A stretch of DNA of 64,000 nt from Beijerinckiaceae bacterium (GTDB taxonomy: Bacteria; Pseudomonadota; Alphaproteobacteria; Rhizobiales; Beijerinckiaceae). How positions within the stretch are numbered: the stretch's first letter is position 1; each line of letters begins with the position of its first letter. The stretch spans positions 2,033,205 through 2,097,204 of the forward strand of contig CBDIPN010000001.1 of assembly GCA_965283735.1 (NCBI GenBank), in the 5' to 3' direction. Below the pieces are notes generated by a model, which made no database searches, was not told the origin of the DNA, and was given only the letters and a program-made list of their open reading frames with translations. Of the stretch, positions 1 to 64,000 are shown piece by piece. A program made the translations under genes and the position numbers.

Positions 1-2239
1 CGCCGACGAGATGGAAGCGGTCGAGCCGGTTGCGCACGACCATGTCGAAGGTCGTCGTCGTCGATCCCTCCTCCTCGTAACCGCGCACATGGATGTTGGC
101 ATGGTTCGTCCGCTTGTAGGCGAGCCGATGGATGAGCCAGGGATAGCCGTGATAGGCGAAGATCACCGGCTTGTCGGTGGTGAACAGGGCATCAAAATCG
201 GCATCGGTCAGGCCGTGCGGATGCTGGGACTTCGGCTGCAAGGTCATCAGGTCGACGAGGTTGACGACGCGAACCTTCAGCTCGGGCAGATGTCGGCGCA
301 GCAGCGTGACCGCCGCGAGCGTTTCGAGGGTCGGCACGTCGCCGGCGCAGGCCATCACGACGTCGGGCTCGGTTCCCCGGTCATTGCTGGCCCATTCCCA
401 GATGCCGATGCCCTGCGCGCAGTGCTTGATCGCGGCATCCATGTCGAGCCATTGCGGGGAGGGTGCTTTCCCGGCGACGATGACGTTGATGCGGTCCCAG
501 CTTCGCAGACAGTGGTCGGTCACATGAAGCAGCGTGTTGGTGTCCGGCGGAAGATAGACCCGTACGATGTCGGCCTTCTTGTTCACGACATGGTCGATGA
601 AGCCGGGGTCCTGGTGGCTGAAGCCGTTATGATCCTGCTGCCAGACATGGGAAGTGAGGAGGTAGTTCAGCGAGGCTATCGGCCGCCGCCAAGGCACTTC
701 CTTGGCCGTCTTCAGCCATTTCGCATGCTGGTTGAACATCGAGTTGACGATGTGGATGAAGGCTTCGTAGCAGGAAAAGAGGCCATGGCGACCGGTCAGA
801 AGATAGCCTTCCAGCCAACCCTGGCAGAGATGCTCGCTCAGGATTTCGGTGACACGGCCGTCGCGCGTGAGATTCTCATCTTCGGGGAGGATTTCTTCCT
901 GCCAGGCCCGATCCGTTACCTCGAAGAGGGCCTGTAGGCGGTTCGAGGCGGTCTCGTCGGGACCGAAGACCCGAAAGTTCCGACTCGCCTCGTTTGCCCT
1001 CATGACATCGCGCAGGAAAGCCCCCATGACCCGGGTCGCCTCGGCCTTGCCGCTGCCTGGGCGTTCCACAGACACGGCATGGCGAGTGTAATCCGGCATC
1101 CTCAGGGGGCGGCGCAGCGCTCCGCCATTAGCATGGGGGTTGGCGCTCATGCGCTTTTCGCCTGAAGGTGCCAGTGCCGCGATCTCGGCGCGCAGCCGAC
1201 CGGCCTCATCGAACAGTTCCTCCGGGTGATAGCTGCGCAGCCAATCTTCGAGCAGTTGCAAATGGCCCTGCTTCGACATGTCGCTGAAAGGCACCTGATG
1301 GGAGCGCCAGAAGCCCTCGGCCTTCATGCCGTCAACGGTCTTCGGACCGGTCCAGCCCTTGGGGCTGCGCAGCACGATCATCGGCCAGAGCGGACGATTG
1401 CGCGACGCCCCCGCGCGGGCTTGATCCTGGATCGCTGCAATTCTGGAGAATGCGATATCGAGCGCTGCCGCCATCGCCTGGTGCGTCGCTTCCGGCTCCT
1501 CGCCTTCGACGAAGAGCGGATCGTAGCCGTATCCGCGCAGCAATGCCTCCAGCTCGGCATGCGGGATGCGCGCCAGAACGGTCGGGTTGGCGATCTTGTA
1601 GCCGTTGAGGTGCAGGATCGGCAGGACGGCACCGTCCGCTGCCGGATTGAGGAACTTGTTGGAGTGCCAGGACGCGGCGAGGGGACCGGTCTCAGCCTCG
1701 CCATCGCCGATCACGCAGGCGGCGATTAAACCGGGATTGTCGAGCACGGCGCCAAAGGCATGCGCGAGGCTATAACCGAGCTCGCCACCTTCATGGATGG
1801 AGCCGGGCGTGTCGGGCGCGGCGTGGCTGGGGATTCCGCCCGGGAAGGAGAATTGCTTTACGAAGCGCCGCAAGCCTTCCTCGTCCTGCGACACGTCCGG
1901 ATAGAGCTCGCTATAGGTTCCTTCGAGATAGGTGCTTGCTACCACGCCCGGCGCGCCATGGCCGGGGCCGGCGATGAAGAGGATGTCGAGATCCCGAGCC
2001 CTGATGATGCGGTTGAGGTGCAGATAGATAAAGTTCAGGCCGGGTGTCGTGCCCCAGTGGCCGAGCAATCGCGGCTTCACATGCTCGATCCGGAGAGGCT
2101 CGCGCAGTAGCGGATTGGAGAGCAGATATATCTGCGCCACGGAGAGGTAGTTGGCGGCCCGCCACCAGGCCTGCATCAACGCGGCTTCCTCCGGGCTCAA
2201 AGCCGTCTGCGCCGCGGTATCGATGTCCCGAGAGGTCAT
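1..2239 (-). CDS. xfp: phosphoketolase (xylulose-5-P/fructose-6-P); 3' end runs off the window
   Basis: Absent from the ORF track because it is open to the window edge. My minus-strand translation from the ATG at 2239 reads [87 protein letters not shown]. This is collinear with TPP-dependent phosphoketolases. Confidence 0.9.
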
Positions 2240-2298
2240 TGCCGTGCTCCAGCAGGGCTTCAGAAAAGAAATTCTACGTCCGCGCCATCGCTGTGCGC

Positions 2299-2312
2299 TT
2301 TGATTTTCAGCA
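2299..2312. promoter_or_regulatory. FNR/FixK-like box TTGATTTTCAGCAA (one mismatch in right half)
   Basis: Matches TTGAT-N4-AGCAA against the consensus TTGAT-N4-ATCAA. Lies about 60 bp upstream of the xfp ATG, in the divergent xfp/GNAT intergenic region. Confidence 0.45.
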
Positions 2313-2472
2313 AAGCGGATCCGAAGTGCAGCGAGTACGAACGAACTGATCTGTGCAGGGATGATCGACCATCATCGTGGCGTCGGTCTGTTCATGGTCC
2401 GCCGGAAGCCCTGGCGTAGCCGACCTGCCGAAAAGCGCCTGCTCGATTGCACAGCGATTGAAGGGAAATCTC

Positions 2473-3009
2473 ATGATGACCGACGATTTGAGCTGCTACC
2501 TCAACACACGCGCTGGTTTCAGGTTCCTGGTGAGGCCCGCCCATCCCGACGACGAAGCGGGACTGGCTGAATTCTTCACGCATGTGACGCCCGAGGATCT
2601 GCGATTCCGCTTTCTGACCACGGTCAAGGAGGTCGGGCATGATCGCTTGGCCGCGATGACGAAGGCCGAGGATCGGCAGACCGAAAACTTCGTTGCCTTC
2701 ACCGATGACGGGAAGACGATCATCGCCGCGGCCATGCTTGCTTGCGACGCCGCTTTGGAGAAAGGAGAAGTCGCGATCTCGATCCGGCGCGAGTACAAGC
2801 ATAAGGGCGTGGGTTGGGAGTTACTCAGGCATGTTTGCAAGGTCGCCGAGAGCAAGGGCGTGAAGGCTGTCGAATCTCTCGAGGATCGACAAAATCACGA
2901 AGCGATCGAGATCGAAATCGAGCAGGGGTTCGAGGTCAACGAGTGTCGGGACGACGCGAGACTCGTTGTGCTTCGAAGGACATTCAAGCCGGCACCTAAG
3001 GTGAAGTGA
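2473..3009 (+). CDS. GNAT family N-acetyltransferase
   Basis: ORF 2377..3009. The internal start MMTDD at 2473 is preceded by GAAGGGA. Acetyl-CoA-binding-like segment ISIRREYKHKGVGWELLRHV. Confidence 0.75.
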   Translation: MMTDDLSCYLNTRAGFRFLVRPAHPDDEAGLAEFFTHVTPEDLRFRFLTTVKEVGHDRLAAMTKAEDRQTENFVAFTDDGKTIIAAAMLACDAALEKGEVAISIRREYKHKGVGWELLRHVCKVAESKGVKAVESLEDRQNHEAIEIEIEQGFEVNECRDDARLVVLRRTFKPAPKVK

Positions 3010-3168
3010 TCGGTTGATCGGCTAAAGTGTCCTCGCACGAATTCCCTTGGCGTACGATCTTCAATCATGGCCAGGGCAGGGGCATTTTCCAGCTCGCTTG
3101 CGAGTGCCGCAGATGCACTCTTGGGGGCGTGTCTACGGCGTCTGATCGCGCCGCTCTGCAAGCACATG

Positions 3169-3975
3169 TCAGGCGGTGATTTGATCCGCGAAAATGGTCC
3201 GACCGCGTTCGCCTGCGAAATACTGCTTGAGCCAGGGGTCCTCGTGCCTCAGCAAATCCTGTAGCGTGCCGAGAGCAATGATCTTGCCCCGGGCAATGGC
3301 CGCGATCCTGTCGCAGGTCGTGTGAAGGCTGCTCAGATCATGGGTGATCATCATCACCGTCAGATTCAGACTCGCCTTGAGGGTCAACAGAAGCTGGTCG
3401 AAGGCATCGGCGGCGATGGGATCGAGCCCCGAGGTTGGCTCGTCGAGAAACAAAATCTCCGGATCGAGAGCCAACGCCCGGGCCAAGGCGGCTCGCTTGG
3501 TCATGCCACCCGACAGCTCAGCCGGGTACTTTTCCGCCGCATCAAGCGGCAACCCGACCATCTCGATCTTCAGCATCGCCATTTCGGTCAGCAGGCTCGG
3601 CGACAGATGCAGAAGCTCGCGCATCGGGAGCTGGATGTTCTCCGCGATCGTCAAGGACGAGAATAGGGCGCCTTGCTGGAACATCACGCCGCAGCGCTGT
3701 TCGACGGCTCTGCGCTCACTCTGCCGAAGGTCATCGAGATCTCTGCCGAATATTTCGATGACGCCGCTTCGCTTGGGGAGAAGGCCGAGGATCGTTCGTG
3801 CCAGGACTGACTTGCCGGAGCCGGAAGCTCCGATAACCCCGAGAATCTCGCCGCGCATGATGTCGAGATTGAGGTGATCCAACACCGCCTTGGCGCCGAA
3901 GACGACTTCGAGATCTCGGACGCGAACGGCCACTTCACCTCGGTTCGGATCCTGTTCTCGCTCGGTCGCAACCAT
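3169..3975 (-). CDS. ABC transporter ATP-binding protein (MlaF/MkL-like), orphan
   Basis: Walker A GASGSGKS, signature LSGGMTKR, Walker B ILFLDEPTSGLD. The start at 3975 is preceded by GGAGA. No permease gene is adjacent. Confidence 0.85.
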   Translation of the reverse strand: MVATEREQDPNRGEVAVRVRDLEVVFGAKAVLDHLNLDIMRGEILGVIGASGSGKSVLARTILGLLPKRSGVIEIFGRDLDDLRQSERRAVEQRCGVMFQQGALFSSLTIAENIQLPMRELLHLSPSLLTEMAMLKIEMVGLPLDAAEKYPAELSGGMTKRAALARALALDPEILFLDEPTSGLDPIAADAFDQLLLTLKASLNLTVMMITHDLSSLHTTCDRIAAIARGKIIALGTLQDLLRHEDPWLKQYFAGERGRTIFADQITA

Positions 3976-4060
3976 GAACGGTTCTCCGACTGCATGGCAG
4001 TAGCTGAGCAAGGCGGCTGGCCCATTGGGAAAACTCACCCGGGGCAACCGCCTTGCGACG

Positions 4061-4951
4061 CTAATGAGCGAGAAAAAGCGGCACGGCGGAGCTGTCGATC
4101 AGATCCGCGGTCACGCCGCCGAGCACCCATTCCCGGAAGCGCGAATGGCCATAGGCTCCGATGACGATCAGGTCTGCCGAAATCCGCCTAGCCTCGGAAA
4201 GGAGCGCGTCCGTCGGCGACGTCTCCGTATTAAGCACGGTTGCCGTTGCTTCGATACCGTGCCTGGCGAGATGGGCGCTGATATCGGCGAGGACTTCGGC
4301 ACCACCCATCCGTCCATGGGCCTCTTCCCTGACCGTGACGATGTGAACCTGTGTTGCGTGGGCGATCAGGGGCAGGGCCTCGGCTACGGCTCGGGCGCTC
4401 TGTCGCGTATCGGTCCATCCGATCAGGACGGTCTTGATCGGAGAGCGCAGCGCGGCCTTGGGCGGCAGGAGGTAGAGCCCTCTGCCTCCGTCGAACATGA
4501 CGCTCTCGATCAGTTGACGCCAGCGGCCGTGGCCGTCACCGCGCGGACAGGTCGCGATGAAGAGGTCGTTCCAGCGGGCTTCGCTGGCGACGGCCTGTTC
4601 GAGAAGGCCGGGGAATGCGTCGAGGCGGCGTAGCTCATGCACGGGGCCGAGGCGCGCCAGGCGCTCCTTGAGACGCTTCTCACTGACGTCTCCTTCTTCG
4701 GTGACGGCATCGACCAATTGCCCGATCGCGGTAATCCCGAAATCGCCGGCGAAGAGCGCGGGATCGGGCAAGAGGTTCGTGAAGATCCCGGTCATCCGAG
4801 CCGCGAAGCCCGCAGCGAGCGCTTCCGCATGAGCCAGGCGGGTTTCGTCCTCCGGCGAACCATCGAGGTGGATTGCGATGTCGCGATAGGCGGTGCCGCG
4901 AACGGCCTGCGCCTTCGCTACTGTGCTCGAAGAGAGAGTGATGTCGTTCAT
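4061..4951 (-). CDS. universal stress protein (tandem UspA domains)
   Basis: C-terminal motif DLIVIGAYGHSRFREWVLGGVT. The ATG at 4951 (MNDITL) is preceded by GGAGG. Confidence 0.85.
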   Translation of the reverse strand: MNDITLSSSTVAKAQAVRGTAYRDIAIHLDGSPEDETRLAHAEALAAGFAARMTGIFTNLLPDPALFAGDFGITAIGQLVDAVTEEGDVSEKRLKERLARLGPVHELRRLDAFPGLLEQAVASEARWNDLFIATCPRGDGHGRWRQLIESVMFDGGRGLYLLPPKAALRSPIKTVLIGWTDTRQSARAVAEALPLIAHATQVHIVTVREEAHGRMGGAEVLADISAHLARHGIEATATVLNTETSPTDALLSEARRISADLIVIGAYGHSRFREWVLGGVTADLIDSSAVPLFLAH

Positions 4952-5015
4952 GCCAACCTCCGCGTCGAAAGCTGTTCCTGATGTGCCATCGAGCGACGGA
5001 AGCGCGTCGACCACA

Positions 5016-5029
5016 TTGATTTTCGTCAA
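5016..5029. promoter_or_regulatory. FNR/FixK box TTGATTTTCGTCAA
   Basis: Perfect TTGA-N6-TCAA core. Centred about 71 bp upstream of the usp ATG at 4951. Confidence 0.55.
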
Positions 5030-5053
5030 ACGCCCGGGTGTTCTCTCGCAATT

Positions 5054-5067
5054 TTGCGTTGGGTCAA
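5054..5067. promoter_or_regulatory. FNR/FixK-like box TTGCGTTGGGTCAA
   Basis: Half-degenerate box about 66 bp upstream of the candidate adh ATG at 5127. It is the second box in the same divergent intergenic region. Confidence 0.35.
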
Positions 5068-5126
5068 ATCCAGATGGGCCGGTTCGGGGCAGGCTGATTT
5101 CATCTCGAAGAACTCGGAGAGGGATC

Positions 5127-6259
5127 ATGTCGTCATCGCTTCAATCCGGCGTGCGGTCCTCGACGGAAAAGCGGCGCGCAAGCCGGTCCAAGATGATGTG
5201 CGCCGCCGTGTTCGTGGAACCCGGTCGCATCGAACTCGAGGACAAGCCGATTCCCGATGTGAGGCCGCTCGACGCACTGCTGCGCATCACCACCACGACG
5301 ATCTGCGGCACCGACATCCATATCCTCAAGGGCGAGTATCCGGTCGCGCGCGGCCTCACCATCGGCCACGAGCCGGTCGGCGTGATCGAGAAGCTCGGAT
5401 CGGAGGTGAAGGGTTTCCGCGAGGGGCAGCGGGTGATCGCCGGCGCTATCACGCCTTCGGGGCACAGCGCCGCCTGCCTCTGCGGCTGCGCCTCGCAGGA
5501 CGGCCCCGGCGAGCGCCACGGCTTTAAGGCCATGGGCGGCTGGCGCTTCGGCAACACGATCGACGGCGCACAAGCCGAATACCTGCTGGTGCCGGATGCG
5601 ATGGTCAATCTCGCACATGTGCCCTCCGGGCTGACGGACGAGCAGGTGTTGATGTGTCCCGACATCATGTCGACCGGCTTTTCCGGCGCCGAGAGCGGTG
5701 GGGTCAGGATCGGCGACTGCGTCGCCGTCTTCGCGCAGGGCCCGATCGGGCTGTGTGCCACGGCCGGCGCCCGGCTGATGGGCGCGACGCGCATCATCGC
5801 CGTGGAGAGCGTTCCGGAACGGCAGGCGATGGCCCGCAGATTGGGCGCCGACGAGATCGTCGATTTCTCGAAGGGCGATCCGGTCGACGAGATCATGCGG
5901 CTGACGGAGGGGCGAGGTGTCGACGTGGCGATCGAGGCACTGGGCCGCCAGGAGACCTTCTCCGCCGCATTGCGGGTGCTGCGTCCCGGCGGAACGCTAT
6001 CGTCGCTCGGTGTCTATTCGAGCGACCTGACGATCCCGCTCGGCGCCTTCTCGGCGGGTCTCGGCGACCACCGCATCGTCACCACGCTCTGCCCCGGCGG
6101 CAAGGAACGGATGCGGCGCCTGATCGACGTCGTCGCCTCCGGACGGGTCGACCTGGACCGCTGGTCACGCACCGTTTCCCGCTGGAGCGCATCAAGGATG
6201 CCTATGAGCTGTTCTCGCACCAGCGCGACGGTGTCCTCAAGGTCGCGATCACGCCTTGA
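5127..6259 (+). pseudogene. NAD(P)-dependent Zn alcohol dehydrogenase (MDR family), frameshifted near 6157
   Basis: ICGTDIHILKGEYP..GHEPVG..GPIGL read in the frame of ORF 4893..6323. The conserved C-terminus PLVTHRFPLERIKDAYELF..VLKVAITP is in the frame of ORF 5654..6259. The join at CTGGA-CCGCTG implies one C is missing. Start is 5127 or 5193. Confidence 0.8.
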
Positions 6260-6335
6260 ACGGCAGAATCAAGGAACGGCATGTCACTTAGCGCCCGCCG
6301 CAGCGACCGGATCATCAGCGTAGTCGACGGGCGCA

Positions 6336-8947
6336 ATGAGGGAGGCCGGCGTGACGACGGAGCCTGCGAAAGCAGTCGCGGCATGCGGCGGGGAATTCTG
6401 GCGGGAGGGGCGGGATGGATTGCTGCAACGTCTCGGGGCCACGCCGGGCGGCTTGAGCGATGTTGAAGCGGCCGAACGGCTGAAATGCTTCGGGCCCAAT
6501 CTCGCCGTGACCAGTCTGCGGCGGGGGTGTCGTTCAAGATCGCCAAGCGGCTCATGGAACCCCTGATCGCGATCTTGCTGATTGCCGCACTCATCTCGGG
6601 GGCGACGGGCGATTGGCAGAGCCTGATCATCATCGTGCTCATCGTGCTGGCTTCGATCGCCCTCGACGTCTTCCAGGAGACCCAAGCGGAGAATGCCGTT
6701 GACGCGCTCCGCCGAACGGTGGCGGTGCAGGTCACGGTTCTTCGCTGCGGACGGCTCATTGAAGTCCCGGTTCGGGAGGCTGTTCCTGGTGACGTCGTCG
6801 CGCTTCACACCGGTGATCTCATCCCGGCCGATGGCCTGATCCTCGAGAGCCACGATGCGTTGGCCGATGAAGCGGCGCTCACTGGCGAACCCTTTCCGGT
6901 GGAGAAGCTGGCAGCTCCTGAGAATTCCGCTGGCGACGGAACCGCCAGCGCCCTTTTTGGGGAACAAGCCTCGTTGGCGGAGAGGTCCGGATGCTCGTCG
7001 CTGCGACGGGCACGCAGACACGGCTAGGCTCGATCTCCCGTTCCATGCAGGCGAGCGAGCCGCCCACCGCCTTCGAACGTGGGGTTCACGGGCTCGGCAT
7101 CCTGATCCTGCGCCTCACCGGCTTCCTGGTCCTGTTCGTGCTGCTGACACAGCTCGTGCGTCACGGGCTGTCGATCGAGAGTTTCCTGTTCGCCGTCGCG
7201 CTGGCCGTGGGGCTGACGCCGGAGCTGTTGCCGGTCGTGATGACGGTGACGCTCGCACGGGGCGCGATGCGCATGGCGCAACGCCAGGTCGTGGTGAAGC
7301 GGTTATCCGCGATCCACGATCTCGGGGCGATGGATGTGCTGTGCACCGACAAGACCGGGACGCTGACGGAAGCGCGGATCGCCCATGTCGGAAGTTTCGA
7401 CTGCGACGGCTTTGAAAGCTCGCGCGTCACCGAACTCGCTTGCCTCAACAGCCGTTTTTGCAGCGGGCTGCGCAACAACCTCGACACTGCTTTGCTCGCC
7501 AACTCGGAAGGCGACGAAAAGACCTGGCGTGCCCTGGCCGATCTGCCGTTCGATTTCCAGCGGCGACGCTCCTCCGTTCTTGTGGCGAGGGGCGACGAGC
7601 GGGTGATGATTGTCAAGGGCGCTCCCGAAGGCTTGCTCGACCTGTGTGACAGCTTGGAGCGTGAGGATGGGATGGTTGAAAAGCTCGACGATGCTCAGCG
7701 AGGCAAGCTTCTGACCTTATTCGAAGCAAAAGGGGCGCAGGGCTTGCGCTTGCTCGGCATCGCTCAGCGCCCTATGCCTCCCGGAACCCATGACCTGTCT
7801 CGCGACGACGAAGCCGGTCTTGTCTTCGCGGGCTGCGCTGCCTTCATCGACCCGCCCAAGGCCTCCGCAGGCGTGGCGGCCCGCCAGCTCGCGGCGGCGG
7901 GCGTGCGCGTCAAGGTGATCTCGGGAGACGCCGCCCCCGTCGTTCGCCATCTCGCCGAAACTCTGGCGCTTCCGGCGCGAGGGCTGATGACGGGTGACGA
8001 GATAGCGGCATTGGGAGATGCCGCCCTGGCCGCTCGCGTTCGCGACGTCGACCTGTTCGCTCGGATCGCGCCGGAACAGAAGGCGCGCCTCGTCTTGGCC
8101 CTGCGCAGGGCGGGGCACACCGTCGGCTTCATCGGCGACGGCATCAACGATGCGCCGGCGATCCATGCCGCGGATGTCGGCCTCTCCGTCGAGGGTGGCA
8201 CCGAAGTCGCGCGCGAGGCGGCGGCGATCGTCCTGCTGGCACCCGATCTCGGGGTTCTCGCGCAGGGCATCGCCGAAGGCCGGCGCACCTATGCCAACAT
8301 CATGAAATATGTCCGCATGGGCACGAGCTCGAATTTCGGCAACATGCTGTCGATGGCGCTGGCGTCGATGGTTCTGCCTTTTCTGCCGCTCAACCCGTTG
8401 CAGATCCTGATCAACAACATGCTCTACGACCTGTCCGAGGTCGGCATTCCTTTCGACGAGGCGGACCCCGCCGACCTTGCGAAGCCGCAGCACTGGGACA
8501 TGCACGCCGTGCTCCGCTTCACGCTCGTCATGGGGCCGCTCTCATCTGTATTCGATGTGGCAACTTTCGCCGTTCTGCTCGGTGTTTTCGGCGCAGGCAC
8601 CGAGACGTTCAGGACGGCTTGGTTCGTCGAGTTCGATCCTGACGCAGATCCTGGTGATCTTCGTCATCCGCACCGCCGCACCCTGCTGGCGCAGCCGGCC
8701 GCATCGCTTTCTCGTCATGACCTCGCTCGGGGCTCTCGCCGCCGCACTGATCCTGGCCCTGACGCCGCTCGGTCATCCCTTCGGCTTTGTCGCGCTGCCG
8801 GTTCCGCTCCTGCTCGCCATCCTGGTCATCGCCGCCCTCTACCTCGGGCTTGCCGAGATACTGAAGCCGCTGGCGATGCGCGCGGAAGGGAAACGAAGAA
8901 GAGGTCGCACCCGTCATTCGGAAGCTCGTCGTTTCCGCGCCTTCTGA
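6336..8947 (+). pseudogene. mgtA: Mg2+-importing P-type ATPase, three frameshifts
   Basis: Collinear pieces lie in ORFs 6336.., 6485.., 6991.. and 8477..8947. Motifs seen: TGEPFPVEK, DKTGTLT, GDGINDAPA, and IPFDEADPADLAKPQHWD (MgtA-type). Shifts occur at about 6527 (G-run), about 6957 (G-run) and about 8627 (extra T). Confidence 0.85.
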
Positions 8948-8976
8948 AGCGTCATGACCTCTGGGGGCCGCCGCGG

Positions 8977-9963
8977 TCATGGAGGAGTATCGTCGGGCAA
9001 CGTTTCGAGCGCCCGAATAACGAGGTCGTATTTCACGGAGGTCATCGCAAAGCCGCGCGCCCAGTCGATGACGTCGTTCCAGGGGTCGACGATCTTGGTC
9101 GTGGCGGACAGGAAGGTGACGACGGTGGCGATCTCGGTCTGTCCGCGAACCGCCAGCACGCAGCCGATGCCGAGCACAAGCAGGCTGCCCAGGGAATAGG
9201 TCAGGTTCATCAGAAAATTGAGAGAGAACTTGATTTCGAAGATGCCGATGTCGACAGCGAACACCTCGTCCAGCTTGGGCGCGCTCGATTCCGCTTTCGA
9301 TGGAGACAGGATTTCGTCGCCGAAACGTCGGAGGAGGCGCGTTCGCTGCGCCACGCGACGGTTGATCGCCCGCTGCATGAGCGGCACGAACACGAATTGC
9401 GGCGCGAGGATCAGCAGGCTGGCACCCATCATTCTGAGGTCGAGGAAGGCGAGATAGATGAAGACGCTCGCCAGAAACCCGATCTCGACGATCGGCAGGC
9501 TGAGGCTCGAGCCGACGAACCCGCCGATGTCGTCCGCTTCGGCGAGGATCATGGCGAGGCCGGTTCCATTGGCGAGATCGGAACCTTCCTCATCCGCTTG
9601 TTCAAGTCGCTGCGTCACCACAAGTCGCAGGTCGCGGGTCGCGCATTCTCCGAGCCAGGCGCGGTAGACGTTCATCGCCAATTTCGCCAGGCCAAAAGCC
9701 AGCACGAGCCCGATTTGTAGAGCAATCAAGGTCAGGATGGCACGGGCGCTGCCGAGATGGACGGCGGCGTCGATGATGCGCCGCTGGGTTTCGATCGGGG
9801 CGGCATTGAGCAGGAAGACGAAGATGGACAGGGCGCAGACGGCCGCCTGATGCCAGCCGCCTGAGAGGAGCACGAAGCGGAGAAGAGAGGACGGCAGAGG
9901 CGAGGCTTGCCCATGTGGACGAGGGGGCTCGGATATCGCGGCAATGAGCCCCGAGAGCGTCAT
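8977..9963 (-). CDS. stand-alone ABC-exporter-type transmembrane domain protein
   Basis: 328 aa with about six hydrophobic segments that look like a type-I ABC exporter TMD. No NBD motifs. ATGA overlap with the upstream adh. Confidence 0.6.
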   Translation of the reverse strand: MTLSGLIAAISEPPRPHGQASPLPSSLLRFVLLSGGWHQAAVCALSIFVFLLNAAPIETQRRIIDAAVHLGSARAILTLIALQIGLVLAFGLAKLAMNVYRAWLGECATRDLRLVVTQRLEQADEEGSDLANGTGLAMILAEADDIGGFVGSSLSLPIVEIGFLASVFIYLAFLDLRMMGASLLILAPQFVFVPLMQRAINRRVAQRTRLLRRFGDEILSPSKAESSAPKLDEVFAVDIGIFEIKFSLNFLMNLTYSLGSLLVLGIGCVLAVRGQTEIATVVTFLSATTKIVDPWNDVIDWARGFAMTSVKYDLVIRALETLPDDTPP

Positions 9964-10943
9964 GGCACCAGCACCGCCGCGCCCTGCAACTGGCCGGCGC
10001 GCAGATCAGACAGTGCCTCGTTCGCCCGCTCCAAGGGATAGATTGTGGTTTTCGTCCTGATGCCGGCCAGCTGGGCGATCGACAGGAATTCGCGGCCGTC
10101 TGCTCGGGTAAGATTGGCGACCGAAACAAGTTCGCGTTCGTGCCAGAGCAGATCGTAGCCGAAGCCGGGAATGTCGCTCATATGGATGCCGCCGCAGACG
10201 ACGCGCCCGCCCTTCACGACGGCGCTCAGGGCCAGCGGGACCAGCGCGCCGACGGGCGCGAAGATCAGCGCGGCGTCGAGCGGCACCGGCGGCTTTTCTT
10301 CGGAGCTTCCGGCCCAGCATGCACCGAGCGATAGGGCATGGGCCTGTGCTGATTCGTCGCCCGGACGGGTGAAAGCATAGACTTCGCGCCCCTGCCAACG
10401 GCAGATTTGCGTGAGGATGTGAGCGGCAGCGCCGAAACCGTAGAGACCGATCCGCCGGGCTGCGCCGGCGCTGCGTAGGCTGCGCCAGCCGATCAACCCT
10501 GCGCACATCAAGGGTGCGGCAGCGACGGGGTCGGGGAATTCATCCAGCGGGAAGACATAGGCCGCCTCGGCAATGACGTGCGTGGCGAAGCCGCCATCGC
10601 GGGTGTAGCCGGTGAATTCCGGGGTGTCGCACAGGTTCTCGCGGAGGGCATGGCAATAGGGACAATGCCCGCATGTATGCCCCAGCCAGCCGAGGCCGAC
10701 GCGCCGACCGATCAATCCGGACGCGATATCTGATCCGACCAGATCGACCCGGCCGACGACTTCGTGACCAGGGACGCGTGGGCATTGCAGATCGGGCAGT
10801 TCGCCATCGACGACATGCAGATCCGTACGGCAGATGGCGCAAGCCTCAACCTTGATCCGTAGTTCTCCCGGGGCAGGTGCAGGATCGGGGCGCGACTCCT
10901 CTACTAGTGGGCTGCCCGCGGCGTTCAGAACCATCGCCTTCAT
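9960..10943 (-). CDS. zinc-binding alcohol dehydrogenase family protein
   Basis: MKAMVL..CAICRTDLHVVDGE..PGHEVVG..CGHCPYC. GGGAGA lies upstream of the ATG. Confidence 0.85.
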   Translation of the reverse strand: MKAMVLNAAGSPLVEESRPDPAPAPGELRIKVEACAICRTDLHVVDGELPDLQCPRVPGHEVVGRVDLVGSDIASGLIGRRVGLGWLGHTCGHCPYCHALRENLCDTPEFTGYTRDGGFATHVIAEAAYVFPLDEFPDPVAAAPLMCAGLIGWRSLRSAGAARRIGLYGFGAAAHILTQICRWQGREVYAFTRPGDESAQAHALSLGACWAGSSEEKPPVPLDAALIFAPVGALVPLALSAVVKGGRVVCGGIHMSDIPGFGYDLLWHERELVSVANLTRADGREFLSIAQLAGIRTKTTIYPLERANEALSDLRAGQLQGAAVLVP

Positions 10944-10998
10944 GGGATTCTCCCGCTCTGCGCGCTGAAGAACCTACCTGGGGGAGGTGGCATCGGCT

Positions 10999-11012
10999 TT
11001 GACCAAGCTCAA
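10999..11012. promoter_or_regulatory. FNR/FixK-like box TTGACCAAGCTCAA
   Basis: TTGA-N6-TCAA core about 60 bp upstream of the adh ATG at 10943, in the divergent adh/phaC intergenic region. Confidence 0.45.
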
Positions 11013-11066
11013 GGAGCGCGGGGCTTTTGGAGCGCATCTTGGCGAGAGTTTCGCGGGAAGAAAGCC

Positions 11067-12861
11067 ATGCAGTCCTCATCCCGAACCGGCTTGTCTCGGA
11101 AGCTTCGGAGACAGCAACCTTGCAGGGAGGAGACGCTCGGCGAGGAGGCATTCTCAGCGATCGATCGCATGCGCGAAGCGGCGACAGCGAAGCTCACCGG
11201 CGGGTTTTCGCCGATGGCCCTGACGCTGGCCTATCTCGACTGGGCTATCCATCTCGCAGCCGCGCCCGGCAAGCAGCTCGAACTCGCAGCCAAGGCGGCG
11301 CGCAAGGCCGCCCGCCTGGGCGGACATGTCGCATCGGGGCTTTTCCAGCCGAAGGCCGATCCCTGCATCGCGCCGCTGCCCGGCGACCGCCGCTTCGCGG
11401 CGCCGGAATGGAGCAGGCCGCCCTTTGGCTTCATGGCGCAGGCGTTCCTGCTCAACCAGCAATGGTGGCACAACGTCACGCATGAGGTGCCAGGCGTGGA
11501 GCCTCACCATGAGGAGGTGGTCTCTTCGTCGCCCGCCAGCTCCTCGACATGTTCTCCCCCGCGAACAACCCCTTGACCAACCCGGAGGTGATCGCGCGTG
11601 CCCGCGAGACCGGCGGCGCCAATTTCGTCGAGGGCTGGAGGAACTGGATCGAGGATCTGCAACGGCAGCTCGCCGGACAGCCTCCTGTCGGCGCCGAACG
11701 CTTCGTCGTCGGCCGGGACGTGGCGGCGACGCCCGGCAAGGTCGTCTTCCGCAACCACCTGATCGAACTGATCCAGTACGCGCCGGCGACGCCGACCGTC
11801 CGCGCCGAGCCGATCCTGATCGTCCCGGCCTGGATCATGAAGTACTATATCCTCGATCTGTCGCCGGAGAATTCGCTAGTGCGCTACCTCGTTGGCGCCG
11901 GGTACACGGTCTTCTGCATCTCCTGCGCAACCCCGATGCCGACGACCGAGAACTCGCTCTCGATGACTATCGCCGCAGCGGGGTGATGGCTGCGCTGGAT
12001 GCCATCGCTGCGATCATGCCCGGTCGCAAGGTTCACGCTGCCGGATACTGTCTGGGCGGCACGCTTCTGGCGATCGCAGCCGCGGCGATGGTGCGCGACG
12101 CCGACGGGCGACTGGCATCGCTGACCTTCCTCGCGGCCCAGACCGATTTCAGCGAGCCAGGTGAGCTTGCGCTGTTCATCGATACGAGCGAACTGCGCTT
12201 TCTCGACAGCATGATGTGGAACCGCGGCTACCTGTCGGCCGACCAGATGGCCGCGGCCTTTCAGCTCCTGCGCTCGAACGATCTGATCTGGTCGCGGCTG
12301 GTGCACGACTATCTGATGGGGGAACGCTCCCCGATGTTCGATCTGATGGCCTGGAACGCGGATTCCACGCGCATGCCCTATCGCATGCAGGCGGAATACC
12401 TGCGCGGCCTCTATCTCGACAACGATCTGGCGAGCGGCCGCTTCATGGTGGAGGGACGACCTGCGGCGCTCCAGAATATCCGCACACCGACCTTCGCGGT
12501 CGCGACCGAGCGCGACCATGTCGCGCCGTGGCGTTCGGTCCACAAGCTGCACCTGTTGATCGATGCCGACTTGACCTTCGTGCTGACGAGTGGCGGGCAC
12601 AATGCGGGAATTGTCAGCAAGCCCGGTCATCCCGGGCGCCGGTATCGGATGCTCGCGAAGAAGCATGGCGATATCTGCCTCGGTCCCGACGAGTGGTTTG
12701 CCGCAGCGCGGACACGCGAAGGCTCGTGGTGGGAGGCCTGGACGGAATGGCTCGAGGGCTTATCGTCGCCCGAGCAGGTCGTGCCACCCGCGTTCGGTGA
12801 CGCTGGAAGCGGACGAGAACCGCTCTGCGATGCACCGGGAACCTATGTGCTGCAAAGGTGA
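11067..12861 (+). pseudogene. phaC: class I poly(R)-hydroxyalkanoate synthase, two frameshifts
   Basis: Pieces lie in ORFs 11067.., 11549.. and 11326..12861. Motifs seen: [23 protein letters not shown], lipase box GYCLGG, and C-terminal GGHNAGIVS. Shifts occur at about 11525 (TTT->TT) and about 11925 (TGG->TG). Confidence 0.85.
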
Positions 12862-12864
12862 GCC

Positions 12865-14090
12865 GTGGACCAGGAGCTCCTCACCAACCGGACGTTCGAC
12901 GAGATCGCGATCGGCGAAAGCGCGTCGCCGTCCGCATCGTCCGGCCTGACGACGTCGAGCTGTTCGCTTCCGTCTCGGAGGATGCCAACCCCGCCCATCT
13001 GGATGCAGCCTTCGCTGCGGCTGATCCGTTCGGGCATGTCGTGGCGCACGGCATGTGGACCGCGGCGCTGGTCTCGGCGGTGCTCGGCACGAAGCTGCCC
13101 GGACCAGGTACGATCTATCTCGGGCAGGATCTGCGCTTCCTGAAGCCGGTCACGCCCGGCAATACCATTACGGCGACCGTCACGGTCCGAAGCTAGGAGG
13201 CGTCGAAGCGAGCCGTCGTGCTGGATACCGCTTGCTCCAACCAGCGCGGCGAAACGGTTCTGTCCGGCACGGCGACGGTGATGGCACCCGGCCAATGCGC
13301 GACCCGGCCGCGCCTGCGCCTTTCCGAAGTCACGCTGAAGCATTCCGATCGCTACGACAGCATCATGGCACAAGCCCGTGTCCTGCCGTCGTTGAGCGCC
13401 GCGATCGTCCATCCCTGCTCGCCGGAAGCCATCCTGGCCGCGATCGAAGTCCGTGACGAGGGGCTGTTGCAGCCGCTCCTCGTCGGCCCGGAGGCGAAGA
13501 TCCAGGCTGCCGCGGCCGCGCGCGCCGTCGAGCTTGCGGTATCGGGCCAGGCGGCGGCCCTCATGAAGGGCAGCTTTCATTCGGATGAGTTGCTCGGCGC
13601 CGTCGTCGCTTCAGGCTCCGGCCTCACCACCGAACGCCGCATCCGCCATGTCTATGCGATGAGCCTGCCAGCCTATCCCAAGCCGCGGCTTGTGGAGGAT
13701 TTGCTCTACCGCCGCAGTGGCCTGCTCGGCGTATCCGGGATCAGTCCCGACAGCCGCGATCTCCTCGACAGCGAAAGGCCTGAAGCGCATGAGGCTCTCG
13801 ACCTGTTTTGCTTCCGCATCGCGGGGGAGGTGGGCCGGCTTGCGGCAACGCTGGGCGGGTTCGATGCGATCGTCTTCACTGCCGGAATTGGCGAGCATCA
13901 GCCGCCAATCCGCGCCGCCGTGGCGAGGCGGTTGAAATGGTTGGGTCTCGAACTCGACGAGGCCGCCAATGCGGCGAATGCAACCCGGATCAGCCGGACC
14001 GATGCTCCTGTGGCGGCTTTCGTAATCCCGACCGACGAGGAAGCTGTTATCGCCGAGGATGCATTGGCGCTGGTAAGACCAACCGCATAG
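12865..14090 (+). pseudogene. degenerate MaoC-dehydratase/phosphate acetyltransferase fused in frame to an acetate kinase 3' fragment
   Basis: MaoC hot-dog (DANPAHLD..GTIYLGQDLRF) carries a frameshift at about 12928 and an in-frame TAG at 13194-13196. A Pta-like segment follows (ALMKGSFHSDELL). From about 13685 the sequence matches an AckA C-terminus (GLLGVSG..VFTAGIGEH..VIPTDEE). Confidence 0.7.
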
Positions 14091-14143
14091 CCGTCTGAGC
14101 CGAATGGTGGAAACTCGACTCAGACAGGCTTCCGGATAGAGAC

Positions 14144-14545
14144 TTAGGCTGCGGCTTTGTGATTGCCAGTCCAGCCCGACACGTACTGGGCGCCGACCCC
14201 GGTCCAGGCATCCACGTTCTTCCGCGCGAGCGTCGACAATTTCTCGGCCTCGTCGGCATAGGCGCCGCCGACGCCTTTGGCGAAGTCCTGCTGGGCGTCC
14301 ACCGCCTCGCCGATTTCCTTGCAGCGGCCGAGCTTGGCGCAGAATTCGGCCTGGGCTTGCATGCGGCGGCCCATGAACGCCAGGATTTCCGAGGTGATCG
14401 CGAGCTGGGTCTCCCAGATCTTCTGCGGCAGCACGGTTGTTGCGGCGAGCTGGGCTTTGACCATCTGCATGCCTTCATCGACCATGGCGGTGGTGCCGAT
14501 CTGGTCCGGCGCGAGAGAGTTGGAGACAGGCTTCGTCATAGGCAT
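14144..14545 (-). CDS. phasin family protein
   Basis: 133 aa with helical, phasin-like composition. AGGAGG lies 5 nt upstream of the ATG. Next to phaC. Confidence 0.7.
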   Translation of the reverse strand: MPMTKPVSNSLAPDQIGTTAMVDEGMQMVKAQLAATTVLPQKIWETQLAITSEILAFMGRRMQAQAEFCAKLGRCKEIGEAVDAQQDFAKGVGGAYADEAEKLSTLARKNVDAWTGVGAQYVSGWTGNHKAAA

Positions 14546-14618
14546 GGGAACCTCCTGAATTGTCTCATTCGCCTGAATGGCGGCGATGGAGAGTTTCCTC
14601 CGGGGGCTTCATCGGGTC

Positions 14619-14632
14619 TTTGACGCAACGCA
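14619..14632. promoter_or_regulatory. weak FNR/FixK-like box TTGACGCAACGCAA
   Basis: TTGA-N6-GCAA, the same right-half deviation as the xfp box. Lies between the divergent phasin and NUDIX genes. Confidence 0.3.
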
Positions 14633-14659
14633 AAATTCGGAGGCGGTGGAATTACTTCG

Positions 14660-15148
14660 ATGGCTTCGTCCAGTGCCGGAATTCTCATGTATCGCGTTGC
14701 GGAGGAAGGTGCCGAGGTTCTCCTCGTCCACCCGGGCGGCCCGTTCTGGCGGCGCAAGGATTTGGGTGCCTGGTCGATTCCCAAGGGCGAGCCGCATCCG
14801 GGCGAGGCCGCGGAGGAAACCGCGCGACGTGAATTCGCCGAGGAACTGGGAACCATGCCTGAAGGGCCGCTCGCTCCGCTCGGATGCATTCGACAAAGGT
14901 CCGGGAATATCGTCGAAGGCTTTGCCATCGAGGGCGACCTGGACACGGAGCGGATTCGTTGTGGTAGTGAGGTTGAGATGGAATGGCCGCGTGGCAGCGG
15001 TCGGATTCACCGATTTCCCGAAATCGACCGTGCGGCTTGGTTCTCACTTCCGGAAGCACGGTTGCGCATCCTGGCGGCGCAAGGTGATCTTATCGAGCGT
15101 CTCGAGAAAAAATTACTCGATGAAACGCTTTGTCCTATCGATCAGTGA
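14660..15148 (+). CDS. NUDIX hydrolase
   Basis: Nudix box GEPHPGEAAEETARREFAEELG (GX5EX7REUXEEXG pattern). Confidence 0.85.
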   Translation: MASSSAGILMYRVAEEGAEVLLVHPGGPFWRRKDLGAWSIPKGEPHPGEAAEETARREFAEELGTMPEGPLAPLGCIRQRSGNIVEGFAIEGDLDTERIRCGSEVEMEWPRGSGRIHRFPEIDRAAWFSLPEARLRILAAQGDLIERLEKKLLDETLCPIDQ

Positions 15149-15356
15149 GCTGCCGTTGTGACGATTCGCGGCAAAATGGGATAACGTTTGACGTCGTTCT
15201 TTTGTCTTTTTCCTTAAGTAATATCGTCAATGCCTCTTCGATCGATTTTCGTAAATTCTGATCGAACGTTGATCGGCCCATCACGCAAAAATAAGCGCTC
15301 AGAAGCAGGGTGTTGCACTGGTCGTAATCGGATTGAGAGCCGACCTTCTTCGACAT
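15135..15356 (-). CDS. small hypothetical protein in an AT-rich islet
   Basis: 73-aa ORF in visibly AT-richer DNA than its surroundings. No family recognised. Confidence 0.25.
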   Translation of the reverse strand: MSKKVGSQSDYDQCNTLLLSAYFCVMGRSTFDQNLRKSIEEALTILLKEKDKRTTSNVIPFCRESSQRQLTDR

Positions 15357-15792
15357 TGTTGACCTCGCACGCCACGCGATCTTTCGGATTCAATCGGCAA
15401 CGAGCGTTACATGGAAGCGCTGCGCCGGGTTCAAGACCTTGCAGCCGGGATGAAGTTGCGTCCTTGGATGCAGCCGAACTCCTACTCAGCCGGACAACCT
15501 CTTATCGCCAGTGCCCGGCTTCTCGTATTCGGGGAAGCGGCAATCGCACTTGCCGGGCTGCGCGCCGATCCGTTCGATGTGGCCGCTCGGCCAAATCCTG
15601 AACACGCTTCCGTCGTCGCGCATGAGGTATGCCGGGATCAGAGCGGAATGGGTTCTTCGAATACTTTGCTCTTCCTGTTTCGCCAGCCGTGTCGCAAGCA
15701 TGATCGCTCCTCGACATGAGTTAGCCGTCGAGATTGCCCGGAGGGACCGGCCGAGACGCGGATCGCGGCCGGTCTGCTTTTCCCGGAAGCCC

Positions 15793-16440
15793 TCAGGCCA
15801 CTGCGAGACGGTCCTCGACGATCGCGACCCCGGGAGCGGCCCAGGCAGCTCGTTCTGCGAGCACGCGTTCGTGCCATGCGCTCACCTTGCCCTCGAGAGT
15901 CACGCGGCCGCCCGAAACGAGAACGCGGATCTGGTTCGCCTCGAGTTCGGCATTGCGCTTCAAAGCGTCCTCGATCCGGTGCTTGATGTCGCCGGCCTGG
16001 ACGGTGGGCTTGATGGTGATGTTGTTGGTGATGCCAGTCACGCCCGACAGCTTCCGAACGGCGGTTTGCGCGGCACTGCTCTGGAAGTACCACGGGACCT
16101 CGCCGGTCAGGGTGACCCAGCCCTTCTGCACCTTGAGCTGGACCTTGCCGTTGGGAATCGTGGTATCCCATTCGATGATCTTGAGCGCGCGCTGCGCGAT
16201 CTCGTCATCGTTGGTTTTCTGATCGCTCGGCCAGCGGACCTCGATTTCCTGTGCGATCGCCCGAACGCCTTTCACGCGTTGGACCACACGCTCGGCCATC
16301 AGCTTTTCGGCGTAGCTGCCGACATGTCCGGATAAGGTGACGACGCCATTGTCGGCGGCGACGCCGATATGGGCCGCATTGACGCTTGGCTCGAATTCCA
16401 ACTCGTTCAGCACGCTTTCGCGAAGAGATAAATCACCCAT
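15793..16440 (-). CDS. BON domain-containing protein (OsmY-like, three BON repeats)
   Basis: Repeated pattern V.V..G.VTL.G.V ... A......V.GV..I.N.I. AGGAGG RBS. Confidence 0.85.
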   Translation of the reverse strand: MGDLSLRESVLNELEFEPSVNAAHIGVAADNGVVTLSGHVGSYAEKLMAERVVQRVKGVRAIAQEIEVRWPSDQKTNDDEIAQRALKIIEWDTTIPNGKVQLKVQKGWVTLTGEVPWYFQSSAAQTAVRKLSGVTGITNNITIKPTVQAGDIKHRIEDALKRNAELEANQIRVLVSGGRVTLEGKVSAWHERVLAERAAWAAPGVAIVEDRLAVA

Positions 16441-16496
16441 GGCAGCCTCCTGTGTTTGGGTGTATCTTCAGTTTGGTTATCTATACGCTTATTACA

Positions 16497-16510
16497 TTGA
16501 TAATTATCAA
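16497..16510. promoter_or_regulatory. FNR/FixK box TTGATAATTATCAA (perfect palindrome)
   Basis: Exact TTGAT-N4-ATCAA consensus, centred about 63 bp upstream of the BON gene ATG. Confidence 0.65.
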
Positions 16511-16566
16511 TAATTCGGCGCTGAAAATTCGACATATGTTTGCGTGATCTCTGGTGGGGATCATCC

Positions 16567-17397
16567 TCAATGCGACATCAAGCAGGGTATTGGCGAATGG
16601 GCGAGAAGATCGCCCGTAACGCCCCCGAAAACCCATTCTCGCATCCGGGTGTGCCCGTAAGCGCCCGACACGATCAGGTCGCTACCTTCCTCGAGCGCAG
16701 CATCTACGATGGTGTCGGCGCAGGAGCCCGACAGCGACGCGCGCGCCAAGTGCCGACTGGCAATACCGTGGCGCGCGAGGTGCGCGCAGACATCCTCCGT
16801 GCCCGCCGTGCTTGCTTCTTCGTCAACGGAAAGCACCGTCACGGTTTCGGCGCGTTGGAGAAATGGCAGGGCATCGAGCACGGCGCGCCGCGCTTCCCGC
16901 GTGTCCTTCCAGGCTACGATGACACTCCGGGCGAATATCTCCCGGCAGTCATGCGGGACGACAAGCACGGGGCGGCCCAATCGTAAGACTGCTTCGCTGG
17001 GGTCGATCGTCATGAGCCGATGGGAAGTTCCCGAAGACGACCTTGCGACGACCACGAGATCGGCGGCGCGTGCCTGGTTGACGATGAACGAGTTGGGCTC
17101 TTCGATACTCCAGCGCCACTCGACGTCCGGTAGCGAGCCGGCGCCACGTCGGAAGTTCGCCTCTGCTTGCCCGAGATCTTCCATAGCGGCTTTTCGGGCG
17201 TTCTCGACCAGGATCGGACGCGCGGTACCTAAACCGTCTTCGAGATAGGGGATTGCTGCCTCCTCGGCGGCTACGCCGATCAGGCGGCTGCCGAAACGGG
17301 ACGCGAGCGAGACGGCCAGCGCGACACGGTTTTCGGCGTCGTTCGACGGTCCCACGCAAACCATGATGCTGGCGAAGTTGCGAATGTTCGAACTCAT
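16567..17397 (-). CDS. universal stress protein (tandem UspA domains)
   Basis: DLIVSGAYGHTRMREWVFGGVT. Start MSSNIRNF at 17397. Confidence 0.85.
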   Translation of the reverse strand: MSSNIRNFASIMVCVGPSNDAENRVALAVSLASRFGSRLIGVAAEEAAIPYLEDGLGTARPILVENARKAAMEDLGQAEANFRRGAGSLPDVEWRWSIEEPNSFIVNQARAADLVVVARSSSGTSHRLMTIDPSEAVLRLGRPVLVVPHDCREIFARSVIVAWKDTREARRAVLDALPFLQRAETVTVLSVDEEASTAGTEDVCAHLARHGIASRHLARASLSGSCADTIVDAALEEGSDLIVSGAYGHTRMREWVFGGVTGDLLAHSPIPCLMSH

Positions 17398-17484
17398 CGC
17401 GGGGCCTTCGTGTGCGAGGATCACGCTGAACGGCGGCTCAGCGCGGAGGAGGAACCAGGATTCGCTGCTTCACCCGCGAGCGGG

Positions 17485-17865
17485 TTATTTCAGCTTCATC
17501 GAGGCAACCTGGAACGGCAGCAGAACCCCATCCTCGGCATTTCTGATCGAGATATAGTCGCCCGCTCCGAAGCGATGGCCGTCGAACCGGAACCCGGGCT
17601 CATCGTCGGCAGTGCCGGCATCGTCATAGTCGATGCACCAGGTTGCCCCACCCGATCCGCCGGCCCGATGCACCAGCCAACCGTATCGATCGGCTTCACC
17701 AGCCCAGAAGCGTCGGACACGGCACTTGTCACGGTTTCGCTGCCAGGCTTTGGGATCAAGATGGAGTTTCGCGTCCAATGGTGCGTGAATCTCGTATCCA
17801 CAGCCTGGGTGCCCGTCCGGATGGGTGGGCGTTCGCGCAAGATGGAGTGTGACGACATACATCAT
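17485..17865 (-). CDS. hypothetical protein (no family recognised)
   Basis: 126-aa ORF with normal coding GC pattern, tightly packed between hsp20 and usp. Confidence 0.5.
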   Translation of the reverse strand: MMYVVTLHLARTPTHPDGHPGCGYEIHAPLDAKLHLDPKAWQRNRDKCRVRRFWAGEADRYGWLVHRAGGSGGATWCIDYDDAGTADDEPGFRFDGHRFGAGDYISIRNAEDGVLLPFQVASMKLK

Positions 17866-17974
17866 TGGCTTTCTCCCGGATCGCTACGGAAGTGCTCACT
17901 GATCGCTCGGCATATCGGCAAGCGCCCAGGATACTCTCGCGAATGCGAGCGCTTGCGGCGCGATGCCGACGGCG

Positions 17975-18508
17975 TCAGGCCGCCTTGACGGGGATGACCT
18001 CTTCCTTCGGCTGAGACCTCGCCTGCCGCGGCACCTTGATTGTCAGGATGCCGTTGGCGAAGTTCGCGTCGATCTTGTCGGCGGCGATATCGTCGGGCAT
18101 GCGAAATGAACGGAAGAAGGAACCATAGCGGCGCTCGGATACATAGGTGTCCTCGTCCTTCCGCTCCTTCTCGCTTTTCTTCTCGCCGCTGATCGTCAGA
18201 ACGCCTTCGGATAGCTTGACCTGCACGTCAGCCGGGGCCATGCCCGGGAGCTCGGCGGTGATCTCGTAGAGATTGTCCGTCTTGGACACGTCGACTGCGG
18301 GGACACTTCCCCAACGCTCGAAGCGGGGCAGGGATAGGTCGAAGGAAGGCGCGCTCGCGAACGGATGTCGGCCCGAGCGAAAGCCGAAAGTGTCGAATAG
18401 TCGCTCCATCTCGTTCCAAAAGCCTTCGAGGCCCGCCGGCTCGGCTCGGCGAGGCGAAGGCACACGGGTTTCACTCTTGATTGGAAGCTTGGTTGCTGCT
18501 CCTGCCAT
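17975..18508 (-). CDS. Hsp20/alpha-crystallin family small heat-shock protein
   Basis: Alpha-crystallin domain PAVDVSKTDNLYEITAELPG..GILTIKVP. The ATG at 18508 is preceded by AGGAGG. Confidence 0.9.
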   Translation of the reverse strand: MAGAATKLPIKSETRVPSPRRAEPAGLEGFWNEMERLFDTFGFRSGRHPFASAPSFDLSLPRFERWGSVPAVDVSKTDNLYEITAELPGMAPADVQVKLSEGVLTISGEKKSEKERKDEDTYVSERRYGSFFRSFRMPDDIAADKIDANFANGILTIKVPRQARSQPKEEVIPVKAA

Positions 18509-18642
18509 AACGGCCTCCTGTGAGACGATGGCGAGCGGTGCGGTAGAGCCGCGAAGATCGTGCCGCTCAATCAAAGCCCGGTATCTGGCGTGCGGCCAAC
18601 CGGACCGATGCGTGAACCAAGCACGGATCTCGGTCGGTCACT

Positions 18643-18656
18643 TTGAGAGAAATCAA
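18643..18656. promoter_or_regulatory. FNR/FixK-like box TTGAGAGAAATCAA
   Basis: TTGA-N6-TCAA core upstream of hsp20. Confidence 0.45.
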
Positions 18657-18683
18657 AAACGAAATGATCGGAGAGCGAACTGC

Positions 18684-18960
18684 TCAGGGCCTGCGATCAT
18701 GGGCGAACCGGCGCCGCTTCCAAGCGAGCCGGAAACGCCACTCTTTCGGCCCTGCAAGCGTTCGCAACGCGTTGAGAATGACCGCGATATCGATGCCCTC
18801 CTGAAGAAGGGCCCCGGCCACGGGAGGGATCAAGCCGAAGGCCGCGAAAGCCATGGCAATGCCCGACAGGCCGAGACCGACAACAATGCTCTGCCGCGCG
18901 ATGTGGTGGGTCCGTTGCGCGATCGCGACGGCTTCCGTCAAACCATTGCAGCGGAAACAA
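18684..18960 (-). pseudogene. C-terminal remnant of a heavy-metal P-type ATPase
   Basis: LTEAVAIAQRTHHIARQSIVVGLGLSGIAMAFAAFGLIPPVAGALLQEGIDIAVILNALR matches the last two TM helices of P1B ATPases. Nothing upstream is collinear with the family. Confidence 0.7.
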
Positions 18961-19014
18961 ATGCTGTGTGAAGCGAGCCAGGCTTGCTTGTGGCGGGGCT
19001 CTTCGGGTGATGAA

Positions 19015-19080
19015 GCCGACCCCGCTAATGGCGTTCCAGCCTCCTGACGAAGCAGTTGGAACGCCATTAGCGGGGTCGGC
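19015..19080. repeat. perfect inverted repeat, 24-bp arms, 18-nt loop
   Basis: GCCGACCCCGCTAATGGCGTTCCA (19015-19038) is the exact reverse complement of 19057-19080. Confidence 0.95.
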
Positions 19081-19091
19081 CGCAGGCGGGC

Positions 19092-19123
19092 TTGCATTTA
19101 GTCGATATATATTATATTTAATT
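19092..19123 (+). promoter_or_regulatory. putative promoter with AT-rich BigR-type operator
   Basis: TTGCAT is followed by the near-palindromic GATATATATTATATTTAATT, immediately upstream of blh. It is the only strongly AT-rich stretch here. Confidence 0.45.
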
Positions 19124-19155
19124 GTAAAGTGATTTCTGCTGAGAGGATGCTCACG

Positions 19156-20451
19156 ATGACTGCCGTCAAGATCGACGACCGGCTGACGATCGCCAGTCAG
19201 CCGAGGCAGGAGGCGCTCGCCACGCTGGCAGCGACCGGCTTCGCCACCATTATCAACAACCGACCCGACGGTGAGGAAACTGGACAACCCAGCAGCGCCG
19301 CCGAGAAGGCGATTCTCGAGCAGTCGGGTCTTGTTTATCGCTTCATTCCGGTGACGGCGACGACGATCACCGAAGCCGATATCCGCTCCTTCCAAGAGGC
19401 AGTGTCGGGGGCCAAGGGGCGCGTCTACGCCCATTGCCGCAGCGGCACGCGATCATTGACGCTGCACGTGCTGGGCGAGGTGCTGGCAGGGCGAATGAAG
19501 CCCGGCGAGGTTGAGGCTTTCGGTCGCGCGCACGGCTTCGATCTCTCGGGCGCGGTGCAGTGGCTCGCCCGGAATGCGGCCAAGGCGCCGCAAGTTAAGG
19601 GCTTCTACGAGCCGCGCACCGGCAGCATCCAGTATGTCGTAACCGATCCGAAGACGAGGCGCTGCGCGATCATCGACCCGGTCTATGAGTTCGATGAGAA
19701 GTCCGGCGCGACCGCCACGCATCAGGCCGACACGATCCTCGCCTATGTGGCGCGCGAGGGGCTCACCGTCGAGTGGATTCTCGACACCCATCCCCACGCC
19801 GATCACTTCTCGGCCGCTCATTATCTCAAGCAGAAAACAGGCGCCCGGACAGCCATCGGCGCGCGCGTCACGGATGTCCAGAAGCTCTGGCAGGGCCTCT
19901 ACAACTGGCCGGAACTGGCGATCGACGGTTCGCAATGGGATCGACTCTTCGCCGAAGGCGACAGCTTCAAGGTGGGAGAACTCTCGGGGCGCGTGATGTT
20001 CTCGCCCGGCCATACCCTTGCCTCCGTGACCTATGTGATCGGTGACGCGGCATTCGTGCACGATACGATCTTCATGCCGGATTCCGGCACGGCGCGCGCG
20101 GATTTCCCGGGCGGCAGCGCCCGGGCCCTGTGGGCGTCGATCCAGGCGATCCTGGCCCTGCCGGAAGAGACGCGCTTGTTCACCGGGCACGACTACGAGC
20201 CTGGCGGGCGCGGCGCCAGATGGGAGAGCACCGTGGGCGAGCAAAAGCGTGCAAACCCGCATCTCGTCAATATGACGGAGGAGCGCTTCGTCGCGCTGCG
20301 GGAAGCGCGCGACCGCACCCTGCCGATGCCGAAGCTGATCTTGCATGCACTCCAGGTCAACATCCGCGGCGGCCGGCTGCCGGAGCCCGAAGCCAACGGA
20401 AGGCGCTATCTCAAATTCCCGCTCGATGCGCTCTCGGGGGCCGCATGGTGA
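19156..20451 (+). CDS. blh: bifunctional DUF442 sulfurtransferase-like / MBL-fold persulfide dioxygenase (Blh-type)
   Basis: N-terminal DUF442-like segment (HCRSGTRS). MBL motif THPHADHF. ETHE1-like C-terminal half. Confidence 0.8.
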   Translation: MTAVKIDDRLTIASQPRQEALATLAATGFATIINNRPDGEETGQPSSAAEKAILEQSGLVYRFIPVTATTITEADIRSFQEAVSGAKGRVYAHCRSGTRSLTLHVLGEVLAGRMKPGEVEAFGRAHGFDLSGAVQWLARNAAKAPQVKGFYEPRTGSIQYVVTDPKTRRCAIIDPVYEFDEKSGATATHQADTILAYVAREGLTVEWILDTHPHADHFSAAHYLKQKTGARTAIGARVTDVQKLWQGLYNWPELAIDGSQWDRLFAEGDSFKVGELSGRVMFSPGHTLASVTYVIGDAAFVHDTIFMPDSGTARADFPGGSARALWASIQAILALPEETRLFTGHDYEPGGRGARWESTVGEQKRANPHLVNMTEERFVALREARDRTLPMPKLILHALQVNIRGGRLPEPEANGRRYLKFPLDALSGAAW

Positions 20452-20783
20452 TGGCCGCCGCAATGATCCGCACGATGCCGCCGGCTGAGATGGAGGAGCG
20501 CGCTGGCGAGGTTGCCGCCTTGCTCAAGACGTTGTCGCATCCAGCACGTCTGCGGCTCGCCTGCGCACTCGCCGAGGGCGAATACGCCGTCGGCGAGCTC
20601 GAGGAGCGGCTCGGCATCCGTCAGCCGACGCTGTCGCAGCAGCTCGGCGCATTGCGCGAAGCCGGGGTCGTCACGACGCGCCGCGAAGCCAAGCAGATCT
20701 TCTACCGCCTGAGCGAAGAGAAGGCCGCTCGCCTGATCGAAGCCCTCTACGCCATCTATTGCGAACCGGAGCAGCAGCCATGA
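20445..20783 (+). CDS. bigR: ArsR/SmtB-family repressor, BigR-type
   Basis: HTH LSHPARLRLACAL..VGELEERLGIRQPTLSQQLGALREAG. ATGGTGA overlap with the blh stop. Confidence 0.8.
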   Translation: MVMAAAMIRTMPPAEMEERAGEVAALLKTLSHPARLRLACALAEGEYAVGELEERLGIRQPTLSQQLGALREAGVVTTRREAKQIFYRLSEEKAARLIEALYAIYCEPEQQP

Positions 20784-21186
20784 GTGTCTATTGGCCTTCT
20801 CTGATCGGCGGCATGTTGCTCGGCCTCTCCGCCGTCGCGCTCCTGCTGCTCGACGGACGGATCGCCGGCATCAGCGGCATCGTCGGCCGCTTGCTCGGCG
20901 GCGCGCAGGTCCCGCTGAATGCGGCTTTCGTCATCGGGCTCATCAGCGGCCCGCCGCTCTACATGCTGGCCTTCGGGAGCTTCCCGTCCGTGACCATCGC
21001 TACGTCCTGGCCCTGGTCCTAGTGGCCGGGCTGGCCGTCGGCATCGGCACGCGCATGGGCTCGGGCTGCACCTCGGGACACGGCATCCTCGGCCTTGCCC
21101 GCTTTTCGAGACGTTCGTTCGCCGCGACCGCGACCTTCCTCCTCGCGGGGGTCGCCATGGCGACGCTGATGGAGTTCCTGCGGTGA
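20780..21186 (+). pseudogene. YeeE/YedE-family membrane protein, frameshift near 21000
   Basis: The N-terminus is in ORF 20759..21022. The conserved GTRMGSGCTSGHGI continues in ORF 20791..21186. Confidence 0.7.
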
Positions 21187-21626
21187 AGCCTCTCGCGCCC
21201 CTGCGTATCGTCGTTGCGCTCCTTGCCGGTGCGCTGTTCGGATTCGGCCTGTCGCTCTCCGGAATGCTCGATCCGGCGCGCGTGCTCGGCTTCCTCAATC
21301 TCGCCAGCGGTCATTGGGACCCGAGCCTGGCCTTCGTGCTCGGCGGCGCTGTGCTCGTGGCGGTGCCGGGCGTCATGCTGCAACGCCGTCTGCGGCGCCC
21401 TTTGCTCGACGACAGCTTCCACCTGCCGGAGAAGACGGAGATCGATGGGAGGCTGCTAGCGGGCTCGGCGCTGTTCGGAGCCGGATGGGGTCTCGCCGGC
21501 TTCTGCCCGGGCCCGGCGGTCTCGGCGCTGTCGATGGGCCTCGTCCCGGTTCTCCTGTTCGTCGCAGCGATGGTGGTGGGGATGATACTGCATGATCGGG
21601 CGATCGCGGGGATGCTGCCGCGATGA
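21183..21626 (+). CDS. YeeE/YedE-family (DUF6691-like) membrane protein
   Basis: GFGLSLSGMLDP..GAGWGLAGFCPGP. Confidence 0.75.
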   Translation: MKPLAPLRIVVALLAGALFGFGLSLSGMLDPARVLGFLNLASGHWDPSLAFVLGGAVLVAVPGVMLQRRLRRPLLDDSFHLPEKTEIDGRLLAGSALFGAGWGLAGFCPGPAVSALSMGLVPVLLFVAAMVVGMILHDRAIAGMLPR

Positions 21627-22408
21627 CCTCGACCCTCGTCCCTGCCCTCGCTTCCGGCGGCCTCGTGGGCTTCAGCCTTGGGCTGGTCGGCGGGGGCGGC
21701 TCGATCCTGGCCACGCCACTGCTGCTCTACGTCGTCGGCGTCGCCAGCCCGCATATCGCGATTGGCACTGGCGCGCTGGCAGTCTCGATCAATGCCTATG
21801 CCAACCTGCTCGCCCATGCCCGGAAGGGCCATGTCCGCTGGCTCTGCGCATCAGTCTTCGCGGCGCTCGGTTCGCTCGGCGCCCTTGTCGGATCGAGCCT
21901 CGGCCTCGTCGTCGACGGAACACGACTTCTCCTGCTCTTCGGCGCACTGATGGTTGTTGTGGGGCTGCTGATGCTGCGGCCGCGCGGCGTCAGCCGAGGC
22001 GATGAGCGGCCGGTGGATCGGCGCATGTGTGCGCTCACCGCCGCCGCGGCGCTGGCGACGGGCGGCGCCTCCGGCTTCTTCGGTATCGGTGGCGGCTTCC
22101 TGATCGTGCCGGCGCTCGTCTTCGCCACCGGCATGCCGATGATCAATGCCATCGGCTCCTCCTTGCTCGCAGTGGGAACGTTCGGCCTGGCGACGGCGCT
22201 GAACTATGCCCGCAGCGGTCTCGTCGACTGGGTCGTCGCAGTGCAGTTCATCTCGGGCGGCGTCGCGGGCGGCATTCTCGGCATGCTCCTGGCGACGCAT
22301 CTCTCGAAAGGCAAGGCCACGCTGAACCGCATCTTCGCTGCGCTCATCCTGACGGTCGCGATCTATGTGATCTTCAAGAACCTGCCGATGGCGATCGGCA
22401 TCGCGTAA
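21623..22408 (+). CDS. TauE/SafE family sulfite exporter
   Basis: 261-aa polytopic protein with GGGGSILATPLL and FFGIGGGFLIVPAL repeats. Confidence 0.8.
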   Translation: MTSTLVPALASGGLVGFSLGLVGGGGSILATPLLLYVVGVASPHIAIGTGALAVSINAYANLLAHARKGHVRWLCASVFAALGSLGALVGSSLGLVVDGTRLLLLFGALMVVVGLLMLRPRGVSRGDERPVDRRMCALTAAAALATGGASGFFGIGGGFLIVPALVFATGMPMINAIGSSLLAVGTFGLATALNYARSGLVDWVVAVQFISGGVAGGILGMLLATHLSKGKATLNRIFAALILTVAIYVIFKNLPMAIGIA

Positions 22409-22507
22409 TCGCGGAGGGTGATTTTGGCGGCACGACCTGGATAGTTCGGGCGAACTTCCTTGGAAGTGCGGCAACCTCGTCGCTATGACTGCATCACGCT
22501 ACGCGCG

Positions 22508-23899
22508 TTAGGTGGAAGACCTGTTCCGTACCACCGTCACCGAGCATCCGGCCTCGGCCACGACCTTGGACGAGACGCTGCCGAGATGGCGGCGCAGGGT
22601 GGAGGCGCCGCGCGCACCGAGGATAATGTGGCCGATCTGGTTATGCTCGGCATAACGCAATATAGCGTCGGCTGCGCTCACCGCCTGCACGACGTGGTAG
22701 CTGATCCGGTCCTCGGCAAGGCCGAGCGGGCTCGCCCAGGCCTTAAGCGCAACCAGCCGCTTGATGTAGACGGAGTGGCCAGCGCTGTCTGCCACGACGT
22801 CCTCCCGCAGAATCTCGGTCTTCAGGACGGTTAGGCAAGAGAGGCGTGAATTGGTGCGGGCCGCCAAGAGCCGACCGGTCTCGGCGAGCACGGCATCGGC
22901 CAGCGGATTGACGCTATCGGCGAGGTCGACTGCCGCCAGGATAAGTGCCGGACCGGCCTCGCGCCGACGGGCCGTTGGAGCGCCGGTGAGCAGAAGATCA
23001 TCGCGCTTCTGGAACGCTGCGAGGAGCCAGTCCCACCAGCGGCGCTGTGGCAGGGGCTCGACGATCACCACCTGCTCAGGGTTGCGCAACTCGAAAGCGA
23101 CCCGGGCGGCATCCGCATAGCGGCGCTCGCGATCGACCTCGAGGCATTTCTGAATGATCGTTTCCAGCCAGGCCGGTACCTTCGGATTGCGGGCGGAGGG
23201 CGGCTTCGGCGCCTGATAGAGCCTTCGCTTCATCCCCGCCTGTGTCGAGGGCCAGCCGAACGGCGGCTCTCCGGTGGCGAGCAGATAGAGGATGCCGCCC
23301 AGGGCGAAGATGTCGCTCGAAGGGTCGGACCGGTCGCCCAGCACCTGCTCGGGTGCGATATAGGCGGCTGAGCCCATTGGGACGTTGCTTTCCTCCGAAA
23401 GCAAGTCTGGCAGGCCGGCATGGCGTGAGAGGCCGAAATCGAGCAGCACCGCGCCGCGGGCGGCGAGGATGACGTTCTCGGGCTTCAAGTCGAGATGTGC
23501 CACCTGCTGCTGATGCAGGCTGGCGACGGCGGCCGCCACCTCGGCGCCGATGCGCGCGACCTCCTCGGGCGAGAGTGGCGCATTCTTGGCGATCCGTGCG
23601 AGGCTTTCGCCTTCGACGAACTCCATAGCGATGTAGGGCGTCTCCGCCAGATCGCCGGAGCGGATGTAGCGCGGAACATGGGGGCCTGATAGGCGCTTCA
23701 GGATCAGTTCTTCGACCTCGTAGCCGATGACGGTCGAGACATCCTGGCCGGGCTCGAGAAAGGGAATCTTGAGGACGACGGGGGCTTCCACATCCGGATG
23801 ATGTGCCCGCCAGAGTGAAGCCATACCGCCGGAAGGCATCAGCGATTTCAGCGTGAAGCCGTCGATCATCTGTCCTTCGTGGAAGCGCATTCCGTTCAC
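22508..23899 (-). CDS. Ser/Thr protein kinase fused to a C-terminal universal stress protein domain
   Basis: Kinase motifs HLDLKPENV, DFG, APE. C-terminal USP segment HIILGARGASTLRRHLGSVSSKVV. Start is GTG 23899 or ATG 23890. Confidence 0.85.
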   Translation of the reverse strand: MNGMRFHEGQMIDGFTLKSLMPSGGMASLWRAHHPDVEAPVVLKIPFLEPGQDVSTVIGYEVEELILKRLSGPHVPRYIRSGDLAETPYIAMEFVEGESLARIAKNAPLSPEEVARIGAEVAAAVASLHQQQVAHLDLKPENVILAARGAVLLDFGLSRHAGLPDLLSEESNVPMGSAAYIAPEQVLGDRSDPSSDIFALGGILYLLATGEPPFGWPSTQAGMKRRLYQAPKPPSARNPKVPAWLETIIQKCLEVDRERRYADAARVAFELRNPEQVVIVEPLPQRRWWDWLLAAFQKRDDLLLTGAPTARRREAGPALILAAVDLADSVNPLADAVLAETGRLLAARTNSRLSCLTVLKTEILREDVVADSAGHSVYIKRLVALKAWASPLGLAEDRISYHVVQAVSAADAILRYAEHNQIGHIILGARGASTLRRHLGSVSSKVVAEAGCSVTVVRNRSST

Positions 23900-24636
23900 C
23901 GACCGAAAATGAGCCGCGTGGCGAGAGCCGGCGGCAGCCCCGCCGCCAGCACCTTGCGGGCAGTCGTTTCTGCATCATAGGGCACGCGCCGCATGGTGAC
24001 GCAGCGCTGCTCCAAGTCGATGAGAGCGAAGCAGGCGGCCGGATTGCCGTCTCGTGGCTGCCCGACGGAGCCCGCGACCACAAGGTGTCGACGCGTCGCG
24101 ATCAACGGTGCCGGTTGATTGTCAAGCGGCCGAAACGCGACGGGCGGGTAGCCGACACGAGCATAGAACATGGCTGGAACGTGCGTGTGGCCGCAGACGA
24201 TGAGACGCGCTCCGGTTGCATCGAAGGCGGATTCCGCTGCCTGCGCGTCCAGGATGTAGCGCCAGCGGCCGGGCTCGTTGGCACTCGCATGAACATAGAG
24301 GCGATCCTCCTCCACGATTGTCAGAGGCAGTCCGGCGAGGAAGGCACGATGTTCTTCCGAAAGTTGGCTGCGCGTCCAGTGAATTGCGTCGCGAGCGGCC
24401 TTGGTCATGCCACGGTCCTCTTGGTGGACCGCCTGATCGTGATTGCCGAGCACCACCCGCGCACCGTTCGCGGCGTACTGCGCCGCAACTTCCACTGCAT
24501 AAGCCGGATCCGGCCCATACCCGACGATATCGCCGGCAATCACGATCACGTCCGGGGCCGCCGCAGCGACAGCCTCCTTCACTGCATCGAGTGCCTCGCG
24601 ATTCCCATGGATGTCAGCGAGTACGACGATGCGCAT
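23896..24636 (-). CDS. metallophosphoesterase family protein
   Basis: MRIVVLADIHGN..GDIVGYG..GNHD..CGHTH. 4-nt overlap with the kinase start. Confidence 0.85.
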   Translation of the reverse strand: MRIVVLADIHGNREALDAVKEAVAAAAPDVIVIAGDIVGYGPDPAYAVEVAAQYAANGARVVLGNHDQAVHQEDRGMTKAARDAIHWTRSQLSEEHRAFLAGLPLTIVEEDRLYVHASANEPGRWRYILDAQAAESAFDATGARLIVCGHTHVPAMFYARVGYPPVAFRPLDNQPAPLIATRRHLVVAGSVGQPRDGNPAACFALIDLEQRCVTMRRVPYDAETTARKVLAAGLPPALATRLIFGR

Positions 24637-24851
24637 CGATTGTCCGGAGGCGAAAACCTTGGCGATCCTGCCACCATCGAAACGATGCTGCATCTAAAAA
24701 GGACTCCATCCCTGCACGCCCCGCAGCCTCGGTCACGAGCATCAAATTTGCTGCCGCTCGTGTTAACGCGGCACCTATCATTTGTGAGTGATCGGGAGCG
24801 GCAGCGGTTGCTGGGTCATCGGCACCTGCGGTCCCGAGGCACGGAGGATGA

Positions 24852-25133
24852 TCATAAGGCTCCATCGCTCTTAGAATGCGTGAGTACGCCAGCGACGGCC
24901 AGAAATGCCACGGTGATCCAGGGCGGTGCTTTACAGATGGTGAGGAGCAGAAAGCCCGCAAGCGGCAGAACGAAAACGTGTCGTGATTGAACGGCGCTCG
25001 CCCAGACCGGGTCATAAGGGGCGGCACCGAGAATCCCGACGACCGCTGCGTTAGCACCGCGCATTGCCGCCGTGGCGGCGGCGCCTTGCGGCGGCATGGA
25101 AGCGATGCGGTCGATGAGTTCCTTCGGGTTCAT
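24852..25133 (-). pseudogene. C-terminal fragment of a chromate transporter (ChrA)
   Basis: GANAAVVGILGAAPYDPVW..LLLTICKAPPWITVAFLAVAG resembles the last about 70 aa of ChrA. The rest of the gene is absent. Confidence 0.5.
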
Positions 25134-25308
25134 GGTCACTCCTTGGTCCGGGTGACGAGGAGAATGACGCCGCTCGCCCGGAGAAAAGAGGCCGAAAGAC
25201 CCTTCAGCGATCCGAAGGTCGGGCTTCAGTCGCCGATCTTCCAACCGCAGGTCTCACATCTCAGCTCGGCGAAGAGCTGATAGGCTGCCCGGCAGATGAT
25301 GCTGCCGG

Positions 25309-25527
25309 TTATGTGGGGCCGAGACACAGGCGCGTCTCGGGTTTCGAGATGCCCTCCATCACGCGAATGCCGGTCAGGAGCCGATTGAATTCGGCCATGC
25401 TTGGGACCTTGATCTCGGCGATAAGGTCCCAAAGACCATTCGTCGTGTGCATGGCCGCAAAGCCGGGGTTCTTTCGGAGAGCGGCGACCGTGCCCTTCAC
25501 GTTCCGGCCTTCCAGTGCGATCATCAT
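25309..25527 (-). pseudogene. Lrp/AsnC ligand-binding domain only (HTH half missing)
   Basis: MMIALEGRNVKGTVAALRKNPGFAAMHTTNGLWDLIAEIKV..FNRLL. Its upstream part is overlapped by arsR. Confidence 0.4.
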
Positions 25528-25693
25528 GACGCTACGGATCCGATCCGCGGTGTCGGCGTCTTCGGGCAAACGCTCGGCGAGTGCGGGGCCGGACGTTGAG
25601 TGAGAAGTTGCCGCCGAAAGCAAGTTTGGTTCGCGTCGTCTCCAACCGACACCCGCCTTGCGTTTCGATATTAATGTCGATAAGTCTCGACAT

Positions 25694-26050
25694 ATGGAAA
25701 ATGAGCAAGTCATCCTCGCGCTGGCAGCGCTGGCGCAGAGTACTCGCCTCGACGTCTTCCGCCTGCTGGTGAGCGCGGAGCCAGAGGGATTGCCTGCCGG
25801 CGAGGTCGCTCGCCGTCTCGAAGTTCCCCACAACACCATGTCGTCCCATCTGAGTATCCTCAGCCGGGCAGGGCTCGTCCGTTCGGAGCGCTTCAGTCGC
25901 TCGATCATCTACCGAGCCGATCTCGACGCGCTTCGATTGGCCATCGGGTTCCTCCTCAAGGATTGTTGCGGTGGCCGTGCGGAGATCTGCGCGCCGCTCC
26001 TGGTTGAGCTCACGCCCTGCTGCCCGCCAAAGGTCACGACCGATGCCTGA
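25694..26050 (+). CDS. arsR: ArsR family arsenic-responsive repressor
   Basis: HTH LAQSTRLDVFRLL..AGEVARRLEVPHNTMSSHLSIL. C-terminal Cys pairs CC..C..CC. Confidence 0.85.
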   Translation: MENEQVILALAALAQSTRLDVFRLLVSAEPEGLPAGEVARRLEVPHNTMSSHLSILSRAGLVRSERFSRSIIYRADLDALRLAIGFLLKDCCGGRAEICAPLLVELTPCCPPKVTTDA

Positions 26051-26570
26051 TCGCGTCCACAACGTGCTGTTCCTCTGCACGCATAACTCCGCTCGGTCGA
26101 TCATGGCCGAGGCGTTGCTAAACCATCTCAGCGAAGGACGTTTTCGGGCCTTCTCCGCCGGCAGCGAGGGCGGCCCCGGGCCGAAGCCGATGGCGCTCAA
26201 GGTTCTGGATGCCGAAGGCATCCCGACCGAGGGCCTGTCGTCGAAGACCTGGGATGTCTTCGCGAAGCCCGGCGCACCCGTCATGGATCTCGTGATCACC
26301 GTCTGCGATCAGGCGGCGGGCGAGGCCTGCCCGCATTGGCCCGGGCAGCCGATCACGGCGCACTGGGGCATCGAGGACCCGTCCAACGTCCAGGGCAGCG
26401 AGATCGAGCGCGAGCGAGCCTTCGTGACGGCGTTGCGCTATCTCAGAAACCGGATCAACGCCCTCCTGTCGCTGCCCGTCGCCAGCCTCGACGAGATGGC
26501 GTTGGCTCAGCAGGTTCGGCGGATCGGGGGCCTCGAGGGCGCGAGCGGCGGTCGCCCGGAGGTGGCGTGA
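26043..26570 (+). CDS. arsC: arsenate reductase, LMW-PTPase type
   Basis: CX5R P-loop: VLFLCTHNSARS. Confidence 0.85.
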   Translation: MPDRVHNVLFLCTHNSARSIMAEALLNHLSEGRFRAFSAGSEGGPGPKPMALKVLDAEGIPTEGLSSKTWDVFAKPGAPVMDLVITVCDQAAGEACPHWPGQPITAHWGIEDPSNVQGSEIERERAFVTALRYLRNRINALLSLPVASLDEMALAQQVRRIGGLEGASGGRPEVA

Positions 26571-26995
26571 TGGACGTCATCATCTACCACAACCCGGCCT
26601 GCGGGACTTCCCGAAACACGCTCGCGCTGATCCGCAATGCCGGCGTCGAGCCGCACGTCATCGAGTATCTGAAGACGCCGCCGAGCCGGGCGCTGCTGAA
26701 GCAGCTTCTCGATCGCGCCGGGCTGACCGCCCGGGACATCCTGCGCGAGAAGGGCACGCCCTTCGCCGAACTCGGCCTCGGCAACCCGAGCCTTTCCAAC
26801 GAAGTCCTGCTCGATGCGATCGAGGCCCATCCCATTCTAATGAACCGTCCGTTGGTCGTGTCGCTCAAGGGCGTGAAGCTGTGCCGGCCGTCAGAGGCGG
26901 TCCTGCCCCTGCTGCCGCCCCAGCTCGGCGAATTCCGCAAGGAGGACGGCGAACTGGTCGTCGATGCCTCCGGTCGCCCCGTCGCACTCGCCTGA
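26570..26995 (+). CDS. arsC: arsenate reductase, glutaredoxin-coupled (R773 ArsC type)
   Basis: MDVIIYHNPACGTSRNTLALIR. Confidence 0.85.
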   Translation: MDVIIYHNPACGTSRNTLALIRNAGVEPHVIEYLKTPPSRALLKQLLDRAGLTARDILREKGTPFAELGLGNPSLSNEVLLDAIEAHPILMNRPLVVSLKGVKLCRPSEAVLPLLPPQLGEFRKEDGELVVDASGRPVALA

Positions 26996-27002
26996 GGTCA
27001 CC

Positions 27003-28055
27003 ATGTCCACCTTCGAACGCTACCTGACCATCTGGGTCGCGCTGTGCATCGTCGTCGGGATTGCGCTGGGCCACGTCATGCCGGGCGCGTTCCAAGCCAT
27101 CGGCTCGGCCGAGATCGCCAGGGTCAATCTGCCCGTCGCGGTTCTGATCTGGCTGATGGTCATCCCGATGCTGCTGAAGATCGACTTCGCGGCGCTCGGG
27201 CAGGTTGGCCGCCACTGGCGCGGGATCGGCGTCACCCTCTTCATCAACTGGGCGGTGAAACCCTTCTCGATGGCGGCGCTCGGCTGGTTCTTCATCGCCT
27301 GGCTGTTCCGGCCGTGGCTACCCGCCGACCAGATCAACAGCTACATCGCCGGACTCATCATCCTGGCGGCCGCGCCCTGCACCGCGATGGTCTTCGTCTG
27401 GTCGAACCTGACGAAGGGCGAACCGCACTTCACGCTCAGCCAGGTCGCCCTCAACGACGCGATCATGGTCGTCGCCTTTGCTCCGATCGTCGGCCTGCTG
27501 CTCGGCCTGTCGGCGATCACCGTGCCGTGGGGAACGCTCGTCCTCTCGGTCGTGCTCTACATCGTCATCCCCGTAATCGTCGCGCAACTCGTCCGCAGCC
27601 GCGTTCTGGCGAAGGGCGGGCAGGCTGCGCTCGATCGACTGCTCGGCCGACTGGGACCTGTTTCGCTCGTGGCCCTGCTCGCCACTCTCGTCCTGCTCTT
27701 CGGCTTCCAGGGCGAGCAGATCCTCGCCCAGCCGATGGTGATCGCGCTCCTGGCGGTGCCGATCCTGATCCAGGTCTACCTGAATGCCGGGCTGGCCTAT
27801 CTGCTGAACCGGATCGCGGGCGAGCAGCATTGCGTCGCGGGGCCGTCAGCGCTGATCGGCGCCTCGAACTTCTTCGAGCTCGCAGTCGCCGCGGCGATCA
27901 GCCTGTTCGGCTTCAACTCCGGAGCCGCGCTCGCTACGGTCGTCGGCGTCCTCATCGAGGTCCCGGTCATGCTGACTGTGGTCTGGATCGTGAACCGATC
28001 GAAGGATTGGTACGAGCGCAGCGACAGCGTGCGAAAGGTTCAGGCAGCGGAGTAA
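27003..28055 (+). CDS. acr3: ACR3-family arsenite efflux permease
   Basis: MSTFERYLTIWV..AAPCTAMV..GASNFFELAVA. Confidence 0.9.
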   Translation: MSTFERYLTIWVALCIVVGIALGHVMPGAFQAIGSAEIARVNLPVAVLIWLMVIPMLLKIDFAALGQVGRHWRGIGVTLFINWAVKPFSMAALGWFFIAWLFRPWLPADQINSYIAGLIILAAAPCTAMVFVWSNLTKGEPHFTLSQVALNDAIMVVAFAPIVGLLLGLSAITVPWGTLVLSVVLYIVIPVIVAQLVRSRVLAKGGQAALDRLLGRLGPVSLVALLATLVLLFGFQGEQILAQPMVIALLAVPILIQVYLNAGLAYLLNRIAGEQHCVAGPSALIGASNFFELAVAAAISLFGFNSGAALATVVGVLIEVPVMLTVVWIVNRSKDWYERSDSVRKVQAAE

Positions 28056-28064
28056 TTCGACGAT

Positions 28065-28117
28065 CATGGAAATAGGGCTTGACGAAGCGATCCCGTCCAT
28101 GCCTACTTATTTCCATG
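28065..28117. promoter_or_regulatory. 10-bp inverted repeat CATGGAAATA / TATTTCCATG flanking a TTGACG -35-like hexamer
   Basis: The arms at 28065-28074 and 28108-28117 are exact reverse complements. The right arm contains the arsR2 ATG. Confidence 0.4.
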
Positions 28118-28432
28118 AACATCGAAGAAGCAGCGAAGCAGCTCGAAGCGCTCGGTAACCCGACGCGCCTCCAGCTCTATCGAACCTTGGTCCGCGCGGG
28201 TCACGGCGGCCTCCCTGTCAATCAGGTGCAGGAACGCCTGGGGATCCCGGCTTCGACCCTGTCCCACCACCTTCAACGGCTGATCCGGAACGGTCTCGTC
28301 ACGCAGGAGCGACAGGCCACGACCCTGATCTGCCGCGCGGTCTATCCGGCCATGGATGCACTACTCGGCTTCCTCGCCGACGAATGCTGCATTGAGGAAG
28401 GCTGCTCGGATGCTTCCGGGAAGGCCGCCTGA
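28115..28432 (+). CDS. second ArsR/SmtB-family regulator
   Basis: LGNPTRLQLYRTL..VNQVQERLGIPASTLSHHLQRL. C-terminal CC..C. Confidence 0.8.
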   Translation: MNIEEAAKQLEALGNPTRLQLYRTLVRAGHGGLPVNQVQERLGIPASTLSHHLQRLIRNGLVTQERQATTLICRAVYPAMDALLGFLADECCIEEGCSDASGKAA

Positions 28433-28489
28433 GCGGCTTTTCATTTGCCACTTAATTCCATGTTTCTAGCAGGAATGGAGGATATCCAG

Positions 28490-29908
28490 ATGAAGGAGCT
28501 TCCCGTCGTCGTCATCGGGGCCGGACCGATCGGACTCGCGGCCGCAGCGAACCTCGTCACGCGAGGTATCCCGGTGAAGGTGCTCGAGGCAGGCGACGCG
28601 GCCGGCGCCAACATCCGGGACTGGGGTCACGTCCGACTGTTCTCTCCCTGGGAATTCAATGTCGATCCCGCCAGCCGGGTACTGCTTGCGGCCGCTGGTT
28701 GGAGGGAGCCCGAAAGCGGGAGCTATCCGACCGGAAACGACCTCGTCGAAATCTACCTGGCGCCCTTGGCGGCAACGAACGAACTGACCTCCGTCATCGA
28801 ATACGGGGTCCGCGTTGCCGCGATCAGCCGCCATGGCATCGACAAGGTGGTGAGCAGGGACCGCGAGCTGCGCCCGTTCCAGTTGACCGTCGTCGGTCGC
28901 GACGGCGCGGTGAGCCGCGTCCAGGCCCGGGCGGTGATCGACGCTTCCGGAACATGGAGGACTCCGAACCCGGTGAATGCCAGCGGCGTGCCCGCGGAAG
29001 GCGAGGAAACGCTGGCTGATCGGATCGCCTACGGTATTCCCGATGTCCTCGGCCGAGACCGAGCCGACTATGTCGGCCGAACGACGCTGGTGGTGGGCGC
29101 CGGGCACTCCGCCGCGAACGTGCTGCTCGATCTCGATGAGCTTTCGGCTCGGGGCGGCGCGACCAGGGCGATCTGGGTCACGCGCGGCCGGGATCTCTCC
29201 CGTGTCTATGGCGGGGGCTCGAACGACCAGCTCGCTGCCCGGGGAGATCTCGGGCAGCGCCTGCGCCGTCTCGTAGCGGAAGGTCGCGTCGAATTGGTCT
29301 CCGGCTTCGCTATTGCGGGTCTTCGACAGGAAGGGGCAGGTATCGTCGTATATGGCGAGGTCGGCGGTGTCGGCCGAACCATTGGACCGATCGACCGCAT
29401 CGTGGCCTGCACGGGACAGCGGCCCGATCTTTCGCTGACCCGGGAACTGCGCGTCGAGTTCGACCCCTGGCTGGAAAGCGCCCGGGCGCTCGGACCCATG
29501 ATCGACCCGAACCTCCATTCCTGCGGATCCGTTCCGCCGCACGGGCACCGCGAGCTCTCGCATCCGGAGCCCGGGTTTTACACCGTCGGGATCAAGAGTT
29601 ACGGGCGCGCACCCACCTTCCTAATGATGACGGGCTTCGAGCAGGTTCGGTCGGTCGTGGCGGCGATCGCCGGCGATCTGGCCGAGGCCGACGATGTCAG
29701 GCTCGTCTTGCCGGAGACGGGCGTATGCACTGCTGCGCCGGCAGGAGCCGGAGGATGCTGCGGAGGTCCCGTACCGGCCGAAGCGGATGCCTGTTGCGCC
29801 GATGACGCCGCAGCGAAGGCCGACGGCAAGGCTGGATGCGGCTGTGGTCCTGCCAAAGCGCCGGAGCCCGCGCAGGCGACATCCTCCTGCTGCGGCAAGG
29901 CCGCATGA
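28490..29908 (+). CDS. FAD/NAD(P)-binding flavoprotein monooxygenase-like (ArsO-like) with a Cys-rich C-terminal tail
   Basis: Two dinucleotide-binding motifs, VVVIGAGPIGL and LVVGAGHSA. Tail GCCGG..ACCADD..GCGCG..SSCCGKAA. Confidence 0.7.
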   Translation: MKELPVVVIGAGPIGLAAAANLVTRGIPVKVLEAGDAAGANIRDWGHVRLFSPWEFNVDPASRVLLAAAGWREPESGSYPTGNDLVEIYLAPLAATNELTSVIEYGVRVAAISRHGIDKVVSRDRELRPFQLTVVGRDGAVSRVQARAVIDASGTWRTPNPVNASGVPAEGEETLADRIAYGIPDVLGRDRADYVGRTTLVVGAGHSAANVLLDLDELSARGGATRAIWVTRGRDLSRVYGGGSNDQLAARGDLGQRLRRLVAEGRVELVSGFAIAGLRQEGAGIVVYGEVGGVGRTIGPIDRIVACTGQRPDLSLTRELRVEFDPWLESARALGPMIDPNLHSCGSVPPHGHRELSHPEPGFYTVGIKSYGRAPTFLMMTGFEQVRSVVAAIAGDLAEADDVRLVLPETGVCTAAPAGAGGCCGGPVPAEADACCADDAAAKADGKAGCGCGPAKAPEPAQATSSCCGKAA

Positions 29909-30034
29909 TCGATCGCGATCGGCTGACCGTCATTTCGGCCCTGGGCGTGGTGCAGATCCTCGCCTGGGGCTCGTCCTATTATCTCCCGGCCGTCCTTGCC
30001 GCACCGATCGCCACCGATACCGGGTGGCCTCTGT
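29905..30034 (+). pseudogene. 5' stub (43 codons) of an MFS transporter, truncated by IS3
   Basis: MIDRDRLTVISALGVVQILAWGSSYYLPAVLAAPIATDTGWPL, then the IS-encoded tail LIRPRREVHGDC*. ATGA overlap with the preceding gene. Confidence 0.7.
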
Positions 30035-30068
30035 TGATCCGCCCCCGCCGAGAGGTCCATGGGGATTG

Positions 30069-30920
30069 TTAGTGGACGGTTGGCCTCGGCGCCAGCGCGG
30101 GCGGCGTAGCCGGTCTGGATTGCGCAGCCGCCCGCGCGGTCATTGCGGGGACGAAGACCTCCGGGGCGGGGGGCTTGTAGCCGAGCGAGCCATGTGGGCG
30201 CAGCGTGTTGAAGTGTCGCCGCCAGCTTTCGACGACGATCTTCGCCTCCGCGAGCGAATAGAAGATCTCGCCGTCGAGAAGTTCGTCGCGCAACCGGGCA
30301 TTGAACGACTCGATGAAGCCGTTCTCCCAGGGGCTTCCGGGCGCGATATAGGCGGTCTTGGCGCCGACCGCACCGATCCAGTCCTGCACGGCCTTGGCGA
30401 CGAATTCGGGCCCGTTATCTGACCGAACATGCTCCGGCACGCCGCGCAGGATGAACAGATCCGAGAGCACGTCGATGACGTCGATCGCCTTCAGCCTGCG
30501 ATCGATGCGGATTGCCAGGCATTCATGCGTGAACTCGTCGATGATGTTCAGCATCCGGTATTTTCTCCCATCATGGGTGCGGTCCTCGACAAAGTCGTAG
30601 GACCACACGTGATTGGGCCGCTCGGCGCGAAGGCGGATGCAGGATCCGTCCGCGAGCCAGAGACGGCTGCGTTTGGGTTGTCGGGCTGGAACTTTCAGCC
30701 CCTCGCGTCGCCAGATGCGCTCAACCCGCTTGTCGTTGACCACCCAGCCTGCCGTCGAGCGCAGCAGCGCGGCGATCTTGCGATAACCGTAGCGGCCATA
30801 GCGGCGGACCAGTTCGACGATGTCGGCCGTAAGCCTCTCCTCGTCGTCGCGTCCGCGCGGGATCCGGCGCTGGGTCGAGCGATGTTGTCCGAGCACACGG
30901 CATATCCGCCGCTCCGACAC
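30069..30920 (-). CDS. IS3-family transposase OrfB (DDE integrase core)
   Basis: [36 protein letters not shown]. Confidence 0.9.
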   Translation of the reverse strand: MSERRICRVLGQHRSTQRRIPRGRDDEERLTADIVELVRRYGRYGYRKIAALLRSTAGWVVNDKRVERIWRREGLKVPARQPKRSRLWLADGSCIRLRAERPNHVWSYDFVEDRTHDGRKYRMLNIIDEFTHECLAIRIDRRLKAIDVIDVLSDLFILRGVPEHVRSDNGPEFVAKAVQDWIGAVGAKTAYIAPGSPWENGFIESFNARLRDELLDGEIFYSLAEAKIVVESWRRHFNTLRPHGSLGYKPPAPEVFVPAMTARAAAQSRPATPPALAPRPTVH

Positions 30921-30970
30921 CTTCAGGACGAGCCGAACATGCTCGATGCAGGCACGGCGACGCGCGGGGC

Positions 30971-31249
30971 TTACCAGTTTCCCGAAGCCGCCTCCTTCAG
31001 GATCAGCTTGTCGAGCGTCAGGTCCGCGACGGCGCGACGAAGCCGGGCGTTCTCGGCCTCGAGCTCCTTCATCCGCTTCACCTGATCCGTCTTCAGGCCG
31101 CCAAACTCTCGGCGCCAGCGGTAATAACTAACCTCCGTCACGCCGATCGAGCGGATCGCATCGGCAACGGATTGACCCTGCGAGACCAGCACATCGACCT
31201 GGCGCAGCTTCGCGACAATCTCTTCGGGCTTGTGACGCTTCTTCGGCAT
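30971..31249 (-). CDS. IS3-family transposase OrfA (HTH + leucine zipper)
   Basis: MPKKRHKPEEIVAKLRQ..SYYRWRREFGG..LKELEAENARLRRAVADL. Confidence 0.9.
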   Translation of the reverse strand: MPKKRHKPEEIVAKLRQVDVLVSQGQSVADAIRSIGVTEVSYYRWRREFGGLKTDQVKRMKELEAENARLRRAVADLTLDKLILKEAASGNW

Positions 31250-31390
31250 TGCGGTCCTCCTGTCTGCCAAAAGACATAGTTCAGGGTGGACCAATTCAAC
31301 GGGGGTGGATCAGATTCCCGGCGCTCGCTTCATGGATCCGCGCCAGGTGACGCGGCGGTTCGGAATGGCTGCGGCGGAGAAGGAGGCTTG

Positions 31391-31708
31391 ATGCCGACTG
31401 ACGATCAGGCGCCCTCGAGGCCGCCAGAGCTCAATGCCCATTTCGAACAAAATGTTCGATTCCTTTCCGGCGATATGGCTACCGGCCCACTCGTCGTCGC
31501 TGCTCGGGGCCTATTGGGTTGGGGCCAGGCTAAGCTGGCCGAGCGAGCCGATATTCGAAGGCAAACCCTGGCGGAATTCGAGGCAGGGGTTCGGCGCCCG
31601 CAGGCTCGGGTTCGTGATGCCGTTCTATCCGTGCTCGAAGGCGAAGGAGTTCGATTCGTCGATATTGCGGGCGCATGCGGGCCCGTCTTGAATTTCAGCT
31701 CAAGATAA
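31391..31708 (+). CDS. XRE-family helix-turn-helix protein
   Basis: ARGLLGWGQAKLAERADIRRQTLAEFEAG. AAGGAGG RBS. Confidence 0.65.
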   Translation: MPTDDQAPSRPPELNAHFEQNVRFLSGDMATGPLVVAARGLLGWGQAKLAERADIRRQTLAEFEAGVRRPQARVRDAVLSVLEGEGVRFVDIAGACGPVLNFSSR

Positions 31709-32123
31709 TTGTCGTTCTATCGATCCGTCGATTTCGAGGCTTGTTGTCGGGATGATGCCAGATGACGACATGCGTCGACGTCCAATCCAGGCGATGGCGC
31801 CCTGGGCCTCAGGGCCAATTTCCACAGATGGTGTTGAGCGCCGTCGCATTGCTGTGCTCCGAGCCGCTCATGCTCCGAAACGAAGAGCGGCCGAACGCGA
31901 TGCCGAGATCTCAAACCATTCCGCTGGTCAAACCGTAGAGTAGTCCTGCCACGGAGCAGGCGGCGATGGCTTTGATCGTGCCGACCCGATGCGGAACACG
32001 CGACCATGTCAGCGAGGGGCGGCAGACCGATAATGTTGCATCCTGCATCGCTTTCAGCGCCGCCAGCGCGTCGGCGTGCAGCCCGCGTTGGAGCGAGACC
32101 AGCCAATCCATCGGAGCCCCGGA

Positions 32124-33494
32124 TCAACCGGCCCGCGAAGGCCATTTCTCATGCAGATCGTCGATGACGAAGGCATGGTCATGACGATGCCCGTCGGCCT
32201 CGGCGAGGTGCGGGTGGTTGGGCGGCAGGTCGTCATGGCTGTGGACCAGGCTCTCGGCATCGGCCGCTGGCCAGACACGCGCGGCCACGATGAGTGCGGC
32301 GAAGGTTAGGGCTGCGAAGATGCCCGCGGTCACGGAGAGCGGGAGCGCGGCCCCGAGCCACCCCGCGAGCGGATAAGTGACGAGCCAGCAGGCATGCGAG
32401 AGCGCGAACTGCGCCGCGAACACGGCGGGACGATCCGCCGTCTGGGCAGAACGCCGCAGCAGCCTGCCCGAGGGCGTTTGTACCGCTGAATACCCGATGC
32501 CCAGCAGCAGCCAGGTCACCAGGAGCAAGGGCCAGATCCAGGTTCCGGCGACCGTTGTTGTGGTCGCGACATCCGTCCAGGAGGCGGTGAACAAGGCCGC
32601 ACCGAAGAGCGTGAGCACGAGGCCGAGCCAGCAGGCCGCGACCAGCATGACGCGCCGGTCGGGAAGCTTGTCGAGAAGGCGCGGCAGGACCAGCGCCGCA
32701 AGCATCGAGCCGCCCCCGAAGCAGGCAAGCGCCATCGCAACTTGCCCATCGCCGAGCCCAAGCCAACCCTTCACGATCACCACGGTGTTGACGATCACCA
32801 GCGCGCCGCCGGCCGCCGCCGCCATGTTCAAGGCAAGCAGGCCGCGGAGGCGCGGCGTCGCGAGATAGATGCGCATGCCGCGCGTCGTCTTGTCGTAGAT
32901 GCTGCCCTCACGTTGAACGGCTGGCGACATGGGCAAAGAAACCGACAGCACGAGGGCCGCTGAGCAGAGGAAGCCGACGACGGTGCCCGAGAACAGCCAG
33001 TGAAAGCTGATAAGGCTGAGCAGGAGGGCGGCGAGCGCTGGGCTGATGAGGCTTTCGAGATCATAAGCCAGGCGCGAGAGCGATAGGGCCCGGGTATAGT
33101 CGGCCTCCTCCGGCAGCACGTCGGGGATCGTCGCCTGGAAGGTCGGCGTGAAGGCCGCCGAGGCCGATTGCAGCAGGAAGATCAGGACATAGATCTGCCA
33201 GACCTCGGAGACGAAGGGCAGCAGCAAGGCAATGGCGGCCCGCACCAAGTCCATCGCGATCAGGAAGGCGCGCCGCGGCAATTGCGCAGCGTAAGCGCCG
33301 ACCACGGGCGCGACCGTGACATAGGCGACCATCTTGATCGCCAGCGCAGTCCCGAGCACCGCTCCCGCCTTGTCGCCGGCAAGTTCGAAGGCGAGCAGCC
33401 CGAGCGCGACGGTCAGAAGACCTGTCCCGAGCAGCGCGATGATCTGCGCAAGGAACAGGTGCCGGTAGGTTCGGTTGGAAAGAACGTCGAGCAT
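32124..33494 (-). CDS. nreB: MFS transporter, NreB-like (nickel resistance) with His-rich C-terminus
   Basis: 12-TM MFS. Tail HSHDDLPPNHPHLAEADGHRHDH. 21 bp downstream of rcnA. Confidence 0.7.
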   Translation of the reverse strand: MLDVLSNRTYRHLFLAQIIALLGTGLLTVALGLLAFELAGDKAGAVLGTALAIKMVAYVTVAPVVGAYAAQLPRRAFLIAMDLVRAAIALLLPFVSEVWQIYVLIFLLQSASAAFTPTFQATIPDVLPEEADYTRALSLSRLAYDLESLISPALAALLLSLISFHWLFSGTVVGFLCSAALVLSVSLPMSPAVQREGSIYDKTTRGMRIYLATPRLRGLLALNMAAAAGGALVIVNTVVIVKGWLGLGDGQVAMALACFGGGSMLAALVLPRLLDKLPDRRVMLVAACWLGLVLTLFGAALFTASWTDVATTTTVAGTWIWPLLLVTWLLLGIGYSAVQTPSGRLLRRSAQTADRPAVFAAQFALSHACWLVTYPLAGWLGAALPLSVTAGIFAALTFAALIVAARVWPAADAESLVHSHDDLPPNHPHLAEADGHRHDHAFVIDDLHEKWPSRAG

Positions 33495-33515
33495 GATCGT
33501 CCGATGCGGTTCTGA

Positions 33516-34784
33516 TCAGCCGCCCAGCGGCAGGACTAGAGCAACCTGGGCCGCACGCGTTGCCTGGGAGGAGAGCCCCATCCAGCCGTGGATGCCGACA
33601 TAGAGGCCGACGCCGATCAGCAGGATTCCGGAGAAGTAGGGCGCACGTCGCGCGAAGGTCGAGAACCAGGACCAGCGCTTCGTCGCGTGACGGACGCTCA
33701 GCGCGGCCGCCGCGCCGACGGAGACGAGCGTGATCGCGAGACCGATCGAGAAGCACAATACCAGCGTGAAGCCGAGCGTGAACTCCTTGAGCTGGAGACA
33801 GAGCAGCAGCACGGTGATCGCAGCCGGGCACGGGATCAGGCCGCCGGTCAGGCCGAACAGGACGATCTGCCAGGTCGTGACGTTGCGATCGGCGAAGCGG
33901 CGACGGATGTCGTTGGCATGCGCCAGCTCGTGGGCGTCCTGGTAGCCATCGGTCGCGACATCGAGCCCACGCAGTTCCTCATGCATGTGGTCGTGGCCAT
34001 GGGCGTGATCCTCGACGAAGGAGAGATCGTAATCATGGGTGTGGTCGCCATGGCCGAGGCTGACCCGCGCCATGAACTCGTGGGGTTCGGGGATTTCCTG
34101 CACGGATTCGAGGAGCCCGGAACGCCTCTCGAAGGTGAAGGCCTGACGCGAGCCGTCCGGCCGCTCGGTGACGATGCCGACGTCCTTGGCTGCCCAGGCA
34201 TGGCCCCGCTCGGTACGAATGCGCCAGCGCGGCGGGACGCCATCCTCGAAGACCTCGACGGCGATGACGCCATGCCCGGTGTCGATGCGACGGATATCGG
34301 CCTCGTGGCCATGGTGAGAATGCGCGGCTGCCGTTGCGGGGCCGTGCGAATGCCCGCCGTGACTATGCCCGCCATGTCCTCCGTGGCTGTGGCCCCCGTG
34401 GCCGCCATGGCTATGTCCCGAAGCCAGCCCGGCGCGCTGCTGGTCTCCCCAGGTGCGCCAGAGCATCCAAAGGGCCATGCCGACGATGATCACCGCAGAG
34501 GTGATCTGGAGATAGGGCTCGAACGTTTCCGGGGCGACGCCCTGCCAGAGGTACATGCCGCCGATCGCGATGCCCCAGACCACTAGCGTATGGGAGACCG
34601 TCGCCGCCAGGCCGAGGAGTACGGCCTGCGTCACTGTTCCACGGATCGCGACGATGAACGCGGCCATCATCGTCTTGGAGTGGCCGGGCTCCAGGCCATG
34701 CAGCGCTCCGAGCAGGATCGCGCTCGGGATGAACAGCCAGGCGTGAGAGGCACTCTGTTGGATCAGGTCGGCGAAGGACGGCAT
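33516..34784 (-). CDS. rcnA: nickel/cobalt efflux transporter RcnA family with an enlarged cytoplasmic loop
   Basis: HGLEPGHSKT signature. Loop with HSHGGHGGHSHGGHGGHSHGGHSH. C-terminal LTGGLIPCPAA. Confidence 0.85.
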   Translation of the reverse strand: MPSFADLIQQSASHAWLFIPSAILLGALHGLEPGHSKTMMAAFIVAIRGTVTQAVLLGLAATVSHTLVVWGIAIGGMYLWQGVAPETFEPYLQITSAVIIVGMALWMLWRTWGDQQRAGLASGHSHGGHGGHSHGGHGGHSHGGHSHGPATAAAHSHHGHEADIRRIDTGHGVIAVEVFEDGVPPRWRIRTERGHAWAAKDVGIVTERPDGSRQAFTFERRSGLLESVQEIPEPHEFMARVSLGHGDHTHDYDLSFVEDHAHGHDHMHEELRGLDVATDGYQDAHELAHANDIRRRFADRNVTTWQIVLFGLTGGLIPCPAAITVLLLCLQLKEFTLGFTLVLCFSIGLAITLVSVGAAAALSVRHATKRWSWFSTFARRAPYFSGILLIGVGLYVGIHGWMGLSSQATRAAQVALVLPLGG

Positions 34785-34791
34785 CACGTTC

Positions 34792-35070
34792 TCATAGGTA
34801 CTTGGCGATCTCCTTGAACTCGTCGATCGAGCGGCGCTGTTCGCGTGCGAGAGGACCGACGACGTCTTCAAGGCAGTGATCGAGATGGTCCTGGATCAGG
34901 TTCTTCTTGGCCTGCCCGATGGCCTTCTCGACCGCGTGAAGCTGCTGCGCGAGCTCAAGGCACGGCCGGCCGGCTTCGATCATTTCGATGACCTTGCGCA
35001 GATGGCCCTCCGCCCGCTTCAGGCGCTTGGCGATCTCGGGATGGCTCTCGTGCAGGTGGCTTTCGGACAT
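34792..35070 (-). CDS. rcnR: RcnR/FrmR/CsoR-family metal-sensing repressor
   Basis: 92 aa. RLKRAEGHLRKVIEMIE..C..LAQQLHAVEKA...LIQDHLDHC. Confidence 0.85.
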   Translation of the reverse strand: MSESHLHESHPEIAKRLKRAEGHLRKVIEMIEAGRPCLELAQQLHAVEKAIGQAKKNLIQDHLDHCLEDVVGPLAREQRRSIDEFKEIAKYL

Positions 35071-35075
35071 GGCTG

Positions 35076-35104
35076 ATGGTATCCCCCTGGATAGGATGAG
35101 TCAA
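35076..35104 (-). promoter_or_regulatory. candidate rcnR promoter (TTGACT-N17-TACCAT) with a TATCC-CCCT-GGATA dyad in the spacer
   Basis: Read on the minus strand: TTGACTCATCCTATCCAGGGGGATACCATCAGCCATG. The G/C tract flanked by an AT-rich inverted repeat resembles RcnR/CsoR sites. Confidence 0.35.
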
Positions 35105-35173
35105 AGCGCGATTCGGTACCTTTAGTTCATCACGTCAAACTTTCGTTAAGAATGGTGTCCCTAGCTTTTCGTC

Positions 35174-35560
35174 ATGCCGCGTCGCAGCATCAGAATCAGA
35201 TCGAGCCTCGCGGCCGCCTTCCTGGCGGTGTTCGCGATGCTGCTGTCCGCGGTCCACGTCCAGTCGGGCCACAACGCCTATGCGATGGCCCAGGCTGAAG
35301 CCCAGCGCCACGCCGAACTCGCCGCGACGATCGCCGATCACGGGCATTCGCATGACGAGGGCGAGCCGGATGAGCGCGTCCCGGGACATGTTCACGGTCA
35401 CAACACCTCCGACCATGTTCACGAGACCGCCAACCTGGTCGCTCAGCCCCGGCTCGGGATGCCGCGTTTCGTCGGCACCATGATGCGGCATGAGCCGCAA
35501 GATACCGAGCTGGGCCTGCGCCACGGCCTCGATCGACCGCCGAGATCCACTGTCGCTTGA
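35174..35560 (+). CDS. His-rich membrane-anchored/secreted hypothetical protein
   Basis: N-terminal hydrophobic segment, then HGHSHDEGEPDERVPGHVHGHNTSDHVHE. Confidence 0.55.
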   Translation: MPRRSIRIRSSLAAAFLAVFAMLLSAVHVQSGHNAYAMAQAEAQRHAELAATIADHGHSHDEGEPDERVPGHVHGHNTSDHVHETANLVAQPRLGMPRFVGTMMRHEPQDTELGLRHGLDRPPRSTVA

Positions 35561-35610
35561 AAGCGCGCCGCCCAAGGCGGCGTTCCCTCACGACACATCT
35601 CGGAAATCAC

Positions 35611-36336
35611 ATGAAACGATCCTCATTGGCGGGGCGTCGCAAGTTGCGCGCTCTGTTCATAGTCCTGCTTGCTGCGATGTTTGGGCTGATCGGCCTGAAC
35701 GCAGCACTCGCCCACGCCGTCGCTGAAGGCGACAAGGGCTACATCCAGGAGATCACGGGGGTGAACATCATCCCCTTCGTCTACCTCGGCGCGAAGCACA
35801 TGGTGACGGGGTACGACCACATCCTGTTCCTGTTCGGGGTGATCTTCTTCCTCTATCGGCTGAAGCACATCGCGATCTATGTCAGCCTGTTCGCGATCGG
35901 CCACTCGACCACGATGCTGCTCGGCGTGTATTTCAACGTTGGGATCAACAGCTACCTCATCGACGCGATCATCGGCCTGTCGGTCGTCTACAAGGCGCTC
36001 GACAACATGGGCGCCTTCCAGCGATGGCTGGGCTTCCAGCCGAACACCAAGGTCGCGACGCTGATCTTCGGCCTGTTCCACGGCTTCGGACTGTCGACCA
36101 AGATCCTCGAATACAAGATCTCCCCGGACGGCCTCGTGCCGAACCTCCTTGCCTTCAATGTTGGCGTCGAGATCGGGCAGCTCACCGCCCTGGCGATGAT
36201 CCTGATCGCAATGGGCTTCTGGCGCCGCACCAACAGTTTCTGGCGCCATGCCTATGCCGCCAACACCGTCATGCTCACCGCCGGGTTCGTGCTGATCGGC
36301 TACCAGCTCACCGGCTATTTCATCTCGCAAGCTTGA
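35611..36336 (+). CDS. hupE: HupE/UreJ family Ni/Co transporter-like membrane protein
   Basis: HMVTGYDHILFL..GHSTT..GLFHGFG. Polytopic. Confidence 0.75.
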   Translation: MKRSSLAGRRKLRALFIVLLAAMFGLIGLNAALAHAVAEGDKGYIQEITGVNIIPFVYLGAKHMVTGYDHILFLFGVIFFLYRLKHIAIYVSLFAIGHSTTMLLGVYFNVGINSYLIDAIIGLSVVYKALDNMGAFQRWLGFQPNTKVATLIFGLFHGFGLSTKILEYKISPDGLVPNLLAFNVGVEIGQLTALAMILIAMGFWRRTNSFWRHAYAANTVMLTAGFVLIGYQLTGYFISQA

Positions 36337-36347
36337 GGTTCGCACCC

Positions 36348-37028
36348 ATGTACAACACTGACATCCCGACCCGCGCGGAACTGCCCACCTCGGCCCAGCT
36401 CCTGCGCTCCACCGCCATCGCCTTCGTCGCCGCGGCTGGCATCCTCGTCACCATCGTGCTCCCGGCCGAGTACGCCATCGACCCGACCGGGGTCGGCCGG
36501 ATGCTGAAGTTGACCGAGATGGGCGAGATCAAGACCCAGCTCGCCGAGGAAGCGCAGCGCGATCGCCAGAAGGATTCGACGGGCGCGGTTGAGCAGCCAG
36601 CTCGTCCGGCTCCGGATCAGCGTTCCAGCCTGATCGGCAACGTGCTGGCGACCCTGTTCGTCTCACCAGCCCAGGCAGGTGAGCGGCTGGTTGTCGCTCA
36701 GGCGGCCGGGCGCAAGGACGAAACAGTCATCACCCTGAAGCCCAGCGAAGGTGTCGAGTACAAGCTGACGATGAAGGCAGGCGCCAAGGTGAACTTCTCC
36801 TGGGCGACCGACGGTGGCGTCGTGAACTACGACATGCACGGCACTCCGGCCGGCGGCGGCAAGGAGAAGAGCTACAAGCAGGGACGTGGTGCCGCCAGCG
36901 ACGACGGCGTTCTGACGGCTGAGGGTGACGGCGCTCATGGCTGGTTCTGGCGCAATCGCGGCTCCAAGGACGTGACGATCACGCTGAAGACCAACGGCGC
37001 CTATGCTGAGATCAAGCGGATGATCTAA
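36348..37028 (+). CDS. single-pass membrane-anchored protein with a beta-rich C-terminal domain (unknown function)
   Basis: The ATG at 36348 is 12 nt after the hupE stop. One TM segment (AIAFVAAAGILVTIVL), then VEYKLTMKAGAKVNFSW..GWFWRN. Confidence 0.6.
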   Translation: MYNTDIPTRAELPTSAQLLRSTAIAFVAAAGILVTIVLPAEYAIDPTGVGRMLKLTEMGEIKTQLAEEAQRDRQKDSTGAVEQPARPAPDQRSSLIGNVLATLFVSPAQAGERLVVAQAAGRKDETVITLKPSEGVEYKLTMKAGAKVNFSWATDGGVVNYDMHGTPAGGGKEKSYKQGRGAASDDGVLTAEGDGAHGWFWRNRGSKDVTITLKTNGAYAEIKRMI

Positions 37029-37037
37029 ATCGACAGC

Positions 37038-37073
37038 GGGCTCAACCTGGTGCATCACACCTTGGTTGAGCCC
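37038..37073 (+). terminator. 10-bp-stem hairpin after the hupE operon
   Basis: GGGCTCAACC-N16-GGTTGAGCCC, 10 nt after the stop. No T-tract follows. Confidence 0.4.
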
Positions 37074-37339
37074 TGCCCACCAGCTTTGGCTTCCAAGGAG
37101 GCGTCCCGGGTTCGCTTCCAATTTGCGGCCGGAGACTACTGCTGGCAGTTGGCGACGAAGAAAACGGCTAGGGTCGCCGCATAAAGATCGCAGCAATCCA
37201 GATTGACCTGTTCGACGATGCCGCTGGCTCCCGGCAAACGCCGCGGCCATCCTCGAGGAAACGCAGGTCCGAGGTCCTGCTGCCATCCGGCGATGATGAG
37301 GAGCTTGCCCGAAGGCTGGAGGAGACCGGCCGCTTCAGG

Positions 37340-37795
37340 GTGCTGCGAAAGCTAATGCCTCGCCCGATCGTCCCGCGGGAGAAGAGCGCGTTCCCGAACC
37401 TCGCGGTGTTGGTGGACACCGAGACCACCGGCCTCTTGCATACCCGGGACGAGATCATCGAGATCGGCGCGGTGAGCTTCACCTACGACGATGCGGGCGT
37501 GATCGGGGATGTTGTCGGTGTCAATAGCGGCCTGCGCCAGCCATCCGCTCCGATCCCCGCGGAGATAACGCGGCTGACGGGCATCACGGATGAGATGGTC
37601 TCCGGTCACGGCATCGATATCGCGGCGCTCGATGCTCTGGTCGAACCCGCCGACCTCGTCATCGCGCACAATGCCGCGTTCGATCGCCCATTCTGCGAAA
37701 AGCTTTCGCCAGCCTTCGAGTTGAAGGCCTGGGCATGCTCGGTCACCGAGATCCGGTGGGCCGATCTGGGCTTCGAAGGCAACAAGCTCGGGTAA
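37340..37795 (+). pseudogene. DEDDh 3'-5' exonuclease, C-terminally truncated
   Basis: ExoI VLVDTETTGL. ExoII AHNAAFD. The ORF stops at ..FEGNKLG* before the expected ExoIII H-x4-D region. Confidence 0.6.
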
Positions 37796-37952
37796 ACCCG
37801 CAGCCTCTTCCGGCTCAGGGTGTCCCGCGTCAGGATCTGGTCGCCGATCGTATACCGGCGTTCGCCGAAGTTCACGGTCGCGGCTGCCGTCAGCCTGCCG
37901 AAATCGACGCGGCAACGGTTCGCCAGGGCCTCGAGCAGATGGCGTTCCGGGA

Positions 37953-38432
37953 TCAGACGCGGTGTACGCCGCGGTAGCGTGCGAAGCTGGTCCGGCCCGA
38001 AGATCCGAACAGGACGACCTCGTAGCTGTCCGGCGCCTTGCCGGCGACCTCCATGCCGGGAGAGCCCATCGGCATTCCCGGAACGGCGAGGCCCCGAGCC
38101 TGCGGCTTCTCGGCCAGGAGGCGCTTGACGGCGTCAGCCGGCACATGACCTTCGACGACGTAACCGGACACCTCTGCCGTATGGCAGGAGGCAAGGTCGC
38201 CCGGCACGCCGAGGCGGAGCTTCACCTGGTCGACGTCCGAGGATGTGATGACCTCGACGGAGAAGCCTGCGGCCTTCATGTGCTCCACCCAGCCGCCGCA
38301 ACAGCCGCAGTTCGGATCCTTGGTCACGGTCACCTTCGGCAGGGTGGCCTGCGCAAAGGCTCGTCCGGCCATCATCGCGGCGCCAGAGGTTCCGAGAACG
38401 GCGAGGAAGCGGCGGCGGGTGAGCATGAGCAT
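37953..38432 (-). CDS. DUF411 (CopG-like) periplasmic metal-binding protein
   Basis: Tat-like signal RRRFLAVLG. CGCCGGW motif. Met-rich GMPMGSPGM. Confidence 0.8.
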   Translation of the reverse strand: MLMLTRRRFLAVLGTSGAAMMAGRAFAQATLPKVTVTKDPNCGCCGGWVEHMKAAGFSVEVITSSDVDQVKLRLGVPGDLASCHTAEVSGYVVEGHVPADAVKRLLAEKPQARGLAVPGMPMGSPGMEVAGKAPDSYEVVLFGSSGRTSFARYRGVHRV

Positions 38433-38437
38433 CTCCT

Positions 38438-38695
38438 TCAGGCTGCGACCGGGGTATAGCCGGCCTTGGCGACGAGAGCCTTGATGGATGCCAGGTCGCT
38501 GCTCCCGCGGACGGACACCAACTTGGAAGCCGGATCGGCTTCGACCTGCGTGCCGGGCAGTCCCGTCTCGATCGCGTTCTTGATCGTGCCAGCGCAGTGA
38601 CCGCAGGTCATGTCGTCGACCCGCAAGGTCAGGGCATTCGGATCACGTTCGGCCGCCTGGTCCGGCCGGGAGGAGTGGTTGTTGCATCCGCACAT
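38438..38695 (-). CDS. copZ: heavy-metal-associated (HMA) domain copper chaperone
   Basis: MTCGHCAGTIKNAI. N-terminal MCGCNNH. Confidence 0.8.
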   Translation of the reverse strand: MCGCNNHSSRPDQAAERDPNALTLRVDDMTCGHCAGTIKNAIETGLPGTQVEADPASKLVSVRGSSDLASIKALVAKAGYTPVAA

Positions 38696-38911
38696 GGAAT
38701 GGTCTCCGTTTCTCATCGACGATGAGAACAGCCTGCACCTTACCATGATGGTAAGGTCAAGCGGCGATTTATCACGGCGCGCCGATGTCGCGACGGCACG
38801 TACATTGCGAGGGCGCCCTTGCGAAGGCGGACAACCCCGTGTCCGCCCGCTTTCATTGGTTCGGAGCAGGGTTGACCTCGTTGCGAGCCTGGCTCCATCC
38901 GGGGTGGCGCA

Positions 38912-39589
38912 TCAGTGCTTGTTCGGGGTGTCGTCGTCAGCACCATCGGATCCACCGGGGATCATGGCACCGCCGGGTCCCATCATTCCCCGCCCCATCA
39001 TGCCTTGCGCCATCATGCCTCGGCTGCCCATCCGGACGAGTGCCGGCAGCCGCCGCTTCTGGGCCTCGTCGAGGGTCGCGTGGAGCGGCGCGGCAGCGTC
39101 CGCGAGCTTGCGCATGGCGTCGGATCCCTGGCTCATATGATCGGCCATGGTGCGCAGCATGTTCACCGGATCGTTTGCCGTCATGCCTCCCGTCTGGCGA
39201 TTGGCCTGCATATGGCTGAGGTGAAGGGTCGCCAGGTTCCGGAGCGCGGTTTCGACCGAAGGCCATAGCTTTTCCTGGCCGGCGGTCAGCTTCAGCCCGG
39301 CATGGATGGACGCGATGTGGGCTTCGGCGAAGGCACTCATATCCTCGGTCGAGAACTGGCCCATCATCCCTCGGCTGCCGCCGGGCATGCCTTGACCCTG
39401 CATCATCTGGCCCATGGGCATTGGCATTCCGGATTGGCCGGGCATCGCCTGAGGTTTTGCTGGCGCCGTGGATTGGGCCTGCGCCTTGGGGGCATTACCT
39501 GGATGGTGCGGGTCACTGGAAGTCGGCGCCTGGGCCAGCGCGGGCCCGGCAAGGGTAACCAGGACAGTCGCGAGAACGGACATCTTCAT
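38912..39589 (-). CDS. Spy/CpxP-like periplasmic protein with Met-rich flanks
   Basis: Signal peptide. Two LTxxQ-like segments (LKLTAGQEKLW, LHATLDEAQKRR). MPGQSGMPMPMGQMMQGQGMPGG and GMMAQGMMGRGMMGPGG. Confidence 0.65.
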   Translation of the reverse strand: MKMSVLATVLVTLAGPALAQAPTSSDPHHPGNAPKAQAQSTAPAKPQAMPGQSGMPMPMGQMMQGQGMPGGSRGMMGQFSTEDMSAFAEAHIASIHAGLKLTAGQEKLWPSVETALRNLATLHLSHMQANRQTGGMTANDPVNMLRTMADHMSQGSDAMRKLADAAAPLHATLDEAQKRRLPALVRMGSRGMMAQGMMGRGMMGPGGAMIPGGSDGADDDTPNKH

Positions 39590-39760
39590 GGCAGTGTCTC
39601 CTTTGAGCGGTCAAAAAGGGTAAGAACGGCGTCGGCGCAGCTTTCGCGGAATGGCCGCAGGCAGCGCCGATCAGGTTGCGTCGGGCGCAGCCATTGGTCC
39701 CGGGGCTGCAAGGGCCCCCAATGTTCTCAGCCGGGCCGCAGCCGGCCCGGCCTTGGGCGG

Positions 39761-39994
39761 TCACCCCCGCTTGTCGTGGTGGCCGTGGCCGCCGTGCATG
39801 AACAGATGCATCAGGGGGCAGGCCAGCAGCAGGAGGTAGGGCAGTGCGGTCACGATATGAACGCCGTGGTTCGCGAGGAGGTCGATGCCGAGAGTGGCCA
39901 ACGCGAGCGAGCAGACCCAACCCAGAGGCGTGTTGATCAGCAGGGTCCGCCAGGTTCGTGGCGACTCGGGGGCAGGAGTTGGTGTGGTGGGCAT
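39761..39994 (-). CDS. DUF2933-like small membrane protein
   Basis: Two TM helices, then LACPLMHLFMHGGHGHH. Confidence 0.6.
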   Translation of the reverse strand: MPTTPTPAPESPRTWRTLLINTPLGWVCSLALATLGIDLLANHGVHIVTALPYLLLLACPLMHLFMHGGHGHHDKRG

Positions 39995-40121
39995 GTCGAT
40001 CTCTCCCGGTGCGGAGCGTGCCGATCTTGGACCTTGCTGGCGAACGGTGCCTTGAGCGAAATCAAGCGGGGTACCGGCAAGGCTCGTTCCGCCCACCCGG
40101 TCTGCTCCCGCTTCCTGGCAC

Positions 40122-41123
40122 CTAGCGGGCGGCGATGCCGTTCGGCCCCTTGCCCACCGGATAGGCCTTCCCGGCCGAGAGGCTGCCGAGATCGATCGCG
40201 GAGATGGTGTTCGCGTAGGTGTTCGTGACGTAGGCCGTGCGACCGTCGCGAGCGATGACGATGCCGTGCGCTCCCTTGCCGACCGTCACGTTCCGGATCA
40301 GCTTGCCGTCCTCGAGCGCGACGACCGACACCCGGTTGTCCGGCTTCGCCACCGAGCCCTGGTTCGCGACCAGGGCGGCCTTGCTGTCCGGCGTAACGTA
40401 GACCTGCACGGGTCCGTTTCCGACGGAGGCCTTCCGCAGCAGCTTGCGAGCGTCGACGTCGATGATGGCGACCTTGTCCTCGCCGTTGAGCGAGACCACG
40501 AGGATGCGGCCGCTCCGGTCGAACGCGACCTGGACCGGCCGCTTTCCGACGGAGATATGCATGGCCCTCTCCGGATTGCGCGTATCCACCAACGAGACCG
40601 TGTCGCTCTTCATGTTGGCGACCGCGAGCAGGTTGCCGTCCGGCGATAGGCGCAGTCCATGCGGGTAGTTCTGCACGGGGATGCGACCGGTTACCCTACG
40701 CCCCGGGATATCGACCACTACCACCGAGTTGGTTTCGGCGTCGGTCAGGTAGGCGAAATGCCCTTGTGCGTCGGGAACGACATGCGCCGGATGTCCTCCA
40801 ACGGCCACGACCTGCGGCGCGCCGGGCGCGTCGCCAGAGACGTCCATGAGAATGAGCTGCCCGCCTGCGGAACCGTGAGCCGCATGGCTGCCGGACTGTG
40901 CCGCAGGCATACCGGTCGCCAGGATGAGGCGGCCATCGGCGGTGACGTCGACGTTGTGCGGCGAGATCGGAATCGCCGCCGTAGTGGTTTTCGAGGTCTG
41001 GGAGTCGATGATGGAGAGGCTCTGCCCGTTCTCGTTGGCGACGACGATCGTGTCGGCCCGGGCGCCGGCGGCGCCAAGGGATGTGACGAGGGCGAGTGCA
41101 ATCTGGGTTCTGCGTGCGAACAT
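40122..41123 (-). CDS. YncE-like (YVTN repeat) beta-propeller, secreted
   Basis: Signal peptide. Repeated G..P.G...S.DG..LYV.N-type blades (AYLTDAETNSVVVVD, LAVANMKSDTVSLVD, AYVTNTYANTISAID). Confidence 0.75.
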   Translation of the reverse strand: MFARRTQIALALVTSLGAAGARADTIVVANENGQSLSIIDSQTSKTTTAAIPISPHNVDVTADGRLILATGMPAAQSGSHAAHGSAGGQLILMDVSGDAPGAPQVVAVGGHPAHVVPDAQGHFAYLTDAETNSVVVVDIPGRRVTGRIPVQNYPHGLRLSPDGNLLAVANMKSDTVSLVDTRNPERAMHISVGKRPVQVAFDRSGRILVVSLNGEDKVAIIDVDARKLLRKASVGNGPVQVYVTPDSKAALVANQGSVAKPDNRVSVVALEDGKLIRNVTVGKGAHGIVIARDGRTAYVTNTYANTISAIDLGSLSAGKAYPVGKGPNGIAAR

Positions 41124-41215
41124 CGCATTGTCCTTCCGAATTCGAATTGAACAGGGGCCCGGTGCCCACGCAGGCCGCGACATCACGGAAGCGGCGGGGT
41201 CGGGATTCGGTTGGG

Positions 41216-41629
41216 TTACGCGATGGATTTTGGCGGTTTGAATCGCACCTCCGGGATTGCCCCGGTCAGCATCAAGTCATTCCCCGGCTGGAGGCAGACG
41301 GCTTCGGGCCATCCTGGGAAAGGGGCACCGGCACGGATCATCGCCGGGGGCACGACGAGGCAGCTCGAGGAAGCACCGAGACAAGCCTGGTCGCAAGAGG
41401 GGCCGCCCGCCGTTCCCTCGGCGTTGTCTTGATCCGCGTTTCGGCCGTGATGGATGGAGGCCGCCGCCGGGTCGACGTGCCCATGCTCCATGGCCACGGA
41501 CAGGTGCGTGGCAGGACCGGGCGCCGAAAAGGCAGGCGTCGCCACACGACCGACCACGAGAACCATCGCGGCGACCGCGAGGAGCATGGCCATCAACGGA
41601 GACAGAGCTTTTTTGCGACGCCTCTTCAT
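41216..41629 (-). CDS. membrane-anchored hypothetical protein with His and Cys motifs
   Basis: MKRRRKKAL followed by a TM segment, then MEHGHVDP..HHG..CDQAC..C. Immediately downstream of copA. Confidence 0.5.
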   Translation of the reverse strand: MKRRRKKALSPLMAMLLAVAAMVLVVGRVATPAFSAPGPATHLSVAMEHGHVDPAAASIHHGRNADQDNAEGTAGGPSCDQACLGASSSCLVVPPAMIRAGAPFPGWPEAVCLQPGNDLMLTGAIPEVRFKPPKSIA

Positions 41630-41726
41630 TGCAAAAAGTCTATCCGGCTGGCGGACCGAAACCTTGCGCTGCATCAAACAGTCGGACGGACCGAGCGGCT
41701 CCCGATGGAACTGCCCGGTCCGGGAA

Positions 41727-44108
<2,382 letters not shown>

Positions 44109-44144
44109 GACCATTCTCCGCATACGCATCGATGAGCTGCGGTA

Positions 44145-44175
44145 AGGTTGGGCCTTCCCATAATAGGAAGGTCAA
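44145..44175 (-). promoter_or_regulatory. MerR/CueR-type promoter: TTGACC-19 bp-CAACCT with CCTTCC-N7-GGAAGG dyad
   Basis: The minus strand reads CTTGACCTTCCTATTATGGGAAGGCCCAACCTTACC. As I recall it, this is nearly identical in layout to E. coli PcopA (TTGACCTTCCCCTTGCTGGAAGGTTTAACCT). Confidence 0.7.
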
Positions 44176-44508
44176 GCGTTTGCGTTGGGGCTTCCGTCCT
44201 CGCGCTCGTCGTGGTCAGCGATAACGTCCTATGTCGTGAAGCAGCTTTAGGCTTTGGCCAGCGGGTCTCATCGCGCCGGCAGATCGCCGACGTTGGCAGC
44301 AAGCTGATCCAGATGGTTTCCACCGTCGACAGGATCGCTCCCAGCCATAGCAAACACAGGATCCAGCGGCGCTGACGCGGCCGTGGCCCTCACCGTCCTC
44401 AAGACGAGATGCGCACCCAGGTGGAAGGCCCGAACATTATCTACAGGGTCGCCTTTGGCGCCCTCACGGCTCTTGCAGAGAGGGGGCCTTCCACCTGGCG
44501 CCCGACCG

Positions 44509-44739
44509 CTACAGAAACGGTCGGTATTCTGTTCCCGCCTTGGCGACGGCATGCGCCGCCCGCGCCATCTTGGCGGTGAGCGCGGTCATCGCCTTGCGAC
44601 GGCGATCGGCATCGTCCGCGTGGCCGGCAATATAGCGGCCGAGCTTATCGCGGAAGCTGTTGTCACATTGGCGTGCGGCGACCTGCGCCGCCATCCAGAA
44701 TGTTCGGCGCAGGCGGGCATTGGACTTGCCCCGCGAAAC
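44509..44739 (-). pseudogene. 3' fragment of an IS110-family transposase
   Basis: ..SRGKSNARLRRTFWMAAQVAARQ..FRDKLGRYIAG..RRRKAMTALTAKMARAAHAVAKAGTEYRP. Cut at the end of IS3 element 2. Confidence 0.65.
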
Positions 44740-44773
44740 TGGAGAGCTCTTCTGAAGGAAGGAGGAGCATTTC

Positions 44774-45070
44774 ATGGGCAAGCCGCAACGCCGGCTCGGG
44801 AAGGAATTCGAGGCGGAGGCCGTTCGTCTGGTTGAGACGAGTGGCCGCACACAGCGTGAAATCGCGGAGGATCTCGGCATTGGTCTGTCGACGCTGCGCC
44901 GCTGGCTCGACAAGCGCCGCGAGCGTGATCTGGAGGCGCCGCCTCCCGAGCGGCAGGAAGACCTGGCCGCTGAGCTGAAGCGGCTGCGACGCGAGAACGA
45001 GATCCTGCGACAGGAACGCGAAATTCTGAAGAGGGCCGCGACTTTTTTCGCCAAGGAGGGAAGTCGATGA
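44774..45070 (+). CDS. IS3-family transposase OrfA
   Basis: FEAEAVRLVETSGRTQREIAEDLGIGLSTLRRW..LKRLRRENEILRQEREILKRAATFFA. Confidence 0.9.
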   Translation: MGKPQRRLGKEFEAEAVRLVETSGRTQREIAEDLGIGLSTLRRWLDKRRERDLEAPPPERQEDLAAELKRLRRENEILRQEREILKRAATFFAKEGSR

Positions 45071-45924
45071 GATTTGAACTCATCGATGCGGCGAAGAAGG
45101 AGTTCCCCGTTCAGCGCCTGTGCAAGGTTCTCGACGTCAGCCCGAGCGGCTACTTCGCCTGGAAGGGGCGTCCTGCTTGCCGTCGCCAGCGCGACGACAT
45201 GGTGCTGCTCGCCCATGTCCGCTCGGCCTTCACCCTGTCGAACGAAACCTATGGGAGCCCGCGCATGGTGCACGAACTGCGCGACAACGGCCTGTCGATC
45301 GGACGCCGGCGCGTTGCCCGACTGATGCGCGAGAATGGAATGAAGGCGCGGCAGAAGCGGCGGTTCAAGCGCACCACCGACAGCCTGCATGCCTTTCCGG
45401 TCGCCCCGAACCTCCTCGACCAGGACTTCGCCGCGGCCGGCCCGAACCAGAAGTGGGGCGCTGATATCTCCTACGTCTGGACGCGCGAGGGCTGGCTGTA
45501 CCTGGCCGTCGTCATCGACCTCTTTGCCCGGCGTGTCGTCGGCTGGGCAACCAGCGACAGGCTCCACAAGGAACTGGCGTTGTCAGCCCTGCGCCGGGCC
45601 ATTGCCGTGCGGCGTCCTGCCGCCGGGCTGATTCACCACGCAGATCGCGGCAGCCAATACTGCTCCCTCGACTACCAGGCGGAGCTGAGGAAGCACGGCG
45701 TCCTGATCTCGATGTCGGGCAAGGGAAACTGCTTTGACAACGCCATGGTCGAGACGTTCTTCAAGACGCTCAAGAGCGAACTCGTCTGGCGCACCGTCTT
45801 CCAGACCCGCGCCGAGGCGACCGCCGCAATCGGCCGCTATATCGACAGCTTCTACAATCCCGTCCGGCGCCATTCGGCGCTCAACTTCATCAGCCCGCTT
45901 CAGTTCGAGAGGCAGGCCGCCTAA
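45067..45924 (+). CDS. IS3-family transposase OrfB
   Basis: NQKWGADISYVWT..VVIDLFARRVVGW..HADRGSQY..CFDNAMVETFFKTLKSE. Confidence 0.9.
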   Translation: MRFELIDAAKKEFPVQRLCKVLDVSPSGYFAWKGRPACRRQRDDMVLLAHVRSAFTLSNETYGSPRMVHELRDNGLSIGRRRVARLMRENGMKARQKRRFKRTTDSLHAFPVAPNLLDQDFAAAGPNQKWGADISYVWTREGWLYLAVVIDLFARRVVGWATSDRLHKELALSALRRAIAVRRPAAGLIHHADRGSQYCSLDYQAELRKHGVLISMSGKGNCFDNAMVETFFKTLKSELVWRTVFQTRAEATAAIGRYIDSFYNPVRRHSALNFISPLQFERQAA

Positions 45925-45967
45925 ACTCGAAAACGCTCTCCAAAATCACGGCGCAAGTCCAGTCGCG

Positions 45968-46996
45968 ATGTTCTACGCTGCGCTGGATGTGTCGCTGCGC
46001 TCGGTGGCGATCTGCATCATCGACCATCACGGAAAGATTTGCCTCGAGCGCTCGGTGCGCTCCGACGTTTCCGATGTCCTTCTTGGCCTCGCGGGGTTCG
46101 ATCAGCCGATCCATCAGGTCGGGTTTGAGGCCGGCGCGCTGACGCAGCCCATCACCTACGGACTGACGGAGGCGGGCTACGACGTCGTTTGCATGGAAGC
46201 GCGTCAGGTCGCGGCTGCGCTTTCGGCCATGCGGAACAAGACGGACAAACACGACGCCCGCGGCATTGCCCAGATTCTCCGGTCGGGGTGGTACAGCCGG
46301 GTGCATGTGAAAAGCGTCGAGAGCCACCACATGCGAGCGCTGCTGACGAGCCGCAAGGTGATGCAGCGAAAGTGCATCGATCTCGAGAACGAGATCCGCG
46401 GCCTGTTGCGGATCTTCGGCGTCGTGCTGCCTCTGCGACTGTCCCGGGGCGCTTTTGATGCCGCTGTACGCGAGACGATCGAGACCGATCCTGCGCTCAG
46501 CCATGCGCTTCTGCCGATGCTGGAGGCACGGGCGATGCTCTTCGAGACCTTCACCGAGCTTGATCGGCGGGTGAAGCGGGCTGCCCGCGAAGATACGATC
46601 TGCCAGCGCTTCATGACCGTGCCGGGCGTTGGCGAGATCACCGCCCTCAGCTTCAAGGCTGCCGTGGACGATCCTGCCCGCTTCAAGAGCTCTCGCACGG
46701 TCGGAGCCCACTTCGGGCTGACGCCCAGGCGCTTCCAGTCCGGCGAGACAGACAATCCAGGTCGGATCTCCCATGCCGGTGACGTCGACGTTCGCGCTGC
46801 GCTCTACGCGGCCGCAAACGCCATGTTGATGCGCTAGATCACCTGGTCGAGTCTCAAGGCCTGGGGTGTGCGGCTGATGAAGACGAAGGGCCGCCGGCGC
46901 GCCATCGTCGCGGTGGCGCGCAAGATCGCCGTCGTGCTCCATCGTATGTGGGCCGATGGTACCGACTTCCGCCTGGGATCGGAGGCTGCAGCATGA
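45968..46996 (+). pseudogene. IS110-family transposase with an in-frame TAG at 46835-46837
   Basis: MFYAALDVSLRSVAICIID (DEDD N-terminus)..MTVPGVGEITA..FQSGETDNPGRISHAGD..MLMR*. The same frame continues ITWSSLKAWGVRLMKTKGRRRAIVAVARKIAVVLHRMW, which is a typical IS110 C-terminus. Confidence 0.75.
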
Positions 46997-47284
46997 CCTG
47001 ACCACAGCTCTCCGCGATCCTGGGCCGGGATCGTCCCACGCGGACGAAGGAATGGATGAAGCCGAAGATGTCTGCTGCGCTTCAAAGCGCGTCCAAAAGC
47101 GAGGCTCTCCAGACCCACTCCGATGCATGCGTGCAGCGGCTTCGCACGACAGAAGCCACCAGACTGCGAAGAGAAGCGTGACCCGCGTGAACGAGCCCCC
47201 GGCACAGAGCTGTAATCCGAGCTTGACCCAACTGCCCGATTAGAGAAGCAGACATTTTGCGGAGGATGGCCGAGAAGCGCGTCG

Positions 47285-48406
47285 TTAGGCGCGAACAGTC
47301 CTTTTTGCGACCGCCAATTGGGCCAGCGCCTCCTCATCGATCTCGACGCCGAGCCCCGGAGCCTCGGACAGGCTGTAGCTGTCTCCTTCGATCATGGGCC
47401 CTTGCCGGACGAAGCGGCTGCGCGAGGGTGGGTTGTCGTTCTCGTAGGATTCGAGGATCACGAAATTGGTCAGCAGCGAGGCCAAGGTGACCGAAGCGGC
47501 GATCGCGACGGGCCCATGCGGGTTATGAGGCACCACGCCGATGTTGCGGGTCTCGGCCGCATGCCCGATCTTCAGGGCCTCGGTCAGACCGCCGACCCGG
47601 ATGATCGAGGGCTGCACCAACCCGACTGCCTGGCATTCGATGATCTCGGAAAACTGCCGGCGAGAATGCAGCCGCTCTCCAAAGGCGATGCGGGTGGCCA
47701 TGGCGGATGAGAGCCGCTGCAACGCTTCGGCGCTCTGGAACTCGGTCGGCTCCTCGACGAAGACGAGGTCGCAACCGGCCACGTCCGTGCAGAACTGCGC
47801 GGCCGAGGCCCAATCGAGCCGACGCCAGATATCGACCATCAGGCCGATCGACGGGCCGACGGCTTTGCGAACCGCACGAACCTCTGCCACGGCCTTCGGC
47901 ACATTGTGCTGCCGAACACGATACTGGAGCTGATCGGAGGTCCCGAACGGATACCATTTCAGCGCGGTGGCGCCGCGAGCGACCGCAGCCTGCGCCTTCC
48001 GGATCAGATCCTCCGTGGACTGGTATCCGGCCCACCACTGGTTGAGATAGACGCCGATGCGCTCGCGCACGGCGCCGCCCAGGAGCTTATGCACCGGCAG
48101 ACCATAGGCCTTGCCGGTGATGTCCCACAGCGCCTGGTCGATCGCAGCGAGAGCCGCCATGCTGCTGGCGCCTTCGCCCCAATAGACCTTGTCCTTCAGC
48201 ATCGCCCAGTGTTTCGCGACCGCGGTCGGGTCCTGCCCGGCGATGGCGCGGAAACCTTCCTCGATCCCTGCCGCCACCGAGGGCCAGCGATGGTCGAGCG
48301 TCGCCTCGCCGAAGCCGACGAGCCCCTTATCGGTCTCGATGGCAGCGAAGAGGTAGTGCTTGTTCGCATCGGCAAGCACATAGGTTCGCAATTCGGCGAT
48401 CTTCAT
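47285..48406 (-). CDS. enolase-superfamily enzyme (mandelate racemase/muconate lactonizing family)
   Basis: GFGEATL..KWYPFG..MVDIW..FVEEP..AFGERL..QPSI..HNPHGP. Confidence 0.8.
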   Translation of the reverse strand: MKIAELRTYVLADANKHYLFAAIETDKGLVGFGEATLDHRWPSVAAGIEEGFRAIAGQDPTAVAKHWAMLKDKVYWGEGASSMAALAAIDQALWDITGKAYGLPVHKLLGGAVRERIGVYLNQWWAGYQSTEDLIRKAQAAVARGATALKWYPFGTSDQLQYRVRQHNVPKAVAEVRAVRKAVGPSIGLMVDIWRRLDWASAAQFCTDVAGCDLVFVEEPTEFQSAEALQRLSSAMATRIAFGERLHSRRQFSEIIECQAVGLVQPSIIRVGGLTEALKIGHAAETRNIGVVPHNPHGPVAIAASVTLASLLTNFVILESYENDNPPSRSRFVRQGPMIEGDSYSLSEAPGLGVEIDEEALAQLAVAKRTVRA

Positions 48407-48437
48407 AGCCTGTCCTCACGCCACAGCTTCGCCGCGG

Positions 48438-48797
48438 CTATCGGCCGACGGCGGCGGTCACGATGATCTCGACGAGAACGTCGGGCGCGCCCATCTCGCA
48501 TTGCGCCGTCGCGCGCGTCGGCGCTGCATTCGGCGCGGTCCAGGCGTTCCAGATCTCGTTCATGCCCTCGAAGTCGCGCGCCAGATCCTTGATCCAGATC
48601 TGGGCGGTGAGAACCCGGCTCTTGTCGGTGCCGGCCTTCGCCAGAAACTGTTCGATCTTTTCGAGCGTCTGCCTGGTCTGCCCCTTGATGTCCTGGCTGC
48701 GGTCGTCGGCGGTCATGCCACCGACATAGACAACACCGTTATAGACGACGACGCGGCTGCGGCGCGGGTCGGTTTCGACGCGGACGATATCGTTCAT
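48438..48797 (-). CDS. RidA/YjgF family protein
   Basis: 119 aa. ..QTRQTLEKIEQFL..RVLTAQIWIKD..VEIIVTAA. Confidence 0.8.
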   Translation of the reverse strand: MNDIVRVETDPRRSRVVVYNGVVYVGGMTADDRSQDIKGQTRQTLEKIEQFLAKAGTDKSRVLTAQIWIKDLARDFEGMNEIWNAWTAPNAAPTRATAQCEMGAPDVLVEIIVTAAVGR

Positions 48798-48832
48798 GGC
48801 TTTCTCCTTTTTCGGTGGATCGAGTTGCTGAT

Positions 48833-50200
48833 CTACGAGACGAAATCGCCCAGCATGACCGGCTTGATGGGCGCCCTAATGCGGTAGTAGCCGACCTCGT
48901 CCGGCGCGGCGCCGCGCGCCTCGGCGATGATCTCGGTGACCGTTAGCCCGCACAGCCGCCCCTGGCAGGGCCCCATTCCGCAGCGGCCGAAGGCCTTCGT
49001 CTGATTTGGCCCGCGGCAGCCGAGCGCGACATAGCCACGGATCTGCCCCGCGGTTACCTCTTCGCAGCGACAGACGATCACCTCGGGATCGTGGGGGACG
49101 CGATGCTCGTCGCTCGGCCGGTAGAGCCTGTTCAGGAACCGCCGGATATGGCTTTGCCGTTCGAACCGACCGAGCAGCGCCGCCCGCCGACCGGCATCGA
49201 CCGCGCGACCGGCACGTTCCGCTATGGCGAGGGCCGACAGCCGCCCCTGCGTCGCCGACGCCTGAGCGCCGACGATGGCCCGGCTGTCCCCGGCGACGTA
49301 GACCGGCGTCTCGCCCAGTCGTCCCCAAAGGTCCGTCTCAGGCAACCAGCACAACTGCTCGCCGTCCCAACGATGAGCGGTCCCCGTCGACCACGACAAC
49401 TGCGTGTTCGGAACGACGCCCTGATGCAGCAGCACTAGCGACGCGGGTATCGTCACGCGCCGGCCCCGATGGCGGAAGCCGAGGCCCTCCGCCTGCCGCT
49501 CCCCTTGGATCGCAAGGTCGCGCGCGCCCGAATAGAACCTGACGCTATGCCTGCGCAGCGTCGCGATCAGCTTGAGGCCTTTGGCGAGGTCCCGCCAACC
49601 GCGCAAAGCGCCGATCCCGTGCCGGACAGCGCCCAGATAGCCCGACCGAGCCGTGGTATCGACGATGGCTGCGATCGTCACGCCGGCACGAAGATATTGC
49701 CAGGCGAGGAGGTAGAGCAGCGGCCCGCAGCCCGCTAGCAGGACCGGCCCGTTGGGAACGGCGCCGGAACCTTTCAGGAGGATCTGCGCCGCACCGGCGC
49801 CCAGCACGCCGGGAAGCGTCCAGCCCTTGATCGGGAAAGGCCGTTCCATGGCGCCGCTGGCCAGCAGCACGGCCTTGCCGACGATCTGTCGCGATCGTCC
49901 GTCCATGACGTAGTCCACCGCGCCATTCTGCGCGACGTTCCAGACGACGGCTCCGCGCAGGTGCTCGGCGCCGCTGCCACGGAACTCTGTCGCGAGAGCC
50001 CGCCCGGATTCGTAATCCTTGCCGAGCACCGCGATGCGATCGGGAGGCGCGGCCTCGATGTTGCGATAGATCTGGCCGCCGGGCGCAGGCTGCTCGTCGA
50101 GCACGGTCACGGAGAGACCGAGAGTGCGCGCTTCGCAGGCTGCGGCCATGCCGGCCGGCCCGCAGCCGACGACGACGAGGTCCGCTTCAGCAGCGCTCAT
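48833..50200 (-). CDS. FAD/NAD(P)-dependent oxidoreductase, opine oxidase subunit A-like
   Basis: VVVGCGPAGMAAA. C-terminal BFD-like CRCEEV..C..C.GRLC. Confidence 0.75.
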   Translation of the reverse strand: MSAAEADLVVVGCGPAGMAAACEARTLGLSVTVLDEQPAPGGQIYRNIEAAPPDRIAVLGKDYESGRALATEFRGSGAEHLRGAVVWNVAQNGAVDYVMDGRSRQIVGKAVLLASGAMERPFPIKGWTLPGVLGAGAAQILLKGSGAVPNGPVLLAGCGPLLYLLAWQYLRAGVTIAAIVDTTARSGYLGAVRHGIGALRGWRDLAKGLKLIATLRRHSVRFYSGARDLAIQGERQAEGLGFRHRGRRVTIPASLVLLHQGVVPNTQLSWSTGTAHRWDGEQLCWLPETDLWGRLGETPVYVAGDSRAIVGAQASATQGRLSALAIAERAGRAVDAGRRAALLGRFERQSHIRRFLNRLYRPSDEHRVPHDPEVIVCRCEEVTAGQIRGYVALGCRGPNQTKAFGRCGMGPCQGRLCGLTVTEIIAEARGAAPDEVGYYRIRAPIKPVMLGDFVS

Positions 50201-50529
50201 GGCTCTTCTCCGAAACTGAATTCTTCGAGATGGGCCGCTCCGCGCTGGCGTGTAACGACCATCCCTTCGCGGACGGGGATCAGGCAGCTCTGGCGGGCCG
50301 GCACCCCGTCGATCTCCACGAGGCATTCGAAGCAGACGCCCATCATGCAATAGGCCCCGCGCGGAACACCGCCGACGACACTCGACCGGAACTCCCTGAC
50401 GCCACCCACCAGCAGAGCTGCGGCGACTGTGATGCCGGCCGGAACGCGCAACGGCATGCCTTCGAATACGATCGTGACCGAAGCCTGGGCCGGCGCGTCC
50501 GGAACGCTGAAGAGCGGCTCAATGGTCAT
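50197..50529 (-). CDS. small (2Fe-2S)-binding protein
   Basis: 110 aa. GAYCMMGVCFECLVEIDG. Overlaps both neighbouring genes. Confidence 0.7.
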   Translation of the reverse strand: MTIEPLFSVPDAPAQASVTIVFEGMPLRVPAGITVAAALLVGGVREFRSSVVGGVPRGAYCMMGVCFECLVEIDGVPARQSCLIPVREGMVVTRQRGAAHLEEFSFGEEP

Positions 50530-51655
50530 GGGAGAAGCTCGCATCGGGGTCGAGGAAGCGATCGCCGGTAAACACCTCAAAGCCCGCGGGCGCCTGCGAC
50601 TGGCCGGCCATCCAGGGGCCGACCACGTAGCAATGGGCGGCCGCGAGCGTGACCCCGCTATGGCTGGTAGCGAGGAAGGCTCCCGGGCAGGACGTCGATT
50701 CCTGGTAGATCGGGTATCCGTCCGGGGTGAGTGGCCTGAGCGCCCCCCACGCCCGGACAAGGCGAGCGCGCGCGAGAGCCGGGAAGGTTTCGACCGCGCG
50801 GCGTGCCAGCACCTCGATCTTGTCCGTCGTCGTGCCGTCGTCGAGGCCGACATCCTCGGACGTCGATCCGATCTGGACGCTGCCCTCGCGCGTCTGCCGG
50901 CACTTGTTCGTCGGATAATCGATAAAGCGCTTCAGCCGCTCGGTGATGAGCACTTGGCCGCGGGTCGAGGCGATGGGGGCGTGCAGGCCGATATTTGCGG
51001 CCAGCTCGCCGTTGCCCAGCCCCGCCGCCAGCACGATCCGGTCGCTCTTCCAGCTCTGCCCGTCCTTCGAGATGGCCTCGAACGAGCCGTTGTCACGATC
51101 GTGCCTGATGTCCGAGACGTCCACGCCGGTGATCACATCCGCCCCGCGGTGACGAAGCGCGGCGTGCAGACCGCGCAGCAGCATGAGGGGGTTGGCGTGG
51201 CCGTCCAGCGGGCAGAAGCTTCCGCCCACCACCGCCGGCCCGATCCCGGGGAGATACTGCCGCAGCTCCGAGGGATCCATCATCTTGAAGGGAATACCGC
51301 CGACCTCGCGGTCGATCCGTTCCAGAAGATCGGCGCGCGCCCTGACATCGGCATCGTTGAAGCCGAGCCAGAAACCGCCCGGCTGTTCGAGGCCGGCATC
51401 GACCTCGGTCAGATCGAGCAGTTCCTTCTGCAGGTTCGGCCAGAGCTTCAGCGCGTCGCGGCTCCAGCTCGCATAGCGAGGCATCTTGCCGCCCTTGCTC
51501 GAAACCCAGACCAGGCCAAAATTGCCGCGCGAGGCGCGAAAGGCCGTGTCGCCCTGGTCGAGCACGCGTACGCGCAGTCCCTCCCGCAGCGCTCCGTAGG
51601 CAATGGCGGCGCCCACAAGCCCGCCTCCTACCACCGTCATCATCTGGTTGCTCAT
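50519..51655 (-). CDS. FAD-dependent oxidoreductase, opine oxidase subunit B/DadA-like
   Basis: VVGGGLVGAAIAY, with DAO-family collinearity. Confidence 0.75.
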   Translation of the reverse strand: MSNQMMTVVGGGLVGAAIAYGALREGLRVRVLDQGDTAFRASRGNFGLVWVSSKGGKMPRYASWSRDALKLWPNLQKELLDLTEVDAGLEQPGGFWLGFNDADVRARADLLERIDREVGGIPFKMMDPSELRQYLPGIGPAVVGGSFCPLDGHANPLMLLRGLHAALRHRGADVITGVDVSDIRHDRDNGSFEAISKDGQSWKSDRIVLAAGLGNGELAANIGLHAPIASTRGQVLITERLKRFIDYPTNKCRQTREGSVQIGSTSEDVGLDDGTTTDKIEVLARRAVETFPALARARLVRAWGALRPLTPDGYPIYQESTSCPGAFLATSHSGVTLAAAHCYVVGPWMAGQSQAPAGFEVFTGDRFLDPDASFSHDH

Positions 51656-51754
51656 GGCTGCAACTCCGGTCCAGGCCGGCTTTCGTCTCGGTTTTTGGGC
51701 GCAACAGTCCCGTCGGCGCCGATGAGGGCGGCCGTGAGGGGGCGGTCGTTTCGG

Positions 51755-52564
51755 CTACTTCTTTCCGATGAGAACCCTGTCCAGGCCGACCATGCGGTCG
51801 AGAAGGAACATGAAGGCCATCGTTCCCAGGATCAGGATGGTGGAGACCGAAGTCGTCACCGGATCAGTCAGCTGGGATATGCGGTTGTAAAGCGCGACGG
51901 GCAGCGTCGTCGTTCCAGGCGTCGCGACGAAGATGGTCATCGTGACCTCGTCGAAGCTCTGGATGAAGGCGAGGATCCATCCCGCCGCCACCCCCGGCAG
52001 GATGAGCGGCAGCAGAATGCGGCGGAAGGCGACCGCCCGCGACGCGCCAAGCGAGCGGGCGGCGGTCTCCGCGTCACGTTCGAGCCCGATCACCGCGGCG
52101 AGTGTCAGCCGCAGCGAATACGGAACCACCGTGATCGCATGGACCAGCACCAGCGCCACGAAAGAGCCGGTCCATTCCATGATCGAGAAAAAGCGCAGAA
52201 AGGCGACGCCGAGCACCACATGCGGGATCATCAGCGGCGACATCAGGAATGCCATCAGGCCGTCGCGTCCGAAAAACCGATGCCGGGCGATGGCCAGCGC
52301 CGCAGGCACGGCGAGGATCGTCGCCAGCGTCGCCGAAGCCAAGCCGAGCCAGATTGACAGCCAGAACGCGCTGATGAGTTCCGGCGCCGCCAGGATCTCC
52401 CGATACCAGCGCAGCGATGCGCCATCGAACGGCATCGACAGATATTCCTTGTCGGAGAGCGAGACCAGCATAACCACGACCAGCGGAGCCAGGATGAAGA
52501 CGGTCAGCAGAGCATGGAAGGCCAGTGCCAGCGGCCCGTTCTTCGCGATGTCCCGGCCGCTCAT
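51755..52564 (-). CDS. ABC transporter permease (PotC-like)
   Basis: EAA loop ETAARSLGASRAVAFRRILLPL. Confidence 0.85.
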   Translation of the reverse strand: MSGRDIAKNGPLALAFHALLTVFILAPLVVVMLVSLSDKEYLSMPFDGASLRWYREILAAPELISAFWLSIWLGLASATLATILAVPAALAIARHRFFGRDGLMAFLMSPLMIPHVVLGVAFLRFFSIMEWTGSFVALVLVHAITVVPYSLRLTLAAVIGLERDAETAARSLGASRAVAFRRILLPLILPGVAAGWILAFIQSFDEVTMTIFVATPGTTTLPVALYNRISQLTDPVTTSVSTILILGTMAFMFLLDRMVGLDRVLIGKK

Positions 52565-53433
52565 GCGAACACCTGTTTGAAACGCCGCTCGACGAGCCGG
52601 TTGCATCCGACGATGATCAGGATGTTGGCCAGCAGCAGGAGCACCGCGATCGCGGCTCCGAGCGGCCAATTCAGCGAGTTGAAGAACTCGTCATAGAGCG
52701 TGGTGGCGACGACCTTGACCCTGCGCCCGCCGATGATGGCCGGCGTGGCGTAGGCCGATGCCGCAAGGGCGAAGACGATGATGGCGCCCGACAGGATGCC
52801 GGGCATCAGCTGCGGCAGCATAATCCGGCGGAAGGCGGTGAAGGGCCCGGCTCCGAGCGAGCGGGCCGCGTACTCGATCTGCCCGTCGAGGCGCTGCATG
52901 GCACTCCATACGGCGATGATCATGAAGGGCAGGAAGACGTGGGTCAGAACGATGATGACGCCGGTCATCGAAAACAGCAGCCGGATGGGCTCGTCCACCA
53001 GGCCGAGCCCGCGCAGCACCGTGTTCACCACGCCCTGGCTGCCGAGCAGCACCGACCAGCCCAGCGTGCGCACTACGACGGAGATCAGCAGCGGTCCGAG
53101 AATGACGACGAAGAAGGTGCCGCGCCAGACCGGCTTCATTTTCGCGAGAATCAGCGTCTCCGGGACGCCGAGAATGATGCAGATCACCGTGACGGCGAGC
53201 GCCATCCCGCCCGTCCGTAGGAAGATTTCCTGGTAGTAGCCGTCGAGCAGGATCTCAAGATAGTTGCCGAACCCATAGGTCGGCTGGATGCCGCGCACGC
53301 CGTCGAAAGCATTGAAGGACAGGATCGCCGTCAGGACGAGCGGAACGGCCAGCAGGGCGAGGAAGAGCGCGAGCGCCGGCAGCGAGAGCAGCCAGGGCAT
53401 GCCACGATCGGCCTGAGGCGTTGAGTTAGCCAT
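52561..53433 (-). CDS. ABC transporter permease (PotB-like)
   Basis: EYAARSLGAGPFTAFRRIMLPQ. Confidence 0.85.
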   Translation of the reverse strand: MANSTPQADRGMPWLLSLPALALFLALLAVPLVLTAILSFNAFDGVRGIQPTYGFGNYLEILLDGYYQEIFLRTGGMALAVTVICIILGVPETLILAKMKPVWRGTFFVVILGPLLISVVVRTLGWSVLLGSQGVVNTVLRGLGLVDEPIRLLFSMTGVIIVLTHVFLPFMIIAVWSAMQRLDGQIEYAARSLGAGPFTAFRRIMLPQLMPGILSGAIIVFALAASAYATPAIIGGRRVKVVATTLYDEFFNSLNWPLGAAIAVLLLLANILIIVGCNRLVERRFKQVFA

Positions 53434-54493
53434 GGGCACGCTCCGGTGCGATGACGCGCAGGTCTTCCGCATTCCAGCTCACGCCGATCGTCTCGCCCTC
53501 TTCGGGCTGCGACATCCCGGCATTCTGCTGGGTGATGCGAAGCATGCCGAGCTCGGTCTCGACCTCGTAGATCCACGAGCCGCCGAGGAACAGGCGAGTG
53601 CTCACCCGTCCCTGGACCGTCGCGTTCTCGGCGGCCCCGATGCGCAAGCGTTCAGGGCGCACGAACACCGCGATTTCTCCGTCGGCTCGGCCTTCCGCGA
53701 TGGTCGTCCGGAATGTCGTGCGGCCCACCCTGACCATGACCTCGCCTCCGGACAGACCTTCGATCCGCCCGTTCAGCACGTTCGTATGTCCGAGGAAACG
53801 CGAAGCGAATTCCGACGTCGGCCTGTCATAGACCTCCTGCGGCGTGCCGAGCTGGGCGATCCCGCCATTCGTCATGACGGCGATCCGGTCGCTCATCGTC
53901 ATCGCCTCGACCTGATCGTGGGTGACCAGGATCGCGGTGATGCCGAGCCGGCGCTGCAAGGAGCGGAGTTCGACATGCATCTCGCCGCGAAGCTTGGCGT
54001 CGAGGTTGGACATCGGCTCGTCCAGCAGCAGGACACGCGGCCGGATCGCCAGGGCGCGGGCAATGGCGACGCGCTGGCGCTGCCCTCCGGAAAGTTCGCT
54101 CGGATAGCGCCCCTCCAGGCCGGCCAGGCGGACCATCGCCAGCGCCTCTTCGACGCGCCGTTTGAGTTCGCGCCGCTCGACGCGGCGCATTTCGAGGCCG
54201 AAGCCGATGTTCTGCGCCACGTTCATGTGTGGGAACAATGCATAGCTCTGGAAGACGACACCCATGTCGCGCTTCTCCGGCGCTATGTGGGTCATATCCT
54301 GTCCATCGACGACGACGCTGCCCATCGTCGGGGGGACGAAACCCGCCACCATCTGGAGGGTCGTCGTCTTGCCGCAGCCCGATGGACCGAGCAGCGACAA
54401 GAACTCGCCTTCCTTGACATCCAGGTCCACGCCGCGAACGGCCTGTACCGGGCCATAGCTCTTCGAGAGGGCGTGTAGAGACAAACTGCTCAT
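53426..54493 (-). CDS. ABC transporter ATP-binding protein (PotA-like)
   Basis: GPSGCGKTT, LSGGQRQR, LLLDEP. Confidence 0.9.
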   Translation of the reverse strand: MSSLSLHALSKSYGPVQAVRGVDLDVKEGEFLSLLGPSGCGKTTTLQMVAGFVPPTMGSVVVDGQDMTHIAPEKRDMGVVFQSYALFPHMNVAQNIGFGLEMRRVERRELKRRVEEALAMVRLAGLEGRYPSELSGGQRQRVAIARALAIRPRVLLLDEPMSNLDAKLRGEMHVELRSLQRRLGITAILVTHDQVEAMTMSDRIAVMTNGGIAQLGTPQEVYDRPTSEFASRFLGHTNVLNGRIEGLSGGEVMVRVGRTTFRTTIAEGRADGEIAVFVRPERLRIGAAENATVQGRVSTRLFLGGSWIYEVETELGMLRITQQNAGMSQPEEGETIGVSWNAEDLRVIAPERAHG

Positions 54494-54545
54494 GGTTCCG
54501 ATGGGCTTTCGCTTGGGCGATTGCGGAGATCGGGCGCTGACGCCC

Positions 54546-55571
54546 TTATCTCTCGATCGTGCGGTTCCAGCGATTGGTCCATTCGGCGCGCTTCTTGTTG
54601 ATCTCGCTCCACTGGATCGTGATCATCCTGCCGACACGCTCATCGCCATACGGCAGCTGCTCGGCGAGCTTCTCGTCCAGCTTGGTCTGGCGGTTGGTGG
54701 GACCGAAGCCTTCCGTGGCGAGCTTCGACTGAATTTCGGGCGTGACGAGATATTGCAGGAAGGCCTGGGAGGCTTCGGGGAGGTTGTTCTGGACGATCGG
54801 ACAAGCGCCCAGTACGAGCGCCGGCGTGCCTTCCTTCGGATAGACGAATTCCATCGGAAAGCCGGTGTTCTTGAGAGCCACCGCACGGCTGCTGCCCCAA
54901 ACCGCGACGTCGACGTCGTTGTTCTGGAACATCTCCGCGAGCTTGGCCGGCGAGGAGGACCAGCTCAGGATGTTCGGCGCCAGCGATTTGCGGATCGAGT
55001 CGAAGCCGGGCTCGATGTTGCTCTCGTCCCCGCCATTGATGCGGGCGAACATCACCAGCGTATGCACCCCATAGGTGCCGGACAGCGAGGAGGCCGTGGC
55101 GCGCCCTTCGAGCTTCTTGTCTGTCAAATCTTTCCAGGAGGTCGGCGCCGGCCAACCCTTTTTCTTGTAGTTGGCGGCGTTGTAGGCGATTCCGGTCGCC
55201 ACCAAGCCGACACCGATGCCGTTGCCTCCGAATTGGGCGAAGGGATAGATCTCCTTGTAGATCGGGGCGTCGGCGAGCTTGTCGCAGTAGCCGAACTGGA
55301 TCGCCTGATAGAGCGGCCCGTCATCGACGATCGCGACGTTGATCTCCTGCTTGCCGGCTTGTGCCTGCAGCTTTGCGACGATCTCGCTCGAAATCCCCGG
55401 AACGTAAGTAATCTTAACGTTATGCTTGGCCTCGAACGCGGGAATGATCTGGGTTTGAAAAAGTTTCTGCGTGCTGCCCCCAGGGCCGGCGACGTACATG
55501 GTCTGCTGAGCCAGCGCAGGCGGAGCAAAAATCAGCGCGCCGGACAGCAAAAGATTGCGAAAGCGAGTCAT
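54546..55571 (-). CDS. ABC transporter periplasmic substrate-binding protein
   Basis: Signal peptide MTRFRNLLLSGALIFAPPALA. GGAGGGG RBS. PotD/F-like size. Confidence 0.8.
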   Translation of the reverse strand: MTRFRNLLLSGALIFAPPALAQQTMYVAGPGGSTQKLFQTQIIPAFEAKHNVKITYVPGISSEIVAKLQAQAGKQEINVAIVDDGPLYQAIQFGYCDKLADAPIYKEIYPFAQFGGNGIGVGLVATGIAYNAANYKKKGWPAPTSWKDLTDKKLEGRATASSLSGTYGVHTLVMFARINGGDESNIEPGFDSIRKSLAPNILSWSSSPAKLAEMFQNNDVDVAVWGSSRAVALKNTGFPMEFVYPKEGTPALVLGACPIVQNNLPEASQAFLQYLVTPEIQSKLATEGFGPTNRQTKLDEKLAEQLPYGDERVGRMITIQWSEINKKRAEWTNRWNRTIER

Positions 55572-55795
55572 TACCCCTCCGAACATTCTATTTGAGCTGA
55601 GGCGTGACGCGTTCTCCTCCCGCCACAACCTCATGAGCAGGCAGGCTAAGAACCAGCTGTCATTAGAGCAAATAGAAATAAGCCGAGGGTCTATGCAGTG
55701 ACGATATAGCCTCCGCATCCTTCCGGCTCCAGCCGCCGGAGGGAATCCGGGCCGGCATGCGGGAGCGCATCGACGCCCGGTTCGTCGATGTCGTT

Positions 55796-56749
55796 CTATT
55801 TTTCGCCGCGCTTCGGAGCGGCCGAGAGCGCCGCCTTCTCCTCCGCCGTCACGGCCTTGAGGACCTCGACGAAACTGGCGACCAGGCGGTTTTCCGGGCG
55901 CCCCTTCGGGTAGATCAGTCGGGCTTCGTGCTTGATCGAGGGGCGGAAGGGACGCATGACGACGCCTAGATGCCGGTAGTCCTGTGCCGCGAGCGGGTTG
56001 ACGATCGCCACGCCCAGCCCTTGCGCCACCAGTGAGCAGGTGATCGTGCTGAACGGCGTTTCGAGAGTGATGCGCCGCTCGATGCCGGCCTTCGAGAACA
56101 CCTCGTCGACTTCCGAACGACCGCGGTCGTTCTGTGCGAAGGAGATGTAGGGCTCGTCCGCAAGATCAGCCGGTCGCACCGCCGTGCGAACCACCAGGCG
56201 ATGCTCCGCCGGCATCAGGCAGACCCCGTCGATGCGATACAGCTCCTCGCTGGCAAAGCCGTAATTCTCATAGAGGTGCGAGACGATTCCGACATCGCAG
56301 GACATCTCGTCGACCCATTGCGACACGGCCGCCGAATGCCCCGCATGGATCGAAATGCCGGTTTCCGGATAGATTTCCGCGAAGCGCTTGATCGCGCGGG
56401 GGATCAGGCCGTGAGCCAGGGTCTGGATCGACCCGATCCGCAACAGTCCCCCGCTGAACCGGCGGATACGGTTGGCCGCCTCCTCCAGTCGCCTAAGACC
56501 GTGGAAACTGCGCTGAACCTCGTTGAAAAATGTCAGGCCGTCCGTGGTTGGCACCACTTTTCCCGGCATCCGCTCGAACAACTGCAGTCCGATGGCCTTT
56601 TCTAGCTGCGCGATCGAGCGGCTGACATTCGGCTGCGAGGTATGAAGGATACGAGCGGCCGCGGTAGTGGAGCCGGTGATCATGACCGCGCGAAAGGCCT
56701 CGACGTGAGAAAACCGCACTCCTTCGCGCTCCCTCAAAGCACTCAGCAT
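55796..56749 (-). CDS. LysR-family transcriptional regulator (OccR/NocR-like context)
   Basis: HTH FRAVMITGSTTAAARILHTSQPNVSRSIAQLE. Confidence 0.85.
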   Translation of the reverse strand: MLSALREREGVRFSHVEAFRAVMITGSTTAAARILHTSQPNVSRSIAQLEKAIGLQLFERMPGKVVPTTDGLTFFNEVQRSFHGLRRLEEAANRIRRFSGGLLRIGSIQTLAHGLIPRAIKRFAEIYPETGISIHAGHSAAVSQWVDEMSCDVGIVSHLYENYGFASEELYRIDGVCLMPAEHRLVVRTAVRPADLADEPYISFAQNDRGRSEVDEVFSKAGIERRITLETPFSTITCSLVAQGLGVAIVNPLAAQDYRHLGVVMRPFRPSIKHEARLIYPKGRPENRLVASFVEVLKAVTAEEKAALSAAPKRGEK

Positions 56750-57224
56750 CCGAATCTGCCCGTCCTTGGCGACATGGCGGATGCCATCATTCGCGGCACC
56801 GTGCCGTCTGCCTGGATCGAGCGCAATGGTGCCGATGACGTCGAACGCCAATTCGTTCCGACTGAACTGGGCCGCGCTCGCGCGGCCGAATTACCGCCCG
56901 CGGCTGGCTAGCGCCACTTCCTGACATTGGGCAGTTGCCAGAAAGCGGGCGTTCGCGGCTGATCATGCTGCGGGCTATGTTCGACCCGTAGCGGTCAATC
57001 CGTGTTTCGGGCTCAAGCGCAAAGCGAGCCAGTTCAACACCGTGCTGAACGGGGAGCCGGCCAAATTGCCAATCTTCGTCTAGGTTTCGCCCGTTCCTAG
57101 CGCTCACGTGCACGCACTTAGCGCGATGGCCCCGATATGGTTGCTTAAAGCAGCACATGCTGCCGAAGGGACGAGTGACGTTCCATCGATTTGGGGCTAA
57201 CTGTGAAATAGAAGAAAATTTGAG

Positions 57225-59039
57225 ATGGATGGCACCGGGGGGGCTGCTTTGAAGATTTACGCCGTTGCGATTGAGAATTTCAGGGGTATCAATTCAACCA
57301 AGCTGGTTCTGCCCGATCACGCCGTCCTCATCGGCGACAACAACACCGGCAAGTCCTCTGTTCTCGAAGCCATAGATCTTGCGCTTGGGCCGGATCGACT
57401 GAGTCGCCGGCCTCCTGTCGATGAGCACGATTTCTATGAGGGCAAATACCTGCCCTTGGCTCCGGCTGAGGAGGGCGCAGAGCCGCAGCCCGCCCCTCAA
57501 ATCACCGTCGAGGTCACGATCATCGGGCTGTCGGAGGAACAGGAAGCCCGATTTGGCGGCAATATCGAGTGGCTCAACATCGAGTCGGGGGATTTCTTCA
57601 CGGAAGCAAACCCCGCAGGCGTGGATGCAGCGAATATCAAGGCGGCGCTGCGCGTCACCTTCATCGGGGCATACGACGCCGATGAGGACGATTTCGTCGG
57701 CAACACCTATTACGCGCGCAGCCTGACAGAGGAGGAGACGCCAACGCCCTTCTCCAAGAGGGACAAGCAGCATTGCGGCTTCCTCTTCCTGCGATCGTTG
57801 CGAACCGGCTCGCGTGCGCTCAGTCTGGAGCATGGCAGCCTGCTCGACATCATCCTGCGGCTGAAGGAAATACGACCGCAAATGTGGGAAGGCACGATAG
57901 GCACGCTAGCTGCCTTTGATGTGGCAAGCGACCCCGCGATCGGCATCTCGGGCGTGCTCGACAGCATCGACAAGTCGCTGAAGAAGTATGTACCGCGGGA
58001 ATGGGGCGTGAAGCCGCATCTCAAGGTCTCGAACCTCACGCGCGAACATCTGCGCAAGGTCGTAACCGCCTTCATTGCCACCGGCGATGGTGCACATGCC
58101 GCGCCCTTCTTCCGGCAGGGCACTGGCACGATCAACATGCTGGTGCTGGCGATGCTGTCGCAGATTGCCGAGGACAAGCAGAACGTCATCTTCGCGATGG
58201 AGGAGGTCGAGACCGCAATCCCGCCCTATGCTCAGAAGCGGATCGTTCATGAGTTGCGCAAGCTGGCCGCCCAGTCGATCGTCACCTCGCACTCGCCGTA
58301 TGTGCTTGAGGAATTCAAGCTCGGCGAGACGGTGATCTTGTCACGGGCGAATGATGGTGTCCTGAAACAGGCGCAGATTGCGTTGCCCGACAGCGTGAAG
58401 CACAAGCGCTATCGCCAGGAGTTTCGGACACGCTTTTGCGAGGGCCTGCTATCCCGGCGTGTCCTCATTGCGGAGGGCGCGACCGAGGCGAGTGCCTTTC
58501 CGGTGGCGGCTCGCCGCCTCGCTGAGCTGAAACCCGCCGTCTATGCCTCGCTTGAGGCGCTAGGCATCTGCGTCATCGACGCGGGGACCGAGTCACAGAT
58601 CGCCGATCTCGCCGGGCTCTATAAGGGTCTCGGGAAGCGGACGTTCGCACTGTGCGATAAGCAGACCGACCCCGCGAAAGCCGCTATCGAAGCCCAGGTC
58701 GAGCGCCTGTTCATGCATGATGAAAAGGGCATCGAGGATCTGATCCTCAAGAACACGTCCCAGGCCGCGCTTGCGCGCTTTTCCGATGCGCTCGATTGGC
58801 CGCCGCACCTGTTGCAGAAGTTCCCCGATCCAAAGACCAACCTGATCGCCGCGCTGAAAGAGTATTTCGGATGGGCGAAGGGCAACTGGGGGATCGCGGA
58901 TTTTCTTGGGCAGTGTTCCGAGGCTGAAATCCCGTCGTGGATTCGCGACGCCTGCGTGGCCCTCAAGGCGCTCTGCGATCCGCCGCCCACGCCTCCGCAA
59001 GAGAAAGTCCATGACGCAGCCGTCGAGCCTGTCGAATAG
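57225..59039 (+). CDS. gajA: OLD-family ATP-dependent endonuclease (ABC-type ATPase + TOPRIM), GajA-like
   Basis: Walker A IGDNNTGKSS. Walker-B-like VIFAMEEVETAIPP. TOPRIM-like VLIAEGATEASAFP and ICVIDAGTES. Alternative TTG start at 57249. Confidence 0.6.
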   Translation: MDGTGGAALKIYAVAIENFRGINSTKLVLPDHAVLIGDNNTGKSSVLEAIDLALGPDRLSRRPPVDEHDFYEGKYLPLAPAEEGAEPQPAPQITVEVTIIGLSEEQEARFGGNIEWLNIESGDFFTEANPAGVDAANIKAALRVTFIGAYDADEDDFVGNTYYARSLTEEETPTPFSKRDKQHCGFLFLRSLRTGSRALSLEHGSLLDIILRLKEIRPQMWEGTIGTLAAFDVASDPAIGISGVLDSIDKSLKKYVPREWGVKPHLKVSNLTREHLRKVVTAFIATGDGAHAAPFFRQGTGTINMLVLAMLSQIAEDKQNVIFAMEEVETAIPPYAQKRIVHELRKLAAQSIVTSHSPYVLEEFKLGETVILSRANDGVLKQAQIALPDSVKHKRYRQEFRTRFCEGLLSRRVLIAEGATEASAFPVAARRLAELKPAVYASLEALGICVIDAGTESQIADLAGLYKGLGKRTFALCDKQTDPAKAAIEAQVERLFMHDEKGIEDLILKNTSQAALARFSDALDWPPHLLQKFPDPKTNLIAALKEYFGWAKGNWGIADFLGQCSEAEIPSWIRDACVALKALCDPPPTPPQEKVHDAAVEPVE

Positions 59040-59048
59040 AGGGCACGG

Positions 59049-60753
59049 ATGGTCGATCTGACTCCCGCGCAGAAGGATGTCCTGACCGCCGACGGGCACC
59101 AGCTCGTCGTTGGCGGCCCTGGCTCCGGCAAGACCACCGTTTCCATTTTGAAGGCGGCGAAGATCGCCCGTGAGAAACTCAGGCCGGGGCAGCGCATCCT
59201 ATTCCTTAGTTTCGCGCGTGCGACGGTTTCGCGCGTCTTCGAGGCGATCGACGAAGAGCAGTCCGTCACGAAGGAAGAGAAAAAGCGGATCGAGGTCGAT
59301 ACTTATCACTCCTTCTTCTGGCGCATTCTCAAGGCGCACGGCTATCTGATCGGGTTTCCGCGCCGGATGGCAATTCTGACGCCGCCTAACGAGGCGATCG
59401 CGCTTTCAGCGATCCGCAGCGCCTTCAAGGCGCCGTCCAAGCTCTCGGACGAGGAGAAGGCGCAGAAGGCCGCACTGGAGATTGCCGAGCGGATGCGACT
59501 GGCGACCGAGGAAGGCAAAATCTGCTTCGACCTGTTCGCGGAGCGCGTGGCCATCCTGTTGCACGGCTCCGCCAAGGTCCGCGATCTCGTATCGACCATG
59601 TACCCTTTCATCATCCTCGACGAGTTTCAGGATACCAGCGCCCAGCAGTGGCGCGCGGTCGAGGCAATCGGGAAGAGCAGCATGCTGATCGCGCTGGCCG
59701 ACCCCGAACAGCGCATCTTTGATTTCATCGGCGCGGACCCGGAGCGTCTCGACCACTTCAGGGAGGCTTTCAAGCCTTCCGAGCACGATTTGGCCGGGGA
59801 CAACCATCGCAGCAAGGGGACGGACATTGCCTTGTTCGGCAACCACCTCCTGACCGGCAAATTTCGGGAAGAAGCGTATCAGGGCATCGATTACGAGGGG
59901 TTTGCCTCGAATCCTAATCAGGCTTTCGCCTCGCTTGTCGCTCAGGTTCTGAAAGCGCGTAAGCAGCTAATCGCGACAGGCCGCCGGGACTGGTCGCTTG
60001 CAATTCTAGTGCCGACGAAGCGTATGACCCGGCTGGTCTCCGACAATCTGCGCGAGCCCTTCGGCAACGTGCCTCCGATCGCGCACACGGCCGCCGTCGA
60101 CATGGAAGGCCCGATCCTAGCCGCGGAAGTGATTGCCTTCCTTCTGCAGCAGCGAAGTCACGCCGGCTGCTTTGACGAATTCGTCAATGTGCTTTGCAGC
60201 TATTTCAGCGGCCGAGGAGGCCAGGCGCCGACGAAGGGCGATCTGGCGGAAGCGGCGCGTTTCCGCTCGGCGCTGGGCAAGTGGAATGACTGCCTCGCGA
60301 AGGGAAAGGCCGTTCCGGCGAACAGCGTCTTGCAAGCCACGTTCGCGGTCCACGAGGCTGCAACGGCTGTTGCGCTGACTGGCCAGCCCGACGGCGACTG
60401 GAACGTTGTTCGAGCGGTGCTTGAGGCTGGGGTCTGCTCTCGGCTCGCCGAGGTTGCGAAGGAGGCGCGCAACGTCCGGCTTCTCGAACGCGGCACGCAG
60501 CTCCGGCAAAGCTTGTCGCAGGACTGGCGCGATACCGGCGGATATAAGAACGCGCTGGCTGTCACTCGCCAAGCGTTCGTGCGGGAGCATTTTGCGACCG
60601 CTCACAAGCCGGAGTCGGGTGTCGTCGTGATGAATATGCACAAGGCCAAGGGGAAGCAATTCGATGAGGTCATCATCTTCGAAGGTTGGCCAAAACGCTA
60701 TAAGGGCGAGATCTTCGGCAACCCCGATCGCATTGTAGGCGGAAATGTCCGCG
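59049..60753 (+). pseudogene. gajB: SF1 UvrD/Rep-type helicase, GajB-like, 3' end removed by IS3 copy 2
   Basis: VVGGPGSGKTT (motif I), FIILDEFQDTS (motif II), LADPEQRIF (motif III), MHKAKGKQFDEVIIF (motif V). No motif VI before the IS-encoded tail VIRPRREVHGDC*. Confidence 0.6.
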
Positions 60754-61376
60754 TGATCCGCCCCCGCCGAGAGGTCCATGGGGATTGTTAGTGGACGGTT
60801 GGCCTCGGCGCCAGCGCGGGCGGCGTAGCCGGTCTGGATTGCGCAGCCGCCCGCGCGGTCATTGCGGGGACGAAGACCTCCGGGGCGGGGGGCTTGTAGC
60901 CGAGCGAGCCATGTGGGCGCAGCGTGTTGAAGTGTCGCCGCCAGCTTTCGACGACGATCTTCGCCTCCGCGAGCGAATAGAAGATCTCGCCGTCGAGAAG
61001 TTCGTCGCGCAACCGGGCATTGAACGACTCGATGAAGCCGTTCTCCCAGGGGCTTCCGGGCGCGATATAGGCGGTCTTGGCGCCGACCGCACCGATCCAG
61101 TCCTGCACGGCCTTGGCGACGAATTCGGGCCCGTTATCTGACCGAACATGCTCCGGCACGCCGCGCAGGATGAACAGATCCGAGAGCACGTCGATGACGT
61201 CGATCGCCTTCAGCCTGCGATCGATGCGGATTGCCAGGCATTCATGCGTGAACTCGTCGATGATGTTCAGCATCCGGTATTTTCTCCCATCATGGGTGCG
61301 GTCCTCGACAAAGTCGTAGGACCACACGTGATTGGGCCGCTCGGCGCGAAGGCGGATGCAGGATCCGTCCGCGAGC
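60754..61376 (-). mobile_element. IS3-family copy 2, 623-bp fragment identical to 30035-30657
   Basis: Same terminal sequence TGATCCGCCCCCGCC. The ORF-track peptides are identical (60788..61327 versus the 30069..30920 C-terminus). Identity ends at GCGAGC, where IS21 begins. Confidence 0.9.
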
Positions 61377-61518
61377 TGTCAAACGGCCCGCAAAGTTGCC
61401 CCCCGATCGGCGTCCAATGTTGACCCCTTGAGTATGCTTCACGGCGAGGAGGCGGCGCGGCGGAGCTGGTCTGGATTGCGCAGCCGCGCCGGCTCCGGAT
61501 CGGTGGTGTGCGGGGAAC

Positions 61519-62247
61519 TCAGAGCCTGTTCTTGAAGCGCCAGCTTTCGTTGCCGGTCTCGACGATGTCGCAGTGATGGGTCAGCCGGTCGAGGAGCGCG
61601 GTGGTCATCTTGGCGTCGCCGAAGACGGACGGCCATTCGCCGAAGGCGAGGTTCGTGGTGACGATGACGGAGCTCTGCTCGTAGAGCCTGCTGACCAGGT
61701 GGAAGAGCAGTTGCCCGCCGGACTGGGCGAAGGGCAGATAGCCGAGTTCGTCGAGGACGATGAAGTCCATGCGGGCGAGATAGTCGGCCATGCGGCCCTG
61801 GCGGCCGGCGCGGGCTTCGGCCTCGAGCTTGTTGACGAGATCGACGACGTTGAAGAAGCGGCCGCGAGCGCCGGCACGTATGCAGGCCCGGGCGATCGCG
61901 ATGGCAAGATGGGTCTTGCCGGTCCCGGTGCCTCCGACCAGGACGACATTGCGCTGATGAGCCAGGAAGTTGCCGCCGGCGAGATCATGGACGAGCGCCT
62001 CGTTGATCGGCGTGCCGTCGAAGGCGAAGTCGGCGATGTCCTTGGCGAGCGGCAGCTTGGCGATGGTGATCTGATACTTGATCGAACGGGCCTGCTTCTC
62101 GGCGATCTCGGCGGCGAGCAGATCGCCGACGACGCGCTGCGGCTCGTGCTGGCGCTTCACCGCCGAGGCGATGATCTCGTCGAAGGCGGCCTTCATGCCA
62201 TAGAGCTTGAGCTCGCCCATGGTGGCGAGAATCTCCGAGCGTTCCAT
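61519..62247 (-). CDS. istB: IS21-family helper ATPase IstB
   Basis: GGTGTGKTH Walker [10 protein letters not shown] Walker B. ATGA overlap with istA. Confidence 0.9.
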
Positions 62248-63746
62248 CACACGGCTCTCCTGAGGCTGTCGTAGCGGGCACAATCGGCGGCGGGCTCATG
62301 GCGCAGGCGCAAGGCATCGGGCGTCATGATCGTGATCGCTGCCGCCGGCTCGCGGCGCCGGGCCAGGATGTTGATGATCACGTCGGCGGAGTGGACGCCT
62401 TGCCGCAGAGCGTCCGCGCAGGCGGCTTCGACGGCGGACAATCCGTCGCTCAGCACCGCGGTGAGGATCTCGACCATCTGCCTGTCGCCGTCTTGAACGG
62501 CCGCGAGCTTGCGCCGGACCCGGTCGATCGCGCCGGGCAAGACCCAGTCCTTGAAGGGCGCTCCGTTCCGCAGGGCGCCCGGCTTGCGAGCCAGTACCGG
62601 GACATAGTGCCAGGGATCGTAGATCGTCTGGTCGCGGCCATAGCAGCGGGAATGCTCGCCGACGATACGCCCGTCCTGGCGCAGCTCGATCCGATCGGCA
62701 TAGGCGCGGATCTCGACGGGGCGCCCGACCGCACTCGCGATGACCGAGTACTTGTTGTTGTCGAAGCGCACGAGACAGGTCTTCGACACCGAGGCTGGCA
62801 GTGAGTGGAAGCCGTCGAACCGCCCCGCGTAAGGCACCAGGCTCGGGCGCTCGGCTTCGAACATCTCCCAGATCGTGCGGTCACGTTGCTCCGGATGGCG
62901 GTGGGCCTTGGCGTAGCGGAGCACCTGATCCAGCAGCCAAGCGTTCAACTCGTCGTAGTTCTTGACCCGCAGGCGCGGGGCGAAGAAGCGCTCGCGCACG
63001 AGCCCGACCTGGTTCTCGACCTGCCCCTTCTCCCAGCCCGAGGCTGGCGTGCAGGCGACAGGGTCGACCAGATAGTGGCTGCACATCTGCTGGAAGCGGC
63101 GGTTATAGGCCCGCTCCTTGCCGACGAAGATCGTCTCCACCGCGGTCTTCATGTTGTCGTAGATGCCGCGCGTGCAGGCGCCCTTGAAGAAGGCGAAGGC
63201 GCGGTCATGGGCGTCGAAGACCATCTCCTGGCTCTCGCGTGGATAGGCCCGCACGAACAGCATGCGCGAGTGACAAAGCCGGACATGCGCCACCTTCACC
63301 TGGGTCGTGGCGCCATTGATGACGACGATCTCGTGGCTCCAGTCGAACTGGTAGGCCTCGCCGGGCGCGAAGCTCAAAGGCACATAGGCGTCGGCTGTGA
63401 CGGCGGATTGCTCGCGGCGCCAGCCTCGCGCATAGCGACGAACGGCATCGTATCCGCCCTCGTAGCCGAGATCCCGCAGCTCTTCAAAAAGACGGATCAG
63501 CGTCAGGCGCTCGCGGGCCGGCTTGCCGTTGTTCGCCATCAGCAGCCGATCCAGCTCAGGGCGCCAGGGCCCTATCTTCGGCTGCGGCTGAACCTTGCGC
63601 TCATACTCGAACGACGTCGCGCCAGAGCGCAGCACCTTCCGAACCGTGTTCCGAGAGACATGCAGCTCGCGGGCGATCTCCTTGATCGTCTTCCCGCGGA
63701 TCGAAAACTCGCGCCGGATCCGCGCAATCGTATCCACGCCCTTCAT
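62247..63746 (-). CDS. istA: IS21-family transposase IstA
   Basis: [27 protein letters not shown] region [22 protein letters not shown]. Confidence 0.9.
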
Positions 63747-64000
63747 CCCCCGCCCGCCCATCCGAAACCAGGACGGGCAGTCTCACCGAAACCGGCTCAA
63801 GGGGGTCAAAGTTGGAAGCCGATCCCCCGCCTCACGGGGTCAAACTTGCACGCCGAAACACACCGGATGCCTCTCCGCGTCGAGCCACTGGTGGAAGCGC
63901 CCGAACACGGCCTGCGTCTTCTCCTTCCCGAGCGAGGAGGCCGGATAGCTCCGCTGAAGGTCGCCGAGGAAGGCCCGGATGCCGGGCTCGCCCCCGCACG

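Follow-up and report, generated by a model that had tools for sequence, protein, structure and literature searches.

A Gabija anti-phage locus with gajB truncated by an IS3-family element in a Beijerinckiaceae bacterium

Genes and mobile elements at the locus

We analyzed a stretch of 64,000 nucleotides of a Beijerinckiaceae bacterium (hereafter the window). In an accessory block rich in insertion sequences, as originally predicted, two codirectional open reading frames lie at 57225..59039 (+, 604 aa) and 59049..60791 (+, 580 aa), separated by a 9-bp spacer. Every motif quoted for them in the original prediction is present. The features of the locus are the following.

30035..31312, - strand: complete reference copy of the IS3-family element, 1278 bp, with orfA and orfB, oriented like the fragment at 60754
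56852..57248, no strand: intergenic region between a divergent LysR gene and gajA (conservation)
57249..59039, + strand: gajA, ABC-ATPase and TOPRIM nuclease, class 2 OLD (PADLOC, Pfam, profile, start-codon comparison)
59049..60753, + strand: gajB', native part of a UvrD-like SF1A helicase gene, residues 1-568 and one base (PADLOC, orthologue alignment, DNA homology)
60754..60791, + strand: IS-encoded tail of the chimeric frame, 12 codons VIRPRREVHGDC and a TAG stop, the first codon (GTG) beginning with native base 60753
60754..61376, - strand: IS3-family fragment, 623 bp, with the terminal inverted repeat TGATCCGCCCCCG... and the 3' part of orfB (identity, rve and rve_3 domains)
61377..63862, - strand: IS21-family element, istA 62247..63761 and istB 61519..62283 (domains, similarity, terminal inverted repeats)

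The start of gajA is likely the TTG at 57249 (596 aa) and not the ATG at 57225 (604 aa), judging from the alignments: the ATG is unconserved or out of frame in the closest loci, and the PADLOC profile begins at residue 9. Upstream, the non-coding leader of the original prediction is present, but the length given for it (375 bp) is an approximation that depends on the uncertain start of the divergent LysR gene. Conservation in this region is limited to the last ~75 bp (57172-57248), in a few related loci, which suggests that a promoter and a ribosome-binding site probably lie there; a search of the leader gave no consensus promoter, terminator, or Rfam match.

Relation of the gene pair to Gabija and OLD systems

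The PADLOC models for Gabija match both proteins almost from end to end: PDLC00086 (GajA) covers gene 1 over profile positions 1-588 of 600 (E 1e-267), and PDLC00104 (GajB) covers gene 2 over positions 2-533 of 574 (E 2e-222), where the match ends because of the IS insertion. In Pfam, gene 1 has AAA_15 (5e-21), AAA_21 (4e-13), and OLD-like_TOPRIM domains, the last scoring 33.3 bits for a cut-off of 23.2 bits, which places it in the OLD/TOPRIM family and not among proteins that are RecF/SMC-like only. Gene 2 has a UvrD-helicase domain (1.2e-27). The core of the original prediction, that a class-2 OLD nuclease and a UvrD-like helicase make up a Gabija system, is thus upheld. On sequence similarity, the clade is already catalogued as Gabija by the PADLOC subfamily models.

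The Gabija system of B. cereus VD045 (e.g., PDB 8SM3, 8J4T, 8JQ9, 8U7I), a 4:4 complex, has the same two-gene operon, in which an ATPase-TOPRIM nuclease is followed by a UvrD-like SF1A helicase. Profiles were needed to connect the two, since searching the solved structures with single sequences missed B. cereus GajA and GajB. A broad GajA profile matched the B. cereus GajA structures at 5e-29 and the C-terminal region of the class 2 OLD of Xanthomonas campestris (Xcc) at 9.5e-7 (1.3e-5 with a C-terminal GajA profile); the C-terminal 214 aa of GajA alone gave only noise against solved structures. The best solved structure for GajA by profile is the class 1 OLD of Thermus scotoductus (TsOLD, PDB 6P74; 5e-36). 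Class 1 proteins, which include phage P2 Old, share the ATPase-TOPRIM architecture but are encoded by stand-alone genes, whereas GajA in the window is tied to a helicase partner. No experimentally tested members of the clade were found, and its proteins resemble the validated ones of B. cereus only remotely.

The ATPase motifs of GajA (GDNNTGKS and FAMEEVE) are conserved, with V, A, or P at the third position of Walker B across orthologues, and they align with the P-loop and LIEEPE of B. cereus GajA. The original prediction regarded the EE of Walker B as atypical, but it is the family norm (LIEEPE in B. cereus GajA, IIEEPE in TsOLD). The protein has several features in common with B. cereus GajA: Walker A, a Walker B of the form EE(P/V)E, the TOPRIM Glu with another Glu four residues later, the invariant Gly 30 positions downstream of the TOPRIM Glu, and the first Asp of the DxD. 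The catalytic residues E417, E421, G447, D478, E504, and K552 are all kept. Relative to the class 2 OLD of Burkholderia pseudomallei and X. campestris (PDB 6NK8, 6NJV), E417/G447/D478 are in register with Xcc, and the protein preserves the lysine K552 as well as the equivalents of the metal ligands (E417, E421, D478, E504). Among 36 representatives of the branch, E417 and G447 are found in all and D478 in 35.

Both aspartates of the DxD are among the residues described as absolutely conserved in class 2 (PMC6755086). The second one, present in B. cereus GajA, is Q480 here, and the position is Asp in a single representative out of 36 and another residue in the remaining 35. This register is backed by the alignments to HDED of TsOLD and ILTD of Xcc. 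The original prediction had suspected a deviant DxD at the motif IDAG. That motif follows the invariant Gly and does not correspond to the DxD, which is indeed degenerate, but at D478-K-Q480, and from the aligned sequences the lack of the second Asp appears to be a trait of the whole GajA branch.

The helicase shares motifs I-V with B. cereus GajB, and its orthologues motif VI as well. It was originally thought atypical for its length of at least 568 aa and for some 300 unrecognised residues between motifs III and V. Neither point held. Whereas B. cereus GajB has 494 aa, proteins of this clade normally have about 607 aa and a UvrD-sized 2A/2B region, and PADLOC GajB models span 431-635 positions. 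The puzzling segment is this ordinary 2A/2B region: in a 607-aa orthologue, whose numbering is shared with the window protein, motifs IV and V are 183 aa apart (residues 335 to 518), a spacing identical to that of D. radiodurans UvrD (375 to 558).

Linkage, mobility, and breakage across genomes

The linkage of the two genes extends to other genomes. Of the 80 related loci that we compared, 76 have gajA immediately before gajB, usually with 8-12 bp between them. Three of the other four have too little upstream DNA, and one has a 5'-truncated gajB and 1325 bp of upstream DNA without gajA. There is no conserved third gene (the largest flank cluster comprises 7 of 64 loci downstream and 7 of 53 upstream). 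We also rejected the LysR regulator as a companion of the cassette, the LysR proteins of the window and of Sphingobium being 23% identical. The best-matching locus is that of Bosea robiniae (96-98% aa), a species whose strain DSM 26672 (NZ_FNBZ01000007) carries an intact pair, and protein identity reaches 95-96% between different alphaproteobacterial orders. Judging from these comparisons, the clade is widespread and horizontally mobile in Alphaproteobacteria. It is also often broken: 10 of the 80 loci contain damaged copies, by IS hits and frameshifts, including two other IS insertions.

These data bear on whether the pair could be a DNA-repair module, made of a RecF/SMC-like ATPase and a housekeeping UvrD/Rep helicase, with no role in immunity. 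The helicase profile matches PcrA/UvrD structures (5e-19) better than B. cereus GajB (1e-8), and SMC_N, RecF, and Rad50 give weak N-terminal matches to GajA. However, an intact orthologue of gene 2 falls far below the cut-offs of all NCBIfam housekeeping equivalogs, with 55.5-61.3 bits for UvrD (cut-offs 965-1144), 60.5 for PcrA (911), 44.4 for Rep (951), and 32.9 for a second Rep model (1168), and we rejected a housekeeping helicase on these grounds. GajA has a TOPRIM domain, and the models specific to Gabija subfamilies fit end to end. Moreover, the pair behaves as a cassette that travels between distant genera and has varying flanks, often beside other defense systems (the neighbors include short pAgo/SIR2-APAZ and Dsr1), and it is often broken, unlike core repair genes. 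Hence, a role in repair is extremely improbable. The general point is that this Gabija clade is highly mobile and often broken, and the frequent breakage fits the idea of a rapid gain and loss of defense systems.

Truncation of gajB and its likely consequences

Intact GajB orthologues have 605-608 aa, and GajB of the window is colinear with those of 607 aa through residue 568 (nt 60752/60753), after which 12 foreign residues and a stop codon end the protein at 580 aa. The junction between gajB and the IS3 fragment is at nt 60753/60754, and DNA homology to all 80 loci ends at 60736-60753. The fragment is 100% identical to positions 30035-30657, the end of a complete IS3-family copy whose orfA has an HTH_Tnp_1 domain and whose orfB has HTH_21, rve, and rve_3 domains. 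Elements of this family typically have orfA (HTH) and orfB (DDE/rve) between TG...CA inverted repeats, with a short target duplication; the complete copy has the repeats TGATCC(G/A)CCCCCG...TGGATCA and no target duplication. The original prediction described a helicase cut by an IS3 before motif VI, which the alignment with orthologues and the IS end at 60754 bear out, but called it decapitated when it is the tail of the gene that is missing.

The loss, measured against the intact orthologues, amounts to 39 C-terminal residues. These include motif VI (RVSVTRAK, invariant in the orthologues). The window protein retains motifs I, Ia, II, III, IV, and V but, unlike B. cereus GajB, lacks motif VI and its C-terminus; the intact orthologues have the full SF1 set I-VI. 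In PcrA, the motif VI arginine R610 contacts the gamma-phosphate of ATP and is involved in hydrolysis (PMC2094072). AlphaFold2 modeling of GajA and an intact GajB orthologue with 37-39 close homologues gave unusable structures (mean pLDDT 45.2 and 45.7, respectively); the structural effect of the loss is thus read from knowledge of the motifs, by which the lost codons would have encoded the gamma-phosphate-contacting arginine and the C-terminal stretch of the 2A RecA-like core.

The IS21-family element in turn interrupts the IS3 copy; it has IstB_IS21, rve, and Mu-transpos_C_2 domains, and its likeness to IS21-like elements spans 61377 to 63863/63877. One account would be a simple nested insertion, IS21 in IS3 in gajB, with an intact gajB 3' end just beyond the window and a gene that precise excision could restore. 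The IS3 end does abut gajB cleanly and the window stops 138 bp past the IS21 element. Yet the IS3 sequence that this account predicts right after 63862 is contradicted for these first 138 bp: the other half of the IS3 copy would begin CAGAGACGGCTGCG, and the sequence is absent from 63863-64000 and occurs in the window only at 30658. Further, the IS21 element lacks a target-site duplication (GAGC vs CCGG). The missing gajB 3' end encodes ...GAMTQARQNFRVSVTRAK..., and neither this tail peptide nor the DNA downstream of gajB in Bosea has a match in the window. We consider a restorable nested insertion very improbable. The last 151 bp of the window gave no plasmid match.

A disruption in three steps is more consistent with these junctions. 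The IS3-family element would have inserted after nt 60753, removing the last 39 codons of gajB; the IS21 element would then have landed in the IS3 copy; finally, a rearrangement would have taken the remainder of the IS3 copy and the 3' end of gajB out of the neighborhood. The insertion appears to be recent, because the IS copies are 100% identical and the invariant columns are nearly unsubstituted (zero substitutions in GajA and one in GajB at otherwise invariant columns).

By homology with B. cereus, the intact system would cleave phage DNA through GajA, an ABC-ATPase/TOPRIM DNA endonuclease, and GajB, a UvrD-like ATPase presumed to dock on GajA via its 1A/1B domains. In vivo, neither GajA nor GajB is dispensable (PMC10781630), and a mutation in the ATPase site of either protein abolishes defense (PMC10822852). 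Since defense requires GajB and its ATPase site, the locus is most likely non-functional, and the original prediction of a probably inactive locus agrees with the loss of motif VI along with the 39 codons; nothing supports its other suggestion, that the locus was neofunctionalised. Overall, the locus is very probably a known and widespread two-gene Gabija system whose gajB was truncated by a mobile element, most likely inactivated recently and non-functional. It should be annotated as Gabija with an intact gajA and a gajB pseudogene truncated by IS3, and not be counted as an active defense system in this strain. As a recent pseudogene in a known system, it matters little beyond annotation.

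Alternatively, truncated GajB might still be made and dock on GajA via 1A/1B, leaving a partly functional or deregulated nuclease complex, as a neofunctionalised or GajA-only defense. The N-terminal region of GajB is sufficient to bind GajA, and degradation of linear DNA becomes more active when both ATPase sites of the complex are mutated (PMC10822852); GajA by itself cleaves DNA in vitro (PMC10781630), and gajA is fully intact here, without decay. However, this integrity is equally explained by a recent insertion, and the same papers report that phage defense is lost along with GajB or its ATPase site. The missing segment is part of the 2A RecA-like core, and the product may not fold; its 12-residue tail is an accidental readthrough of the IS end. 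Exact look-ups of the 580-aa, 604-aa, and 596-aa products matched no contig, and the absence of the exact protein from 153 billion recorded gene positions implies that the allele is not a propagated variant. Residual activity is therefore unlikely, and a recently inactivated Gabija system is the reading we retain. It is quite unlikely, too, that the large and mostly alphaproteobacterial branch, with its distinctive single TOPRIM Asp and UvrD-sized 2B, cleaves or is regulated unlike the B. cereus system, and that in this strain a GajB without motif VI docks on GajA and leaves a deregulated nuclease instead of a dead system. The single-Asp TOPRIM site is worth recalling in the design of catalytic mutants of Gabija systems from outside Bacillus.

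The gene pair and its relatives

The two genes follow each other on the plus strand, next to a divergent LysR-type gene. Both reading frames, the 9-bp spacer between them (ORF listing), and their domains were recovered, and the two-gene arrangement described in the original prediction is real and far above chance.

55796..56851, minus strand, divergent LysR-type gene upstream of gene 1 (HTH_1 and LysR_substrate)
57225..59039, plus strand, gene 1 (gajA), 604 aa in the ORF listing
59049..60791, plus strand, gene 2 (gajB'), 580 aa in the ORF listing

Gene 1 matches the Pfam domains AAA_15 (5e-21), AAA_21 (4e-13), and OLD-like_TOPRIM (33.3 bits, cut-off 23.2), and gene 2 matches UvrD-helicase (1.2e-27) and AAA_19. 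The G+C content of the region (0.57-0.63) is slightly below that of the DNA further upstream (0.65-0.69). In PADLOC-DB, gene 1 matched the GajA model PDLC00086 (E 1e-267, profile positions 1-588 of 600) and gene 2 the GajB model PDLC00104 (E 2e-222, positions 2-533 of 574); dozens of further GajA and GajB models rank next, and P2 Old is found at 4.7e-24. Therefore, this clade is already catalogued and modelled as Gabija in PADLOC, and the identification made from the sequence was correct. A housekeeping role for the helicase is ruled out by the NCBIfam models of UvrD, PcrA, Rep, RecB, and helicase IV, which gave 32-63 bits against cut-offs of 543-1697.

Single-sequence searches missed both proteins of the reference system of Bacillus cereus, as GajA reached only TsOLD, a class 1 OLD nuclease (1.7e-4), and GajB only PcrA/UvrD. 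With profiles of 22 orthologues, the B. cereus proteins were found at 1.6e-6 (GajA) and 1e-8 (GajB). Widening the GajA profile to 35 representatives that share less than 50% identity with one another brought up TsOLD (5e-36), B. cereus GajA (5e-29), and the C-terminal region of the class 2 Xcc OLD nuclease (9.5e-7), which the C-terminal part of GajA alone, as a profile, reached at 1.3e-5. These scores point to a remote yet significant kinship with the experimentally studied Gabija of B. cereus.

A scan of one genome per species provided 80 loci with GajB relatives (61-96% identity) in Hyphomicrobiales, Sphingomonadales, Rhodospirillales, Caulobacterales, Rhodobacterales, and a few Beta- and Gammaproteobacteria. 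The expected linkage held elsewhere, with a GajA homologue immediately 5' of gajB in 76 of the 80 loci. Three of the four others have too little upstream DNA, and the fourth (L054) has a 5'-truncated gajB and 1325 bp of upstream DNA without gajA. Across these loci, intact GajB has 605-608 aa and the spacer is usually 8-12 bp. Similarity to our DNA begins around 57237-57250 in nearly all loci and ends at 60736-60753; only Bosea robiniae (97% nucleotide identity) extends it upstream, to 56911. The most widely shared flanking genes recur in just 7 of 64 loci on the downstream side and 7 of 53 on the upstream side. The unit is a cassette of two genes and spreads by horizontal transfer.

In other genomes, the cassette occupies defence islands. 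A short pAgo and its SIR2-APAZ partner come after it in Sphingobium sp. BYY-5, with Fic and ParB genes further on. On the Sinorhizobium meliloti plasmid pSme442-208, a RelE/ParE toxin-antitoxin pair flanks it on one side and a Dsr1-like SIR2 gene on the other. In Methylorubrum populi it is found among small, mostly unannotated genes and GapR-like and HTH DNA-binding proteins. The Sphingobium locus (L082, 9922-13253) and the S. meliloti locus (L001, 9906-13550) have different SIR2-based defence systems directly downstream of the cassette.

The TTG at 57249, giving a GajA of 596 aa, seems preferable as start codon to the ATG at 57225, because the latter is AGG in B. robiniae and ATA in a Mesorhizobium MAG, the frame upstream is altered in the four aligned loci (one G fewer in three, an extra base in related locus L010), and GGGGGGCTGCTTTGAAGATTTAC is common to all of them. 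The PADLOC GajA match begins at residue 9 of the ORF, and the Bosea gene was called with 596 aa. Around 75 bp upstream of the TTG (57172-57248; GTGACGTTCC...TGTGAAATAG...GGGGGGCTGCT) are shared with several related loci (L002, L005, L010, and L012), unlike the remaining leader. This stretch probably represents the promoter and ribosome-binding site that belong to the cassette.

Features described as atypical

The atypical features listed in the original prediction were mostly not borne out. GajB is not unusually long, since around 607 aa is the norm of the clade and the PADLOC GajB models span 431-635 positions. The shorter B. cereus GajB is explained by its small accessory subdomains, 2B covering residues 306-416 (PMC10822852). 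The 300 aa said to contain nothing recognisable are a 2A/2B region of UvrD size: the alignment to Deinococcus radiodurans UvrD runs to residues 335/375 and resumes at 518/558, at motif V, leaving a gap of 183 residues in both (the query was a 607-aa orthologue, numbered identically to the window protein). Motif IV is also present (N252-H253-R254-S255), aligned with the NYRS of UvrD. Two glutamates in Walker B are ordinary, as printed alignments have VIYLIEEPE in B. cereus GajA and VIIEEPE in TsOLD; they occur in 35 of 36 representatives, and our protein has Val where Pro is usual.

The TOPRIM glutamate of GajA is E417 and the invariant glycine G447, 30 residues on, the same spacing as that between E379 and G409 of the B. 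cereus protein (PMC10781630). The IDAG taken for the second acidic motif directly follows G447 and varies between representatives (D, N, S, or P). DxD itself corresponds to FALC-D478-K-Q480 (residues 478-480 at 58656-58664), which aligns with VVVH-D-E-D of TsOLD and VILT-D of Xcc; residue 478 is also the last one covered by the Pfam TOPRIM match, at position 65 of the 67 in the profile. The motif is thus degenerate as predicted, with Q480 at +2, but at D478-K-Q480 and not at IDAG. D478 is kept in 35 of 36 representatives. At +2, residues such as Q, L, T, and P occur and Asp is seen once, so this branch has only the first of the two aspartates. Published work on class 2 OLD calls both absolutely conserved (PMC6755086). 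E421 (E or D in 31/36), E504 (35/36), and K552 (34/36) are kept, and plausibly correspond to E404, E508, and K562 of the class 2 nuclease BpOLD (PMC6755086). Since the single D457A mutation of BpOLD had no visible effect on cleavage (PMC6755086), GajA of this branch is still expected to be an active nuclease. Its single-Asp TOPRIM site is the only feature possibly worth a specialist's look.

Truncation of gajB and rearrangement of the neighbourhood

GajB is colinear with its 607-aa orthologues to residue 568 (...GNPDRIVGGNVR) and then reads VIRPRREVHGDC before a stop, whereas orthologues continue with xGAMTQARQNFRVSVTRAKxRTTIMSPxDDVCVLLxPxx. In this tail, R580, V581, S582, T584, and R585 are invariant across both orthologue sets and constitute SF1 motif VI. 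At the DNA level, the junction is ...GTCCGCG|CGGGGGCG in Bosea and ...GTCCGCG|TGATCCGCCC here. The protein alignment and this junction both confirm that an IS3-family element cut the helicase before motif VI; the tail is absent from the whole 64 kb. The inserted 623-bp fragment (60754-61376) matches 30035-30657 with 100% identity, and this stretch is the terminal part of a complete element with inverted repeats TGATCC(G/A)CCCCCG.

30035-31312, complete IS3-family element, 1278 bp, orfA with HTH_Tnp_1, orfB with HTH_21, rve, and rve_3
61377-63862, IS21-family element in the IS3 fragment, with istA, istB, similarity to IS21-like elements, and terminal repeats

The IS3 copy in gajB ends at 61376 because the IS21-family element follows. 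The expected IS3 continuation (CAGAGACGGCTGCG...) was not found after IS21 in the window, and neither IS21 (flanks GAGC and CCGG) nor the complete IS3 copy (CTGT / GATT) has a target-site duplication. Therefore, the neighbourhood was rearranged after the insertions. The DNA to the right of IS21 is neither IS3 nor gajB and lacks matches in the plasmid collection. A 36-nt stretch in the IS21 end region (61452-61487) is 92% identical to one in IS3 (60816-60850 / 30097-30131).

The two IS3-family copies, in the same orientation, bracket 29.4 kb with metal-transport genes, another IS, oxidases, an ABC transporter, the LysR gene, and gajAB', a rearranged composite-transposon-like block. A second, different IS3-family transposase gene lies at 45067-45924 (plus strand). 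The 1.3 kb beside it (45961-47256) is 92.7% identical to DNA around 6 kb upstream of B. robiniae gajA, which hints that the window may come from a Bosea relative or have a larger island in common with it.

Likely consequences and frequency of breakage

In PcrA, R287 and the motif VI residue R610 touch the ATP gamma-phosphate and are both involved in hydrolysis (PMC2094072); our GajB keeps R254 and is without R585. Since the C-terminal core subdomain of B. cereus GajB (417-494) reaches the last residue (PMC10681800), the deletion also takes away part of the RecA-like fold. Defence requires both GajA and GajB (PMC10781630), and mutations in either ATPase site abolish it (PMC10822852). The N-terminal half of GajB is enough for GajA binding (PMC10822852). 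A GajA-GajB' complex might conceivably persist, but nothing supports this. Most likely, this Gabija is a dead system: the locus is an IS-truncated pseudogene of a known defence system, in an IS-rich, rearranged accessory region. At columns that are otherwise invariant, GajA is unchanged and GajB carries a single substitution (R306Q). These near-intact columns and the identical IS copies argue for a recent insertion.

Breakage of Gabija genes is not unusual in this clade, as 10 of the 80 related loci have a broken gene.

L079, 11360-12632
L027, 7482-8971
L001, L003, L005, L045, L046, L053, L054, L077

In Bradyrhizobium sp. LMG 9283 an IS3-family element interrupts gajB at residue 453, and in a Sphingomonas MAG an IS5-like element interrupts gajA at residue 266. 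Six loci have frameshifts, among them the S. meliloti plasmid copy, where both genes are hit, and two loci are 5'-truncated. Some frameshifts in MAGs may be assembly errors.

Elsewhere in the window, the product of 22508-23899 (minus strand) joins a Ser/Thr protein kinase to a universal stress protein domain and matches PADLOC PD-T4-6 kinase models (E 1e-56), which may reflect generic kinase similarity only. Two overlapping plus-strand ORFs (6485-7027 and 6991-9720) look like the two parts of a single P-type cation ATPase; in the second, the E1-E2 ATPase match opens at residue 3 with profile position 85. They are possibly a frameshifted gene.
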